A stretch of DNA of 64,000 bases. Origin: Pelagomonas calceolata. Its lineage: Eukaryota. A program made the translations under genes and the position numbers. The notes under the pieces were generated by a model that was not told where the DNA came from, ran no database searches, and was given only the letters and a program-made list of their open reading frames with translations. The stretch spans positions 3,038,001-3,102,000 of the forward strand of contig CAKKNE010000003.1 of the NCBI GenBank assembly GCA_918797485.1, in the 5' to 3' direction. Below are positions 1 through 64,000 of this stretch, piece by piece (position 1 is the first letter of the stretch; the number at the start of each line of letters is the position of its first letter).

Positions 1-1819
1 TCGGCCGGTGCCGCAAGTTACTCCTTTCAGCGGCGGCGTTGGGGTAGGTCCCGTGGTCGATCGTCGCATCTAAATTGGTAGCGACGACTTTTGCCGTTTG
101 CTTGAGTCCCTCGAGGTCCACTTCATTATTCTTCACGAACCGCGGCAATACGAGGGAAGCCAGGTTGCAGACCGCAATTTCATCATTATTCGCGAACTCG
201 ACGATCTCGCAGCACAGGTTCGAGCACTTGATCGGCCCGAGGTGCTGCTGGTTCGACTTCTTGTTGCAGGCGTCCTTATAAAGCATGTACGGCGTGCCGG
301 TCTCCATCTGGGCATCTAAGATGGCCCGCCAGAGCTTCCGAGCTTTCACTTTGCGCTTGAACTTGCCCTGCGCCTCGTACGTCTCATAGAGGTTGTCGAA
401 GGCGTTGCCGATCGCGTCCGTCAAACCCGGGCACTCGTCCGGGCACATCAACGCCCATTCAGCATCATCTCGGACGCGTCTCATAAATAAGTCGGGGACC
501 CACAGCCCATAAAACAAATCCCTCGCTCGTCGCTCTTCCTTCCCGTGGTTCTTCTTGAGGTCCAACACATCAAATATATCAGCGTGCCACGGCTCGACGT
601 AGGCCGCGAAGGCTCCTGGTCTTTTACCTCCTCCCTGGTCGACGTACCTCGCCGTCGCGTCGAAGACGCGCAGCATGGGCACCAAACCATTGCTCTCGCC
701 GCCCGTGCCCTTGATCTTCGAGCCCGCGGCCCGCACGTCGGCGACGGACAGCCCGATGCCGCCCGCCGCTTTCGAGATTCGAGCGCATTCACCTAACGCC
801 TTGTAGATGCCCTCGATGGAATCGTCCGTCGATCCGAGCAAAAAGCACGAGGATAAATGGGCCCGCTTCAGGCCGGCGTGGAACAACGTCGGCGACGCGT
901 GGATGAAGTGGCCCCGGCTCATCAGGTCGTAGGTCTCCAGGGCCCGTTCCAACTGCTCGGAGCTCTCCCAGCCTGCGTTTGCGTCGTGTCATCTTCGTGT
1001 CTCTCGGCGCGCGGCGACATCTCTGCGCGTTGCGCGTTCTTCTTTGCGTCTCTCTGCGCGAAGGCGACGTGCCCGCGTCGACGGCGCCATCGCCGCGCCG
1101 GTCGATCTCGATACCTCTCGCTCGCGCGTTCAGACGCTGTATCACATACCGCGGTGAATACCTAAAGCAACGCGCATCAGCAGGTGCTGGGGCCGCTCCG
1201 CGATGCCGTTCCCGTGGACGCCCCCGCGGTGCCGCAGCAAGTAAGACTTCTCGAGCGTCTTGTAGCCAAAATAGTCAAATCCATCAAAATCGCGCTCGTC
1301 GGAGATCGCCCCCTCGACTTGCGCGACGAAGTACTTATCGTTCTCGAGGGCGGCGCGGAAGCCCGCGTCCAGGATGTGGCAGGGCTCGCCCGTCGTGGGA
1401 TTCGGCTCGTCGTCTAAGGTTAACAACGTCTCCTTGAACGACGAGGACGTCGTGGCGTGGAGGCGGTCGACGGCCAGGCGCGCGGCGAGGCGGCCGTAGT
1501 CCGGGTGCTCCGTCGCGGCGTAGGCGGCGTTCTCGGCCAGCGTTTGCTCGACGGTCGCGTAGTCGAGCGCCGCGGCGCCGGCCAACGCCTTCTTCACTAC
1601 TTTTTCCGGCTTCACGTAGGCGTCCAATCCTCTTGCGTAGACCCTAACCTTCTCGAGGAGCTGGCGCTCCAGAGGCGTTGTCGTGTCTTCATTGGGCGGC
1701 TTGAGCGTCTTCGGGGGCGGCGGCGGCGGCCGCGGCGCGACGGAGCCGCCGCGCCACTTTAGTGGTGCCGGCGGCCGCGCGCCAGCCGTCGCGGCGAGGG
1801 CGGCGAGGAGGACGCGCAT
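1..1819 (-). CDS. RRM1: Ribonucleoside-diphosphate reductase large subunit (class Ia R1). Exons 1819-1150 and 972-<1; 3' end runs off the window.
   Basis: After removing a GT-AG intron (973-1149) the translation gives [98 protein letters not shown] and AVCNLASL. Confidence 0.95.
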
Positions 1820-2013
1820 TACTTTGACGCCTTGAAGCGCAGAAACAGGGGCAGCTGAAGTCTTGGTGATGCTCTTGTGCCGCCCGACGGTGCTTGACGC
1901 GGCCCGGGCCAGGTGACGGCTAGGCGATGAAGCGCTGTTGTGTGTGTTGGCAGCTTTCAGGTTGGCTTTCGCAGAGAGAACGCCGGCGAGAGTCTCCCGC
2001 GCTTGGACCAATT

Positions 2014-2037
2014 GCTAGTGTCTTACGCTACGCTAAC
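2014..2037 (+). promoter_or_regulatory. Bipartite upstream motif, copy 1 (GCTAGTGTCTTAC-gcta-CGCTAAC)
   Basis: Lies between the divergent RRM1 (ATG 1819) and ankyrin (ATG 2232) genes. One of 9 copies. Confidence 0.65.
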
Positions 2038-2107
2038 ATGAATCGGTTTCCTGGCAGCGTCCCGTGCGTCCAGGCCTACCGAGCGCGAGGCCGCGGCAGC
2101 CACAAGA

Positions 2108-2212
2108 AGCCGTCGAGCGCGCGAGACGATCGGGCAGCGCGACGCGTAGCGGCGGACACATTAGCTGGGGCAGCCGTCGAGCGCGCGAGACGATCGGGCC
2201 GCGCGACGCGTA
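2108..2212. repeat. 41-bp direct repeat, period 64
   Basis: AGCCGTCGAGCGCGCGAGACGATCGGGC(A/C)GCGCGACGCGTA at 2108-2148 and 2172-2212, one mismatch. Confidence 0.85.
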
Positions 2213-2231
2213 TCGGCAGCCCACACGAACC

Positions 2232-3293
2232 ATGGCCTTCGGCATGGACTACGAGAAGATCTTGCGGCGCCACGTCCTCGAGGAGGAGCTGCGCGGCGGC
2301 ACCGACGCCGTGAAGGACGCGGACCTCAAGCTCACAGCCCCGCCAATCAAGCCGCAGAACAAAACAAACACCACAAAACTGTGGTGGGACGCGATCATGA
2401 ACGACCGGTCCGTCGCCGCCGCCGCGCTCGTGCGGCAGCGGAACGTCGACGTTAATGCCAGAGACGGCTGCGGCCGCACGGCGCTCTGGCACTACGCGTG
2501 GCGCGGCGACGATACGGGTTTAAAACAGCTGCTGGACCTGGGCGCGGACGCCTCCGTGGTAGATGGAGACGGCGACGGCCCGCTGGCCGCCGTCGCGCGC
2601 CGGGGCGAGGCGCGCTGCATCGAGTGCGTCGAGATTTTATTGAAACATAATGCACCTACGGACGCGCGGAACGACGACGGCCGGACGGCGCTCTGGCACG
2701 CGTCGAACTACGGCCGGACGAAGGTCGTCGACGCCTTATTGAGAGGCGGCGCGGACGCGAACGCCGGCGACCGGAACGGGGCGACGCCGGTCCACGCGGC
2801 GTGCGCCGCCGGCCGCGCGGCCTGCGCGGGTCTGTTACTCCGACACGGCGGCGACGCCCGCCGCTTGGACGGCGACGGGCGGAGCGGCCTCCACGCGGCC
2901 TGCAAGAGCGGCGACGTTGAAATCGTCGCCGCGATGCTGGACGCCCCCGTAGATATAGATGGGAGGGACGCGCTCGGCCAGACGGCGCTCTGGCAGGCGT
3001 GCCGGGACGGGTTCGCGGACGTCTGCGCGTTGTTACTGACGCGCGGCGCGTCTCCCGACGTCGCGGCGCACTCGGGGCGGCTCCCCCGGGAGATCGCCGA
3101 GCTCCACGGCCACGCCGCGGTCATCGCGACGTTCGATGCGCCGGCCGCGCCCCCGGTGCGCGTCGAGGCCGCCGCGGCGCCTCCGCCGGCCGCGCCGCGC
3201 GCCGCCCCGGCGGCGGAACCCGTTCCCCAGAAGCTCGGCCCGAGGCGGGCGCTCGAGAGCGGCTTCGTTCGTTCTCCGGTGTTTGACGACTAG
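2232..3293 (+). CDS. Ankyrin-repeat protein
   Basis: About 6-7 repeats of the type DGxGRTALWHA..GxxxxVxxLLxxGAD, followed by a Pro/Ala-rich tail. Confidence 0.9.
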   Translation: MAFGMDYEKILRRHVLEEELRGGTDAVKDADLKLTAPPIKPQNKTNTTKLWWDAIMNDRSVAAAALVRQRNVDVNARDGCGRTALWHYAWRGDDTGLKQLLDLGADASVVDGDGDGPLAAVARRGEARCIECVEILLKHNAPTDARNDDGRTALWHASNYGRTKVVDALLRGGADANAGDRNGATPVHAACAAGRAACAGLLLRHGGDARRLDGDGRSGLHAACKSGDVEIVAAMLDAPVDIDGRDALGQTALWQACRDGFADVCALLLTRGASPDVAAHSGRLPREIAELHGHAAVIATFDAPAAPPVRVEAAAAPPPAAPRAAPAAEPVPQKLGPRRALESGFVRSPVFDD

Positions 3294-3363
3294 CCTTTTG
3301 CATATGTTACCGGGGGAGAACAAGGGGGTGCATCCCGAATGAAGAAAGAGCGGGTGGTGGGGT

Positions 3364-4537
3364 TCACGGGGCGACCGCGGTGACGTAGAGGCACGTGTTG
3401 GTCGGGAAGAGCAGTCCCTTCTTTAGGCCGTCGGGGTTGTCGACGCCCGCCCACTCGGGGACGTGGTCCGCGAGCTCGACGATATCAAAGCCGGCGACGT
3501 TGGACGCCAGGAGCCGCCGGGCCTCCTGCAGCAGCGGCGCGCCGCCCGCGTCGAGGATGTCGTTGTGGAACGGCGTCCCCTCGAGGAAGCGCGCGGCGAC
3601 GTCGTCGACGTCGGCGCCCGCGATGACGATCGGGTAGCTCCACTCCTCGGCGGCCACGCGGCCGAAGCCCGCGTTCGCAAGCGCGTCCCCGAGCGCCCCC
3701 GGCACGCTGTCTGCCAGGTTGCAGGGGTTGGCCGGGGGGTTGGCCGGGTCCGGCTTCGGCAGCTTGCCCGCCTCGCGCAGCGCCAGCACCGTCTTCATCA
3801 GGCCCGCGCCGAACATGTCCACCTGTGTGGAAACCAACCAGTGTGTCGGGTGCACCCGACAATTCTTCACTAAGTCATTTCTCGGCGATGACGGGGCCGA
3901 CCTGGCTCGGTCGAGCGGCGAGGAACCGGCATCGCCACGCCATCGAGCAGGCGTCGCGTCGATGGCGTGGAGGACGACGCGATGATTCAGCACGAACGCG
4001 CCGTAAAATTTTGATTTCCACACAGATGTTTACCCGGGCGGGCGGCTGCCACACCGTGGTGATGAACGGCGCGCCCGGCTTGAGCACGCGCCGCACCTCG
4101 CGGCAGACCCTCTCGACGTCGGGCGTGAACATGAGGACGTACGTGCCGACGCAGGCGTCGAAGGTGCCGTCGCCCCACCGCGACAGGTCCTGGGCGTCCG
4201 CCGTGTGGAACTCGACCATATCGCTCAGGCCGAAGGCCGCCGCCCTTTTCTCCCCCAGATTCTTGTTCGGCGGCGCGAAGTCCGTGGACACGACGCGGAA
4301 GCCGCGGCTCGCGATCGTGAGGCTCGGCTCGCCCGCCGACGCCCCCAGGTCCAAGACGCGCGCGCCGTTCGGTAGGCCCCGCTGCGCGAGGTCGTCGGCG
4401 ACCCGCGAAAAGCACCGCTGGTTCCCACGCATCACGTTTCGCGCAAAAATAGCAAAGCCTTTGCTCGGGTCGGCCGAAAGGGCATGCGTTTTGCATGTTA
4501 GGACCAGCAGCAGAGTCGCGTGCTGCATCGCATGCAT
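3364..4537 (-). CDS. Class I SAM-dependent methyltransferase with a signal-peptide-like N-terminus. Exons 4537-4034 and 3822-3364.
   Basis: VLDLGASAGEP, DGTFDA and EVRRVLKPGA motifs. Splicing out 3823-4033 joins WQPPAR|VDMFGAG in frame. The start could be 4537 or 4528. Confidence 0.85.
3823..4025. mobile_element. Introner element IE-1 (203-bp non-autonomous TIR element); intron 3823-4033 on the minus strand
   Basis: TIRs CTGTGTGGAAA...TTTCCACACAG. 8-bp flanks ATGTCCAC (3815-3822) and ATGTTTAC (4026-4033). Internal 12-bp inverted repeat CCACGCCATCGA/TCGATGGCGTGG. Confidence 0.93.
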
Positions 4538-4647
4538 GTGGCAGAGGGCAGCCCTCGCAGCGTTCTGCGGTCCGGCTGGTGATTTATTGGCTGCCTCGGC
4601 CTTGGAACTAGCGTCTTTGAGCCCGTAAAGGGCTGCCACAAAACGGT

Positions 4648-4670
4648 GCTAGCGACAGTAAGACACTAGC
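4648..4670 (-). promoter_or_regulatory. Bipartite upstream motif, copy 2
   Basis: Reverse complement reads GCTAGTGTCTTAC-tgt-CGCTAGC, between the divergent methyltransferase and ataxin-3 genes. Confidence 0.7.
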
Positions 4671-4834
4671 ATCGGCCGGCGTTTTGTCAGTGCCGGCCCA
4701 GCCTGCCTCTGAGGACGCGCGCACGCTTATCGCGCGAGCGTTTAACTCCTCCACCAAAGCCGTCACACGCCGCGCTGCGCCGAAAGGCACCGCTCCGCCC
4801 GAGTCAAGCCTAGGTGACCAGGCGACATTCCACC

Positions 4835-5755
4835 ATGCCGATCGCCTCGATGAAGGAGCTCAAGGAGCGCGAGGAGCTAAAGGATAAGATGACGGGCGAC
4901 CACCACGCCGGCGACGACGGCGACGTGCCCAAGGAGGCGCTCGAGATGCCCGTCGACGGCGAGCGCCTGCCGACGGACTTCCACGGCATCTACCACGAGA
5001 AGCAGATCGGCGCGCTCTGCGCCGTCCACGCGTTGAATAACTTGGTGCAAGCTCGATGGTTCGACGAGGTGGGCCTGGCCGAGGTCGCGCGCGACCTCGA
5101 CCGCCGCGAGGCGGCGCTGTTGTCGAGTCCGGTCGCGGACCACGAGTCGCAGAACGTCCGGGGCGACGGCTTCTTCTCGGTCCAGGTCATCCTCCAGGCG
5201 CTGCAGCGCGCGGGCCTCGCCTGCGGCCAGCTGGGCTCGACGGCGAACCGGGAACGCGGCGACGCGGGCTACATTTTGAACCGGAGGGAGCACTGGTTCG
5301 CGCTGCGGCGCATCGGCGACCGCCACTGGTTCGACCTGAATTCCATGGCGAAGACGCCGCAGGAGATGTCGCCCGCGCACGTCGACCTCTTCCTCCAGGC
5401 GCACTTCGAGAAGGGCTACTCGGTCTTCGCCGTGCGCGGCGCCTTTCCGTCCCATAGATTGGAGCGCGACGCGGGCGCGCTGGCCGCGGCCGTCGCCGCC
5501 TGCGCGTCCTCCGGCGCGGCGCCCGCGTCGTCTTCTACGAAGCCGGCCACCCAGGCCTTCTCGGGCGCGGGCCGCGCGCTCGCGCCGTCGGAGCCCGAGG
5601 TCGACCCGGCGCTCGCCGCCGCCGCCGCCGCGGACCCGGAGCTCGCGGCGGCCATCGCCGCGTCCATGGACGACGTCCGCGCGAAGAAGGCCAAGACGTC
5701 CGCCGCCGACGACCGCGACGCGATCCGCGCCGCGCGGCTGGCGCGGTTCGGCTAG
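4835..5755 (+). CDS. ATXN3: Ataxin-3/Josephin-domain deubiquitinase
   Basis: Catalytic motifs HEKQIGALCAVHALNNL, REHWFALRRIG and WFDLNS. SHP-like FSGAGRAL, UIM-like DPELAAAIAASM and VIM-like DAIRAARLARFG. Confidence 0.92.
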   Translation: MPIASMKELKEREELKDKMTGDHHAGDDGDVPKEALEMPVDGERLPTDFHGIYHEKQIGALCAVHALNNLVQARWFDEVGLAEVARDLDRREAALLSSPVADHESQNVRGDGFFSVQVILQALQRAGLACGQLGSTANRERGDAGYILNRREHWFALRRIGDRHWFDLNSMAKTPQEMSPAHVDLFLQAHFEKGYSVFAVRGAFPSHRLERDAGALAAAVAACASSGAAPASSSTKPATQAFSGAGRALAPSEPEVDPALAAAAAADPELAAAIAASMDDVRAKKAKTSAADDRDAIRAARLARFG

Positions 5756-5929
5756 TCGGCTTTTTCGTCCCCCCCCCCGGTGTGTCGTGGTATAACCTCG
5801 TTTCCTCGTTGAACTCTCTGCGCGTCTCTCACTTAAAAGTTGGAAGGCGGGTAGCTCGTGCTCTCGAGGCCGCCGGACCGACGCCTTTCTCTCTCATGTT
5901 ACGGTGCTAGGACTAGTACGGCGCGTCAA

Positions 5930-5952
5930 GCTAGCGGCTGTAAGACACTAGG
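5930..5952 (-). promoter_or_regulatory. Bipartite upstream motif, copy 3
   Basis: Reverse complement reads CCTAGTGTCTTAC-agc-CGCTAGC, 158 bp upstream of ATG 6110. Confidence 0.7.
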
Positions 5953-6109
5953 CAACGCAGGACCTAGCGGTACAGCGCCAGCCCGCGATTTGTAGGACAG
6001 CAGTAAGTCACTGTACTGCGTCGCCTCTCGCAACACAGCGAGCGCTGCGGGCTCACGCGACGCCCAGCCGCCACAGTAAAAAAAGGCGACAAGGCCTCCG
6101 CGATAAAAA

Positions 6110-6874
6110 ATGCTCGCCACCCGCGCCCTCCACCGCGTCGGGACCGCCAGAGCGTTTTCCACGACGACGTCGACGACGGCGCGCGCGGCGGCGGCGCGCG
6201 CGGCGCTCGCGGCGTCGACGCGCCACGTCGGCGCGCGCTGGACCGCCGCCGCGGCGCCGCGCGCGCGCTGGCGCGACGCGATGAAGGCGCGCGCGGCGGC
6301 GACGACGGCGCCCGTGCGCGCGCGCCTCGCGCTGGCGGCGCCGCGGCTCCGGCTCCGCGAGCTCCTCGCGCCGCGGCTCCGGCTCCTCGCCGCGCGGCGG
6401 CCGCGGCGCCTCGCCCGGCTCAAGGCCGCGGCGGCGGCGCACGCCGCGGCGGTCAAGGAGCGCGCGCGGCGCGCCGCGGCGCTCGCGGTCGCGTTCCGCG
6501 CGCGCCGCGCCGGCTACGCGGGCCAGCTCGCGGACGCGTGGCGCACGTACGGCTGGACGGCCGTGGGCACGCACTTCGCCGTCTACGGGACGACGCTGGC
6601 GGGGCTGACGGCCGCCGTCGACGTCGGCCTGCTCGGCGGCGGCCGCGCGCGCGACGAGGCGGTGGCGAAGCTGTCGGCGCTCGTGGCGCCCGTCGCGCCG
6701 CGCGCGCTCGTCGACGGCCTCCGCTCGTCGCCGACGGCGGGCGCCTTCGCCGTGGCCTGGGTGCTGGCGAAGTTCACGGAGATCCCGCGGCTCGCCGTGA
6801 CGCTCGCGCTGACGCCGCGCGTCGCCGCGATGCGGTCCGTCGTGCGGCTGGCGGTTCGGGGCGTCGTATCTTAA
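6110..6874 (+). CDS. FAM210/DUF1279-like mitochondrial membrane protein
   Basis: Mitochondrial-type presequence MLATRALHRVGTARAFS, then WRTYGWTAVGTHFAVY and AFAVAWVLAKFTEIPRLAVTLALTP. Confidence 0.8.
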   Translation: MLATRALHRVGTARAFSTTTSTTARAAAARAALAASTRHVGARWTAAAAPRARWRDAMKARAAATTAPVRARLALAAPRLRLRELLAPRLRLLAARRPRRLARLKAAAAAHAAAVKERARRAAALAVAFRARRAGYAGQLADAWRTYGWTAVGTHFAVYGTTLAGLTAAVDVGLLGGGRARDEAVAKLSALVAPVAPRALVDGLRSSPTAGAFAVAWVLAKFTEIPRLAVTLALTPRVAAMRSVVRLAVRGVVS

Positions 6875-6906
6875 CTTTAACACTGTGTTATAAACAACAA
6901 AATAGC

Positions 6907-8216
6907 CTAGGCGCGCGCCACGAGGTCGTCCAGCGCCGCCGCGACGTCGCTCTCCCTTAATTCGGGCGCGGCGGCGCAGGGCAGCGCGCGCGGCGGCCCC
7001 CGCGCGCCGGCGAGGCCCACGGCGCCGAGGAGCGCGTCGACCTCGCGCGGCGTCAGGCCCCGCGCGGCGCCGACGGGCAGGTCGCCCAGGGCCAGCGGGC
7101 CGAGCCGCACGCGGTGGAGCGCGGTCACTTTTAAATCGGCGCGCGCCGCGAGCCGGCGGATCTGGCGGTTGCGGCCCTCGGCGATGGTGACCTCGAGCGT
7201 CGCCTGCGTCGTCGTCTTTGTACTGGCGCAGCACCTCGGACGCCATCGACGCGACGCGGGCCCAACGCCACGCCATCGACGCGCGGCCGGTTGAAGGAAA
7301 GGACGGACGCCGCCTCGATACCGCGGTCGCGTCGCGCCTCAGGACCGCGACGTCGGCCGGGGCCGTGCGGACGGCCTCTCGCGTATGCAGCGTGACGTCG
7401 TCGAGCGGCGTCGCCAGCGACGCGAGCGCGGCGTCCGTGACGTCGCCCGCCACGTCGAGCACGTAGGTCTTGCTGCAGGTTCCGGCCGCGACGAGCCGCT
7501 TCGCGAGGCCGCCGTCGTCCGTGAACAGCAGCAGGCCCGTCGTGGCCTTGTCGAGGCGGCCGACGGGGCCGAGCCTGTGGAGCGCCCATCGTTTTTCGAA
7601 CTTTGCATAGTCCCGCGGGTGCCAGGGCGGGGCTTCACGATCGCCGATGTCTACTCGACAGGCGTCGAGTTCCAGGTGCGTCGCGGCGATGGCGACTTTT
7701 GCCGTCGAGCCTTACGCTGTCGCCGCGATCCCGTGAAGGCACCTCACGTTTTGACGCGGGCCCGCGCGGCGGAAACCCCGGCGGCAGGACGTCGAAGACC
7801 GTCGACGCGGTCTCGTCGCGCTGCGTCACGCAGCCGGCGGGCCTGCGTGTTTGCACTCGTCGCCTTCACGCCGTCGAGCAGACGCTGCGTTCAAACTTGT
7901 GCAACGCAAAGTAAAAGTGGCGCCGCCGCGCGAACGTCTCGCGCCGCTTCTGCGCCGGCGCCTCGCCGTGCCACGGCCGCGCGCACCGCCCGGACCGCGC
8001 GCTCCTCGCGATGTGGTGCACCTGCTGCGCGCTCAGGCCGGTGAGCGTCGCGAGCCGGCGCGTCGTGTCCTTCGACGGGTACGGCACGAGGCTTCGCTTG
8101 ATTCTCGGGTCGCACAGGAGGTCGCGCGCGTGGCGCTTTGCTGCTTGCTGGCGTCGTTTTTTGCGGCGTCTCAGGTAGTAGGCGAGCACTGCTGCTGCTG
8201 CTAAGAAGGTGAGCAC
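6907..8216 (-). CDS. RsuA/RluB/E/F-family pseudouridine synthase. Introns 7843-7896, 7575-7767 (GC donor) and 7204-7321; start uncertain.
   Basis: Spliced product reads YFALHK|PAGCVTQ...VFDVLPPGFPP|LGPVGRLDKATTGLLLFTDDG...KTY...|ATLEVTIAEGRNRQIRR...LHRVRLGPL. No in-frame ATG was found in the first exon. Confidence 0.85.
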
Positions 8217-8848
8217 TGCATTTTGCTTGAGGTGGGGGGACGCCAGCTTGCTTTTTTGGTGGATCCGGTCGCACCAGGATTTTGGCAGGAATGTGAATGT
8301 GATGCGTCAGGCTGTTTACTTTTTGGTGTGTAGCAGTGAGAGCATGCTCTTTGTCTGCTTACTTCACAGGCCGCTAGGGAGGGAGCCCCTTGGGTTTTCT
8401 AAGAGGGCAACGAGAAGCTTCCAACCCCCACGGACACGGCTCTGTGCATTTCCCACCCCGCGGCCCGGGCCGAGGCCGCGCCGACGACGAGCGAGCCGCG
8501 GACCACGCGGTCGGAATTTCTCGCCCGCGATACGCCTCCGACGCGCTGCGGTGGACGAGGGTGGCGGGGTTTCAGGGGTCGGTCGGGGTGTTGTTGTATA
8601 AACGCGGGTCAGTCGGACCTTGCGTATGTTGGAAGGGAGTATGGGGCAACAGGCTTCGCGAAGCATGGCTCTGAGCTGCCTCGGGTGGCTTTCCGAGGTC
8701 TGACGATGTCGCGGGCGCGGCTGTGGGGCGGGCAACACAAGCCGTGTTAACTCACGGGTTTTCCTTTGCTTTCCTACTAGTCCATCATTTTTGTCCTCTT
8801 GATCCCTCCAGATGTCGGTGAATGCTCGCAGACATCGGTTGAACATGT

Positions 8849-8950
8849 GCTTGGGTGGTCTAGTTGGTTATGACGTCCTACCTAGTGCTAAACTGGGTAC
8901 GTCCTTGCTTCACACGCAGAAGGTCGCGAGTTCGAGTCTCGCCTCGAGTA
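8849..8950 (+). tRNA. tRNA-Val(CAC) with a non-canonical 28-nt intron at 28/29 (8878-8905)
   Basis: Acceptor stem GCTTGGG/CTCGAGT+A. D-arm GTCT-AGTTGGTTA-TGAC. The anticodon stem TCTGC/GCAGA forms only after intron removal, with loop TT-CAC-AC. T-arm GCGAG-TTCGAGT-CTCGC. Poly-T terminator follows. Confidence 0.92.
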
Positions 8951-8952
8951 CA

Positions 8953-8967
8953 TTTTTTTTTTTTTTT
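8953..8967 (+). terminator. Pol III poly-T terminator of tRNA-Val
   Basis: T-run immediately after the discriminator base. Confidence 0.8.
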
Positions 8968-9111
8968 CTACCCCCCCTATGCCCTAAGGCGCCGCAACGC
9001 GCTTTTTGGGTCTTTTTTGCAAGAAAAATTTTTATAAAATCCTCTGTTTTGCCCTTCGCCGGCCTCCAAATCCCTGCAAAGTGCAAAGGGGGGGGTGCTG
9101 GCTTCAAAAAT

Positions 9112-9121
9112 AAAAAAAAAA
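9112..9121 (-). terminator. Pol III poly-T terminator of tRNA-Ala
   Basis: A-run on the + strand just downstream of the minus-strand tRNA 3' end. Confidence 0.8.
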
Positions 9122-9122
9122 T

Positions 9123-9242
9123 TGGAGATAATACTGATTTATGCATATTTCGCATATAGAATCGAACTCATGACCTCCCGCATGCTAAGCAGGCGCTTGC
9201 GATTCCGTTGTTGTACGGATCTACCAACTGAGCTATATCCCC
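9123..9242 (-). tRNA. tRNA-Ala(AGC) with two non-canonical introns: 22/23 (9198-9220, 23 nt) and 62/63 (9134-9157, 24 nt)
   Basis: Mature sequence GGGGATA TA GCTC AGTTGGTA G|AGC G CCTGC TT-AGC-AT GCGGG AGGTC ATGAG TTCGATT CT|TAT TATCTCC A: a 73-nt cloverleaf with the G3:U70 Ala identity pair. Confidence 0.92.
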
Positions 9243-9449
9243 AAGGCTGCGAGAAAGACCGAGCTTTGCAATTTAAAGTCTATAATAGAAAAACCCGTTT
9301 TGGGATTGAGGTGCGTGCGTCCGTTTTTTTGCGCCCGTCGCACCGCCTCCGGCCCTCGGCCTCTCGCCGGGGCGAGTCTCCCGCCAGTGCAGCAGCCCCC
9401 GGAACACCACGCGAAGAGGAACCACCCAACAGCAACACCGCAAAAAAAA

Positions 9450-11460
9450 ATGCTGGTTGTCCTAAGAACCGCAAGGCCGCTCGTGCCGCGCGGGACGCAG
9501 CGCCGCCTCCTCAGCGTGAGCGTCGGCGCCGTCGCGGGCGGCTGCGCCATGACGAGGGCGAGCCGCGCGCGCCTGCTCGAGGCCGCGCCGCCGCCGCCGC
9601 CGGCGACCGCGATTCTCGCGCAGCGGCGCCGCGCGGGCGCCGACCTCGACGACGACGCCAACGTCCTGCAGCACCTCGCGCGGGCGTGCTTCCGGCTCGC
9701 GCGCATCGTCGAGACGTCGATCCGGCTCGGCGCGCTCGCGACGCCGCTCGTGCTCGCGGTTCGCGGGACTGTGTGGAAATCAAGCTTCACGATGTTGTCT
9801 CCGTAGCTGCGTCTGCTCGATGGCGTGGAGTTTCTACGCCATCGCGGCGACGTTGTTCTCGTCACAACCTCGATGGCGTTGAAGTCCGCAAAGTCCGCGA
9901 AGTTTCGACGTCTCGCGGCGATGGCGTCACCCGCCGACGCGAGAGAAATGAACAAAACACCGCGCGCAGGCCCCCCTCCGCCGCTTCGACGAGGACCGCT
10001 GGTGGCGCTACTGCCTCTGGGCGACGCGCGCGGCGGGGCCGACGGCCGTCAAGCTCGCGCAGTGGGCCTCGTCGCGCGAGGACCGCTTCCCGCGCGCGTT
10101 CTGCGACCGCTTCGCCCATTTGCAAGACCGGGCGCCGGCGCACGCGTGGCGCGACACGGAGCGCGCCCTCGAGGCGTCGCTCGGCCCCGACTGGCGCGAC
10201 GTGCTCGACGTCGACGCGGCGCCCGTCGGCACGGGCTGCGTCGCCCAGGTGCACTCGGCGGTCCGAGGCGGCGTCTTGTTTTTTGGGGTCGTGCAAGCGG
10301 TAGAGACGACGACGCACGCGACAGAGAGCCGACAACAACACCGGCGCAGGTCCTCAAGAAAGACGTAACAAACGGCGGCCGCCGGGGCGACCGCGTCGCC
10401 GTCAAGGTCGTGCACCCGGCGGCGCGGCGGCGCGTCGCCTCGGACCTCGACTTCCTGCGGGCCTGCGCGCGCGCGGGCGAGGCGCTCATCCCGCGCGCCA
10501 AGTGGTTCAACCTCGCGGCGGCGGCGGACGAGTTCGCGGCGACGCTCGGCGCGCAGATGGACATGCGCGCGGCGCGCGGCCGGCGTCCGGAGACGCGTTT
10601 GCTGGTTGTTGCGGGGGGAGCCACGCGTCGACGGCGTCGCGGGGGGAGCCACGCGTCGAAGACTTCGAGAGAAACCACAAAGCACCGCGACACGCGATCA
10701 ACCAACGCAGGAGGCCGACAACCTCGAGCGCTTGCGAGAAAACTTCCGGAACCAGAGCAGCGTGAGCTTCCCGGCGCCGCGGCGAGCATTGGTGAGCGAG
10801 GACGTATTGGTAGAGGACTTTGTGGAGGGGCCGTCGATGCGCGAGTACCTCAAGCGCGACGTCGACGACGCGCGGCGCAAGGCTTTGGCTCGGGTGGGCG
10901 TCGACGCGGTCTGCAAGATGATCTTCCACGACAATTTATTGCACGGCGACCTGCACCCGGGCAACATCCTCGTGACGCGCGACGCGACGCGCGACCCGGC
11001 GGTCTGTTTTTTGGACGCGGGCATCTGCGTCGAGCTCGGCGCGAAGGAGCACGTCCACCTCGTGCGCGTGCTCTCCGCGCTCATGCGCCACGACGGCGAC
11101 GCCGCGGGGCGGCTCCTCTGCAAGGGCATGGACGGCGCGCGCGCGTTGAACAACGGCTTCGGCACGGACGAGGCCTGGCAGCGGGCCCAGGATTCTTTTT
11201 GTGAGTGCATGCGGGACATCACGTCCCGGAGCGTCGAGGAGGAGTTCTTCAACAAGTACTCGGAGTACGCGTCGCGCATCTTCGCCGAGGCCGAGAAGTG
11301 CCGCGTGGCCCTCGAGGGCTTCTTCGTGTCGACGGCCGTGGCCATCCGGGTCATGGAGGGCGTCGCCAACGCCCTGGACCCCGACGTGCCGATCGGGCAG
11401 CTCGCGCTGAAGTGGATCGCGTCCTCGCCGTACGTCGCGGCGGGGCTGACGCGGTCCTGA
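9450..11460 (+). CDS. ABC1/UbiB (ADCK2-like) atypical kinase, probably mitochondrial. Introns 9759-9969, 10261-10349 and 10572-10710 (GC donor).
   Basis: GPTAVKLAQWASSR, HLQDRAPAH, VGTGCVAQVH, VAVKVVHP, MDMRA|EADNL, DNLLHGDLHPGNIL and FLDAGI. Confidence 0.9.
9769..9969. mobile_element. Degenerate introner (one TIR retained) inside the 211-nt intron 9759-9969
   Basis: CTGTGTGGAAATCAA at 9769. The internal GATGTTGTCTCCGTAGCTGCGTCTGCTCGATGGCGTGGAGTTT is the reverse complement of a segment of IE-3 (about 20437-20479). The right TIR and TSD are lost. Confidence 0.8.
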
Positions 11461-11756
11461 GGTGGTCCCCTCCTGTAATGCTACTTTTATCTACTACTTA
11501 CCTGCGCCCGTGGCGCTGCGGCCGCGTCTGCTCGACGGCGTGGTGCCGGGTGAACAGTCGTCCAGTGAAGAAGGCGTGTTCCGCCATCTCGTGAACTCGC
11601 TCGCTTCCACGCTTTCGGCGTGCCGACTCCCGACTTAACTACCGTCGTCGCCTCCGAGCTAACACTCCGGGGCGACGGTGTATGAGGGCCGGGGCGGGAC
11701 CGGCTCAACGGTCGAAGCAAAGCAAGCAAAAAACAGGCAACTGAAAGCCAGGTAAA

Positions 11757-14700
11757 TTACGCCCAAGCGTCCCGCAAGAACTCCGGAGGAGGAGAAGACT
11801 CGGAACAAGCGTCGACCTGCGTCTCGTACACGTGCGCGAGCAGGCACCGCACCTCGCGGCCGACCGCGCGCGCGGCCCGGCCGAGGGCCTCGTCCGACGC
11901 CGGCGCGCGCGCCACGGCCCGGAACGCGTCCACGAAGTCCGAGGCCTCGTAGCCGAAGCTCAGGCCGCTCCAGGGCGCCGCGTCGTCCTCGGGGTCGCGC
12001 GCCCCGCCCTGCAGCAAGTCGACGGCGGCGTCGAGCTTCGCGAGCAGCCCCTTGAGGTTCTGGATCCGCTCGCGCGCCGGGTCGGGCTCGAGGTCGTCCT
12101 GCGACGTCTCCTTCTTTTTCAGGGCCTCGCGCCGCCGCACCTGCGCGTCGGACGGCGTCGAGAGAGGAATCACAAAACAGAGGGACGCCGCTGTGCACCG
12201 CGTCCGCCTTCTTCATGGCCTTGGTGATCTGCGTCACGTGGTCGCGCACGACGGCCTCGTACTGCGCCCAGTTCGCCGCGACCGCGCGCCGCGCGCGCGC
12301 GCCGTCCTCGGCGCTACGCGGCGCCGCGCCGCGCAGCGTTCTGATATGATAGCGCCGCAGCCCGAGCATCACGGCCTTCACCGGCGACGGCGCGGGCGTC
12401 CGCTCGACGTGGGCCACGGCCGCGTGATACGAAGCGACGTCGGCCGCCTCATCATAAACCAGGCCCCACAAACCCAACCTCCGGCGCAGCGCGACGAAGT
12501 GGTCCAGCGAGAGCAGCGCCTTCCGCGCGACCTCCTCCGCCTCCTCGACCATCTCCTGGTTATTGTAGGAGGCGACACCATTCAACATCGCGGCGATGGC
12601 CTTCGTCGAGCTCAGCTCGCGGCCGTCCAGGACAAGCTCGCGCCAGTGCTGGAGCAGCAGCCAGAGGACGGCGTCCGCGTCGACGCGGCCGTCTTCATCA
12701 ATCGCCAGGTCCCGCAGCCGGAACAGCAAATCGTCGAAGGCCTTGGCGGCCTCGATCCGGCCCTTCCGGGGCGGGTCCGTCGCCGGCGGCGCGTAGCACG
12801 GCGCCGCGTCCCGGTTGAACGCGGCGCGGGCCGCGCCCTCCACCGCGGCTTTTGGAACGAGCCACCGCTCCTCGTCGTCCGACGGGAACGCCAGCCCGTC
12901 GTCCCGCAACAAGTCCACGCAGTGGAAGAAGAAGCGTCGCGCCGCGGGGGCCGTCGCCGCCTCGAACAGGAGCCGCGAGGACCCCACGCGGTGGCCCATC
13001 TTCGAGATCGGGTCATTGTCAATACCGGAGAAGGCCGCGAACAACAGGCACCGCCGCGACGTCGGCGCGTGCCTTCTTACGTTGTAGTAGAGGTCGTGCG
13101 CCGCGCGGTCCGCGAGCGAGGGCGCGCCCCACGCGTCCAGACAGTAGCGGTACACGACGTCGCCGAAGGGCGCCTCTCCATCAGCGTCGCGGACCCAGTC
13201 GTAGATCTGCGCGACGCGCGCGCCGGTCCAGGCGGCGTCGCGCGTCACGGCCCGGCGGTGGACGCCGCCCCGGCCGCGGCCCGCGAGGCGCCGCATCGCA
13301 TTTAATACAGCCGGCGGCGGCCCGAGGCTCCGCTCCGCGCGGGCGCGCAGCGTCGCCTGGATCTTCCGCACGGCGACCGACTGGCGGAACCGCAGGAACT
13401 TCTCGGACAGGGCGAGGCGCGCCGCGATGTCCGCGGGAGACGCGCCGGTGCCGTCGCCCTCTCCCACAATGTCGTGCGCCCGGAGCGCCTCCTCCAGCCT
13501 TCCGAGTTCCGCGTCCGCGCGGAGCCCCGCGTACCGGTCGGGGCCCGCGAGGAACTCGGATGACGACGCGACCTCTAATTTGAGCGACCGCAGCGCGAGG
13601 GCCCTCCTCAAAACCTCGCGGTACGCGCAGAGTGCCCGCACGCCCCGCGTCGGCGACGCCGACCCGAGCTCGCGCCGGAGGTGCTGGATGAGATCCGAGA
13701 AGCGCTTGGCCGCGGGCTGCGGCAGCGCGGCCCGGATACGATCCAAGAGAGGCTCGGAGAAGTGCAGGCGGCGCGTGACGACCGTCGTGAGGGAAGTCGA
13801 CAGCGAGTCGGCGAGCGCGTTCGCGAAGCCGCAGCCCTCGAAGCGCGGCAGGTTGAGGCAGCGCGTGAAGACGCGGTGGCGCGCCATGACCTTTTCAAAG
13901 GCCGCGTGGTCCACGCGGCCGTGGGCTTGGTCGAAGGCCGCGCGGTACATGGCCGCCGCCTCGACCTGCGAGCACTTGGGCCAGAGCGCCCGCGTGATGG
14001 ACGCGAACGTGTCGAAGGACAGCGTCAGGTTCCGCGGGAGCCGCGCGTAGGCCAAATCCTTGTCCCGCGCCAGCATGTCCTGCGTCTTCGCGACGGCCCG
14101 CTCCGAGTCCGCGGTTAATGACGCAAAGGATTTGTCGGCCACGGCGCCGAACATGACGCGCACGGCGGCGGCGCGCGTCGCCTGCTCCTCCTTGAAGACG
14201 TGCGCCAGGACCTGGATGAGGCTGAAGAGGTCGCAGCCCCTCTTGATGGAATCCTTGTCGACCTTGTACTTGAGGCAGTGCTCGGGGAGCTTCTTCGGGT
14301 CCGTCGGCGCCGGCCCGAAGAGCAGCCAGACCGGAGATGCCGGAGAGGGCAGCTTGGCCGCGTCGTCGAAACAGGCGAGTTTTTGGGTCGCGCACGGCTG
14401 GCTCAGGCCGCGCACTGCCGACCTGATGAGGGGCAGGCGGTTTTGCAAAGGCCCCGCGAGCACCGCGTCCAACACGGCGTAGGCCTGGGCCACGTAGACA
14501 AACACCGCGCCGCCCATGGTGCTCAACGAATCCAGGGCCTTCACCAAGTCCGCGCGGTCGTACCTCTTCAGGTCCGTCCCCGGGACGCCCTTCTTCTTGA
14601 GGGTGGGGTCCGCCTCCGCCGCCAATAAACACGTCTGGTGGTAGCTCAGGCCCCGGGCCGCGATGCCCAATTGATTACCTAACGTATTGCCGCAGCACGC

Positions 14701-16638
14701 GACGAGCGCTTGGAAGGAGTGGAGAAAAAAGCACCCGTAGTCGTCGCCGTGCGTCTCGTCCAGCAGCAACCAGAACATCTTGGCTTCGATGCTATCTAGC
14801 GCCGCGAGCTCCTTGATCTTAAAATAGAACGCCCACCGGTCGACATCGTCGGGATCCATCTCTTCACTCACTTCCACTTTTTGGGCCATGCCCAGCTCGC
14901 GCGCCACCATGCTGTTGCGCTCCTTGTCCGTGAGCTCGACGACCGCTTGCGACGAGAACCACGCGTGGACGAACTCCGGGAACCGCGTCACTAGAGATTC
15001 GTCTCGATGGAGGCGGTCGTGGTTCAGCTTGGCTATGAGTATCGTGCGCATGCAGACCTGGCCCCAGGCGTGGGACCGCGCCGGCAGTTCCAGGGACGCC
15101 GGGAGTTGCGGCAGTAACGCCCGGTACCCGAGGCACCGGACCCGCTTCTTGTGGTCGTGGGCCTTGCCGCGCTTTTCCTCCTCCAAAGCGTCCATGGACC
15201 GCTGGCATCGGACACATAATGCCTGGGACGGCTCGATCTGGAGGGACGCCTCCTGCGCCGCGTCCTCGACGCAGTCCGGAGGCTTGAAATCCAGCACCTG
15301 GCCTTCCTCTCTAGAACCACCTTTCAGGGTCTTGGCCTCCTCGCGCTTCTGGCGGTCCGTCGTCACGTAGTGCTCGAGCTCGGCGCGCGCCATCATGAGC
15401 TCGTTGACGCGGTCCGCGCGCGCGTCGAGTTCTCGGGTGTGTGCGGCCGTGGCTGTCCTTTGTGCCTTGAGTTCCCGTCGCGCCCGCGCGACCTCGGCGC
15501 GGTCCATCTGGGCGCCGTCCCTCAACAATCGCAACTCCTGGAGCTCCTTCATCGACTCCGCGAGTTCCCGCCGCATCCGTTGGACGTCGTCGCGCGCGTC
15601 CATCTTGGCCAGGTCCGTCTTGTCCTTGCCCATGTCCAGAAACAGCTCCTTCATCGCTTCCAAAGCGTCTCTAGATCTCTTCACTTTGGCCTCGGCCTGC
15701 CGCTCGAATAACGTGCGGTCCGCGTCGCGATTCCTTTCGAGGTCCGCGATCCTCTCTTTTAACGCGGCTATTTCGACATTCTTCTCCTCTACTAAAGCGT
15801 CGTGCTTCCGGGAAGCTTCAACCAAAGCGTCGCCCTTCTTTTCCATCAAGGCGCACGCCCGGTCGTGGCGCCACAACGCGTCGGAGTGCAACCTCAGAGC
15901 CTTGTCGAGCATCGCCGCCCGTTTGAGCCGCAATTTATGCAACAGGGCGCCGTGCTCGCGCGTCTGCTCCTGTAGCAGATCGGCGAGCTTCTGCGAGAGC
16001 ACGTCGGTCCACTTGGCCTCGCACCAGAGCCTCGAGATGTCCTTCTGCTCCTTTGTCCAATTGAGCTTGCCCTCTTGGTCCAAACTTGCTTCGAGTGACG
16101 TCCGCTTGGAAAACGCCTGTGCAACGTCATGCTTCGCCGCGATCATCTCGCCGAGGATGTTTGCTGCTAGTTTTTGGCCGTCGGGCTCGTCTGGCGCGGC
16201 CGCTTCATTTATGGAAGCCTTCTCGACGGCGTCCATGGCGACCTCAAAGGCTCGTAGCAGCGACCCGGCCTGCTCGCGCACCCCGGGGTCCTTGGCGCCT
16301 CCCCCCACCGTCCGCCACGTGTTCGACGCGGGGTCCCGGGTCATGGCGTGTGTGAGTGATCGCGTGTCGAAGGGCGCCGGCTTCTCCTCCTCCTGTTGTA
16401 CTTCTTCGGCGCTGCGGAAGACCAGGCGCGCGTCGCTCGTGGGCTTGCGGCGCTGCGGGTCGAGCAACGCACTTCCTCTTTTCGCCAGCAGCCCGCGCAT
16501 GTGCAGCCGCGGCTCGCGGAGCTTCGACGCGGCCTTGGGCGCGTCTCCCTTATTGGTCTTCTCGTCGGGCGACGCCGGCTGGGTGGCGGACAGGTCGAAG
16601 CCGCCGGTCCGCCAGTCGCCGCGCGCCGGCGGCGCCAT
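11757..16638 (-). CDS. Large coiled-coil protein with IQ and EF-hand-like segments, possibly ciliary (TSNAXIP1/AXDND1-like). Intron 12141-12198.
   Basis: Long ORF with heptad-rich N-terminal half, IQ-like VRKIQATLRAR and a YRYCLDAWGAPSLA..HDLYYNV..CLLF segment. GTGCAC...GCAG intron restores the frame to stop 11757. Family call is tentative. Confidence 0.7.
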
Positions 16639-17048
16639 GGCGTTGCTGGGGCTGCCCCGGGCTACGTTTTGATGTGTTTGTGCACCACGCGTGCAGCCCG
16701 GAGTCGTGGGGTCGCCCTGCGAGCGCCGCGCTTAGCTGCCGCGCAACGCGGGCCTGAGAGCGCCTACTTGAGCGCCTCTCACTGGTCCTCTTGATGGAAA
16801 GCGCGTCGAGCCTTCGGAAGAAGATGCGCTGCGAGGCGAAGAGGTGTGCTTGTGATGTTCTGAAAAACCCGTGCTGAGGAGCTACAGATGCGCATATGCG
16901 CGCAGCGAGACGACGCAGCATACTACTGCGCACGCCGAGCCGCATCGGTGCTTGCACGTTGCCAGTGATAGCGCACAGCAACACTGCAGCAGCGCTCGAC
17001 GCCGTCGACGCGCAAGCGAGCAGTAGCAATACAATAACTGCAGCAACC

Positions 17049-18032
17049 ATGGGCCGCACGCGACCGACAATAGGCAACAAGCAGCAGCGCGCCAAGATCT
17101 GGGCGCGCGAGAAGACGCAGAAGCGCGAGGAGAAGGACAAGCGGAAGGAACAAAGACGGAAGAAGCGGAGCCGCCAGCACGATTTATTAAGGGACGGCGG
17201 CGAGCTGGGCGAGGGCCTCGAGCCCGCGCTGCAGCCGCGCACGCTGGAGAACACGCGCGAGGAGGAGCCGACGCGCGTGTTGGAGGGGGACGCCGAAATC
17301 TTGCGGGACGAGGCCGACGACGAGTTCGCGGCGCACGAGTACCGCGAGGGGTTTAGTGGCGAGCCGCACCCGGACTTCGTGCCGCCGAAAGTCCTCGTCA
17401 CCACCAGACCGCGGCCGTCGAAGGAATTGTTTCGGTTCGTGGCCGATTTAATAAGCGTCGTGCCGAACGCGTTCTTCTACCCGCGGCGGCACTTCAGCGT
17501 GCAGGACATTTGTAGGAAGGGGTCGGAGCAGAACTTTTCTCACGTCATCGTCTTGTCGGAGCGCGCGAAGAAGTGCAACGGTCTCATACTCTCGAAGCTG
17601 CCCCACGGCCCGACGGCCTTCTTCAAGGTGAGCAACGTGCAGGTCTCGGACAGCGTCCCGGGCGCGGGGCGGCGGACGGAGCACCAGCCCGAGATCCTGC
17701 TGAACAACTTCACGACGCGGTTGGGGCGGCGCGTCGGCCGCATGCTGTCGTCCCTGTTCTACAGCAAGCCGGCGTTCCAAGGCAGGCAGTGCGTGACCTT
17801 CCACAACCAGCGCGACTACATTTTCGTCAGGCACCACCGGTACATCTTCGAGGAGCGGCCCGTCGACAAAAGGAAAAGAAAAGTCATCGCGCGGCTCCAG
17901 GAGCTCGGGCCGCGCTTCACGTTACGATTAAGGTGGCTCCAGGACGGCACCTTCGACACGAAGTTCGGCGCCTACGAGTGGCTCCACCGGCGCAAGCAGA
18001 TGGACGTGTCGCGGCGCAAGTTCCACCTTTGA
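17049..18032 (+). CDS. RPF1: Ribosome production factor 1 (Brix domain)
   Basis: PRTLENTRE, PKVLVTT, LPHGPTAFFKVSN, PEILLNNFTTRLGRRVGRML, FHNQRDYIFVRHHRYIF, LQELGPRFTL and SRRKFHL. Confidence 0.96.
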   Translation: MGRTRPTIGNKQQRAKIWAREKTQKREEKDKRKEQRRKKRSRQHDLLRDGGELGEGLEPALQPRTLENTREEEPTRVLEGDAEILRDEADDEFAAHEYREGFSGEPHPDFVPPKVLVTTRPRPSKELFRFVADLISVVPNAFFYPRRHFSVQDICRKGSEQNFSHVIVLSERAKKCNGLILSKLPHGPTAFFKVSNVQVSDSVPGAGRRTEHQPEILLNNFTTRLGRRVGRMLSSLFYSKPAFQGRQCVTFHNQRDYIFVRHHRYIFEERPVDKRKRKVIARLQELGPRFTLRLRWLQDGTFDTKFGAYEWLHRRKQMDVSRRKFHL

Positions 18033-18219
18033 TTAACCTTGTGTCACGTTACTTGCTTTGCTTAGAGCTAGGCCGCCTAGCCACCAAGCCGCCCGGAAGT
18101 CCGCCCGGGCCGCGGTGCAGGCAGGCTGAGGCAGCAGGCCGGTGCTTAGAGCTAGGCTTGCTTGGCCCTCATACGCCGTCGCTCCGGTGCAAGTTCCGGT
18201 GCACACACACAAGTAGTAC

Positions 18220-19170
18220 TTAGTTCCGGAACCGCACGCGCCGCGGCCGCCGCGTCAGCGCGAGGAGAACCACGCCGCACGCGACGCCCAGCAAAAACGC
18301 GCCCGCGGGCACGCCGCCGTAGGAGTACGGCTCCCCGGCCCCGGGCAGCGGCCGCGACTCCCCCCGATCCACCCCCAGTACGCCGCTGTTGGCCTGGAGC
18401 GCGCCGCGGTGGCGCGCGAAGTGCGCGCGCAACGACGCGGCCGGTTCGTTCGCGTCGACCTCGAAGCCCCACGGCGCGTCGTAGGCCAGCGCGTCCCGGT
18501 CGAGCCCGAGCGTCGGCAGCAGCGCCAGCAGCTTCTCCGCGACGAAGCGCTGGCCCGCGCCCGACAGGTGGAGGCCGTCGCCGTCCTCCGTCCCGGCGCC
18601 GACGTACCGCGGCCAGTCCGCCTCCCGCAGCATGAGCTGGTGCACATCCAGCAGTGCGCAGCCGTGCCGGCCCGCGACGCGCGCCGCCACGTCGCCGTAG
18701 CGCCCGGCCACCTCCGTGGACCGCTCCTCGACGCCCGTCGCCCTCGCGCCGTACTTCCGCTTCTGGTAGGCCAGCCGCGAGGGCCCGTGCACCGGCGGCG
18801 GCGTCATGACCACGACGACGCGCGCGACCTGGCGCGCTTGTTGTACTATCGTTTCAAGGTTCGCCTCGAACTCGAGCAGCGGCACGTGCGCGCGCTCCGT
18901 GCTTATGCAGGCGTCGTTCGCGCCGAACCACACCGTCGCGAGCAGGTGGGCCTGGCCCTGGGGCGGCCGCGCGAAGAGCGCGGGGGCCAGCTCTCGCGCC
19001 CAGCGCGTGTTGTAGCCGCCGTAGCCCCTATTATACACGTCCGCGCGCCGCCCGTAGTAGTGCGCCAGCGCCGCGGCCCAGCCCTCGGGCTCGAAGCCGC
19101 GCTGCGTGAGTGAGTCGCCGAAGAGGACGATCGTAGACCGCGCGAGGACGCCGGGGAGGGCTGTGGGCAT
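18220..19170 (-). CDS. GDSL/SGNH hydrolase (IAH1-like) with a C-terminal TM helix
   Basis: LFGDSLTQ, NRGYGGYNTRW, WFGANDA and DGLHLS blocks. Confidence 0.92.
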   Translation of the reverse strand: MPTALPGVLARSTIVLFGDSLTQRGFEPEGWAAALAHYYGRRADVYNRGYGGYNTRWARELAPALFARPPQGQAHLLATVWFGANDACISTERAHVPLLEFEANLETIVQQARQVARVVVVMTPPPVHGPSRLAYQKRKYGARATGVEERSTEVAGRYGDVAARVAGRHGCALLDVHQLMLREADWPRYVGAGTEDGDGLHLSGAGQRFVAEKLLALLPTLGLDRDALAYDAPWGFEVDANEPAASLRAHFARHRGALQANSGVLGVDRGESRPLPGAGEPYSYGGVPAGAFLLGVACGVVLLALTRRPRRVRFRN

Positions 19171-19304
19171 GGTTGCTTTGCTCTCTTGCAGCTGCGTCGA
19201 TGGCGTGCAGGAATTTTCCCTGGGCCGCGTCGACGGCGGCGTAGAGGTGTCGAAACAAGCGCGAAACCGACCGATACGATCTCTCTCGTGTTTTTGCAGG
19301 CCGA

Positions 19305-19328
19305 GCTAGCGGTCAGGAAGACACTAGC
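19305..19328 (-). promoter_or_regulatory. Bipartite upstream motif, copy 4
   Basis: Reverse complement reads GCTAGTGTCTTCC-tgac-CGCTAGC, between divergent ATGs 19170 and 19467. Confidence 0.68.
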
Positions 19329-19466
19329 ATTCTCAGTGCAAGCGGCACTCTTGCAAAAGCGCGCTCAGGCTTGCATCATAATAACTGTGGAAAATAGCAT
19401 AACACTTCCCATCGCCGGCGATACGCGTCGCAACCTCTGAGTGACCTCTATGTGACAACTGAGGAC

Positions 19467-21301
19467 ATGCCTGCCCGCTGCACCGCAGCAGCACTGCTGG
19501 CGCTCAGTGCCAGCCTGCAGCCGCCCGTCCCACGCCGCACGCATCTAAAAAGGCACGCATCGACTGACGACGCGGCGCTGCTGGACGCATATAGAGCGGA
19601 GATCGCCCCGGACGCGGCCGACGACTGGTGGCGGGAGTTCGTCGCCGCGACGGAGCGGCCGCCGCGGCCGGCGGTGCGCTGCGTCGACGCCGCGGCCGCC
19701 GCGGCGCTGCGCGCCTCCACGGAGTGCGAGGAGATCCCCTGGGCGCCCGGCCGCGGCTACTGGTTAAATGAAGAACCGAGCAAGCGCGTGGCGCACGTCG
19801 CGGGCGACTATTATGTGCAGGAGGCCGCCGCGATGGTCGCCGTCGCGGCGCTGCTGCGGGGCGAAGACTTGCGGAGGCGCGTCGTCGCCGTCGACGCCTG
19901 CGCGGCGCCCGGCGGCAAAACCGTTCAACTGGCGACGGCGCTGCGCGACGCGGGCGCGGACGCGGTCGTCGTGGCGAACGAGCCGTCGTCGAGCCGGTTG
20001 GGGGCCCTCGTCGCGAATGCGGTCCGGTGTGGCGTGGGCCCCTGTGTGGAATCAACCAGTGTGTCGGGTGGAGGTCGACGCGGCGATTCAGGACGAACGC
20101 GCCGTAAATTTGATTTCTACACAGGTGGGCCCGTGGCTGCGGTGCACGCGGACGACCGGCCAGAAACTCTTCGCGGCGCTGCCTCGGGAATGCGCCGATT
20201 TCATACTGCTCGACGCGCCGTGCTCGGGCGACACGCTCGCGCGGCGGGAAGGGCGGGGCCTCGCGAAGCACCTGCGGGGCCAACCCGACGCCGCCTCGAT
20301 GAAGGAGATCGTCGCGACCTGTGTGGAAATCAACCAGTGAGTTAGGTTATCCTGAGAAATGTTGCGTGGACCTTCGTGAGCCTCCACGCCATCGAGCCGA
20401 CGCGATCACGGCGACAACGTCGCGTCGATGGCCTGGAAACTCCACGCCATCGAGCAGACGCAGCTACGGAGACAACATCGCGTCGAAGGCGTGGGGCGCC
20501 CGAAATTTGATTTCCACACAGGTCGCGACGCAGCTTGAAATAGTGCGGGCCGCCTGGCCCTGCTTGCGGCCGGGCGGCGCGCTCGTCTACGCGACCTGCT
20601 CGCTGCGGCCGCGCGAGGACGAAGACATCGTAGATCAGGTCCTGAAAGAATTCGGCGACGCCGAGCTCGAGGACCTCTCGGGCCTCGCCGCGGGCGGCGA
20701 CGCGACGCTGCGCCTCTGGCCGCAGACGCACGACAGCGCCGGCTTTTTCGCGGCGAAGCTGCGCAAGGCCGGCGACGGCGGCGGCGCGGCCGTCGCGACC
20801 GACGCGGACGAGGACGTCGCCGACGCGGCGCGGGACTACCTGCGGGACGCCTGGGGCGTGACGTCCCTCGTGGGACCGGCGTCATCACGACTCGTGGGCC
20901 GCGGCGCGAACCTCTGGCTCGCGCCGGCCGCGCCGCCCCTCGCAAAAAACCTCCGGTACGAGCGCGCGGGCGCGAAGCTCGTCGAGGCCCTCAAGGTCCG
21001 CGGCAAGGCCGTGCCCCTCGGGCAGGCGCTCCGGTCGGGCCGTGTGCGCGCGACGCACGAGTTCGCGACGACGCTCGGCGGCGCCGTCGACGGCGCGCGG
21101 CGGGCGTCGCTCGACGACGCGTCGGCGCTGGCGTACCTGCGGGGCGACGACGTCGACGCGGCCCCGCCGTCCGGGGAGCCCGGGGACCAGTGCCTCGTGG
21201 CGCACGGCGGGCGCGTTCTCGGGCTCGCCAAGGTGTTGAAGGGCGGCCGCCTGAAGAACCAGCTCCCGCGCGAGTGCGTCCGGCGGGACCTCGCGTTTTA
21301 G
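19467..21301 (+). CDS. RsmF/NOL1-NOP2-Sun rRNA m5C methyltransferase, probably plastid-targeted. Exons 19467-20033, 20125-20310 and 20522-21301.
   Basis: YYVQEAAAM, DACAAPGGKT, ILLDAPCSG, LVYATCSL, LWPQTHDSAGFF and an RsmF-type C-terminus LKNQLPR. Both introns are introners. Confidence 0.9.
20042..20124. mobile_element. Introner IE-2 (83-bp internally deleted derivative of IE-1); intron 20034-20124
   Basis: TIRs CTGTGTGGAATC...GATTTCTACACAG. Perfect 8-bp TSD GTGGGCCC at 20034-20041 and 20125-20132. Confidence 0.95.
20319..20521. mobile_element. Introner IE-3 (203 bp); intron 20311-20521
   Basis: TIRs CTGTGTGGAAATCAA...TTGATTTCCACACAG. Perfect 8-bp TSD GTCGCGAC at 20311-20318 and 20522-20529. 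Confidence 0.96.
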
Positions 21302-21342
21302 CGTTTGTTTTGTAAGTTGTTGCTGATCTATCTTACTTACCT

Positions 21343-21540
21343 TTACGCACTCCCCGACGGCGTCTCGCGGGCGCGGAGCGCGGCTCGCGCTGCTCGCAAA
21401 TTAGCTTCAATATTCATTGTGATCGGGTGCGCGCCGCCGAGCGCGCGCCGCGTGGTTCGCGACGATTTCTCGAGCGTCGTCACGGCCTCGTGTAGGGAGC
21501 TCGCTTCTTCGCGGGCGCGGAGCGCGGCTCGCGCGTATCG
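21343..21540 (-). pseudogene. Orphan 3'-terminal fragment of the MYND/RING-CH/TPR gene family
   Basis: Reads ARAALRAREEASSLHEAVTTLEKSSRTTRRALGGAHPITMNIEANLRAARAALRARETPSGSA*, closely matching the C-terminus of the gene at 63018-64000. No 5' part is present. Confidence 0.85.
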
Positions 21541-22679
21541 TATCGGCGCGCCGTCGCTCGTGGGCGAGATACTGGTGGGCGTGCTGCTGGGCCCGCCGGT
21601 CCTGGACTTTGTACCGAATCCCGGGGTGCTGATGCTTGTGGGTGAGGTGGGTCTCGTGCTCCTAGTCGTGGAGGCGGGGCTTCACGTCGACGTCGAGATG
21701 CTCGAGATCATCGGCGCGCGCGGCCTCGCCGTGGGTCTCCTGGGCTCGGCGCTGCCCCTGGCGCTCGCGCTGACCGCCGCGTATTTCTGGGGCGCGACGC
21801 TCGTCGAGGCCTTCGCCGTCGCCGCCTGCATGGCGACGACAGTGGCACCCGAACGACCACTTTGGCCTGGCACACTGCGTGCAGGAGCTCTACGTGCGCG
21901 ACGGAACCCTGCTGCTGCCGACGGCCGTCGACCTGCCTCGGGAAGATGAGGCGGAGCTCGAGCGTCGGACGGAGGTCATCGTGGCGACGATCCGCCACGC
22001 CCTCGGCGACGACGACCAGAACGAAGTACAGCTCCGGCGATGGCTGCCGGGCTGCCACGTCGTCGACGGCGCGGGGCGCCTCGAGCCGATCGCGGACGCG
22101 GCGGACCGGTGCCGGTTCCTCGCGACGAACGCCGACGGGCGTCTCAGACGGACGGGCCACAGCGAGTCGCGGCTGAGCTTGTTGGTCGAGGCGTCGCCGC
22201 CGCCGCCTCCGACCTTGCAACGCAGCCAGTCGAGTCTGCAAATGCTCGTCGCGGCCGCGCGCCACGTGCTCGATCCCGACGCGGCCACGCGGGCGTTCCA
22301 GACCGAGACGCAGTCGGCGGCGCTCCACGCCGACGCGCACCACGAATTGGACGGTTTTGTCCACCGCGGCGCGCACCATCCCTTCGCGTTACCCGATGAT
22401 GACGATCACGAGGCCGAGGAGGCGCTCGTGTTCGGCACGCCGCAATACACGCGGCCGGCGGCGCCGCACCACCTGCACGACGTCGAGCTCGCGCCTGACG
22501 GCGGCACGCTCCTCGACGACTCGGCCCACATCCGGCGCCGGAGCTTCTCGCACAGTGACCTCACGCGCCTGTCGCCGCCGCGGCCCACGGCCGCAGAGCG
22601 GGCCTCGTCCGACGGCGCGGCGATGCGTGTATCGCCGATGCGCGGATCGAAGTCGAGCGGCCAGCTTACCCACGTGTGA
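21539..22679 (+). pseudogene. Truncated, internally deleted CPA2-type cation/H+ antiporter
   Basis: RIGAPSLVGEILVGVLLGP...GLVLLVVEAGL...AACMATT (about 4 TM helices), then an out-of-frame jump at about 21840 to a soluble C-terminal domain (WHPNDHFG..VQELYVRD). No start codon. Confidence 0.75.
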
Positions 22680-22765
22680 CCGATGCGCGGATCGAAGTGG
22701 AGAGGAACTCCGCGGTGATCCCCCAAATCCTTTGCTCGTTGTCTAAAGTTGTAATCATGTAATTT

Positions 22766-22789
22766 GCTAGTGTCTTACAGACCGCTAGC
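22766..22789 (+). promoter_or_regulatory. Bipartite upstream motif, copy 5
   Basis: GCTAGTGTCTTAC-agac-CGCTAGC, 109 bp upstream of ATG 22898. Confidence 0.7.
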
Positions 22790-22897
22790 TAATCGCGATC
22801 GGAGACGACGCTGCATTCAACATCAAGGTACGCGTGGTGATGCAATAGCAATAATTTGACGACGCATCCGCAGCAGCACTGCAGCGCTCCTGCAACC

Positions 22898-24400
22898 ATG
22901 CCGAAGGACGCATCCCTGGACCTCTTCCTGGGCCTCTACGTGCAGGTCTGGTGCCTGCAGCTGCTCAAGGAGCGCGCCCGCGGCGCGTTGCTCACGCCCT
23001 GCGTTTTGGCCTTGGCCGCGGCCGTCGCTTTTGCTGGTGCCGCGTTGGTACGACGACGGCACAAGCACGAGGCGCGGAAAGCCGTCGCGGCCGCCGGCCT
23101 CTATTACTTAGTGAGGCGCGGCTCGTCGAGCAACCACGTGCTGCTGCAGGCGCTCCTCGCCGTGGCCGTGCTCGAGGCGAGGGACGGCGCCGCGCTGCGC
23201 GCCTACGGCCGCCAGCTCCTGGGCGCGCTGTACGGCATGACCGCCCTGGCGAAGCTCAACGACGGCTGGGTCGACGGCCGGGGCAGCTGCGTGGCGCTCA
23301 TCGCGGCGGCGGGCGTCCACGAGCTCGGGCTGCCGCCGCCGCCGCGGGCGGTCTTCGCGGCGCAGCCGTACGTCGGCATCGTCGCCGAGGTCGCGCTCGC
23401 GGTCGCCTTCGCGCTGCGCTCGGCGGGCCGCCTCGGTTCCCGGCGCTGGACCATCGCGCTCGCCGTCGCCGGCGGCGCGTTCCACGTGCTGCTCGCGGCG
23501 CCGCGGCCGCCGCTGTCGGTCTACCCCTTCTCGGCGCTCATGGCGCCGCTCTTCGCGCTCGGGCTCAGCGACGGCAGCGACCTGGACGGTGCGAAGGCCT
23601 CGCTTGGGCTGGCCCTCGGGTCGGTCGCGCTCGCCGAGGCCCACAAAGTAGCGGTCGGCGCGGCCGCCGCGCGCGTCGAGTACCCGCCCTACGTGTCCTG
23701 GGACCTCGGCCTGTCCTGGTGCGCGCTGGCGTTCGTCCTGGTCGCGCGCGACGCCGTCGCGGCGCCGCCGCGGCGGCCGGCGCGTGTGCATCGGACGTCG
23801 CTGGCCGCGATGCTTCTATTGCTCGCGAGCGCGCTGCCCTACGTCGGCCTGCGGACGCACCCGTCCTTCATCATGTTCTCGAACCTGCGCATCGAGGGTG
23901 GCCGGTCGAACCACTGGTTCCTTTCCAGTAGTGTCTTGAGGCGGATCGACCTCGGCGGCGGCGCCATGGCCGACACCGTTATCGTGTATAAGGCGTCTCC
24001 CGCAATCCGCGACCTCGAGGTCGACCTCGGCCGGTACATGGACCCGCGCGTGGCGGCCGCCGTGGACGCCGCGAACGCGTCGCGGCGCTTCCTCATCTCG
24101 CCTCCACTAGGTGCGTGGCCCCTGCCGGACTGGCCGGCGCCGGCGGGCCGCGCCGCCGACACCTTCGCCGTGCCCTTCGTCGAGCTCCGGCGGCGCGTGA
24201 GCGCCGCGGCGGCGGCCGGGCTCGACGCGGCCGTGACGTACGGGCGGGCCGGCGCGCGGCGGACCTTCGCCATAAAACGGGACGGGTCCCTCGCGGCGGG
24301 CTCGGACCCGCTGCTGCGGGAGCCGCTGCCCGCCCCGTGGCGCTGGGTCTACCGCTTCCGGCCCTTCGACGCGGAGGGCGTCGTCCACTGCCGCCACTAG
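22898..24400 (+). CDS. HTTM-like multi-pass membrane protein
   Basis: Multiple TM segments with SNH, ALAKLNDGW and FIMFSNLRIEGGRSNHWF motifs. Confidence 0.7.
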   Translation: MPKDASLDLFLGLYVQVWCLQLLKERARGALLTPCVLALAAAVAFAGAALVRRRHKHEARKAVAAAGLYYLVRRGSSSNHVLLQALLAVAVLEARDGAALRAYGRQLLGALYGMTALAKLNDGWVDGRGSCVALIAAAGVHELGLPPPPRAVFAAQPYVGIVAEVALAVAFALRSAGRLGSRRWTIALAVAGGAFHVLLAAPRPPLSVYPFSALMAPLFALGLSDGSDLDGAKASLGLALGSVALAEAHKVAVGAAAARVEYPPYVSWDLGLSWCALAFVLVARDAVAAPPRRPARVHRTSLAAMLLLLASALPYVGLRTHPSFIMFSNLRIEGGRSNHWFLSSSVLRRIDLGGGAMADTVIVYKASPAIRDLEVDLGRYMDPRVAAAVDAANASRRFLISPPLGAWPLPDWPAPAGRAADTFAVPFVELRRRVSAAAAAGLDAAVTYGRAGARRTFAIKRDGSLAAGSDPLLREPLPAPWRWVYRFRPFDAEGVVHCRH

Positions 24401-24439
24401 CTTTTGCATCGTTGCACATAATTCATCATTAACTCGCAA

Positions 24440-24964
24440 CTACTGGGCGGGCGCCGGGGCGAAGTGGTAGGACCCGGACCGCGGCCGCCAGGTCGCGTGC
24501 GTCCTCGTCGCCCGTTCGGCCACCTCCGCGAGCAGGAGCCCCCGGATGGCCGTGAACTGCTTCATATGTTGTTTCACTAGCCGCCATCGCGCCGGGTCCG
24601 TTCGCCGGAGCGCCTCGAGGAACCTCGGCGTCCGTGTCTCAGTTGCGTCGGTCCAGAACTTCGACGAGAGCGCGAGCAGGTCGACCTCGCCGCCGCGCGC
24701 CGCGGCGTCGACCAGTTTGAGGGCGGCTTTGGCCTCCGGAGTCGTTTTCGTGCGCTTGACCCGGCGTGCCGGCGGCGTGATCGGGGATGCAATCGGCCGG
24801 GGCTTGCAGCCGCGGCGCGGTGGCGGCGAGGTCGGAGGCCTGGGCTTGCATCGGCGGCGTGGAGGCGGTGTAATTGGTGGTATCGGTGGCTTCAGCGTGC
24901 GCGTTGGCAAGCGAATCGGCGGCAGCGCGTTGCGCACGAGTGTCGGCGGTTGTTGCATGGGCAT
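24440..24964 (-). CDS. Hypothetical Pro/Arg-rich protein
   Basis: ORF with internal repeats (PPPRRxCKPRP x2) and GC3-rich codons in the C-terminal half. Confidence 0.5.
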   Translation of the reverse strand: MPMQQPPTLVRNALPPIRLPTRTLKPPIPPITPPPRRRCKPRPPTSPPPRRGCKPRPIASPITPPARRVKRTKTTPEAKAALKLVDAAARGGEVDLLALSSKFWTDATETRTPRFLEALRRTDPARWRLVKQHMKQFTAIRGLLLAEVAERATRTHATWRPRSGSYHFAPAPAQ

Positions 24965-25227
24965 TTTGTGCTTTCTGGATTGACCCGGCGGTCCAGAGAT
25001 GGCGTTCGAGTTTGGGCAGCCGGTGATGGCGTCTGGGGTTCTCTGATGCGTCAATTCTGTGCGCTTGAGCTACTCTCGTTGCTTCGTTCGTTTGTATCAG
25101 CCGCGAGAGCCAGCGCCAAAATGACCTGAGAGTGAGCGCCGGCGGTCGATGTACATTCCGATGGGTCCGATCGTTTCAAGGGCTTGGCTACTCGATCGTA
25201 CGAGAAAAAAGATCTAGTCTGCGGCAT

Positions 25228-25249
25228 GCTAGTGTCTTACACCGCTAGC
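25228..25249 (+). promoter_or_regulatory. Bipartite upstream motif, copy 6
   Basis: GCTAGTGTCTTAC-ac-CGCTAGC, between divergent genes. Confidence 0.7.
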
Positions 25250-25452
25250 ATCACGCCGTTTTGGCTTGGTTTTTTGCGTCCTACGGTGGCCTGCGTCCAC
25301 CGTCGAGCTCAAGATTCTCGTCAGAGCGCAGGCAGTAGTCCCGCTACGCGCCACGAAGCGGAGCCCGCGAGAAACCGCCCTCCACACAGTTTTTTGCCGC
25401 AAGCATCGTTACCTGGTCAATAACAACCACAAGAAACCGCGCCGAAGCTACA

Positions 25453-27231
25453 ATGGCCACGAACGAAAGCGATGCCCTCGTCGCCGCCTGGTGCGCGGCG
25501 CTCCCGTACCCGGCCGAGGACCTGGTCGGCACCGCCAACGACGCGTGGGCGGTGCCGCAGACGAGCCAGACGGCGCTCGGCGCTAGTGTTGCTGCGAGCC
25601 TCTCAGCTCTAAGCGCCGACGCGGCCAAGGCGGCGCTGCCGCCGTGGCTTGACGCGAGCCTGGCCGCGGCGGCGACGACGTACTGCGTCGACGCGGCGGC
25701 GGCCCTGGACGGTGTCTACCGCGCGCGCGAGGCGGCGTTGCACGCGCGGCGCGAGTTGGAGGCCGCCGCGACGGAGGCGGCCGCCACGCGCACGAACGGC
25801 GAACCCGAAACGGGTCGAGGGCTGGCGGCCGAGGCGCTGGCGCGGGCGGACGCCGCGCGGGCCGCGGCCCGGGCCGTGGAATTAAGTGTGGAGGCGTGCT
25901 GCGGGACGCTGGCCGCACTCGCGAAGGAAGAGGACGCGTCGCTCGGCGAGGCCCCGCGGCGCTTCGCGCGCGCGGCGCGCGCGGCCGTCGAGGCGATCGC
26001 CGTGCGAGCCAACGACCGGGCCGCCGCGTGCCTGAAGGACGCGTCCGTGCTCGAGGGCCTCGTCGACCGCGCGCCCGCCGAGGCCCCCGAGAGCCTCGAC
26101 AAGTGGGCGCTCGACGAGGAAGAGAAGCGCCGCGACGCGCGGGCCGTGCGGGCGGCGCGGGCGGCGCGGCGCGCCGCCCTGCAGCGCGAGGCGGCCGACG
26201 CGCGCGCGGTGATCGACGCGCGCTGCCACGACGCGCTGGCGCGGCGCGACCGGCCCGCGTACCTCGAGGCGGCGGCGGCCCTGGCGGCGTGCGACGCGGC
26301 ATCGGCGGACGCGGACCTGGCCGAGTGTCGCACGGTCGCGGCCGTCGCGGCGACGGAATCTAAGGACGCGCGCGGCGCGGCGGACGCGGGCGCGGCCGCT
26401 GACGAGCAGCGCCTCGACACGGCGGCGCAGGCGGCGGCCAAGGTGCTCAGTGAGGGCGGCCGGCTGACGCTCCTTAAGAAAACGGCCAAGGTCCTGCGCG
26501 CGAGCTCCGGGCTGACGGAGCGCCTCGGCCGCCTGGCCTCGGTCGTCGCGCAGGGCGTCTGCGAGGCGCTGAACGCCGCCCGGAAGGACCACCTCGCCCT
26601 GAACGACGCCGCGGACGCCATGACCGCGGTGCTGGCGGCGCACGCGGTCGGCGCCTTCGACCCGCGGGACCGGCGGGTCGAGGCCCAGCGGGCCCAGCAG
26701 GCGCTCGAGGCCGCCATCGCGGGCGTCGCCGCGGCGCAAGGAACGGAGCGAGACGCCGCCGCGGCGCGCCTGAGCGAGGCCAAGGCCGCCTTCCAGGCAA
26801 AGCGCGGCGCGGACCTGGCCGCGGCGGACGCGGTGCTCGGCGTCGAGGCGCGCGACACGCGCGCCGGCGCCTGGCCGCCGGCGCCGCCGGAGACGGACGG
26901 GGACGCGCTGCTGCTGCGCTGCCGCGCGGACGCGCTCACGAACGCGGCGCACGCCGTCCGGACGGCGGACCCGGCCGCCGCGGACTGCGCGGACCGCCGG
27001 CAGAAGCTCGACGCGGCGCTCCAGCGGCACGCGCTCGTCGTGGGCGACGCCGACCCGCCGACGGTGGACGTGGCGTACCACTGCGCCCTCGACCTGCTCG
27101 TGCGGGGCCGCGCCGTCGAGCCGCCCCTCGCCGCGCCGCAAGAAGAACCGACCGCACCGGCGCCGAAGCACCTGGAGCCCACGAGGGCGGCGGCGGCGGC
27201 GCTCGGCGACGCGACCAACGTCGTGCACTGA
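25453..27231 (+). CDS. Hypothetical Ala-rich helical/coiled-coil protein
   Basis: 592-aa ORF with typical codon usage and no recognised domain. Confidence 0.7.
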   Translation: MATNESDALVAAWCAALPYPAEDLVGTANDAWAVPQTSQTALGASVAASLSALSADAAKAALPPWLDASLAAAATTYCVDAAAALDGVYRAREAALHARRELEAAATEAAATRTNGEPETGRGLAAEALARADAARAAARAVELSVEACCGTLAALAKEEDASLGEAPRRFARAARAAVEAIAVRANDRAAACLKDASVLEGLVDRAPAEAPESLDKWALDEEEKRRDARAVRAARAARRAALQREAADARAVIDARCHDALARRDRPAYLEAAAALAACDAASADADLAECRTVAAVAATESKDARGAADAGAAADEQRLDTAAQAAAKVLSEGGRLTLLKKTAKVLRASSGLTERLGRLASVVAQGVCEALNAARKDHLALNDAADAMTAVLAAHAVGAFDPRDRRVEAQRAQQALEAAIAGVAAAQGTERDAAAARLSEAKAAFQAKRGADLAAADAVLGVEARDTRAGAWPPAPPETDGDALLLRCRADALTNAAHAVRTADPAAADCADRRQKLDAALQRHALVVGDADPPTVDVAYHCALDLLVRGRAVEPPLAAPQEEPTAPAPKHLEPTRAAAAALGDATNVVH

Positions 27232-27268
27232 CTCCTTCCCCCTCGGCGTAACTACATAAACAGATTCA

Positions 27269-28051
27269 CTAGGTCCACGCGACGCGCGCCGCGCCGTCCG
27301 CGCCGACGACCACCCGTCCGCACCGGAGCGGCGGCGCCGTGGCCGCGAGGGCCGCGGGCGGCATCGGCGGCACCGGAGGCCGCGCGGCCATCGAGCTGGC
27401 GGCGCGCGCCACGCGGTCGTCGGCGTCGCGCGCCCTCGCCTCGGCCGCGCCGAGCTGCGCCGCGAGGCGCGACGCGGCGGCCTCGGCGTCGGCGCGCTTG
27501 CCCTCGGCCGCGGCGTTCGCGTCGCGCGCCGCGGCGAGCGCGGCCTCGTGGCGCGCCCGCTCGTGGCGCCAGGCGCGGTCGCGGCGCGCCGCCTCCTGGC
27601 GCGCGAGCGAGTCCCGCGCGGCGGCCGCCGCGCGCGCCTCGTCGAGGTCCGCCTTCATGGCGTCGCGCTCCGCTTCGGCCCGCTCCAGCCGCGCGCGGAA
27701 GGCCGCCCGGACCCGCGTCGCCTCGCGGCCGCGCTCCGTCGCGTCGCGGCGGTCGCGGTCGCGCGCGCCCTCGATTTCCTGGCGCCACCGCTCGAGCGTC
27801 GCCTCGTCGCGCGCCCGCGCGGCGCGCAGCCGCTCGTCGCTCAGCGCCGCGCGGGCCGCGTCGCGCTGCGCCGCGGCGAGCGCCTCGCGCAGCTGGCCGT
27901 TCTCGGTCGACAGCCGCGCCACGGCGCGCCGCGCCGCCGCGAGCGACGCGAGGGATTCCCTATCCAAAGCCTCGACCTCGGCGGCGAGGGCCGGCGTCTG
28001 GGGGGCGCGGGCGGCGCTGCCCCCGGTGGCCGGCGTGCGCACCGATGCCAT
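27269..28051 (-). CDS. Hypothetical coiled-coil protein
   Basis: ORF from MASVRTP, rich in E/A/R heptads. Confidence 0.65.
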   Translation of the reverse strand: MASVRTPATGGSAARAPQTPALAAEVEALDRESLASLAAARRAVARLSTENGQLREALAAAQRDAARAALSDERLRAARARDEATLERWRQEIEGARDRDRRDATERGREATRVRAAFRARLERAEAERDAMKADLDEARAAAAARDSLARQEAARRDRAWRHERARHEAALAAARDANAAAEGKRADAEAAASRLAAQLGAAEARARDADDRVARAASSMAARPPVPPMPPAALAATAPPLRCGRVVVGADGAARVAWT

Positions 28052-28403
28052 GTCTGAGGCTCCTGCCTTCGGTGTCTCGACTTTCCGGGCGATTGACTCG
28101 TTACCGGTCTTCTCGGGCTGCCCCAGCGCCGGTCCGCATGGCAAACTTAATCCTAGTGTGTCAATACGCTGAAATTTGATGGCTTTTGCAAGCCACACGT
28201 AAGTTTCATCGTCGGCAATAGCTGCAGCGGTTTAGCCCTCGGCACCAGCCGCTCAGCAGTCGTGCAACGCCGCGAGCAACAGCAACTTGCATCCATTGCA
28301 GCAAAATACCTTGACAGCACAGCCCAAGCTGGCCTGCACGACACTCGCATTAGCAATTGCGACTCGTTGCAGCAAAACGACACTTGCTTTCATAATGCAT
28401 GCT

Positions 28404-29927
28404 ATGCGCGCGTTCGTCGTAGTCTGCACAGCTCACGCCCTGATTGCACCACCCGTGCGCCTCCGCGAGCGGACGGCGCCGCGGGCCACCTCGGGGGACT
28501 ACCTCGCGGGCCTCGGGCAGTCGACGATCGAAGAGGTCGACGCCGTCGTGATCGGCTGCGGGCCCGCGGGCCTGGCCGCGGCCGTCGAACTCAAACGCCG
28601 TGGCTTCGACAGGGTCGTCGCGCTCGAGCGGAGGGAGGCGCCGGACGAGTTCGAAGTGGCGAAGGCGTACCTCTACCTCGTGGACCGCCGCGGCCAGCGC
28701 TGGACCGACGCCGTCGGGGCCACGGACGGCATCCGCGCGCGGGGCGTGTCCAACGAAGGATTTTCCCTCACGCGCATCTACCCGGACGAAAAGGGCATCT
28801 TCCCGACGAAGCCGGTGCTCGCGCGGCCGGGCGCGGCGCAGGCGGTCTGGATCCCGCGCGCGTCGCTGCTCGCCGCGCTGGCCGAGCGGGCCGCTCACGA
28901 CGGCGCCGATTTGCGGTTTGGCGTGTCCGTCGACGGGCTCCGCGCGGCCGACGACGGCGCCGTCGACATTGCGTGCGGCGCCACGACGCTCCGGACGCCA
29001 CTTGTCGTCGGCGCGGACGGGGCGCGGTCGCGAGTGAGAGACTTCCTGGCAAAAGAGCTGCCGGCGTCGAGCTTCGAGCCGCGCGAGCTCGCATCGCCGT
29101 CGGCCGGTCTCACGTACAAGATGCTCCAGGTGCCGCCGTCCTTCGACGTGACGAACAAAACGGACGGCTCGAGTTTCACGACGCGGTCGCGCGACGCCTA
29201 CACGGTGCCCTCGCGCTCGACCAAGCCCAACACGCGGCGGCTGAGGTTGGGCCTCCTGCCGTCGCGCGACCCGGAGCTGCCGCGCACGGCGAACATCATC
29301 CGCCCGGCGAACCACGAGATCTGGGGCTGCGCGACGGGCGCCGAGGTGCGCGAGTTCCTGCGCTCCGAATTCCCGCAGCTGCCCGACGCCGTGGTGTCGG
29401 ACGAGGCCTGCGAGGCTTTCGCCATCGCGGAGCCCGGCGCGTTTCCCAGTCCGCAGTACGTCGAGACGGTGGCCGCCACGGTCGGCGCCGCGCGCTGCTT
29501 CTTGGTCGGCGACGCGATCCACGCCTTTCCCCCGGATCTGGGGCAGGGCGTCAACGCGGCGCTGGAGGACGTGAAGACGCTCGGCGACGTGCTCGACGAT
29601 CAGAACGCCGTCGCCGCGTACCAGGCGGCGCGGGCGCCGGCCGCGAAGGCGATCGCGCACCTCGTCCAGCGGGGCTTCCCGTACCAGTACGACCAGTCGG
29701 TCTGGCGCCAGCGGCTGTTCACGGTGGGGCTCGTCGGGCGCGTCGCCGCGAACGCGCTCGCGGCCAAGCTCCTGCCCGAGAAGATCGCCAAGAGAGTAGC
29801 GCCGCCGCCCGCCGCGTTCTCGGTCATCGACGGCGAGGACTACGTGGGTGTCTGGAAGCATATTAAAAGGGCGACGCGCGCGACGGCGGCGCTCGCCGTC
29901 GCCGTCCTAGCGCGTGCTGTGATATAA
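28404..29927 (+). CDS. FAD-dependent monooxygenase (kynurenine 3-monooxygenase-like), probably plastid-targeted
   Basis: VIGCGPAGL, VVGADGARSRVR and LVGDAIHAFPPDLGQGVNAALED. Bipartite leader MRAFVVVCTAHA-LIAPP. Confidence 0.9.
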   Translation: MRAFVVVCTAHALIAPPVRLRERTAPRATSGDYLAGLGQSTIEEVDAVVIGCGPAGLAAAVELKRRGFDRVVALERREAPDEFEVAKAYLYLVDRRGQRWTDAVGATDGIRARGVSNEGFSLTRIYPDEKGIFPTKPVLARPGAAQAVWIPRASLLAALAERAAHDGADLRFGVSVDGLRAADDGAVDIACGATTLRTPLVVGADGARSRVRDFLAKELPASSFEPRELASPSAGLTYKMLQVPPSFDVTNKTDGSSFTTRSRDAYTVPSRSTKPNTRRLRLGLLPSRDPELPRTANIIRPANHEIWGCATGAEVREFLRSEFPQLPDAVVSDEACEAFAIAEPGAFPSPQYVETVAATVGAARCFLVGDAIHAFPPDLGQGVNAALEDVKTLGDVLDDQNAVAAYQAARAPAAKAIAHLVQRGFPYQYDQSVWRQRLFTVGLVGRVAANALAAKLLPEKIAKRVAPPPAAFSVIDGEDYVGVWKHIKRATRATAALAVAVLARAVI

Positions 29928-29943
29928 CTAACCTTACTGTGGC

Positions 29944-31179
29944 CTAGCGCAGCTCGACGGATAAAGCAGAAGCGGCCTCGTCTCTCAACGAATCCTGGAG
30001 CGCGTTGATCTCGACGTCCGTCAGCGACCGGTCCATGGAGCGGTACGTGATGCGGTAGCAGTTCGAGGTCTTGCCCGTTTTTGGATTGGTGAACGTGTCG
30101 ATGTTTTCCACGCGCTCGATGAGCTCGCCGCCGATGCTTCGCGCCAATTCGTTGAAGTCGTTCTCGACGTAGGACTCGGGGCACCAGAACGCAATGTCCT
30201 TGAAGACGGGGGGATACTTCGAGTAGGGCTTGAACGTCGATACTTGGCCAGCCTTAAACTGCTTGTGGAAGCGCTCGTCGTCCGTCCAGAACAGTCGGAT
30301 GTCCGGGATGGCGAAGAGGACCATGGCCAGCCGCTCCAACCCCAAACCAAAGGCCCAGCCCCTTCTCGACGCGAGGCCGCACCGGTCCAGCACGTCCGCG
30401 TGAATCACACCACAACCTAAGACTTCCAACCACTCGTCCTGGTAGAAGACGTCCAGCTCGAAGGACGGCTCCGTGAAGGGGAAGTAGTCGTCGCGCCATC
30501 TTGTTTGTAAGTCGGGATCGTCAAAAACGTACTTGATCAGGCCCTCGAGCGTCGCCTTCAGGTCCTTCGCAACAATATCGCATTCCGGCGACGCGAGCCA
30601 GGCCTCCTTGTCCGAAAAGTCCGTCTGGCCGTTCATCTCTTCCTCACTAAATAATTTAACGCCCTCCATCTGGTGGAACGCGGGGAAGTGCGACGCGTCG
30701 ATCTCGTCCCTTCGGTACACGTCGCCCGTGCACAAGAAGGCCTCGTGGCCCTGGCGCAGGTGCTGGGACTGGTGCGCCGACGTGTGCGTCCTTAGGAGTT
30801 CGGTGTCCGTGAGGTAGTACGTATCGGATTTAGACCTACCGGGATGCTCCGGCGGGATGTTCAAATCGTCGAAGCACTGCGTCGTCGTCACGACGGGGTC
30901 CTCACCGTCGAACACGTCATAACTCGTCTCCAGGCCCGCGAAGTACGCCTCGATCCTATCCTTGATGATGCCCAGCGGGTGCGCTGATTTTTTATGGAGG
31001 TCCCGCCCTACTAAATTGGCGATGTAGGGCGTCACGTTGCAGTCCGGGTGCCCCGTAATGAAGCGCGACTCCGCCTCGGCGACGGTGCTCCGTGGTCGCA
31101 CCGGGGTCCTGACACTGCGGGCGACCGGCCTCAGAGCCCGGGCCACGGCCAGCAGCATGACGACGCCTTGCCTCGGCAT
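29944..31179 (-). CDS. FARS2: Organellar monomeric phenylalanyl-tRNA synthetase
   Basis: HPGRSKSDTYY, LLRTHTSAHQ, GDVYRRDEIDASHFPAFHQMEG, YFPFTEPSFE, WAFGLGLERLAM and a C-terminal FDX-ACB domain. Confidence 0.96.
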   Translation of the reverse strand: MPRQGVVMLLAVARALRPVARSVRTPVRPRSTVAEAESRFITGHPDCNVTPYIANLVGRDLHKKSAHPLGIIKDRIEAYFAGLETSYDVFDGEDPVVTTTQCFDDLNIPPEHPGRSKSDTYYLTDTELLRTHTSAHQSQHLRQGHEAFLCTGDVYRRDEIDASHFPAFHQMEGVKLFSEEEMNGQTDFSDKEAWLASPECDIVAKDLKATLEGLIKYVFDDPDLQTRWRDDYFPFTEPSFELDVFYQDEWLEVLGCGVIHADVLDRCGLASRRGWAFGLGLERLAMVLFAIPDIRLFWTDDERFHKQFKAGQVSTFKPYSKYPPVFKDIAFWCPESYVENDFNELARSIGGELIERVENIDTFTNPKTGKTSNCYRITYRSMDRSLTDVEINALQDSLRDEAASALSVELR

Positions 31180-31624
31180 GGATGCCCCTCGTTTGCAATG
31201 CCAGTTCGTGCGTTGCGCCTCGGTAGCAGTGCACACACGCAGTTTGAGGCTCCACGCACATCTCTAGTATGTCTACGCTAACATTCCAAGACATCCGTCC
31301 TCCAGCGCGTTTCAGGTAGGTCGTAGAGCTGGCTACTCGTCGTTGCACACGCGACAGCAGACAGCTGCGGGAGAGGCTGGCAGCAGCCAAAACACAGGGA
31401 GAGCACAAGCTAAAGTCGACCAGTCGTCTGCGAGACAGCCGTGCGAGCACCGCATCACTCGCCAAGAAAAGCTGCGAACAACTCTGCATATTTTCGATCG
31501 GTTTGCTAGCCGGCGTGGAGCTCTGCCCAAGCTGCCACACAGCTTCATAGGTCTCATAGGTCTCTCTGCGCGGTACGACTCCTCGGGCAACCGCGGGAGC
31601 TACAAGTCCACCATCATACACAGC

Positions 31625-32902
31625 ATGCCACCCAGCCAAAGCGCGCAGCTCGCAGCAGCAGCGGCCGCAGGCGTCGGGCTCGGCATCATCGCGACCCTAA
31701 GTTTCCAGCGCGGCGCGCGACGCGAGCCGGACGAGGACGACGAGGACGACCACGGCGCGGCGCGGGCACGCGTATGGCGGAGCATCGGCGGCGCCGTGAC
31801 CGCGGCCCAACTCTACGTAGGAGACAAGCTCGGCCTCTACGCGTCGCTCAAATTTCTGTGCGAAACGGCCTACGCGGCGACGCCCGAAGACCTGGCGTTT
31901 CATGCGAACATCGACGAGCGCTGGGCGCGCGAATGGCTGGCGCAGCAGGCGGCCGCGGGCTTTGTGAAATTGCTGCCCGGCACGGGCGACTCTCGCCTGC
32001 GCTTCAGACTGAAGCGGGCCTACGCCGACGTCCTCGCGGACCCGAACCACGAGGAGTACGACATCTCGCTCGTGCGCATGGTCCCCGCGCTCGTGCAGCG
32101 CGCGCGGACGGCGCTGCCGGAGGCGTTCCGCTCGGGCCGCGGCGTCGCCTACGACGACGAGGACATTTCTCGGGCCATCGACGACGCGCACGCGAAGCAC
32201 ATTCGCCTCGTGCTGCTGCCGGTTGTTTTAGGGAAGCTCGGTTCGATCGTCGGACGCCTCGAGCGCGGCGGGGCGATCGCCGACCTCGGCTGCGGCGGCG
32301 GCAACCTCGTCATCGCGCTGGCACGGCGGTTCCCGCTCGCCAAGGTCGTGGGCTTCGAGGTGTCGGACACGGCGCTCGCGGTCGCGCGCAAGCGCCTCGC
32401 AGTGCGCGACCGTGCCCATCGCCTTCGGCCATCGAGCAGACGCGTCGATGGCGTGGGGCTGACCCGTCGATCGTTCACGCAGGCGGCGAAGCTGCCGAAC
32501 GCCTCCGTCGTGGACGCGCGCGAGACGCCTATGGGCGCCGCGGGGCCCTTCGATTTGGTGACGACGTACGACGTGCTCCACGACGCGCCAAAGCCGGAGC
32601 AGCTCGTCGAGGAGGCCGCCGCGGCGCTGGCGCCCTCCGGCGTCTGGCTCCTCGGCGACATGGCCGCGCGGGACGGCGTCCGCGAGAACGTCGAGCAGCA
32701 CCCGGGCGCGGCGACGATGTACGCCTTCTCGACGTGCCTGTGCATGGCCTGCGCGCTGAGCGAGCCGGGCGGGCGCGGCCTGGGGACGCTCGGCTTCTCA
32801 GAGCGCGTCGCGCGGGAGATGGTCTTGGGCCGAGGCCTCTTCACCGAGTGCCGCGTCCTCCACGAGGCGGACAACACGCGGTGGTTCGAGGTGACGAGGT
32901 AA
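31625..32902 (+). CDS. Rv2258c-like methyltransferase (winged helix plus class I MTase). Probable intron 32402-32482.
   Basis: GDKLGLY..ERWAREWLAQQAAAG, ADLGCGGG, FDLVTTYDVLHD, YAFSTCLCM and GLGTLG. Confidence 0.88.
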   Translation: MPPSQSAQLAAAAAAGVGLGIIATLSFQRGARREPDEDDEDDHGAARARVWRSIGGAVTAAQLYVGDKLGLYASLKFLCETAYAATPEDLAFHANIDERWAREWLAQQAAAGFVKLLPGTGDSRLRFRLKRAYADVLADPNHEEYDISLVRMVPALVQRARTALPEAFRSGRGVAYDDEDISRAIDDAHAKHIRLVLLPVVLGKLGSIVGRLERGGAIADLGCGGGNLVIALARRFPLAKVVGFEVSDTALAVARKRLAVRDRAHRLRPSSRRVDGVGLTRRSFTQAAKLPNASVVDARETPMGAAGPFDLVTTYDVLHDAPKPEQLVEEAAAALAPSGVWLLGDMAARDGVRENVEQHPGAATMYAFSTCLCMACALSEPGGRGLGTLGFSERVAREMVLGRGLFTECRVLHEADNTRWFEVTR

Positions 32903-32913
32903 AAACCACAAAA

Positions 32914-33994
32914 CTATTTTATCAACTTGCCGTCGATCGTGTACTTCTCATTCTTCAGCGCCTTCAGCCGGGCCTCGTCGCGGAACGCGTGCCAGTCGTT
33001 GAACGGCACGGTGACCTCCTCGCTCTCGTCCGGCGGCTCGGGCGGCGCCGCGACGAGGGGCCGGGTTGCCGCGTCCAAAGGGTCTTCGTGCGGCCGCATG
33101 TCGTAGGGCCGCCACTTGTGGCCGCCGACGCCGCCCTTGGGCCAGAAGGGCGGCGGCGGCGCGAACCCCTCGTCATTCATATCCCTGCCCGGGCCCGCGT
33201 TTGCTTGATGGCCCTCGAGGATCGCAAGGTATCCGCAGCACTTGGCCGCGTTCCGTCGCGTCGCGTGCGCGAACAAAGTCGTGACCATGGCCGCGTCCTC
33301 GCCGACCTCGCCGTCGCGCAGGCCCCTGCGTTGATGAGCGATGAGGGGCGGTTTCCGTGTCGCTACGCGTCTCTCGCGTGAACGGTCGGCTCAGACAACG
33401 AGTCTATTACGTTTTCTCTCTCATGAGGTACGCCTCGCGGCGCCTCGGAACCACAGGAATGAAGTGCGTCACCGCCGATGAATGCATACGAGAGGACGCC
33501 GCGGCGACGGACCACTTGTAGCGGCCCCTTAATGTCCGCCACTCCGTCCCGATGACCTCGCCCTTGTCCCCGTACCTCCGGATGTCGCAGATGGCGTAGG
33601 GGCACGCCGTGATGTCCTTCAGGTGGAACTGCAGGGCCTGGGCGCAGCGCAGCGGCATGTCCGTCTCGATGCCGTCCTTGAGAATTTCCAACGCCTCCTC
33701 GGGTATTTGTTCGAGGGGCGGCGCGGGCGCGTGCAGCGGGCACAGCAGCGCGCGCTGGTGCGGCAGGATGCCGGCCCAGGCCCGGCGCCGGCACGGCTCG
33801 TCGGGACCACCTCCGCAGGAGAGGCCGCCGCCGTCCTGCGGGCCTTCGTCCTCGGGCTCCTCCTTCGTCTCTACCACCGTCTCCTCGGGCTCCTCCGGCG
33901 ACGGCTGCCGGGGTGCTACCGCAGACTTCTTCTTCTTGGGCGTCGACGGCGCGTCCTCGTCCGGTGCTGCTTTGCAGCACAGGAAGGAGACCAT
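32914..33994 (-). CDS. Hypothetical protein with an N-terminal di-Cys (possible lipidation). Intron 33326-33410.
   Basis: GTAATA...GCAG intron joins REKT|GLRDGEVG in frame to stop 32914. Confidence 0.65.
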
Positions 33995-34130
33995 GCCTCG
34001 CGGTAGTGCTGGTGGGCGCAGGCGGTGGTGGTGGTGCGTGGTGGCTGCCAGAACACGAAATCGGTGCCTAATACCAGCGCTACCACCGTAAAGCGCTACG
34101 CCGAGTAGCGGCGGTAAGATACTAGAAGAA

Positions 34131-34152
34131 CTAGTGTCTTACAGCCGCTAGC
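34131..34152 (+). promoter_or_regulatory. Bipartite upstream motif, copy 7
   Basis: CTAGTGTCTTAC-agc-CGCTAGC, between divergent ATGs 33994 and 34282. Confidence 0.7.
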
Positions 34153-34281
34153 TCGGCAAATTGGCGCGGCGCGGCTGCGCAGGGCTAGCTAACGAGCCAC
34201 GGTTTCAGGGCTTCTTGAGAACAGCGACTTGCCCACGCGCAAGCGTCGCCAACACTTTGGCGCCGTCCCCACCGCGCCAAA

Positions 34282-36747
34282 ATGGTGCGCCTGGGCCTCT
34301 TGGACGCCAGCGACGACGACGAGGAATTTACGACGGCGCGGTCGCCCTACGCGGCGCCGACGGAGGCCGACGACTCCGAGGACGAGCAGCCCCACGCGGC
34401 GGCGGACCGGACGCCGCGCCGGAGCTTCTCGCCCGGCGGCCTCTTCTCGCGGAGCGACGGGAGCGGCCGGGCGGAGGCTTCGCCGGGCGCGCGCGACCGC
34501 CTCGGCCTGGCCGCCCAGCTCGATCTCGATGCCGACGCCGTCGGGCGGTGGCGCCGCGCGCTCGCGCCGCCGCGGCCCCTCGCCGGCGAGCCGGCGCGGG
34601 ACCGGCTCGTCGTGACGCCGCCGCTGCCGCCGTCGTCACCAGTCCAACAACCGAGGCAAGCGCCCGGCCCGCGGCCCGCGAGCCAGTCGAAGACGCTGCA
34701 GCTGCTCGCGGCGGCGCGGCGCGCGAGGGGCCTGCCCGAGAGGCCCTTCTCGCAGCTCGGCGACGCCGGCATGTGGTTGGCGCGGAGCTTCCGGCCGGCC
34801 TTCGGCTGCGACGGGCGCCTCGCGCGGCCCGTCGTCGGCCGCGGCGCGTTCTTCGTCGAGATCAAACGCGTCCGCACGACGGACGCGGACCCCGAGCCGG
34901 CCCTGAACGCGGCGCTCGCGCACTTGCTCCCCGAGGCCGAGGCCGCGCCGCAAGAATTACCGTTGAGGGCGCTGCCCGCGTGCCCCGCGTACGACGACGA
35001 CCTCTACGCGGCCTCGGCCGCGCGGGCCGCCGTCGCCAAGGCCGTCCACGCCTATGGGAAAGCGCACGCCGGAAGGTTGCGCGAGGCCTTCGAGCTCGTG
35101 GGCGCGCTGTGGTTGCACGACGCCACGGCTACGCACGTAGAGCGGCCGACCGTCGCGTCGGCCTGGGCGCGCGAGTTGAGGAGGGCAGCTAGAGACGACG
35201 CCGTCGGGTCGTGGCTCGCCGCGCGCGCGCGCGCCGAGGTCCGGAACACGGGAGACGGCGTCCGCGCGGCGTTCCTGCACCTCGCGCGGCACGACGTCGC
35301 GGCCGCGGCTAAAGCGTGCGCGGCGGCGGGTCGCACGCGCGCCGCGCTCTGCCTCGCGGCGCGCGACGAGCCGGATTCCGATCCCGCGATGCAGGTCGAG
35401 TTCGCGCGGGCCCGCGCGGTCGCGGCGGCGGCCGGCGGCGCGGACGCGGCGCTCGAGGCGCGCGTGCTCGGCGTGGCCGCGGGCGCCTTCGACCTCGAGG
35501 ACGATGTTGAGTTAAGTAATCCGAACTCGGCGGCGGGCCTCCGGTGGCGCACGCGGCTGGGCCTGCACGCGTGGTACGGCCGCGGCGATAACTTCGAGGA
35601 CGCGCTGGGCGCCTTCGACGAGGCCGTCTGCGACGGGCGGGCGCGAGCACCTTTAGCTGATGAAGTTGGAGGTAGAGTGCCGGCGGCGCACTACACGCTG
35701 CTCAAGCTCGCGTTCTCGAGCGACTTCGAGGACGCGGACGCTCTGTTAACAAGCTTCGCGCACGGTTTGCGGTGCGGCGAGGCGCCGGGCGGGCGGTGGC
35801 ACCTCGCCCTGTGTCTGCGGGCGCTGGGCGTGGAGGTGGCCCAGGCGTCGCTCACGCGACTCGGCGCGGCGTTCGTCGAGGACCTGTGTGGGCGGGGGCT
35901 CTGGCACTGGGCGCTTTTGGTGATTGCCGCGACGCATGATGATCCCGAAATAAGGGAGCGCCTGGCGCGCGACGTCCTCGAGCGCCACGCGTGGCCGCCC
36001 GACGCGGCGGGGACGCCGGGGGCGCAGCTGCGGCCCGGCGCGGTGGAAGCAAGGAAGCGGCTCGAGGAGGCCTATGAGTTAAGAAGGGCCTTCTGCGGCG
36101 CGGCCCTCCAAGCGCCCGACGAGTGGCTCGAGTCGGCGCTCGCGACGCGCGCCGGCGCGGCGGGCGGCGGCGGCGCCGCGCACGTCTCCCATTTAGTTGG
36201 AGCGCGCCGCTGGGCCGAGGCCGAAAGGGCGTTGAGACGCCGCTGCCCGGAAGCGCTCGTCGCGGGCCGGCCCGCGGCGCTGCGGCCCGTGCTCGAGGCG
36301 TGCGAGGCCGCGTTCGTCGCGGACGGCAAGGGCGCGGCGTGGCGCGCCGGCGCGGGCCTCTACCTGGACTACGTGCGCTTCCGGGAGGACCTCGCGGCGG
36401 CCATGGTCGCGTTGGACGAAGGCGCGCCGCCCGACGCGCAGATGCTCGCCGGGCTCGCTTCGAGTGCACGGGCGCTGCGGGCGCGCGTCGACGGCTCCGC
36501 GGCGCTCGCCGCCGATCGGGCGGTCTGCGCGACGGCCGGCGACGCGCCCGACGATTTGGTGCTGCTCGCGTGCCGCTCGTCGCTCAGTTCGGAGCTCGAC
36601 GACGCGGCGCGGAAGCTCGACGACGCGTCGGGCCTGCGCGCGGCGGCGGCCGACCCCGTCGACGACGTGCCGGTGCAGACGCCCCACGCGAACTGCAAAC
36701 AGGACGTCTGCATCGAGCTCGCCGACGCGCTCATCGCCGGTGAGTAA
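34282..36747 (+). CDS. NUP96: Nucleoporin Nup96-like
   Basis: ARSFRPAFGCDGRL, LRWRTRLGLHAWYG, GLWHWALLV and WRAGAGLYLDY correspond to conserved Nup96 blocks. Confidence 0.8.
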   Translation: MVRLGLLDASDDDEEFTTARSPYAAPTEADDSEDEQPHAAADRTPRRSFSPGGLFSRSDGSGRAEASPGARDRLGLAAQLDLDADAVGRWRRALAPPRPLAGEPARDRLVVTPPLPPSSPVQQPRQAPGPRPASQSKTLQLLAAARRARGLPERPFSQLGDAGMWLARSFRPAFGCDGRLARPVVGRGAFFVEIKRVRTTDADPEPALNAALAHLLPEAEAAPQELPLRALPACPAYDDDLYAASAARAAVAKAVHAYGKAHAGRLREAFELVGALWLHDATATHVERPTVASAWARELRRAARDDAVGSWLAARARAEVRNTGDGVRAAFLHLARHDVAAAAKACAAAGRTRAALCLAARDEPDSDPAMQVEFARARAVAAAAGGADAALEARVLGVAAGAFDLEDDVELSNPNSAAGLRWRTRLGLHAWYGRGDNFEDALGAFDEAVCDGRARAPLADEVGGRVPAAHYTLLKLAFSSDFEDADALLTSFAHGLRCGEAPGGRWHLALCLRALGVEVAQASLTRLGAAFVEDLCGRGLWHWALLVIAATHDDPEIRERLARDVLERHAWPPDAAGTPGAQLRPGAVEARKRLEEAYELRRAFCGAALQAPDEWLESALATRAGAAGGGGAAHVSHLVGARRWAEAERALRRRCPEALVAGRPAALRPVLEACEAAFVADGKGAAWRAGAGLYLDYVRFREDLAAAMVALDEGAPPDAQMLAGLASSARALRARVDGSAALAADRAVCATAGDAPDDLVLLACRSSLSSELDDAARKLDDASGLRAAAADPVDDVPVQTPHANCKQDVCIELADALIAGE

Positions 36748-36896
36748 TACCAATACTTCTAGTAGCACGAGACTTCGCCGCTGTGCTGTTCGTGGTGCTA
36801 CTGCTGTGCTTATGCGAGACTTCAGGCATAGATACTTATGTACGTCAGTACTTCTTCAGGCGGGGTGTTGAGGGCACGCGTGCGCGCACAAGATGC

Positions 36897-37589
36897 TCAG
36901 GCTGACCGCGGCGCGCGCATCTTCTCCCGCAGGCCCGGGTCCTTGAGCGTGCCGGCACCGGGCGAAGCCGCGCGCTTGCCCGGCGACTTGCGGCCGCCCG
37001 GCCGCGGCGAAGGCGACGAGAGGTCCGTGACGACCTGGGAACTCGGCGACTCCGACGGCGACGACGTCAAGTCGACGACGGAGGTGGGCGACGCCGTCGC
37101 GCGGCGCGCCTCGATGGTCAGGTGGTACATCGGGGTCCCGGCCACGAGCGCCTCGATGTCGCGCGCGGTGACGCCCGGGAAGTGCGTCGCCGCGGCGGCG
37201 GCGGAGGCGAACCGGCGCCAGGGCGCAGAAGACAGCAGCGAGCGGACCTCGACGGGCTGCTCGGGCTGCGCCCGCGGCGGGGCGACGGCGGCCGGGCGCG
37301 GGGCCGCGGCCTTCTTGGCCTTCTGCGCGTCCTTCTTGGCCTTGCAGGCGTCGCACGTCTTGCGCCGGGCCCCCGTCGTCACGAAGCGCGAGAACGTCGT
37401 GTGCGCCGGCGTGCGGCCGCACGTGCCGCAGGGGTCGTTCTCGCCGACGGGCGCGCGGCCGCCCCCGGGCACGGGCGCCGGTGCCGTCGGCCAGTGCCCA
37501 AACGGGTGGGTCGGGGCCTTGCCCTTGGACCGGTAGGGCGCCGACGCGGCGTCCGCCGGCGCCGCCCCCAGGTTAAAGAACGGCACGGC

Positions 37590-37634
<45 letters not shown>

Positions 37635-40600
37635 GTTGTCGGACACGCGCGGCACCGTCAAATCAAAGGGGCGGTCGCCGCCCCACTTGTCCATGGTTAA
37701 GGAGAGGCGCCGGCCGGCGCCGTCCGCGTAGCGCTGCTCCATGGCGATCTCCACGTTGCCCCGGCCCGCCAGGTCCAGGTTCCGCACGCCGACGTAGTGC
37801 CTCTTGACTAACTTCTCGTCCGCGAGGTCGAACGTCGTCACGCCCGAGGCCCGCACGCCGCCGCTTTCGTCCTCCGTCTGGACGAGCCAGAGCGCGCCCT
37901 GGCGCGGCGCGACCAGGTACTGAGCTAACAACTCGTGGCGCACGCGCTTGTTACCTATTCTAGCTTCGCGCGCTCTAGGCTTGCGGCCGCGCTCCAACTG
38001 GACGAACTGCAGCGCCCACGTGAGCGCATCCAATTCATACGTGCGCCACGTCTCGAAGAGTCTGTTGAGCGTCAGGTAGAGCTCCGCGGCGCGATCCTTC
38101 AGGTCCGGGCCTTCGCCGACGCCCGTCCACTCGCCGATCTCCTTCGCCAACGCTTCCGTGCTCCGAGACAGGCCGCCCTTGGCCTCGTCGTCCGCATACA
38201 AGATGGAGTGCAGCGCGTCGACGGCCGAGGCGACGCCCGTCTTCGACGTGCCGCAGCGCATGATGAAATGCGGCGAGCTCTGCGCGACCGAGAACCGCTT
38301 CTTCGCGAGCGCCGCGTCCAGGCGCATCGAGGCGTCGGGGTTCGTCTCCGCGAGGCGCGTGCGGTCGTCCCGCTCGTCCGTGCGGAGCTTCTCTCTAGGA
38401 GGAGCTTCCTGTCTCAGAGTCGTCGTATCTAACCCCGCAGCCCCGGAGATGGCCGCCGCGACGTCGTGGCCGGTCGACGATAACCCGCGGTCCTTGCAGA
38501 ACTGCTTGCAGCCCGCGCCGCAGATGATGAAGGCCGCCTGCTTCGGGTGGTTCTGGCCGAGCGCCATGAACCTTTCGCACTTGCCCTGGATCGTCGCCGT
38601 CGACGGCAGATGGTCCTCGCAGAACGCCGACGGGCACACGGCGCACCGAAACAGCAACCCACCGGCCTGCGCCGCCTTTCGTCCACAGGTCTCGCAGGAG
38701 TGGTGCGGGCAGCCCCACGAGCCGAACTTCTTCGTCGGCAGCGCGAAGCCGATCTTCTGCAAGCAGCCCGCGTGCCACGACGCCGGGCACTGGTCGCAGC
38801 AGATCAAATCGCCGCCGTCCCAGCAGTGGAGGCAGTGCTCCTCATTATCATAGTCGCGGCCGGCGATCTGTCTCCCGCCGACGGCCTCGAGCGCGGCCTT
38901 CGCGGCCTTGGCCTCCCAGCGCGCCGCCTGCTCGTCGACTTGCTTCGCGTCCTTTTTCCGCTCTTGGCCGTCGCCGTACTCCTTCGTGAGGACGTTGACT
39001 AAGCCGACGCCCTCGACGCGCTCCTGGCGCATGCGCTGCGTCCGTTTCCGCTTCTCCTGCTGGATGAATTCGGCGCTCAAGTCGCCTAATGTCGCTCTTT
39101 TCTCCCTCTTGGCGCCGTAGGTCGCGCCCTCGAACTCGCGCAGGCTCACAGCTTGCGTGTCGCTCTTGAACGACGCGGCGTCCGAGGCCTGGTTGCCCTT
39201 GACCACACCTAATGTCGCGTTGCCGTCTCTACTACGGTCGAGGATCTGATCTAAATCCTGATCGGTTAATTGCTTGTCCGCGGCGCCGTTGACGATGGCA
39301 GCCGCACCGAATTTCAGCGCGCTCAGCATGTCGCCCGCGGAGACCTGGTCGTCCGGTTCCGCCGCCCGCTGCGAGTCGCGGTTGACCATCGCATCTAAGT
39401 ACAGCTTCTTCTCGGCGCGCTGGACGATGCGCTCCTCGACGGTGCCGGCGGTCACGAGTCGATAAACGTGCACGGGCTTCGTCTGGCCGATGCGGTGGAC
39501 GCGCGCCATGGCCTGCAGGTCGGCCTGCGGGTTCCAGTCCGAGTCGAACAGTATGCACGTGTCCGCCGTCTGCAGGTTCACACCTAAGCCTCCTGCCCTT
39601 GTGGACATGAGGAAGAGGAAGACTGACGAGTTCGGCGCGTTGAAGGACTGGATGTCTACCGTCCGTTGGACGCGGTTCGTGCCGCCGTCTAATCTTGAAA
39701 ACTCGTAGCCTCTGTATCTCAGTACGTCATCTAACAAATCTAGGGTGGTGGTGAACTGCGAAAACAGCACGACCCGGTGGCCCCTATCTTTGAGCTTCGT
39801 CAGCAACCGATCCAAAACGTGGACCTTGCCCGACGCCTCGATGAGCGACTCGTCCGTGACGCCCGGGTCGGGATCGGCCCCCTCAAATAAGTAGGGGTGG
39901 TTGCAGCACTTGCGCAGCTGCATGAGTAACGATTGCAACTTCTTCCAGGCGCCCGTCTGGGGCCCGCCCGTCGGGTCGTTCAGCTGGTCGAGCAGTTCGG
40001 ACTGGCGCAGCAATAGCCGCTTGTACCACCAGCGCTGCGACTCGGCTAATGGCACTAAAATCTTCGTCTCGAGGCGCGGCGGCAGCGTCGTCTCGACCTC
40101 GGACTTGACGCGGCGCTTCATGAGGACGTTCATCATATTGTGCGCTTTGGCTAGCGCGCCCTGCTTGCCGCCCTTTCCCCGATCGAACGCGTCGTCGAAG
40201 GCCGTGCTGTCCGGAAAGACGTCCGGAAACAGGAAATTCAGCAGGGCCCAGAGCTCGTGTAGATCGTTCTGGAGCGGCGTGCCCGTTAACAGCAAAGCCC
40301 GTTCGGCGTGTAACCGCCGGACCGCCTTACTAATGTCCGCCTCCTCGTTCTTTATCACATGACCTTCATCTAACACCACTAAGCGCCACCAGGGCCGCTG
40401 GATCGTCGACTGCATGGCCGGCGCCTTGGCCATCTCGTACGTCGTCACCACCACATCATAGGCCGACGTGTCCCGCAATTGGTGCTTCAGCCGGTCCCTT
40501 TCTCGGACGTCGCCCGAGTGGAGCTTGACCATGCGCAAATCGGGCACGAACTTGCGCGCCTCCGTGAGCCAACTCGATAATACGGATAGCGGGCAGATGA

Positions 40601-41564
40601 CGAGGGACGGCCCGTGCTCGGCCGGCCGCTCGTGCTTCAGCCAGCTCAGGAAGCTTAATGTTTGGAGCGTCTTCCCCAGACCCATCTCGTCCCCGAGGAT
40701 GGCGCCGCAGCCGTCCTCGTAGCGCTGCGCGAGCCAGCGCAGACCCTCGCGCTGGTAGTCGCGCATGTCCGCTTTTATATAAGACGGCGTCCGCTCGAAG
40801 GGCTCAATCACCACCCGTTGCGGCGCCTTCTTCGCCGCCTCCTTGCACCAGTTTAGAGAAGGCTTGAAGGGCGCGAGCGCGTCCTTGTGCGCGAGCAGGA
40901 ACCGCGCGCGGCAGGCCCGCGCGGCCGGGAGCCGCGACTTCGCCGCATCCCTTTGAGCGTCGCGCGCCTGCTCGGCCTTGGCCTGGTGGCGCGGCTTCTT
41001 GGGCGCGTCCTTGGTCTTGATTGTTGTGGAAGATTTCCGCTTCGGCGGCGGCTTCGTGGAAGCGCCGAAGGCCGCCGCCGCGTCCCGATCACCGGCGAGC
41101 TCCTGGTCCCAGACGCTGCGCTCGCCCGTCTCGGCGTCGTACAGGTTCGACTTCTTCACAAAAAAACCGTCGACGTAGACGCCGACGCTCTTCTGCTCGC
41201 GCGTCGACCGGCGCACGGGCGCCGCGGCCTCCCTGGCGCGGCGCCGCTTCGGCGCCGGCGCCTCTTCTTCCTCTTCCTCTTCCTCGTCCTCCTCGTCCTC
41301 GGATTCCTCGTCGGCCCCGAACTCGAAGTCGGCCTTCTTTTTTTTGGGAGAGCGCTTGGGCTCCGCCTGCGCGTGCGCGACGCGGGCCTTGAGCGCCTGC
41401 GCCGGCGTCAGCAGCGTCGAGCTGCTGTCCTCGTTCCAGTGGACGTCGACCTTGTTTCCTTCGAAGCCGACGACCTTGCCCGTGAACACGCCGTGGCCGG
41501 GGAAGCGCATGCGCATCGCGTCGCCGACGGCGAGGTCGCCCAGCGCGTCCGTGTCCATGTCCAT
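36897..41564 (-). CDS. SNF2-family (ISWI/CHD-like) chromatin remodeler with a Tudor/PWWP-like N-terminus and C-terminal PHD fingers
   Basis: ILGDEMGLGKTLQ, VLDEGH, LLTGTPLQN, MQLRKCCNHPYLF, STRAGGLGVNL, DSDWNPQADLQAMARVHRIGQ, and CLHCWDGGDLICCDQCPASWH. Confidence 0.93.
37594..37633. repeat. (GGC)n microsatellite encoding poly-Pro
   Basis: About 13 uninterrupted GGC units inside the SNF2 gene. Confidence 0.9.
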
Positions 41565-42107
41565 GCTTGTTTGCTGCTCGTGGGCTCGCGATTACTGTTC
41601 CCGCCTCTGCGAGAGAAACGCGTGCCCGGCGTGCGCGGGACCGCGGATTTCGGCGGCGCTGCAAAGAGTGGAGGCTGGCGAGTGTCTGCGCGCTGTGTTT
41701 TTCACCGTGAGTGGCCACGTGATGCGGCCGCAGATGATGATGCTCGTGGCGCGGCTTGGAGAGCTTCGCGGGCTTTTTTGACGGAGCTGTACAAACGCCT
41801 TCGAACTTCCGCTAGATGCATAGCGAGACCTCTCCTGAAAAATCCAACGGAAAAAAAATCAAAAAAGCTAAATGCTTGTCAAAAGATTTTTTGGCCTTCC
41901 CGCCCAGCGACACCAATCCGGGGCGCAAAAAATCGCCGAGCACGCACTTCGCATCGAGAGTCAGACGCCTGCATAATTTGGTCGCGCACGGGTCTGATGG
42001 CTACGAGACGCGCCGCGCGCGGCGGACGTTCCGAAGCTGTAGACTTGCTTGGAGCTAGGCCGCGTGATCGCACACCCCCATACGCCGTAGCTAGACTTAC
42101 TTGTAGA

Positions 42108-43082
42108 TTACACTGCGACGACGTCGCGGTCGGGCAATTCCGCGGGCTCCTCGTAGACGACACGGGCGAACGCGTCCGGCGGCGGCGGCGGGCCGGCCGG
42201 GGGCTCCGGCGTGAGGCAGAAGCGGTGCCGGTGCGCGCGGGTCGGCGGCGGCGGCGGCGGCGGCGCCGGCCTCCGCGCTATGGCCAGCGGCTTGCAGGGG
42301 ACCTGCGTGGCCTCGTCGGCGAGGGCCGCGCGGTCGCAGCCGAGGATGGCGTGCAGCGCGTCGAGCACGCCCAAGCAGCGCGCCGGCGCCCGTTGTGGCG
42401 AGTAGGTGCGGCCGCGGCGCGGCGGCGAGTAGCACGGCGGCGGATCGGTCGGCGTCTCCGGCCCGGGCGCGCTGATGACGCGCACGGCCGGTTCGGGCGG
42501 CCACGCGTCGGCTTCGGCAGGCCACGCGGGCGGCGGCGGCGAGTCCGGCGGCGGGGGCGGCGTGGCCGGCGGCGTCGCGGCGCGCGGCGGCGCGCGCGCC
42601 GGCGGCGTGTCCCGCGCCGGCGGCCCGGGCGCCGGCGGCCGGGGCGCCGCGGCGGGCGGCTTGGGCGGCGAGCTCGCGGCCACGACGGCCGGCGGCGGGC
42701 CCGCCGGGGGCTTCGCGCTCCGCGCCCGTTCGCGCCGCGCCGCGCGGGCCGTCGCGGCGCGCACCGCTGCGGTCTCGAGCGCCTCGAGCCGCGCCTGCAT
42801 CGCCTTCATGCCGCCCCGCAGCCGCAGCACCTCCCGCTTGAGGGCCTCGCCCTCGTTGCGCAGCGCGACGCAGCCGTGGCAGATCCGGCGCGGCGCCTTG
42901 GCCCGGCCGCCCTGCTTGACCAGCGCCTCGACGCTCAGCGTGTTGCTGCTGTCGCCGAGCGCCGGCCGACTGATGGTGTCCTGCATGACCGTGTTCGTGG
43001 CCTGCCGCGCGAGGCGGTCGGCCTGGCGCGCGAGCAGCAGCGAGTCCGGCACGGCGGAACTCGTGGCGTCGAAGGACGCCAT
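42108..43082 (-). CDS. Hypothetical protein (short coiled coil plus Pro-rich region)
   Basis: ORF from MASFDATSS with typical codon usage; start uncertain. Confidence 0.55.
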   Translation of the reverse strand: MASFDATSSAVPDSLLLARQADRLARQATNTVMQDTISRPALGDSSNTLSVEALVKQGGRAKAPRRICHGCVALRNEGEALKREVLRLRGGMKAMQARLEALETAAVRAATARAARRERARSAKPPAGPPPAVVAASSPPKPPAAAPRPPAPGPPARDTPPARAPPRAATPPATPPPPPDSPPPPAWPAEADAWPPEPAVRVISAPGPETPTDPPPCYSPPRRGRTYSPQRAPARCLGVLDALHAILGCDRAALADEATQVPCKPLAIARRPAPPPPPPPTRAHRHRFCLTPEPPAGPPPPPDAFARVVYEEPAELPDRDVVAV

Positions 43083-43473
43083 CGGCGGGCGGCGCGGCTC
43101 CGCGTCGTTTGCTGGGACCACGGCCCCGCGAAACGGGGCAGGCTCTCCTCTGGCGAAACGCACGGCCTTTTTGCTGGCTTCGCGCGGCGGGCAGCGGGAA
43201 AAACGAACGGGAAAAACGAGCGGGTCGGACCGCGGGCTACGGCAACGCCCACCGGTCCTCGACCTCTCCCCGTGGATAGATCCGCGGTCTTTCGACGGAT
43301 GGCTTCTCGCGGCCGGGTTCACGGAGTCTGTGGGGCACTCTGGCAATGGGGGCAGCCAGTTTGAAACGCAAGACCTCTCGCCGCACTTCCTAAGGCAGCC
43401 GTTCGAATCAGTGCACACAAAACAAGTGGCATGCACCGCGTGCTGGAGGCAAAACGATGGACTGCGTGCTGAG

Positions 43474-44367
43474 ATGCGGTCGCTGTGGGCGGCCCTCCTC
43501 GGCGCCGCGCTCCGGACCGACGCCTTCGAGAGCTGCGCCGAGGCGCGGCGCTACTACAAGGCCGACGCACTCGCGGAGGAGGCGCGCCGCCTGCGCGCCG
43601 GCCGGGCGAACGTGAGCCGCCCGCTCCGGTTCCTGCACGTCCCCAAGAACGCGGGCACGACGATCCAGCGCCTGCTGCCCGACGCGCGCCCGCGGACGAC
43701 CGTGGTCGACGGGCGGACGTGCGGCAAGTGCATAAAGGTCGGCGGCCCGTGCGCCTGCTCGCTCTGGCACGTCCCGCCGCGGTACCTGCCACAACCAAGC
43801 CCCTACGCCGACCACGACACGTTCTGCGTCGCGCGCGACCCCGTCGACCGCGTCCTGAGCCAGTGGCGCATGGAGGGCGCCCACCGGAGCGCGTGCCTCG
43901 TCATGAGGGAGCGGCTCACGCACCGCTGCGGCGCCGCGATGAGCGACTGCCACCTCTGGCCGCAGCACGAGTACGTCTGGGACGCGGCCGGGCGGCGGAC
44001 GTGCGCCCACGTCCTCGCCTTCGACGACCTCTCGGACCAGTTCCGGCGCCTGATGCGCGCGGCGGGCCGGGACGACGTCACGCTGCCGCCCGTAACGTCG
44101 AGGCGGTCGGCGCTGCACCACGGCGCCGCGGCGCCGGAGACGGACCTGAGCGCGAACGTCACGCTCATGATCCGCTGCGCCTACAAACTTGACGAGTGCC
44201 TGCTGCGGGGCCGCGACATTTTCGAGGAGTGCGCGCGCTTGGATTTGACCATTGACGGCTGGACGCGCGCGTGCGACAGAAGCGCGGGACGGAAGCGCCG
44301 GTGCCGCGTCCACTGCCGGAAGCGCGGGACCGCGTCCGCCCGAGAGCGACTCCACAAAATAAGTTAG
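43474..44367 (+). CDS. Sulfotransferase family 2 protein (secretory)
   Basis: Signal peptide, PAPS-binding motifs FLHVPKNAGTTI and RDPVDRVLSQW, and CHLWPQHEY. Confidence 0.88.
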   Translation: MRSLWAALLGAALRTDAFESCAEARRYYKADALAEEARRLRAGRANVSRPLRFLHVPKNAGTTIQRLLPDARPRTTVVDGRTCGKCIKVGGPCACSLWHVPPRYLPQPSPYADHDTFCVARDPVDRVLSQWRMEGAHRSACLVMRERLTHRCGAAMSDCHLWPQHEYVWDAAGRRTCAHVLAFDDLSDQFRRLMRAAGRDDVTLPPVTSRRSALHHGAAAPETDLSANVTLMIRCAYKLDECLLRGRDIFEECARLDLTIDGWTRACDRSAGRKRRCRVHCRKRGTASARERLHKIS

Positions 44368-44377
44368 ACTCAACAGA

Positions 44378-45307
44378 CTAGCAGAGCCGCCGCGGCGAAC
44401 CGTCCGCGCGCGTGGGCGGGTCCTCGAGGAGGCCGTCCACGAAGCGCCGCGCGGCCGCGGGCAGCGCGTCGACCTCGCGCCACCACCGGCGCTGCGCCTC
44501 CAGGAGCGATGCCTGGGCGCAGGCGGCGTCGCGGAGCCCGTGGCGGTGCGAGCACGCCTTGTTCTCGGCGAGGCACGCGCGGCAGCCGCCGCGCCAGGGC
44601 GCGCTCGCCGCGAAGAAGTGGACCGCGTCCGGCGTGGCGTGCTCGAGGCGGTCGCAGCTCTGCGTCACCTTCATGAGCTGCCACTTCTTGTGCAGGTCTG
44701 TCCACGCGCCGTCGAAGACGTGGTTCAGCAGGGGCTGGTCGTGGCCCTCGCACGTTTTCTTGAGAGCGTTCTGGGCGAGCGCGGCCTCGTAGGCGCCGAA
44801 GGTGGACGCGGCGGGCCGGAGGAGGAGCATGCCGCCGTTGAAGCAGCCCGCGCCGTTGCTCAGCGCGCCGATCTCACCCTTCTTGAGCGGGAGCGCCCAG
44901 AGCCCCGCGAGCGATTTTGGGAGGGTCCCGGCGTGGTCCACGAGCATCGTGTCCGCGTCGAGGTATAAGACCTTGTCGTAGGGCAGGCGCCACAGATCCA
45001 ACTTGCGGCCCGGCCACGCCGTCGCCTTGCCCAGGTCGTTGGCCGCGTCTCCGTCGATCCGATGCGTCTTGAACGACGCCGCCTCGGCGACGGCCCAGCC
45101 GCCGGCCCGCAGGGCCGCCCGGGCGTCGCCGGACACGCCGTAGACGAGCGCGGTGCGGCTCCGGCCTGGGTCGACGCGCTTCAGGACGCTGCCCAGGACG
45201 AGCGCGCCCAGGGCCGCGCCGCCGCCGCGGCCGTAGGCCAGCACCGCGTAGGTCTCGTTCTTCGCGGCGGCTAGGGTGCACAGCGTCGCAACCAGTGGTG
45301 TGCGCAT
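44378..45307 (-). CDS. Glycosyltransferase family 8 (glycogenin-like), secretory
   Basis: KLDLWRLPYDKVLYLDADTM, FNGGMLLLRP, HDQPLLN and VHF motifs, plus a signal peptide. Confidence 0.9.
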   Translation of the reverse strand: MRTPLVATLCTLAAAKNETYAVLAYGRGGGAALGALVLGSVLKRVDPGRSRTALVYGVSGDARAALRAGGWAVAEAASFKTHRIDGDAANDLGKATAWPGRKLDLWRLPYDKVLYLDADTMLVDHAGTLPKSLAGLWALPLKKGEIGALSNGAGCFNGGMLLLRPAASTFGAYEAALAQNALKKTCEGHDQPLLNHVFDGAWTDLHKKWQLMKVTQSCDRLEHATPDAVHFFAASAPWRGGCRACLAENKACSHRHGLRDAACAQASLLEAQRRWWREVDALPAAARRFVDGLLEDPPTRADGSPRRLC

Positions 45308-45556
45308 GCTGCGAACGCGTGAGCTTACTCAGTGCAGGGCAGCAGCAGCGGTCCAAAACAAGCTCCAGCTAGAATCGAGAACAGCCATCCTGTTTTACCG
45401 ATGGCTGCCCCAGTGCCCGCGCACTCTTTGCAGCATGAATGTTGGAAGCTCCAAACAGCGTCCTCGCCACGTATTTGGCCCAGAGCAAATGCTCTGCAAA
45501 AATTGCTTGTTAAAATTTTGAGTCAAAACCCGTCCTCGAGTCCTAGAGTTAACGAA

Positions 45557-47065
45557 TTATGCGTCCTCGAGCGACAGGGACGGCGGCAGGCGCCCCGGCC
45601 CCGCCCGCGCGAGCTGCTCCCGGAGCGCCGCGAGCGTGAGCTTGCCCGACCGCCGGAACTCGCCGTTGCCCGCGAGCTCACCCAAGACCTCCTCGGCGTG
45701 CGCCCGCGACCCCATGATCTCCTCGAGATTCTGTAAACTGACGTCGCCCGTGCCGTCGCGGTCCATCGCCCTAAAAACCTCGACCAACCGATCGTCGCGG
45801 ATCGTCCGGTTCCGCGCGAGCATCGCCGCGCTGAACTCGTAGTAGTCGATGAGCTGGTCGCCGTTCACGTCCAGGCTTCTGACTAATTCATCCAATTCCA
45901 GCTCCGTGCCGCCGTGGTGCGTCCTTAACGTTTTTTTCATGTCATTTAACGTCAAAGCGCCGTTCTTCGTCTTCGCGAGGTCCTTCCAGACCAGTGACAG
46001 TTCCGCCGCCTCCTTCTCCGTCAAATGGTGCGCGAGGACGTTCAGGGCGACCTTTCTTAATTTAGTGGCGCCGACGAACTTGCCCAGTCTCTTCGCCATA
46101 TCCACATGGGTACAGAGCGGCTTCGTCGGCGCGTCCTTCGTCAGCCAGGGGTGTTTCAAAGCTTTGGCGGCGGTCATCCTTTTGGACGGGTCGTGCACGA
46201 GGAGCTTCTTGATAAAATCTAAACAGTTTTTGGACACGTCGCCCCAGTCGTCCCGCGGGAAGCTGTGCTTGTTCAGACCCCGTTTTACCGCTCTAAATAT
46301 TTCCGCGTCCGAATCGCCCCCGAACGGCGGGTAGCCGCACAGCAGGATGTACGAGACCACGCCGACACTCCAAAGATCACATTGCGACGTGTACTCCTTC
46401 CTGAGTACTTCGGGAGCGATATAGTACGGCGTGCCCACGCGCGTCCGCAGCGGGTCCGAGATGCCCTGCACACTACAATGCTCCTCCGTCGCCAGCCCGA
46501 AGTCGATGACCTTGAGTCGCTCCAGCTTCGGCGAAATGAACAGGAAGTTCTCGGGCTTGAGGTCACGATGCACGACAGAAGGTTTCTGCGCGTGGCAATA
46601 CGCCAAGGCGTCCAGGATCTGCTTGATCAACTTCGCGGCGTCGCGCTCCGAGTAGTGGCCCTCCTTCGTTTGCGTTTTGGCAATGATCGCGTCGAACAGC
46701 TCCCCGCCCTCGCAGAGCTCGGTAACAATAAAAACATGGTGCGGGTCCTGGAAGACGTCGCGTATCTCGACGATGTTCGGGTGCTTCAGGTTCCTCAAAA
46801 TTGAAATTTCCCGTTCCAACACCTCGGGCCGGTGGATCTTCGCCCTTGGTATAGCCTTGACGGCGCACTTTTCGCCCGTCGCGCGGTTGACGCACTTCCG
46901 CACGACCCCGTAGTGGCCCCGGCCCAGGACCTTCGGGTCGACCGCATAATTATCCTCGAGGGCCCCTGCCGCCGACCGCTTGACACTACTGTCCGCGTCG
47001 TGGGTCCGCCGCACCTTCTTCGTAGGTTCTTTGGTGCTTTCGTCGCGGCTGTGCAGGATGCCCAT
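45557..47065 (-). CDS. Calcium-dependent protein kinase
   Basis: MG N-terminus, LGRGHYG, HRDLKPEN, DFG, GTPYYIAPE, junction domain, and EF-hands DVNGDQLIDYYE and DRDGTGDVSLQN. Confidence 0.95.
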   Translation of the reverse strand: MGILHSRDESTKEPTKKVRRTHDADSSVKRSAAGALEDNYAVDPKVLGRGHYGVVRKCVNRATGEKCAVKAIPRAKIHRPEVLEREISILRNLKHPNIVEIRDVFQDPHHVFIVTELCEGGELFDAIIAKTQTKEGHYSERDAAKLIKQILDALAYCHAQKPSVVHRDLKPENFLFISPKLERLKVIDFGLATEEHCSVQGISDPLRTRVGTPYYIAPEVLRKEYTSQCDLWSVGVVSYILLCGYPPFGGDSDAEIFRAVKRGLNKHSFPRDDWGDVSKNCLDFIKKLLVHDPSKRMTAAKALKHPWLTKDAPTKPLCTHVDMAKRLGKFVGATKLRKVALNVLAHHLTEKEAAELSLVWKDLAKTKNGALTLNDMKKTLRTHHGGTELELDELVRSLDVNGDQLIDYYEFSAAMLARNRTIRDDRLVEVFRAMDRDGTGDVSLQNLEEIMGSRAHAEEVLGELAGNGEFRRSGKLTLAALREQLARAGPGRLPPSLSLEDA

Positions 47066-47414
47066 GGTGCACCTGCAGGATGGGGCAGCCCGGTGGCGAG
47101 CTTGGTTGTGGCCCTGGGCGCGAGGCTGCGCGGACCCGCACGAAGTTCGGACTCCTTCGTCGTCTATAGATCCACGCGGGCACTCGGTCCCCCGGAAACG
47201 AGCTCGTTCGTTCAAAACCCGCTCTCAAGCAAGGTCAGGCATCTCGGCTGTGCTGGTCGCAAATCGCGCCTTCTGGCACGCATTGGTGCAAGGCGAGACA
47301 TCCAGAGCTCGGACTACAGCGCGCGCGAGCGGTGCTCCAACCGCAGCGCCCAAAGCTACCGCTGCGCCGCGGTCGAGGCCCCTGAGTCAAGACAAGGAAA
47401 CTGCTTCATCGATA

Positions 47415-50400
47415 ATGGCTTCGAACGAGTACTATTATGGTTATTGCCGGAGCTGCGAGAAGCCCTGCTGGCGGCGGCGGGCCGTCCAAGAGGACCCGGT
47501 GCACTACGCGATCGTCGAGACGGCGCGGTCGGGCCAGTCCTGCTGCACGCGGGGCTGCGGCGAGCTCATCGCGAAGGGGAGTCTGCGGATCGGCATCCCC
47601 CTCAAGGACTCGCGGGGCTGCGGCGGCGCGATCAGCGCGTGGACGCACGTCGAGTGCACGATGCTCACGCAGCTCCGGGACCCCTCATTAAAGCCGAAGT
47701 TCGACGTCGAGCGGCACGTTTATGGTTTAGACGCGTTGGACGGGGCGTCGCGCGCTTCCGTCGTCGCCGAGTTTAGTAAAGAAGACCGCGAGGCGGACAA
47801 GACCTTGGACCCCGAGGACGAGGCGTTCCTGCCGCAGCGCGCGCTGCCGCGCGTCGCGCCGCCGCCGAACATCGCGCTCCCCCTGTTACCCTACCAGGAG
47901 GAGGGCTTCGGCTGGATGCTGCGGCGCGAGCGCGAATCTAATGGAGGCATCCTCGCCGACGAGATGGGCATGGGCAAGACGCTCCAGTGCGTCTCGCTCA
48001 TGGCGCACGACGCGTGTGAAAGAGCTAAAACCAAGGCGTCGCTGCCCATTACGTTAGCTCAGGACGAAGAGGCCTACGGGTATGCATTACCGGACTCGAC
48101 GCTCGTCGTCGCGCCCTCCTCGGCCTTGTGGCAGTGGAAGGACGAGATCGAGAAGTTCTGGGTCTCGTCCAAGGACGAGAAGGGGCGCCCCCTCGAGGCG
48201 CCGACGGTCGAAGTGTACTACGGGAACCGCAAGCGCGTCACGCCCGAGAGGCTCCAGAAGGCCGACGTCGTGCTGACGTCGTACCCCGTGCTCGAGTATG
48301 AATATAGAAGGGAGCACGCGCGCTGCAAGGTGAAGTGCCCCTGCTGCGCGAAGCTCATGCTGCCGCGGAAGTTGAGGCAACATTTAAAATACATGTGCGG
48401 CCCGTACGCGCGGCGCACGGCCGGCCAGCAGAAGACCGAACGAGCGGCCGGCGACCGGGCCGCGGCTTCTTCGACGAAGAAGAAGAAGAAGAAGCGCAGC
48501 CCCGCCAAGCCCAAGCCGGCCAAGACCGCCCTCAGCTTCTACAAGGCGGCGACGCGCGACGAGGCCAAGGCGGAACTGCCCGACGGCGCCCCGAACAAGG
48601 ACATCGCCGCTTTGCAGACGAAGCAGTGGAAGGCCCTCGACGCGGCCGCGCGGCGGCCCTACGTGTCCCTCGCCGAGACGGACAAGGCGCGCCACGCGCG
48701 CGACGTTAAGACATACGAGGCCCTGCTCAAGGAATTTGAGGCCCAGGCGTCCGACGCCGACGACGAGGCCGCGGCGCCGCCGCCCGCGACGCAGGGCACG
48801 CAGCTCGCGCCGCCGCCGCGCCGCGCCGGCGTGCCGACGCCGCGCGCCATCTACCAGGAGCTCATGGCGTCCGCGGGCCGCGCGGACGAGATCATCCCGC
48901 AGTTCCAGCGCGGCCGCGCCGGGCCCGTGCCGCCGGGCGTGGCCGAGGCCGGCGCGCCGTACCGCGCGCGCGCGGCCGGGCGCGCCGCGGCGCCGCCCGC
49001 GCGCAAGCGGCGCAAGGAGGCGCCGCCGCCGCCCGACGCCGTCCTCGACATCGACGAGGCCTGCGTCGTCTGCGGCCGGCCGACGGTCGACGCCGCGGGC
49101 GCCGCCGAGGCGGGCGTGCTCGTCTGCGACGGCGACCCGACGCACGAGTGCCACCTCCGCTGCGCCGGGCTCGAGAGCGTGCCGCGCGGCACCTGGTTCT
49201 GCCCGCTCTGCCGGGGCCTGGCCGCGAGCGCCGAGGCCGCGGCGGCGCGGCGCGTCACGCCGGACGCCGTGGAGCCGTCGAAGCCGAGCTCGAAGCCGAG
49301 CTCGAAGCCGGCCGCGAAGCCGGCCGCGAAGCCGCGGGCGCGGAGGCCCGCCGCGCCGGCGCCGGCGCCGGCGCCGGCCGCGGAGGCGGCGCCCCCCGCG
49401 CCGCAGCTCGAACTCGGCGAGACCGTCCTGGTGGGTCGCACGGGGCACGTGGCGACGGTCGAGCGGGCGCCAGGCGCCGGCGACGAGGTGCTGGTGCGCT
49501 GGGAGAGCACGGGCCACTGCGAGGAGGTCGCCCTCGCCGACGTGGAGAAGCTCTCCGCGGGCCGCTCGTCGCGCCGGTCCCGGGTCCTGCACGAGCGCGG
49601 CGGCGGCGGCAGCAGCGACGACGACGACGCGCCGCCGCCGCCGCGCAGGCCGTCGCGCGCGGAGCGGGCGCTCGCGGACACACTCACGCCGGGCGCGCGC
49701 GACGGCGCGCCGTCGGCCGTCGGGACCGACCTGACGGCGAGCCGCGCGCGGCGGGCGCGCGCGCCGGCGCCGGCCGCCGCGGCGCCGGCCGACGACGACT
49801 CGGCCTCGCTCGAGTGCAAGCCGCGGAAGCGCAAGTCGGCGGGATCGGACGACGACGCCGACTTCCGTCCCGTCGCGTCGGCGTCGGACGTGTCGTCGAG
49901 CGACGACGACGGCGACGACGCCTCGGACTCCGACGACGCCATGAAGGCGAAGCGGACGAAGGTGACGAAGGTGAAGCGGGCGCCGCCGCCCGCGGCCCTG
50001 GTCGTCGACGTCGACGCCGTCGACGACGAGGCCGCGCGGCTCCGCGCCATCGACGCGCTCGTCGAGCAGGCCATCGCACGGCGCGCCGCCGAGCTCGACG
50101 TTTCAGTGAAGAAGAAGCCCGCCAAGACGAAGAAGCGCAAGTCCAAGAAGGCCGCCGCCGACGACTCGTCGTCGTCCTCGTCGTCGGAGGAGGAGGAAGA
50201 AGAGGCAAAGGACCGCCGCGTCTTCGCCGCGCCCGACTTGGTCAACGACGTGGAAGGCGTGGATCTAGCCGGGTCCTTGCTACATTGTGGTAGGTGGCAG
50301 CGCGTCGTCCTCGACGAGGCCCATCGGATCAAGGGCTTCACGTCGTCGACGGCCAAGGCGGCCTTCGCGCTGCGGGCGGAGCGGCGCTGGGGCCTGACGG

Positions 50401-52160
50401 GCACGCCGCTCCAGAACCGCGTCAAGGAGCTCCAGTCGCTCGTGCGGTTCCTCAAGGTCGACCCGTACGCGTACTACTTCTGTAGTAGGAAGGGCTGCGA
50501 CTGCAAGACGCTGCACTGGGCCTTCGGCGCGCGGGGCGCGCGCTGCGAGCACTGCGACCACCCGCCCATGTCCCACTACAACTGCTTCAACCGCAAGATC
50601 CTGAAACCGATCGAGCAGGCGGGCTACGCCGGGGCCGGAGCGAGGGCGCTGCGGACGCTACGGGGCGATATATTGAACGTGGTCATGTTGCGACGGACCA
50701 AGGCCGAGCGCGCGGCGGACCTGAAGCTGCCGCCGCTCGAGATCCGCGTCGAGGAGCTCACGCTCTCGCCGCCGGAGCAGGACTTTTACAACTGCCTCTA
50801 CAAGAAGACGAAGTCGCGCTTCGACGCCTTCGTGCGGAAGGGCACGGCGATGCACAACTACGCGCACATCTTCGAACTACTGGCGCGGATGCGGCAGTGC
50901 CTCGACCACCCGTACCTGGTCGTCCACGGCAAGGACGCCGAGCATGCGATGGACGCGGCGGCGCCGGGCTTTTATGATTTGTGCGCCTGCTGCAACGCGC
51001 AGATCCAGGACGCGGCGGACTGCGCGGTCGCGGCCTGCCGGCACACGTTCCACCGCGACTGCGCGGCCCAGATCGTCGACGAGGCGAACCAGCGGGGCGA
51101 GGCGCCCGAGTGCCCCACGTGCTTCCAGCCCCTTACGTTACAAGTATCGAGGGTCCACGGCGTCGCCGAGGAGGACGTCGACGACGGCGAGAAGCCCAAG
51201 GCGAAGCCGCGCAAGAAGCAAAAGCAGGCGACCATCGACAAGGGCCTGAAGACGCTGGGGCTGAAGAAGTCCGATCCGTTGCCGGCGCTCGCGCGCGAGA
51301 GTGATAGTGAGGAGGAGGAGGCGTTGGATCTCGAGGCATTACCACAACAAACGCAGGACGAGAATAGGGTGGACGCGGCGACGCGCGACGTCTGCGTCGT
51401 CTGTCTGGACGCGCCGCGCGACACGATGCTATTTAACTGCGGCCACGTCTGCGCCTGTGCTTCGTGTGTTGACCAGCTGAAGAAGCGGGACTTTAGCTGC
51501 CCCGTCTGCCGCGAGCCGATCAAGCGCGTGGCGCGCGTGAATAGCGAGGGCAAGGGCAGTAGGTTAGGGAGGGCCTCGATCTTGCAAAAGATTGATTTGA
51601 GGAAGTGGCGCACGTCGACGAAGGTCGAGGCCTGCTTTAACGCGATTGATAGTGATAGGAAGGCGGACCCGGCGGTCAAGTCCATTATCTTCAGTCAGTA
51701 CCGGACGATGCTGGACCTCATGGAGTGGCGCCTGAGATTAGGAGGGCAGCGCGTCGTCAAGTTAACCGGGGATATGCCGCTCGCGGAGCGCAAGAGCGTC
51801 CTCGCGCGTTTTAAAAGTGATTCGTCGATAGCGGCGATACTACTCTCGCTGAAGGCCGGCGGCGAGGGTTTGAATTTGCAGGAGGCGTCGCGCGTGTATC
51901 TGCTGGAGCCGTGGTGGAACCCGGCCGTCGAGATGCAGGCGATCCAGCGCGCGCACCGCATCGGCCAGTCGAAAAAGGTCGTCGCCACGCGCTTCGTCAC
52001 GACGTCCGCCAATGAGCCGACCATCGAGCAGCAGATGTTCCGCCTCCAGGAGAAGAAGCGCTTGGTTTTCGAGGGCACCGTCGACGGCTCGGCCGCGAGC
52101 TTCTCGAAGCTGACGCTCGAGGACCTCGCCTTCCTGTTCCACCGGGGGTCGCGATCCTAG
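47415..52160 (+). CDS. RAD16: RAD16/RAD5-family SNF2 helicase/E3 ligase with PARP-type zinc finger, HMG box, PHD, Tudor-like segment and two RINGs
   Basis: GGILADEMGMGKT, VLDEAH, GLTGTPLQNR, NYAHIFELLARMRQ, SLKAGGEGLNL and PWWNPAVEMQAIQRAHRIGQ, plus accessory domains (see findings). Confidence 0.88.
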   Translation: MASNEYYYGYCRSCEKPCWRRRAVQEDPVHYAIVETARSGQSCCTRGCGELIAKGSLRIGIPLKDSRGCGGAISAWTHVECTMLTQLRDPSLKPKFDVERHVYGLDALDGASRASVVAEFSKEDREADKTLDPEDEAFLPQRALPRVAPPPNIALPLLPYQEEGFGWMLRRERESNGGILADEMGMGKTLQCVSLMAHDACERAKTKASLPITLAQDEEAYGYALPDSTLVVAPSSALWQWKDEIEKFWVSSKDEKGRPLEAPTVEVYYGNRKRVTPERLQKADVVLTSYPVLEYEYRREHARCKVKCPCCAKLMLPRKLRQHLKYMCGPYARRTAGQQKTERAAGDRAAASSTKKKKKKRSPAKPKPAKTALSFYKAATRDEAKAELPDGAPNKDIAALQTKQWKALDAAARRPYVSLAETDKARHARDVKTYEALLKEFEAQASDADDEAAAPPPATQGTQLAPPPRRAGVPTPRAIYQELMASAGRADEIIPQFQRGRAGPVPPGVAEAGAPYRARAAGRAAAPPARKRRKEAPPPPDAVLDIDEACVVCGRPTVDAAGAAEAGVLVCDGDPTHECHLRCAGLESVPRGTWFCPLCRGLAASAEAAAARRVTPDAVEPSKPSSKPSSKPAAKPAAKPRARRPAAPAPAPAPAAEAAPPAPQLELGETVLVGRTGHVATVERAPGAGDEVLVRWESTGHCEEVALADVEKLSAGRSSRRSRVLHERGGGGSSDDDDAPPPPRRPSRAERALADTLTPGARDGAPSAVGTDLTASRARRARAPAPAAAAPADDDSASLECKPRKRKSAGSDDDADFRPVASASDVSSSDDDGDDASDSDDAMKAKRTKVTKVKRAPPPAALVVDVDAVDDEAARLRAIDALVEQAIARRAAELDVSVKKKPAKTKKRKSKKAAADDSSSSSSSEEEEEEAKDRRVFAAPDLVNDVEGVDLAGSLLHCGRWQRVVLDEAHRIKGFTSSTAKAAFALRAERRWGLTGTPLQNRVKELQSLVRFLKVDPYAYYFCSRKGCDCKTLHWAFGARGARCEHCDHPPMSHYNCFNRKILKPIEQAGYAGAGARALRTLRGDILNVVMLRRTKAERAADLKLPPLEIRVEELTLSPPEQDFYNCLYKKTKSRFDAFVRKGTAMHNYAHIFELLARMRQCLDHPYLVVHGKDAEHAMDAAAPGFYDLCACCNAQIQDAADCAVAACRHTFHRDCAAQIVDEANQRGEAPECPTCFQPLTLQVSRVHGVAEEDVDDGEKPKAKPRKKQKQATIDKGLKTLGLKKSDPLPALARESDSEEEEALDLEALPQQTQDENRVDAATRDVCVVCLDAPRDTMLFNCGHVCACASCVDQLKKRDFSCPVCREPIKRVARVNSEGKGSRLGRASILQKIDLRKWRTSTKVEACFNAIDSDRKADPAVKSIIFSQYRTMLDLMEWRLRLGGQRVVKLTGDMPLAERKSVLARFKSDSSIAAILLSLKAGGEGLNLQEASRVYLLEPWWNPAVEMQAIQRAHRIGQSKKVVATRFVTTSANEPTIEQQMFRLQEKKRLVFEGTVDGSAASFSKLTLEDLAFLFHRGSRS

Positions 52161-52345
52161 GTTGGAGTTGGGGGGGGGCTCTAAGGCTCTGCATGTGATC
52201 TGAGTGGGTATTCTTACGGTGCTATGACTAGTGGACGGGCCCGTGCATGAGATCTGAACGCTCAGGCTAGTTACGTCGCGGGGTCCCCCGTACCCCTCCC
52301 GCTCCCACAGGGCCCACCCGTCCGGACGGGTCCGGCTGAACGCTT

Positions 52346-52369
52346 GCTAGTGTCTTACAGGACGCTAGC
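52346..52369 (+). promoter_or_regulatory. Bipartite upstream motif, copy 8
   Basis: GCTAGTGTCTTAC-agga-CGCTAGC, 157 bp upstream of ATG 52526. Confidence 0.7.
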
Positions 52370-52525
52370 TCTCGGGCTCTCCGGTTGCACTGCGTCCAGC
52401 CCGGCTCAGTCCTCTATCTTGCATTCTAACAGGCCTCTGGACCCGTTGCGCGCGTGCACGCGAACTGCAGCTCTCGCTGCGCCCCGGCATCACAACTTGC
52501 AGACACTGCACACCAAGTGCCAATC

Positions 52526-53158
52526 ATGCCGCGCCGGCGACGAACCGGGATGGTGGTGCTGGCGTGCGGCGCGACGGCGTTCCAGCAGCCACGCGCGCGT
52601 CGCGCCTTAACGCGGCGCGCCGCCGAGGAGCCGGACCTCGCCGAGCTCAAGAGCCTCTTCGAGGCGCAGCCGCGGGCGCCGCGGGCGGACGACGACGCCG
52701 GCGACGGCGACGATGATGATGATGATGGCGACCTCGGGTCGCTCTTCGCGCCGCCGCCCGCGCGCGAGGTGAGCGCGGCCGAGCGCGACGCGTTCGTCGC
52801 GAGCCTCAAGCTCGAGGACATCGTCGACGAGGGGTACGCCCGGGCGCGCGAGACGATCGAGGAGACGGCCGACGCGCAGCGGCGGGACGAGGCCGCGGAG
52901 GTGCGGAAGGCGCTGGACGCGGCCGTCGCCGAGGTCGAGAAGAGCGAGCGCGAGGCCCTGGAGGCGCTCGAGGGCCGCGTGGGGGCGCTCGTGGACAAGG
53001 TCGGGGCGCGGGAGGCGGACTTCGAGAAGGCCGTGCGCGACGCGCGCGCGGCCGCTTCTCAAATGGAGGCGTTCGAGCGCGACGCGGGGACGTACAAGCT
53101 CGCCGCGGGCGGCGCCGCGGTCCTACTGCTGGCGACGACGTTCCTCGCGTCTCAGTAA
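52526..53158 (+). CDS. Hypothetical plastid-targeted coiled-coil protein with a C-terminal TM helix
   Basis: ASAFAP-type leader (VVLACGATA-FQQP), acidic coiled coil and a hydrophobic tail. Confidence 0.75.
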   Translation: MPRRRRTGMVVLACGATAFQQPRARRALTRRAAEEPDLAELKSLFEAQPRAPRADDDAGDGDDDDDDGDLGSLFAPPPAREVSAAERDAFVASLKLEDIVDEGYARARETIEETADAQRRDEAAEVRKALDAAVAEVEKSEREALEALEGRVGALVDKVGAREADFEKAVRDARAAASQMEAFERDAGTYKLAAGGAAVLLLATTFLASQ

Positions 53159-53163
53159 TGATA

Positions 53164-54021
53164 TTAGTCGGAGAGCGTGAAGCCCTGCTGCCCCGGGATG
53201 GGGCTGTTGTCGCCTCTCAATACAATCACGTCCGTCTGGAGCAGCCCGTAGAAACTCAGCGCCACCCCCAAAAAGATGGCCGGGAAGGTCAGGTAGGGCT
53301 TCAGGTACCAGGGCGCCTCCTCGCCCGTCGCCGACTCGAAGAAGCCGAAGAAGTAAAAGCCCTCGTCGCCGAAGAACTTGTCGCCGAGGTCCCCAAACGC
53401 GTTCTTCACCTGATCTAGGGGCGAGGCCTCGGCGTCGCGCTCGTCGCGGAGCGCGCGGTCGCTCGACGCGCGGACCGCTTTTTCCGCCTGCCGTCGTTCG
53501 AACTCGGCCTTGATCGAGCCGGGCGTCCGCGGCGTCAGCGGCGCGTCGCTCGCGAAGCTCGCCGACGTCTGGATGTTGCCCCGATATTCCAGAGCGGTCA
53601 CGTCGAAGGTCAGCGGCTCGTTCGCGAGGACCGCGGGCGGGACGCCCTGGATACCGTACGCGTAATCACTGGAAACGGCGAAGGACGCCCGCTCCCCGAC
53701 CGCGAGGCTCCGAATACAAAGATCCCAGCCCGGGATGAACTGCTGGTCGCCGACGGTGTACTGCGTCTGCACGCCCCTGTCCAGCAATTGGCCGGACGCC
53801 GTCCGCGCCTCGTACGTCAGTAACGCGACGTCCCCGTCGTTCCCGAACGCCGGCGCGCCGTCGCCCGTCGTCGCCGTCTTCAGCACGCCGCCGTCGCCGC
53901 TCAGGTCCTGCACCGCCGTCGCCTGACGTGGGGCCGGTCGTCTCCGCAGGGAGGGCGGCGCGACGAGCGCCCCGACGCGCGCCAGCGCGAGCAGCAGCGC
54001 GGCGCGTATCCTGGTCACCAT
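53164..54021 (-). CDS. FKBP-type peptidyl-prolyl isomerase, probably plastid-targeted, C-terminal TM helix
   Basis: DLSGDGGVLK, FIPGWDLCIRSL, YAYGIQGVPP and LTFDV, with a bipartite leader. Confidence 0.88.
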   Translation of the reverse strand: MVTRIRAALLLALARVGALVAPPSLRRRPAPRQATAVQDLSGDGGVLKTATTGDGAPAFGNDGDVALLTYEARTASGQLLDRGVQTQYTVGDQQFIPGWDLCIRSLAVGERASFAVSSDYAYGIQGVPPAVLANEPLTFDVTALEYRGNIQTSASFASDAPLTPRTPGSIKAEFERRQAEKAVRASSDRALRDERDAEASPLDQVKNAFGDLGDKFFGDEGFYFFGFFESATGEEAPWYLKPYLTFPAIFLGVALSFYGLLQTDVIVLRGDNSPIPGQQGFTLSD

Positions 54022-54093
54022 TACACACGTGGGAGCTTACAAATGTGGGGTCTGCAGCCTGTTTTACCTCGATGATGCGGGTGGTCTCTCGAA

Positions 54094-54117
54094 GCTAGCG
54101 GCCCGTAAGACACTAGC
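54094..54117 (-). promoter_or_regulatory. Bipartite upstream motif, copy 9
   Basis: Reverse complement reads GCTAGTGTCTTAC-gggc-CGCTAGC, between divergent ATGs 54021 and 54281. Confidence 0.7.
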
Positions 54118-54280
54118 AAGAGTCGTCTACTGATACGTTGCCAATGGACCATTGCCGTAGCACTAGGCAGGGAGCTATCGCGGCGCACGGGAGAGCCGCA
54201 GCGGCACAGCACAGCGCAAGGGAGAGCAGGGAGCTCTAATTCTTGTACTTAGTACCTCTTGAGCAGGCTGCCCGGATTCC

Positions 54281-56407
54281 ATGAGGGGCTCCTTCCGCCC
54301 GCCCGGCGGGCGCTACAAGGAGCGGCGGCGGCGCCCGCCGGTCGACGGGCCCCCGCGCTCGGTGAAGGAGCGCCTCGACCGGCGCTACGACCCGCGCTGC
54401 GACAATCTCGGGGACTGGGCCGCCGCGGGCGGCGCCGTCGCGCGCCCCCACACGACCGCCGGCGTGTCCGTGCAGCGGTCGCTGCGGCTCGGCGCGCAGA
54501 AGTTTTCGAGGGTGAAGCGGAGCGCGGCGCTCGCGGCGCTCGCGCGCGCCGAGGACCGAGCACGGTTGATCGAGGCCGAAGCGCGGTCGCCGCCGCCAAA
54601 GACGTACCGCGCGCCCCGGACGACGACGCGCCCCGCGACCGTGGCCTTCACGCGGCAACTCAAGCCCGTCGCGCGCGCGGCGACGCCGAAGGACGGCACG
54701 AGGCCCGCCTCGAAGGCGTCCGAGCGGCCCTCGACGGCGCCGGAGCCGGGCCAGGACGTCGAGAACGACGCCGACGAGGAGGCCGCCTTTTCGAAACACG
54801 CGCGGGACCGCTGGGACGCCGTCGCCGCTGAGGCCGCGCCGGCGCCGGAGGGCTGGCCGAGCAACTGGCCGCGCCTCGGGGGCGAGGGCTGGGCGGCCTT
54901 CCCGGGCGGCGCCTCCACCGTCGACGAGCGCTACGACGGCCGCGCGGGCTTCTACCGACTGCTCAAGGAGTGCCGCGAGGCGGGCGACGCCGCGGCCTTC
55001 CGGGCGCTCGCGGCGTGGACGTCCGGCAGCGCCAAGTACCGGGACCTCGTCGCGGCGGCCGAGCGCGCGGGCACGGGACCCGTTCCCATCCTGGCCCTGC
55101 GGCTCGCGGACGCCGAGGCCCCGCCCGCCGTCGTCGAGGCCGCGCTCGAGGCGTGCCACGCGCTCGCGCCCCACGACGACGTTTTGAATGCCTTGGCGAA
55201 GGCTCACGTGCCGAAGCGGGCCTGCGCCGCTATAACCAGAGCGGCGGACGCGGGCGAGGAGCGGATCCTGCGGCACGGGTGCCTAGTCCTGGAGATGTGT
55301 GTGAGGACGGACGGCGCGTCCCATAATTTCGGGGAGCTCTTCGCGGCCGCGTCGCGCGCGCTCGAGGCGGCCACGGGGGCGAGCGTCGAGGCCGCGTGCG
55401 CGCTCGTCGCCGCGCTGGCTTCGAACGCGGACGAGAACCAGTTGACGAAGATGCTGCCCATCGTACCAATGCTCGAGCGCGTCGCCCAGTCCGGCAGCAA
55501 GGAGAAGATCTACGAACGGCAGGCCGCGAACTCGGCGCTCCAAAAGTTGGAGTTCGCCGCGTGCCCGACCGTCGAGGAGCTCATGGCGGCGCCGCCGACG
55601 GACGACGAGGACCCCGCGGAGGTGGAGCGGAAGCGGATCGAGGCGGAGCGCGACGCGACGGAGACGAAGTTCCTCGAGACGCCCGGCGCCGCGCACGCGC
55701 GGGCCCTCGTCAAGGCCTGCGACCTCGGCGGGCCCGGGAAGGCCCAGCTCACGCTCCAGGAGGTCGAGCTGGCGCGGTCGAACGCGGCCTACGGCGATTT
55801 CGTGAAGTGGCTCCTCCGGGACCGCGCGCGCGAATTCAAGCGGAGGGCCGTCGAGATGGCACTTGGTATTACTGAGCTGACGGCGGCGTTCGCGGACTTC
55901 CAGGCGTTGATGCGGGCGGCGCGGTTGGCGCGCGAGGAGGCGGTCCAGGAGGTCGCGCGGCGGCGGGACGCGGCGGTCGACGAGGCGCGCGAGGCGGAAC
56001 TAGAAAGGAAGCGGCTCCGGAAGGAGCGCGCCGAGAAGCGCGAGGCGGCGCTGCGAAAAATCAGCCCCGCCGAGTGGGCCGCGCGCGCGGTCCTGAAGGA
56101 CGCGGACGACTCAGGCAACGGCGAGGTCTCGAAGAACGAGCTCGAGTCCTGCCTCGCGCGCCGCTCAAAGTTCCGCGCGTTCGTCACGTGGCTCCTGCGC
56201 GACTTCCGGGGCCGGACCATCGATTTGACCGGGCTCACGCAGCAGGTGCGCGTCTACCTGCGCGAGGTCCACGACGACGACGCGCTGACCGCCGTCGCGC
56301 GGCGGCCGGACAATACGTACCCCAGCGTGACCCCCCGAGCCGCGCGCGTGAGCCACGACGACTCGAGCCTCGACGGGTCAATACGTATAGAAATAAGCTC
56401 TAGGTGA
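54281..56407 (+). CDS. Hypothetical protein with ARM-like helices, coiled coil and an EF-hand
   Basis: 708-aa ORF with EF-hand loop DDSGNGEVSKNE. Confidence 0.72.
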   Translation: MRGSFRPPGGRYKERRRRPPVDGPPRSVKERLDRRYDPRCDNLGDWAAAGGAVARPHTTAGVSVQRSLRLGAQKFSRVKRSAALAALARAEDRARLIEAEARSPPPKTYRAPRTTTRPATVAFTRQLKPVARAATPKDGTRPASKASERPSTAPEPGQDVENDADEEAAFSKHARDRWDAVAAEAAPAPEGWPSNWPRLGGEGWAAFPGGASTVDERYDGRAGFYRLLKECREAGDAAAFRALAAWTSGSAKYRDLVAAAERAGTGPVPILALRLADAEAPPAVVEAALEACHALAPHDDVLNALAKAHVPKRACAAITRAADAGEERILRHGCLVLEMCVRTDGASHNFGELFAAASRALEAATGASVEAACALVAALASNADENQLTKMLPIVPMLERVAQSGSKEKIYERQAANSALQKLEFAACPTVEELMAAPPTDDEDPAEVERKRIEAERDATETKFLETPGAAHARALVKACDLGGPGKAQLTLQEVELARSNAAYGDFVKWLLRDRAREFKRRAVEMALGITELTAAFADFQALMRAARLAREEAVQEVARRRDAAVDEAREAELERKRLRKERAEKREAALRKISPAEWAARAVLKDADDSGNGEVSKNELESCLARRSKFRAFVTWLLRDFRGRTIDLTGLTQQVRVYLREVHDDDALTAVARRPDNTYPSVTPRAARVSHDDSSLDGSIRIEISSR

Positions 56408-57731
56408 ATTTACCGCCGTCGTCGTCGGCCTCCTCGGCGAGGTAGAGCCGCCGCGTCTCCTCGAGCGACTTCTCCAGCGCGACCGCCGTGACGTCGTCGG
56501 CGCCGCCGTCGCGCGCCGCCTCGAGGCACTCCCACAAGATGTCCTCGGCCTCGGCGATGACCGAGTCCGAGCAGGCGTGGCCCCGCTCGACGAGCGCGTG
56601 CGCGAGCTTCGCGCCGCAGCTCAGGGTCGTCGCGTGCGCGTCGCCGAGGGCCCGGCGCAGGCGCGGCCAGAGCTGCTTCAGGACGGCGCGCTGCTCGTCG
56701 GTCTCGCCCGCGTCGCCGAGGGCGTTCGCGAGGCCCCGCGCGGCCTCGAGCGACATGCGGGAGAGGGGCCCCTCCCGCTTCTGGACCGCGGCGACGACGC
56801 GCCGCCGCAGCCTCAGCGCCTCGGCGTAGTTGCCCAGCTGCGTGTGGCACCGCGCCAGGTTCGCCTCGATCTGGGGCGTGTGGTTCGGGAAGTGGACGCG
56901 CCCGACCGCGAGCTCGTCCTCGCGCACGGGCAGGCACTCGCGGTGCAGCCCCATCGCGCCGAGCGCGTCGCCCAGGTTGTTCATGGCGAAGACGCGGTGC
57001 AGGTCCGTCGGGTGGAGGCCGTTGTAGACGCGCCACGCCTCGCGCGCGACCGCGAGGCGGCCGACGCCGCGGAAGTCGTCGCCGCACGCGCGGCACGCAA
57101 ACCAGGGCTGGAACCGCTCGCTCCGCGCGCCGTCGCGCGCCGCGACCGTCGCCGCGTAGGCCGCGAGGCACTCGAGGTGGAAGAAGCCCGCGCCGGCCTC
57201 GCAGCCGTCGCACGCCCGGAGCAGCTGGCCGCCCTTGCCGCAGAAGCCGCACGCCGCCGTCGCGGCCTCGGCCACGTACGTCGCCACGGCCCGCTCGCGC
57301 GCCGCGTTCGCCTGGGCGTTGGCGACGTACTGGTCGAGCCCGATCCGTCTCACGTCGTCGCAGCGGTCGCGGTGGCCGCCCGACTTCCAGTGCCGCCGCT
57401 GGCACCGCGCGCCGCAGTAGGCCAGCCGGCAGTTGCCGCAGTGCGCCTTCGCCTCCGGCGCGCCGCACGCCGCGCAGATCGTCCGCGGCCGCGGCGCGCG
57501 CGCGAGGATGAGGTCCGTGACGTCGACGCGGCGCGCGGCGACCGAGGGCCGCGGTGCGGCTCGTGCGGCTTGTGCTGCTTGCGCTTGTGCCGTGACGTCC
57601 GCCGTAACGCAACGGGGCGACGACTGGCGCGCGTCGCTTTTGGCACCGGTGGTGTCATGAGTTTTGGCGGGACCAGCTGGGGAGCTGGGTTTTGCGGTCT
57701 TGCTCGGTTTTTTTTTCGTTTCTGCACACAT
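56400..57731 (-). CDS. MYND zinc finger + RING-CH-like + TPR protein
   Basis: CAACGA..CGNCRLAYCGARCQRRHW..HRDRC, CGFC..LRACDGC..HLECL..CRAC, and TPR_12-like helices (MNNLGDAL, ANLARCH). Start uncertain. Confidence 0.85.
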   Translation of the reverse strand: MCAETKKKPSKTAKPSSPAGPAKTHDTTGAKSDARQSSPRCVTADVTAQAQAAQAARAAPRPSVAARRVDVTDLILARAPRPRTICAACGAPEAKAHCGNCRLAYCGARCQRRHWKSGGHRDRCDDVRRIGLDQYVANAQANAARERAVATYVAEAATAACGFCGKGGQLLRACDGCEAGAGFFHLECLAAYAATVAARDGARSERFQPWFACRACGDDFRGVGRLAVAREAWRVYNGLHPTDLHRVFAMNNLGDALGAMGLHRECLPVREDELAVGRVHFPNHTPQIEANLARCHTQLGNYAEALRLRRRVVAAVQKREGPLSRMSLEAARGLANALGDAGETDEQRAVLKQLWPRLRRALGDAHATTLSCGAKLAHALVERGHACSDSVIAEAEDILWECLEAARDGGADDVTAVALEKSLEETRRLYLAEEADDDGGKFT

Positions 57732-57844
57732 GCTGCTCGAAATCTCTATGGAAAGAGCAGAGACGCGGCTCGAAAGGCTGTGGATGCACTACTTGGCGTT
57801 GACTAAAAAGAGAGCGAGCTTTGAGGTACTATACTTATATGTAG

Positions 57845-57873
57845 GGTACCGTAGGTAAGGTACCGTAGGTACC
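57845..57873. repeat. GGTACCGTA-unit motif cluster
   Basis: GGTACCGTAGGTA-A-GGTACCGTAGGTACC. Related copies at 59259-59281 (inverted), 60277-60295 and 62888-62900. Confidence 0.8.
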
Positions 57874-57953
57874 TTGGGAATAGCACGATGTCATGGGGCA
57901 GCCTCTTTTTGGTGTGTGGTTTGACATAAGTAGCGGAGCCATGCGATAGCGAA

Positions 57954-58996
57954 ATGGCCAGGCCGCATGTGCTGTGGGTCCTCGTCGCCGCGACGGCTCG
58001 CGCCAAGAGGAGCAACCCACCACAAAAGCCGCTCGTCGCGCGCACGTACACGACCGCGACGGTCGACGCGCTGGGAGCCGAGGCGGCGGCGGACGTCCGC
58101 GTGGCGTTCGACGGCGGCTGCCGGACGCTCGCCGGCGACGAGTGCGCCGGTCCGACGCCGCGCACCAACGGCACGGAGCCCGTCACGTTGGTGCTGATCA
58201 AGGCCACGCGGGACTGCGGCGCGAACGGGCTCTGGCATCTCCTGAACCGCTGCGTGACGGCGGCGGCGCGCGCGGCCGCGCAACGCCGGGCGGCGCTCGC
58301 GTTCGTGGCACACGACGGCGAGCCGCCAGAGGACCCGTGCCGCCTCGCGCCGCTCGCCGAGCGCTGGCGGCCGTTCCTCGAGGCCCTCTTCGCGGACGGC
58401 GTCTACGCGTCTCTCGCGTGTTACCGGCGCGCCCGCCCGAGCGCGCGGACCTACCGCGAGGTCGCCGTCGTCGCCGCCACGCCCGCGTCGCAGACCGTGC
58501 CCGAGAATTTCCGCGACGTCGGCTTCGCGGCGTTCGGCGTCCCGCCCCCGACCGACGCCGTCGGGGCCCCGAGGACCGTCCTGCATCTACGACGGGAGGA
58601 CCGCGAGGGGACGCTGCGGGCGCACCGGACGCTGCGCAACGCCTCGGTCCTCGAGGCCGCGTTCCGGCGCGCCGGCTTTAGGGTCGACCACTGCTGCGAC
58701 TTCCGCGCGCCGGACGAGCGCGCGCCGCCTCCCGTCGAGCGACCCCAACGCCCGTGGCGCGTACGGCAACTACGCCGACAAGATCGACCCGGCCGAGACC
58801 GCCGAGTACATCCCGAAGCTCCAGAAGCACCTCAAGACGATGCCCGGCGGCGAGGCCATGGCCAAGAAGGGTCGCCGGCTGGGGCGTCTTCCGGGACGCC
58901 GGGCGGAACACGATCTACGTGGACCGCGTCGCGAAAAAGTGCTACCGGTCGAAGCCCCAGGTCGAGGCGGCGCTCACGGCCGAGGCGTCGGCCTGA
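57954..58996 (+). pseudogene. Chimeric locus: truncated GT61-like glycosyltransferase fused out of frame to a frameshifted MBD-like C-terminus
   Basis: Signal peptide, NGLWHLL and VLHLRR..RTLRNASVLEAAFRRAGFRV, but no HGAG motif. From about 58714 another frame reads YGNYADKIDP..AMAKK, then a +1 shift at 58870 to VAGWGVFRDAGRNTIYVDRVAKKCYRSKPQVEAAL*. Confidence 0.6.
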
Positions 58997-59289
58997 GGTG
59001 GCGCTGGCTTATGATCGCGCGCTGATCCTGCCCACTCCCTCCCCACGGATAACATTCTCGTCGAGCTACGCTCGAGGGGGTACGCGCCGCCCGACTGTCC
59101 ATGATTTACAGGAATTACGTAAGGCTGCTTTTACTACACATAGCGCGGCACTACATATAGCAACGGAGGGGTCTTTCTTCATGAGCTGCACGAGGTCTGC
59201 CTAGAGCGAGAGCGACGCGACCCACTCGCGCATCGCCGCGAGAGACGCACGCACTGTAGGTACCTACGGTACCTAAGGTACTGGCAACA

Positions 59290-62200
59290 GTAACCGTAGT
59301 TAGCCCCACTGGCACTTCAACTTATACTAGCTATATCCCCTTTTTATGCCAGCAGGGAGAAGCGTCCGGCGGCAGATGCCTCGGTACAAGCATGGCGTCC
59401 AACGGACTAAATCTAGCAGAGTTACGAGGCTTGGTGTACTCAGGCTGATCATGATCATGATAGTCCGAGTCTTGTGCCCGGAGCCGGTATTTCCCTATAT
59501 CCAAGTGGATCACACCCAGTACTAAGTAGCAGCCACAAAAACACCAGGGTGAACCTAAAGTAAGTTCACTTTACGCAGTCACGGTCACCGTCACCGTGAT
59601 GGTGACTGGCACTGTGACGGTCACGGTCACCTTTGTTAACTCAATCAGGGCCTCACTGTTGTGTCCCTCATGATGTTTTTGGATTCGAGAATGACGAGAC
59701 TTTAGTTGGCCTCCCCCGCGGACACACGAATGTGGCCCATGCACATGGGATGGTTTCTAGTGGAATTACGCAACGTGCAGCAATCATTGCTCATGTTGCT
59801 AGTTCCAGTGCCTCTCTTCAATACTTAGCTCAGTTTTGTTCTTCTGTAGGTCCCCGTGCCAATGCTCGAAGATGTGCTACGTGAGGCACCCTTCGCAACA
59901 CCTCGTTTTCCTTGGCTGAAAGATAGAGGTTGGCTCACGAACCAACTTGCTTTGGAGCAGAAAATTCTTGAGAGTGCGGAGCGCGTCTTCCGTGCTCAGC
60001 AGGAGAAAGTTCAGGAACTAGCCAGCCGCCTTGCTGCTCAGAAATGAGAGGCCTGCTGGACTCGAGGACCAAATGCATAATAATAACCATAATTAATAAT
60101 AAGTCACGCAGCCCCCGCGGCGGCCTGTGGCTAGGCGGCCTGGCTCTAAGCAAAGCAATAATTAGGTCTTCCTATTCTTAGGAACTTGATTTTAGATCTA
60201 TGGATAATGGTACACCAGGGCCTGACCACTCGAATTGCCTGGTTGTCTCCATTGCTTGTGGCGGGTCACACGCATAGTACCACGGTACCTAGGTAGACGC
60301 TCCTTACCTCGCAATGGGCGCCGCCGCAATTGGCAGTCCTTGCCGGTAACTGGCAGCCATGAAACTCGCTGAGGTATATTGTCAAGCAGCCCCGCGAGCC
60401 TTGATCTAGTCAAATTTATGTGGGGGCGCCGCGACGGCGTCGTGCATTTCGGCAGCGCAAAGGTGAATTTTTTTGGCGCGCAAACGAGTATTAGATACAT
60501 TGCCCGACGCGCCGCGAGGCATTGGTCCAGCCCGAGGCTTAGCACAAAAATTTCTCCTGGGGCATTGGCAGTGTGCGCGGTCTTGGGCGCTTCTCGCGTT
60601 TCGCTCACAATACCGCCACTCGACGTCAAAGAAATAAAGAGAAGTGAGAACGCACGGACGTGTTGCGTCGAGAACGATGGTATTTTTGGTGATGTACCTA
60701 TCTCATTCGTCATACTCCTTCACAATCTGTTCGATTGTGGGTTTTCATGACATATCGGATCGAGATGTTAGCGCGACGAGTTTTATCTATGGAACACGAC
60801 ACAATCGACGATCAATGTTGAACAATGCGTGAGCATGGTTACAGACTAATCGCGAATTGTGGGGTATCCACACCGATTTGTGCCTTTGGAGGTCCTATCG
60901 ACATCAACATGTAGGAGTGGGTCCATTTTGTTTGAGGGATGCGTTTCAGGGTCCCAAGACGAATTGATACTACTTGGCAGATCGTCGGTACGATTGCATC
61001 GTGTTGGAAGTACATATCGATTATGGGTAGAAATGGCCCATCGTCCTTGAACATGATGCCCCTGGCCAAAATATAAATGATGGAGCGCCCCGGGGTCCCA
61101 GAGTGACGCTCCATGCCTGACCTAGACGTCGGTAGATTACTATTTTCGGAAGTAGTAGTTGTGATGAGCTCATGTTGTCGATGGGGTTTTAGTCACATTG
61201 TGGGGCTGCAACTACTGGTTCCATGATTTAGTTGGGTTTAATAGGTCTGCGATCCCAAGTTCTCTGCTTGTCACAGCACGAATTGAGGTCGGCGCCGACT
61301 CTTACAGGTCCTCGAAGTCGAGACTACTCAGGGGTGTGTTCGACATGGTGTTACATGACATGGGACACCTAGCATGATTTAGCTGGGATCAGTAGGTGAT
61401 TCGCGCAAAGTCTACTGCTTGACACTTGATGGTTAGAGGTCACGGCCTCAAATTACAGGTCCTCGAAGTCGAGACTTTCGAGGGTGCTTTAGACCTAGTT
61501 CCTGAGGTTTCTATCTTAGGGGATGCCTTGTCCCAGTTGCGCGGTGGCACTTCCAGGTACTTTGAGTTGTTTTTCCCAGGATAACGACGCGTTCTCGTGG
61601 TGCTGGAAATGCTCCTTGATGAGCTGTCTCGAGAAAGGTCGTACTGTTGTGCGTTGGGTCTTATGTAGATAAGAAATCATCGAGGTATTGTGGAGAGTGG
61701 CTGGGCACCTTCTGCCAGTTGAAATAAGGGTGTGGTGGTTTGTGGTCATTAAATGATGATCCGCAGCTCGAAAACTTGTGCTCCTAGGCGACTGATGGGG
61801 TGTTAGTCGTAGCAAAAATGGGATGCGACGTCCACCTGATGAAGGGCAAGCACGTGCCGTTTGCCACCGATAAAATTGGGACGCGTAGTGGCACTTTATG
61901 TGCGTTTTTGTGGGGTTCGGAACGTCTAGAGTGGTTTGTGTTGTGACTTGAATAGGGCATTGGTCCGGGAGGGGCGCGCTCGCGACTCCTCGGGGCGGGG
62001 GCGGTGTTTGTCGACTGGGCGTCGATGGTTTACAGCTCGTTCGGGGTGCCTAGAGTACGTTGTGGGCTTTCCCCGGTATTGATTGTATGCGTTCGCGAAG
62101 CCTGGGGCCGTCCCGAGGGCTAGGCAGGACGACCTCGCGGTCGGTAGAACCGCAACTTCGGGTAAAATGAATTACAACCTATAAACAAATGCGCCGTGAT
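59290..62200. other. Low-GC island with no credible host-type gene
   Basis: By eye roughly balanced base composition versus the very high GC of the flanking genes. Only short ORFs with atypical codon usage. Confidence 0.75.
61222..61500. repeat. Degenerate tandem repeat, period 151 bp
   Basis: CATGATTTAG(T/C)TGGG at 61222 and 61373. Identical 24-mer TTACAGGTCCTCGAAGTCGAGACT at 61302 and 61453. Confidence 0.9.
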
Positions 62201-62293
62201 CACCAAAACGTAAAGGACACGCGAGGTGGGGGTTGGGGGTCGAAGTGGGTGGGGGGGGCGGGGGTCACGACCCGGCATCAGGAGCCAGAGGAT

Positions 62294-62581
62294 TCAGGGA
62301 GGGTGGAGGGAGGAGCGTCTCGATCCCCGGGCCCGTACCGCCGCCACCGCGTCACGTTGCTCTGCGCCGGCCTGCAGCAGGAGCTCGACGATCGCTGAAG
62401 CGTTTGCCGAGTGTTCTATTGCTTGCGAAATAAGATGTTTTAAAGAAGGAAGAATGAATGGGTGGCCTTCCAGCGCTTCATCGACGAACTCGTTGCCGCC
62501 GTTTTTGAGCCATGCGCTCACCGCGACGAGGTCGCCGTCGCATACCGCGTCGACGACCGACTCGGGAATATTTTGAGCCAT
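62294..62581 (-). pseudogene. Short or truncated ankyrin-like ORF bordering the low-GC island
   Basis: VVDAVCDGDLVAVSAWL..IVELLLQAGA. No convincing downstream exon found. Confidence 0.5.
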
Positions 62582-63017
62582 CACGTCCGCACTGCGGCAA
62601 AATGCAGAGCTGCGCTCGGTGTCCGCCTCCGAATTCGAGAGACCCGTTTACCTGGTCTTTGTCCGAGGGGGCTGCCGCGGCCGCCGGATCTCGCGGAACC
62701 GCGAGGCTCGCGGGCTTTACTTGATTTCCTCCTTCAGGTTCGGGCGCGCTGCCGGGCGCGGCGCTGCGGGCGCACGTGCGCTGCGGGCGCGTGTGCTGCA
62801 CGGTGTCTTGGTAGCGTGGAGCTGCGCGTGGGCAGTGCGGCGGGCAGCGTCTATCACTCTTGCGAGGCGAGTTGGCTTCGGACAAAAGTACCGTAGGTAC
62901 TGCTATCTACCTTATTCACTATAGGTCTATTCTGTCCGGTAAAATAAGGGGCCCGGTAATATAATGGCCGCGGAGAACGACCGGTGGGTACTACGGAAGA
63001 GTGAAGGTGCCAACAAA

Positions 63018-64000
63018 TTACTTAGAGGAAGAGGCCTCGGCATCGCACGCGGCGGCCGGCACCTTGCCCGAAGAGCCGTCCGGGCCCGAGTCCACGGCTG
63101 CCGCCGGCGCGGCCGGCGTCGCGTCGTCGTCGGCGGCGCTCGGGTCCCGTGCGCTACTCGACGGCGGCGGCGCCTCACGGGCGCGGAGCGCGGCTCGCGC
63201 GAGTCCCAGATGGCGCTCAAGCGCCTTCGTGAGCGGGTGCGCGCCTCCGAGCACGCGCCGCGCGATCCGTTTCGTCTCCTCGAGCGTCGTTACGGCCACG
63301 CAGAGATCATCAAGCGTGGCGCCGTCGGCCCTGTAGAGAGTCAGCGCGTAAGTCCACCTCATCGTGAGCGTGAGATGATGACTCTCTCCGAGAAGGCGTC
63401 GCGCCACGGGAATCATTTTGCGGAACAGTGCCTTGGCTTCTTCAAAGCGCCGCAGATTATGGAGGGACGAAGCGTAGTTGTTGGCTTCTCTGATTGTGTC
63501 GAAGTGTTCCTCGCCGTGTAAATTCACGCATTCAGAGTATACTTCTCGTCGCAAGGTTAGGGCATCTTCACGCCTTTCGAGCAATTGATACGTGTTCGCA
63601 ACATTGCCCTTCACGAGGAGAATGTCGTTTTGTGGTGCGCCAATGCGCCGCAACAGAGACAACTCGGCCTCTCGCACGGACAGCGCGTCCTTGTGGTGCT
63701 TTGCATCGGATAAACCGTTCCCGAGCACGCTCATCGCAAATCTCCGAGCCATGTCCTCCTCCGGCCGCCCCGCGTACGTCTTCCAGCACGCCCACCCGAG
63801 TGCGCACCCCACGAGCCCGTGGTACTCTTGTTCGCATAGGCTGCACGTGCGCCACCGCTGCCACCTCTCATTCACTTTGTCCGTCAAATTATTTTCCTCG
63901 GCCTCGGCGATCAAAATCTTCGCCTGTTCCGCCAGACACGACACGTGCACGAATCCCGCCGTCCCGCGGCACGCGCACATACGCACGAGGCCCTCCTTCG
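63018..64000 (-). CDS. RING-CH + TPR protein of the MYND/RING-CH/TPR family; 5' end outside the window
   Basis: EGLVRMCACRGTAGFVHVSCL, WRTCSLCEQEYHG, MSVLGNGL, HGEEHFDTIREANNYA and GGAHPLT..ARAALRARE. Confidence 0.9.
   Translation of the reverse strand, partial: KEGLVRMCACRGTAGFVHVSCLAEQAKILIAEAEENNLTDKVNERWQRWRTCSLCEQEYHGLVGCALGWACWKTYAGRPEEDMARRFAMSVLGNGLSDAKHHKDALSVREAELSLLRRIGAPQNDILLVKGNVANTYQLLERREDALTLRREVYSECVNLHGEEHFDTIREANNYASSLHNLRRFEEAKALFRKMIPVARRLLGESHHLTLTMRWTYALTLYRADGATLDDLCVAVTTLEETKRIARRVLGGAHPLTKALERHLGLARAALRAREAPPPSSSARDPSAADDDATPAAPAAAVDSGPDGSSGKVPAAACDAEASSSK

Follow-up and report, generated by a model that had tools for sequence, protein, structure and literature searches.

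Genomic context and organization of the two tRNA genes

The locus lies in a 64-kb stretch of Pelagomonas calceolata DNA, which was analysed as a whole and is called here the window. The genes of the window are of eukaryotic nuclear type and include Nup96, Brix, SNF2 helicases, and a kinase with EF hands. Its phenylalanyl-tRNA synthetase (PheRS) has its best named match in Pelagophyceae sp. CCMP2097 (70%). A quick tree of 40 rows, made of 39 of the 120 matches and the window protein, places it beside CCMP2097 and Chrysophaeum (SH-aLRT 99). Judged by these neighbours, the tRNA-Val gene described below is a nuclear gene of a pelagophyte.

This tRNA-Val(CAC) gene (8849-8950, + strand) carries a 28-nt insert within its anticodon stem, at site 28/29. 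The 5' exon (8849-8877, +) is 29 nt long, comprises positions 1-28 with 20a, and has the A box inside. The 3' exon (8906-8950, +) comprises positions 29-73, with the anticodon CAC and the B box; the CCA end is not encoded. Between the two, the putative intron (8878-8905, +) is composed of one nucleotide, an 8-bp hairpin with a 5-nt loop (8879-8899), the tetranucleotide CGTC (8900-8903), and two final nucleotides. A preliminary description of the locus had proposed the same succession of one nucleotide, hairpin, four, and two nucleotides, which stands, with a 7 + 7 hairpin, which has to be replaced by the 8-bp hairpin. Without 8878-8905, the gene yields a 74-nt canonical cloverleaf that ARAGORN calls tRNA-Val(cac). 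The acceptor stem of this computed cloverleaf contains the three G:U pairs that the preliminary description had raised as a caveat, a concern weakened by the fact that all three are unchanged in L032, an ortholog from a metagenome (see below). A T15 run (8953-8967, +), also found in L032, follows the gene and is likely its Pol III terminator. A 7-nt direct repeat (8873-8879 and 8899-8905, +) lies at both junctions and forms a possible slippage substrate. An inverted repeat of 6 bp, its arms separated by 14 nt, is located directly upstream of the gene (8811-8836) and is identical in L032 despite differing adjacent bases.

The neighbouring tRNA-Ala(AGC) gene (9242-9123, - strand) harbors two inserts. 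Its exon 1 (9221-9242, -; positions 1-22) is followed by a 23-nt intron at 22/23 (9198-9220, -), with a layout of 1 + 5-bp hairpin + 4 + 2 and two G:U pairs in the central helix. Exon 2 (9158-9197, -; positions 23-62) is separated from exon 3 (9123-9133, -; positions 63-73) by a 24-nt intron at 62/63 (9134-9157, -), which displays a layout of 1 + 6-bp hairpin + 4 + 2 and four Watson-Crick central pairs. Removal of both inserts restores a canonical cloverleaf, called Ala(agc) by ARAGORN. A T10 run starting from 9121 (9112-9121, -) is the likely Pol III terminator. The two genes converge at a distance of 172 bp, and each has a poly-T run (T15 from 8953 and T10 from 9121), as had been described earlier; the geometry of the Val insert, 1 + hairpin + 4 + 2, is indeed shared by both Ala introns, at 22/23 and 62/63. 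The A box spans positions 8-19 and the B box positions 52-62, and all three introns are located outside both boxes. An A+T-rich, TATA-like stretch (9272-9289, -) is found ~30-45 nt upstream of the Ala gene, and no similar stretch was seen upstream of the Val gene. In five reading frames of the window, GTG makes up 75 of the 205 Val codons, and GCC or GCT 139 of the 338 Ala codons.

Detection of the genes

Standard tools perform poorly at this locus. Intron-blind ARAGORN and an Rfam gathering scan gave no hit in the whole 64-kb window, and intron-aware ARAGORN miscalled the Val gene as a tRNA-Thr and missed the Ala gene; it follows that pelagophyte tRNA sets are being missed. The genes are recovered by a blind search using the intron layout. 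Starting from 234 T runs (four T or more), 1,015 single and 2,840 double excisions having this layout were tried and gave seven hits, all of them at the Val and Ala genes, including the exact Ala intron pair. A single-excision scan of the whole window without terminator filter returned five hits among 7,950 candidates, three of which are at the Val gene; it missed the Ala gene because two excisions are required there. The other two hits, near 6.3-6.4 kb, fall in GC-rich coding DNA and were treated as false positives. Four scans of viral contigs and one of prokaryote genomes returned nothing.

Position of the Val junctions

The Val junctions were fixed without using the bulge-helix-bulge (BHB) motif, since they were set by comparison with intron-less homologs. 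A metagenome scan with a D-arm pattern covered 9 of 64 parts and 120 of an estimated 890 stretches; among the matches listed (at least 120 loci), 16 are intron-less Val genes sharing the anticodon arm with the Val gene. A total of 815 trial excisions, 18-37 nt in length, were ranked by their distance to these 16 intron-less homologs. Excision of 8878-8905 comes out best and is the only one of the 815 at distance 1, the mismatch being the wobble base. A spliceosomal intron was rejected, as the insert starts and ends with CT.

Most of the D-arm matches listed are archaeal-type or intron-less Val genes, with one ortholog of the window gene among them, L032. Some (L026, L103, L107, L070, L018, L010) are archaeal-type tRNA-Val genes with insertions 3' of the anticodon, at the pattern match. 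Others (L029, L033, L040, L050, L060, L004, L071) belong to dense arrays of 13-34 eukaryote-type tRNA genes in 2-4 kb, with anticodons such as AGC, AGT, AGG, and AAC, in a partly shared order; nearly all genes of these arrays are intron-less but tRNA-Tyr.

The predicted BHB motif: geometry, chance, and folding

In register (2,2), four out of four central pairs are formed in all four inserts tested (Val of the window, Val of L032, and the two of Ala). The predicted splice sites fall behind base 2 of each of two 3-nt bulges, associated with a 4-bp central helix. In the Val precursor, one bulge is made of exon bases 27 and 28 and the first intron base, and the other of the last two intron bases and exon base 29. 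The exon strand of the helix is GACG (8872-8875, +; positions 23-26), whose perfect pairing with CGTC, pointed out in the preliminary description, is reproduced by computation as four Watson-Crick pairs; this match is partly automatic, given the palindromic nature of GACGTC and the fact that CGTC directly repeats exon positions 25-28 as well. The intron-side helix h' closing the 5' bulge is of 8 bp in Val, 5 bp in Ala 22/23, 6 bp in Ala 62/63, and 4 bp in L032. The outer exon helix h has one pair, a G:U, in Val, two pairs in Ala 22/23, and none in Ala 62/63. With only 0-2 outer pairs, the motif departs from a strict hBHBh' and is classed as relaxed HBh'/BHL. The introns, at 28/29, 22/23, and 62/63, are also away from the canonical eukaryotic position, 37/38.

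Such an arrangement is rarely produced by chance. A full central helix together with a closing hairpin of at least 3 bp was obtained in 0.08%, 0.10%, and 0.14% of 200,000 shuffles of the three window inserts, and the same geometry in 0.06% of the shuffles of the L032 insert. When the whole precursor is folded, the pairing probability of the central helix is only ~0.56 in Val and 0.43 in Ala 62/63, and 0.01-0.02 in Ala 22/23, values that speak against the proposed motif.

Orthologs and relatives

L032 is syntenic with the window and aligns to 7296-8977 (1.7 kb) at 92%. Its Val exons are identical to those of the window over 74/74 positions, 29/29 in the 5' exon and 45/45 in the 3' exon. Identity of the upstream flank amounts to 88/100 and 167/200 (exons versus 167/200, Fisher p=3e-5), and that of a wider upstream region to 625/699 (p=6e-4 versus the exons). 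At the same site, L032 harbors a different insert of 22 nt, with a 4-bp hairpin, the same CGTC followed by two bases, and the same geometry.

In the marine run X11, one contig across the Val gene exhibits three substitutions and nine gaps, all inside the intron. The X11 intron, rebuilt by coordinates, is 19 nt long, with a 4-bp hairpin, a 4-nt loop, and the same last six bases, and is of the L032 type. Only 3 of 10 upstream variants of X11 match L032 in the alignment, and X11 is therefore probably another haplotype than L032. As the L032 and X11 versions are related, the sample holds only two independent hairpin types, of 28 nt and of 22/19 nt. A second X11 contig shows 14 substitutions in the 172-nt spacer versus none in 95 gene bases (p=0.003), a comparison counting substitutions only, with 12 of 13 gap letters unlisted. 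Contigs of X12 (organism B), at a depth of ~2, are identical to the window over both genes; they may come from the same organism and were not counted as independent. At the Ala gene, the match of X11 and X15 contigs to the window stops at 9182 or 9185, close to the anticodon loop, and the contigs then continue unmatched until ~9345 (9182-9347). In these environmental relatives, the Ala gene may differ in its anticodon or its set of introns, or its flank may be shorter.

As far as these sequences go, the layout is kept across Val orthologs while the intron sequence changes, in a small sample with two hairpin types. The combination of invariant exons, drifting flanks, and a swapped hairpin with kept ends is as predicted by selection for a spliced tRNA. 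The initial identification of a BHB-type intron at 28/29 of a pelagophyte tRNA-Val(CAC) is thus sustained by the unique best excision, the canonical cloverleaf, and the layout kept in orthologs. Its further contention, that the introns point to a general system rather than to a gene in decay, also agrees with the sequence comparisons: exons identical at 74/74 positions versus 167/200 upstream, an intron swapped with its geometry kept, and a blind search with hits at the two genes alone.

Proposed splicing of the Val intron

Since relatives carry a different insert with the same shape at the same site, the Val insert is likely a working intron. Sequence and modelled folding lead to the prediction that it is, with high probability, excised by the alga's endonuclease for tRNA splicing, which would recognize the shape of the RNA through the relaxed BHB motif. 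By analogy, and with the same high confidence, the feature is expected to function as ectopic BHB introns do in red algae (e.g., Cyanidioschyzon) and archaea. Transcription by Pol III would be directed by the internal A and B boxes, both intact, and would run to the T stretch. Reading the RNA shape and not the distance from the tRNA body, the endonuclease would then cut after the second base of each bulge, at 8877/8878 and 8905/8906, and a ligase would join the two halves, as in Cyanidioschyzon merolae. The hairpin would be free to change.

Possible intron turnover, transcripts, and alternative explanations

The L032 intron and its 3' exon form a 20-nt tandem repeat with 18/20 identical positions, and the L032 hairpin matches the mature tRNA, in its anticodon arm, better than 2,000 of 2,000 shuffles. 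As the repeat includes the two terminal intron bases, the unit was probably copied from a gene already having an intron. These features suggest that the L032 intron is a tandem copy of an old intron end and the anticodon arm, which hints at how introns get replaced. The L032 layout would result if replication slippage across the 7-nt junction repeat were succeeded by a duplication reaching into the anticodon arm, with a direction of change that may be either way; because GACGTC is palindromic, a copied arm would restore the central helix. The window Val hairpin and the Ala inserts are unlike the mature tRNA, 1,129-2,000 of 2,000 shuffles scoring as well, and a duplication origin is unsupported for them.

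Transcripts were sought in four raw polyA runs from one sample, of which 6-12% of each run was sampled and 57 reads were aligned; read strand was judged from a neighbouring + strand gene. Reads on the coding strand cover the Ala gene at a depth of 2-5. Their 5' ends fall close to the start of the gene, and they keep both introns, without joints. These unspliced transcripts pass the T10 run into the spacer, toward and antisense to the Val 3' flank (8989-9242). Since they extend past the terminator, they are likely rare read-through molecules caught via A-tracts. In the Val gene, the raw polyA runs give zero coverage over the 5' exon and over most of the intron, and a single Val-strand fragment (run X22) starts near 8902, too far along to bear on the junction. 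A spliced form was encountered in none of eight runs, namely the raw polyA runs, whose reads do not cover the Val junction, and contigs of four more; stretches uncovered in RNA contigs were left out as evidence. The Ala reads show transcription, not splicing, and count mildly against the proposed splicing. PolyA libraries of this kind rarely sample mature tRNA.

That Ala RNA is observed only unspliced would be expected if both genes were dead copies whose unspliced inserts remained from slippage or from small tandem duplications, with the decoding performed by intron-less Val and Ala genes elsewhere. The L032 tandem repeat could arise without function, the likeness of its hairpin to the mature tRNA is of the kind that duplication leaves, and the repetition of exon 25-28 by CGTC means that duplication alone could yield the Val central helix. 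This explanation is nonetheless unlikely: the exons are invariant despite flanks that diverge by 12-16% and an exchanged intron, and the Ala inserts and the window Val hairpin share the layout without likeness to the mature tRNA. Furthermore, past the helix each of the four inserts ends in precisely two additional bases, and these would not come from simply duplicating a gene without an intron.

If the Val insert is a spliced intron, the cut might still be shifted in register, removing 26 or 27 nt and leaving an extended anticodon stem, or giving mixed products. Both Val alleles have two registers with four pairs, exon base 27 and intron base 2 compete for one partner (0.37 versus 0.56 in Val), the shifted form accounts for a considerable fraction of the folded ensemble (end pair, 0.37-0.48), and the 26-nt excision 8879-8904 passes ARAGORN. 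Such a shift is nevertheless very improbable, given that the shifted Val conformer is 2.2-2.6 kcal/mol worse than the intended one (2.6 in one comparison), that the extra bases occur in 0/16 intron-less homologs among the matches listed, and that register (2,2) is the only one giving four pairs in the Ala introns.

tRNA genes are common integration targets, and the 7-nt direct repeat at both Val junctions in the window could be read as the target duplication of a mobile element or virus. Such a footprint has hardly any likelihood, as deletion between the repeats leaves two bases too many versus 16/16 intron-less homologs among the matches listed, L032, with another first intron base, has the repeat in reduced form, and the insert is only 19-28 nt long with no coding content. 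Just as implausible is a precursor that functions without splicing, its extra hairpin being part of a tRNA-like Pol III RNA: unspliced Ala RNA exists and the acceptor stem and T arm are retained in the minimum-energy fold of the precursor, but the anticodon stem is broken in that fold, and what all four inserts keep is the spacing of the splice sites, for which an RNA left unspliced would have no use.

With the Val insert taken as an excised intron, a wider proposal can be put forward tentatively, and with rather less than even confidence: pelagophyte nuclei may possess archaeal-style, position-free introns across much of their tRNA set, overlooked by routine annotation and renewed within a species complex by slippage that copies the gene's own arm beside a palindromic exon stretch. 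Were this true, intron renewal could be watched in living ocean populations.

Relation to known systems

In recent reviews, as far as their available portions go, nuclear tRNA introns of non-canonical type figure as rare exceptions, found in red algae and nucleomorphs. Such introns have been used as a marker of red-algal descent (PMC13578239, in part), and arm insertions in eukaryotic tRNA genes have mostly been presumed to be pseudogenes (PMC4090602, in part). No such tRNA intron was found reported for pelagophytes or any stramenopile nucleus in the main text of the literature searched, and the available portions of PMC8450103, PMC12168002, PMC12530127, PMC13728533, and PMC8975779 hold nothing on pelagophyte tRNA introns. 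Within this literature, as far as the accessible text extends, this kind of intron has been described so far only for archaea, red algae, and the cryptophyte nucleomorph. A stramenopile host nucleus with such introns would point to independent relaxation of the endonuclease or to inheritance via the red endosymbiont. The exchanged intron alleles, with one visible copy of an anticodon arm, provide a rare handle on tRNA intron origin and turnover.

The closest resemblance in nuclear genes is documented, in the available part of its account, for the red alga C. merolae, in which 27 nuclear tRNA genes contain 42 introns, of which 25 are away from 37/38, with processing demonstrated by RT-PCR (PMC3728597). 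As in the window, introns lie outside 37/38, there may be two per gene, the motifs are of the HBh' type, T runs serve as terminators, and the genes are missed by standard searches; the lengths, 11-69 nt, are similar to those of the pelagophyte introns (PMC3728597). The sites listed in that portion are the D-stem, D-loop, variable arm, T-stem, T-loop, and 37/38, with none in the anticodon stem (PMC3728597). The host here is a stramenopile and not a red alga. Moreover, C. merolae introns often interrupt the A or B box, whereas all three window introns avoid the boxes; splicing, shown by RT-PCR in C. merolae, is predicted here from sequence; and an exchange of introns between populations, present here, is absent from the C. 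merolae account in its available part (PMC3728597).

Non-canonical introns have also been reported in Chondrus crispus and in the Guillardia theta nucleomorph (PMC13578239, PMC4090602, PMC3978253, PMC4033280, each in part). According to the portions available, both possess D- and T-arm introns, with several per gene, and nucleomorphs also have anticodon stem-loop positions that are non-canonical (PMC4090602, PMC3978253, PMC13578239). These are red-algal nuclei or their remnants, as described there, whereas the pelagophyte introns are found in the host nucleus of a secondary-plastid lineage. Many G. theta introns are described in these portions as lacking a defined BHB, down to 3 nt in length, in contrast with the exact spacing found here in 3/3 introns (PMC4090602, PMC3978253, PMC13578239).

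The archaeal hBHBh'/HBh' introns of Thermoproteales and Asgard share, in the parts of the reports available, the 4-bp helix with two 3-nt bulges, free position, free internal sequence, and repeated gain and turnover (PMC4090602, PMC4033280, bioRxiv 10.64898/2026.10.13.758758), repeated intron gains having been described in Asgard archaea (bioRxiv 10.64898/2026.10.13.758758). Archaeal positions include 22/23, 25/26, and 29/30; 28/29 and 62/63 are absent from this partial, open-ended list. The archaeal genes differ from the eukaryotic Pol III genes described here, in which the CCA is not encoded. The routes of gain differ too: intron transposition between genes or independent gain in the available archaeal accounts, and, as suggested here, copying of the gene's own anticodon arm. 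Set against these systems, the pelagophyte introns are new in their lineage, in occupying a site of the anticodon stem within a host nucleus, and in having their content exchanged among close relatives.

Follow-up and report, generated by a model that had tools for sequence, protein, structure and literature searches.

Can a tRNA gene that is interrupted twice, each time within a stem of the cloverleaf, still give rise to a mature tRNA, and what would remove the interruptions? The tRNA-Ala(AGC) gene described here raises this question. Introns at positions 22/23 and 62/63 are confirmed as a real feature of this gene. In our judgement it is highly probable that the gene is a transcribed, apparently single-copy nuclear gene, the inserts of which are likely removed by a tRNA splicing endonuclease that reads a local bulge-helix motif and not the tRNA body, the exons then likely being joined by a tRNA ligase.

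The window and its host lineage

The window, i.e. the whole 64-kb stretch of DNA that was analysed, is gene-dense eukaryotic nuclear DNA with Pfam matches to Nup96, Brix, SNF2 and Josephin (43 of 77 long ORFs scanned), and it is matched in sequencing runs of one cultured organism and in marine metagenomes. Among the matches listed, the best named relative of the PheRS encoded in the window comes from Pelagophyceae sp. CCMP2097 (70%). A midpoint-rooted phylogenetic tree of this one gene, without bootstrap, was built from the window protein together with 54 matches (P0026-P0070 and later named ones) out of the 120 listed. In it the window protein belongs to a clade of 22 rows that includes CCMP2097 and Chrysophaeum taylorii and is separate from Dictyocha and diatoms (SH-aLRT 99). 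The assignment to pelagophytes made in the first-pass annotation, which was derived from the letters of this DNA, is thus supported by one gene tree.

Reconstruction of the tRNA-Ala(AGC) gene

Among 8,460 two-deletion products of the precursor, scored on the cloverleaf only, 2 reach 21/21 stem pairs and 12/12 invariant bases, and both represent one and the same mature sequence, differing only by a slide of the first insert between 22/23 and 23/24. The 23/24 register was discarded, as the HBh' motif (described below) is lost there and 22/23 alone fits. The spliced 73-nt product is called as tRNA-Ala(AGC) by ARAGORN. Cloverleaf search and ARAGORN therefore bear out what the first-pass annotation had put forward, namely the coordinates on the minus strand (table 1), two introns of 23 and 24 nt, a 73-nt cloverleaf and the G3:U70 pair; the layout it gave for both introns, consisting of 1 nt, a hairpin, 4 nt and 2 nt, is also found. 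Its expectation that standard annotation would miss the gene proved right, since on unspliced DNA ARAGORN in its default mode reports 0 genes for the window, its intron mode leaves the Ala gene uncalled and Rfam gives 0 matches within 8500-9900.

Table 1. Features of the two disrupted tRNA genes, given as positions in the window
Feature	Position	Strand	Description
tRNA-Val(CAC) exon 1	8849..8877	+	positions 1-28, with 20a
Val intron	8878..8905	+	28 nt, position 28/29, 5' strand of the anticodon stem; HBh'
tRNA-Val(CAC) exon 2	8906..8950	+	positions 29-73
T15 run 3' of the Val gene	8953..8967	+	likely Val terminator; on the minus strand an A-run, at which oligo-dT could pick up read-through RNA from the Ala gene
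T10 run directly 3' of the Ala gene	9112..9121	-	likely Pol III terminator; captured transcripts read through
Ala exon 3	9123..9133	-	11 nt, positions 63-73; CCA end not encoded
Ala intron 2	9134..9157	-	24 nt, position 62/63, 3' strand of the T-stem; HBh'
Ala exon 2	9158..9197	-	40 nt, positions 23-62; carries the anticodon arm (AGC) and the entire B box
Ala intron 1	9198..9220	-	23 nt, position 22/23, 3' strand of the D-stem; HBh' register
tRNA-Ala(AGC) exon 1	9221..9242	-	22 nt, positions 1-22; contains the entire A box; RNA coverage stops here
A+T-rich TATA-like stretch	9268..9290	-	putative; ~26-48 nt 5' of the Ala gene; Val without an equivalent upstream

Both the A box (8-19) and the B box (52-62) of the Ala gene are uninterrupted in the sequence, as had been claimed. 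The idea that the introns avoid the two boxes was considered as well and is not significant, the arrangement having a chance of ~0.35 with n=3. The ends of the two Ala inserts and the one Val insert (AT..CA, AT..AG and CT..CT; lengths 23-28 nt) are neither GT-AG nor AT-AC and there is no ribozyme core, which sets these inserts apart from spliceosomal, group I and group II introns. A flanking direct repeat is absent at both Ala inserts.

The neighbouring tRNA-Val(CAC) gene

One of the 6 B-box scan matches in the window belongs to a tRNA-Val(CAC) gene at 8849-8950, which lies 170 nt downstream of the Ala gene in convergent orientation, is mis-called as Thr by the intron mode of ARAGORN and went unnoticed in the first-pass annotation. 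This gene carries a single insert, flanked by a 7-nt direct repeat (8873-8879 and 8899-8905) that creates a second valid motif register. The alternative, 26 nt at 8879-8904, is compatible with HBh' as well, at the cost of 2 surplus bases; the 28-nt register is preferred because it yields a tRNA of 74 nt whose anticodon stem has 5 bp. RNA from the Val gene is limited to a contig of depth 2.5 and to depth <=1 in one library, which is too thin to choose the register or to show transcription. A record of run X15 (record 6) that matches 8906-8941 with 6 differences in 36 positions was set aside as evidence for Val and probably represents another tRNA. The acceptor stem of this tRNA contains three G-U pairs, including G1-U72.

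The bulge-helix motif at the three inserts

The HBh' motif consists of a 4-bp central helix, a 3-nt bulge at the 5' splice site and a helix within the intron, and it is found in full at Ala intron 2 and at the Val intron. In Ala intron 2 all four central pairs (4/4) are Watson-Crick pairs with T-loop positions 57-60 and the hairpin has 5-6 bp; the motif has an energy of -5.3 kcal/mol, and the probability of the central helix, 0.41-0.44 in the precursor, rises to 0.54-0.57 once intron 1 is removed. The Val intron combines 4/4 Watson-Crick central pairs with an 8-bp hairpin (-14.1 kcal/mol; central-helix probability 0.55-0.56). Ala intron 1 forms a 5-bp hairpin, a central helix of four pairs that includes two G-U pairs, and possibly an exonic helix of 2 bp. 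Its motif reaches -5.5 kcal/mol in isolation, and the ensemble probability of its central helix is 0.01-0.02 in the full precursor and 0.01-0.05 across the modelled contexts; as modelled, these low values would speak against a stable motif at this intron. The exonic outer helix measures 2 bp at Ala intron 1, where it raises the energy of the motif, 0 bp at Ala intron 2 and 1 bp at the Val intron, and the strict hBHBh' form, in which an exonic helix closes a second 3-nt bulge, is absent from all three inserts. Thus, the two-intron reading and the HBh' geometry that were originally proposed hold, with a weak central helix at intron 1.

How often such a motif arises by chance was estimated from shuffled introns. 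With composition-matched shuffling the motif is reached in 7 of 200,000 sequences for Ala intron 1 (p 4e-5) and in 26 of 200,000 for Ala intron 2 (p 1e-4). For the Val intron the corresponding number is 2 of 200,000 shuffled sequences, or 13 of 200,000 when the hairpin threshold is set to 5 bp.

Because all three inserts break a stem, the Ala and Val precursors cannot fold as cloverleaves, an enzyme of the ruler type is unlikely to place the cuts, and splicing is obligatory. In the pathway that we propose, Pol III would transcribe the Ala gene through its intact A and B boxes, and each insert would then fold into the HBh' motif, the 3' end of the intron being paired with the D-loop (positions 17-20) or the T-loop and a 3-nt bulge being left at the 5' site. 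An archaeal-like TSEN, possibly an (alpha-beta)2 enzyme, would cleave these sites independently of the tRNA body, ligation would produce the mature tRNA, and editing of A34 to I34 would enable it to read GCU and GCC. Intron 2, which has the stronger motif, would probably be cut first. The codon GCC accounts for 200 of the 4,292 codons in six ORFs (GTG for 93 of 4,292). To our knowledge, Ala(GGC) is generally absent from eukaryotes and, considering that GCC codons are used, Ala(IGC) is needed.

It is also conceivable that the inserts are real introns that are removed in some other way, either by another endonuclease or by the ordinary heterotetramer aided by a refolding factor, and that the motif is incidental, at least at intron 1. 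Such removal would agree with the weak central helix of intron 1 and with the lack of a strict second bulge with exonic helix at Ala intron 2 and the Val intron; moreover, most introns of the Guillardia theta nucleomorph are described as unable to form a BHB (PMC3728597), yet some of them are proven to be excised (PMC4090602). We nevertheless regard this explanation as unlikely, given that the exact 1-nt offset and the 4+2 register are repeated in three of three inserts, each with a chance of ~1e-4 to 1e-5, and that the same register is the geometry described for HBh' substrates (PMC4090602, PMC3239211).

Transcription of the precursor and the exon-2 cycle

Raw reads of four poly(A) libraries, all from one sample, were analysed over the region 8700-9500, with 6-12% of each library sampled, and 17, 21, 8 and 18 reads align to this region (64 in total). 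In 4/4 libraries the reads over the Ala gene are oriented opposite to the reads of the plus-strand ABC1 gene and therefore originate from the tRNA strand. Read depth is 2-5.4 over 9105-9185 and drops to 0-0.11 in the bin 9240-9266, and reads continue past the T-run. An RNA contig from the same sample (X4) covers 8989-9241 in unspliced form. The unspliced Ala precursor is transcribed from about +1; its transcription is documented by stranded reads in one sample and by contigs in two studies. We infer that Ala transcripts were captured by oligo-dT at downstream A-runs. Length variants at 9111-9112 are present as A-run differences in X4, X22 and X24. No join of exons 1 and 2 or of exons 2 and 3 passed the threshold for listing among the 64 aligned raw reads, all of which come from poly(A) libraries, and none was found in the RNA contigs of X4 and X13.

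Signs of cleavage come from a 70-nt contig (record 3) of run X13, which belongs to a different study. This contig runs from 9186 to 9157 and then from 9196 to 9157 with 0 mismatches, its first 30 letters being identical to its last 30, as expected of a 40-nt cycle in a 31-mer graph, and it is a substring of exon 2 in tandem. The depth of the cycle is 12.9, versus 16.9 for the linear precursor. As positions 9197 and 9157 bear the same base, the cycle equals exon 2 exactly, give or take a slide of 1 nt. The contig is obtained from 2 of the 4,095 possible cycles (>=31 nt) of the precursor. Template switching is unlikely because the sequence shared at the joint is only 1 nt long. As indirect evidence, the cycle requires that intron 1 was cut at its 3' site and intron 2 at its 5' site and that ligation followed, and cleavage is in this way supported, within 1 nt, at two of the four Ala splice sites. 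The observation comprises one contig in one of the three RNA runs examined as contigs, X13 being RNA by presumption and having no DNA control of the same strain; the coverage gap upstream of 9197 in this run carries no evidential weight. A circle and a linear trans-joined duplicate both fit the contig. Most likely it represents a mis-ligation by-product, self-joined or trans-joined, of an exon that was freed at both ends. No report of circles of tRNA middle exons was found among the literature matches listed, as far as the available portions of these papers go.

Copy number was addressed in DNA run X1, where a single contig of 5,820 nt spans the stretch unbroken and is the sole match among 194,781 records at 80% likeness, a level that a strongly diverged copy would escape; X1 may be the source of the window. 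A similar intronless copy is unlikely, because the X1 contig would be interrupted by any copy having 31 nt in common with it and because a piece of only 25 nt was detectable in X15. The intronless Ala(AGC) gene that the first-pass annotation had proposed to look for elsewhere thus finds no counterpart in X1, a single DNA run.

Could this be a pseudogene of a tRNA that lost its function through two insertions of hairpins, which arose as transposon footprints or by slippage, with the RNA being an unprocessed dead transcript? On the one hand, linear RNA is seen only in unspliced form, insertions in the D- or T-arm of eukaryotic tRNA genes are usually read as signs of pseudogenes (Yoshihisa, PMC4090602), and the neighbouring Val insert is bounded by a 7-nt direct repeat. 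On the other hand, neither Ala insert has such a repeat around it, the exons retain every stem pair and every invariant base, X1 shows no other copy, and the exon-2 cycle demands cuts at both predicted inner sites. Taken together, this makes decay of the gene a very improbable explanation.

That the gene is an artefact of assembly or of reading, with tRNA-like pieces arranged by chance, is scarcely credible and can be regarded as refuted: HBh'-like motifs are indeed common in this GC-rich window (645 in a blind scan of both strands, ~5 per kb per strand), yet the 899 single and double splice products of that scan yield just three ARAGORN calls, namely Ala and, in two registers, Val, and no substitutions separate the locus from the X1 DNA contig or from the RNA contigs in X4 and X13. 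Both tRNA genes found in the window by the blind scan (2/2) are disrupted. On the minus strand, a 6-bp hairpin at 8805-8837, close upstream of Val, also qualifies as an HBh' motif, probably by chance at ~5 motifs per kb.

Comparison with known tRNA introns

In Cyanidioschyzon merolae (Soma et al. 2013, PMC3728597), nuclear tRNA genes may also carry two introns at sites other than 37/38, and 42 introns are distributed over 27 genes; five are located in the D-stem and one in the T-stem, and none is listed for the anticodon stem in the available portion of that paper. There, HBh' is among the motif types, intron lengths range over 11-69 nt, which includes the introns described here, position 22/23 is used in Phe(GAA) (counted here from the supplement), and the disrupted genes likewise escaped the first annotation (PMC3728597). 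C. merolae is a red alga, whereas the host here is a stramenopile, and the T-arm introns of C. merolae are at 51/52, 53/54 and 55/56, on the 5' side, where they split or abut the B box (counted here in 17 supplement genes, PMC3728597), whereas all three introns here spare both boxes and positions 62/63 and 28/29 are used. The same source describes C. merolae as lacking recognised box-binding TFIIIC subunits (PMC3728597). A T-stem intron as such is therefore less unusual than had been claimed, as 51/52 of C. merolae lies in the 5' strand of that stem; the part of the claim that stands concerns the 3' strand, since no printed report of an intron at 62/63 was found among the literature matches listed, position figures being outside that scope.

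Several other systems share some of these features. Chondrus crispus has non-canonical introns in nuclear tRNA genes, some with two introns, and splicing was demonstrated there by RT-PCR; this species is a red alga, and the introns are only at 20/21 and 58/59, in the D- and T-loops (PlantRNA 2.0, 10.1101/2021.12.21.473619). Two heterokonts are annotated in the same work and no such introns are reported for them in its main text (10.1101/2021.12.21.473619). In archaea (Thermoproteales, ARMAN-2) position-independent HBh' substrates and several introns per gene are described, with cleavage by (alpha-beta)2 or epsilon2 endonucleases (PMC4090602, PMC3239211). Position 22/23 is a listed archaeal intron position (PMC4090602); the archaeal positions named run from 3/4 to 59/60 'etc.' (PMC4090602, PMC3239211), and the full set may include 62/63 or 28/29. 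The Guillardia theta nucleomorph shares multiple introns in the D and T arms of eukaryote-type tRNA (Kawach et al. 2005, as cited), but it is a relict red-algal nucleus and its introns are 3-24 nt long and mostly without a BHB. An intron at 27/28 is known together with permuted tRNA genes in O. lucimarinus (PMC3978253).

The human-type TSEN has been described as limited to 37/38, with the non-Amorphea enzymes possibly having the (alpha-beta)2 form (PMC10485636). According to section 6 of this 2023 review, many non-Amorphea eukaryotes are proposed to possess an (alpha-beta)2 TSEN resembling that of archaea, by which non-canonical introns may be removed, the eukaryotic mode of tRNAscan would miss such genes, and red algae are the sole cases named there. 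A 2026 review leaves undecided whether the origin of these introns is ancestral, convergent or by transfer (PMC13578239, section 9), and its available portion contains 0 occurrences of 'pelagophy' or 'Aureococcus'. Among the literature matches listed, there is no report of disrupted nuclear tRNA genes in pelagophytes or of BHB-type introns in a stramenopile nucleus; the tRNA-intron literature in scope also included, in part, PMC4033280, PMC8450103 and PMC9602550. For the time being we regard such introns in the pelagophyte lineage, and position 62/63, as provisionally unreported. We read the locus as a known mechanism in a new supergroup, with an unlisted position and an exon cycle.

The alanine locus in a close relative

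A 276-nt contig of depth 5.9 from the metatranscriptome run X15 (record 8) matches 9343-9400 with 2 differences and one 8-nt insertion, which is a length variant at 9354. At a distance of 108 letters from this match it also matches 9158-9182 (1 difference), and its loose end runs directly into positions 63-73 (1 difference), with 62 and 63 adjacent. Judged from these matches, the contig would represent the syntenic Ala locus of a close relative without the 62/63 intron, in which the junction predicted for the spliced tRNA is present as contiguous sequence.

The arrangement of the two halves of this tRNA is unusual as well. Eight letters past the 3' half, with no T-run in between, an Ala 5' end starts; the acceptor strands of the two halves pair at 7/7 positions, and G5-C68 replaces A5-U68, which is compensatory if both halves belong to one tRNA. 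The match to the window stops at position 38, and the 108 letters are similar in length to the upstream gap in the window, which measures 100 nt. The simplest reading is that the Ala gene of the relative would be a type II gene, circularly permuted at 37/38; tandem genes with a canonical intron are a possible alternative. The permutation reading draws on 25 aligned and 30 loose letters of one partial contig, with the anticodon, the terminal BHB and the 108 upstream letters outside view, and short-sided joints in metagenomes often stem from other organisms. Type II (37/38) permuted genes are known from C. merolae, prasinophytes and the Bigelowiella nucleomorph, with published spacers of 1-74 nt (PMC3978253), and the contig of the relative would resemble them: its 3' half begins near position 38 and is followed by 8 nt of spacer lacking a T-run, after which a matching 5' half sets in. 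This likeness concerns the contig of the relative and not the window.

An intron-bearing orthologue was found in none of the metagenome, viral and prokaryote pattern scans, most patterns of which are blind to permuted genes, one viral and one prokaryote pattern being able to catch them. The metagenome pattern, Ala(AGC) with an insert of 11-41 nt between positions 19 and 30, has a sole match, the Ala(AGC)-like gene L019 7911-8009; it was ruled out, as it is on an A+T-rich contig, contains an internal duplication of the anticodon region, has no BLAST match to the window and is likely a pseudogene. One viral scan gave a single match, an intronless Ala gene in a viral tRNA cluster (L001), and the viral contigs L002-L018 carry an Ala(AGC)-type 5' half without a D-arm insert in 17/17 cases. 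Two further viral scans gave 0 and 0 matches, as did the prokaryote genome scans (0 and 0).

A switch from introns to permutation in a close relative is probable. A broader reading, which we offer tentatively and which in our view falls a little short of probable, is that pelagophytes, which are neither red nor green algae, would be a hot spot for BHB-disrupted tRNA genes in their own right among eukaryotes. Here TSEN would ignore the tRNA body, introns would occupy positions outside those known so far (62/63 being the first junction that lies 3' of the B box), middle exons would be circularised once freed, and the orthologous Ala locus would have switched between a two-intron and a permuted layout in close relatives. 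If this is true, intron gain and permutation would be observable at a short evolutionary distance in a cultured alga. A case from the host nucleus of a stramenopile bears on the proposal about TSEN types (PMC10485636) and on the question of intron origin (PMC13578239). The three inserts are substrates of natural origin that lend themselves to direct testing, and the organism has DNA and RNA runs of its own. Because 2/2 tRNA genes found in the 64-kb window are disrupted, the annotated tRNA set of the lineage is probably incomplete.

Another record of run X15 (record 7) matches, with 6 differences, 44 nt (9050-9093) of the region that separates the Ala and Val genes, the flanks of the record being unlike the window, and this stretch is possibly a conserved element.
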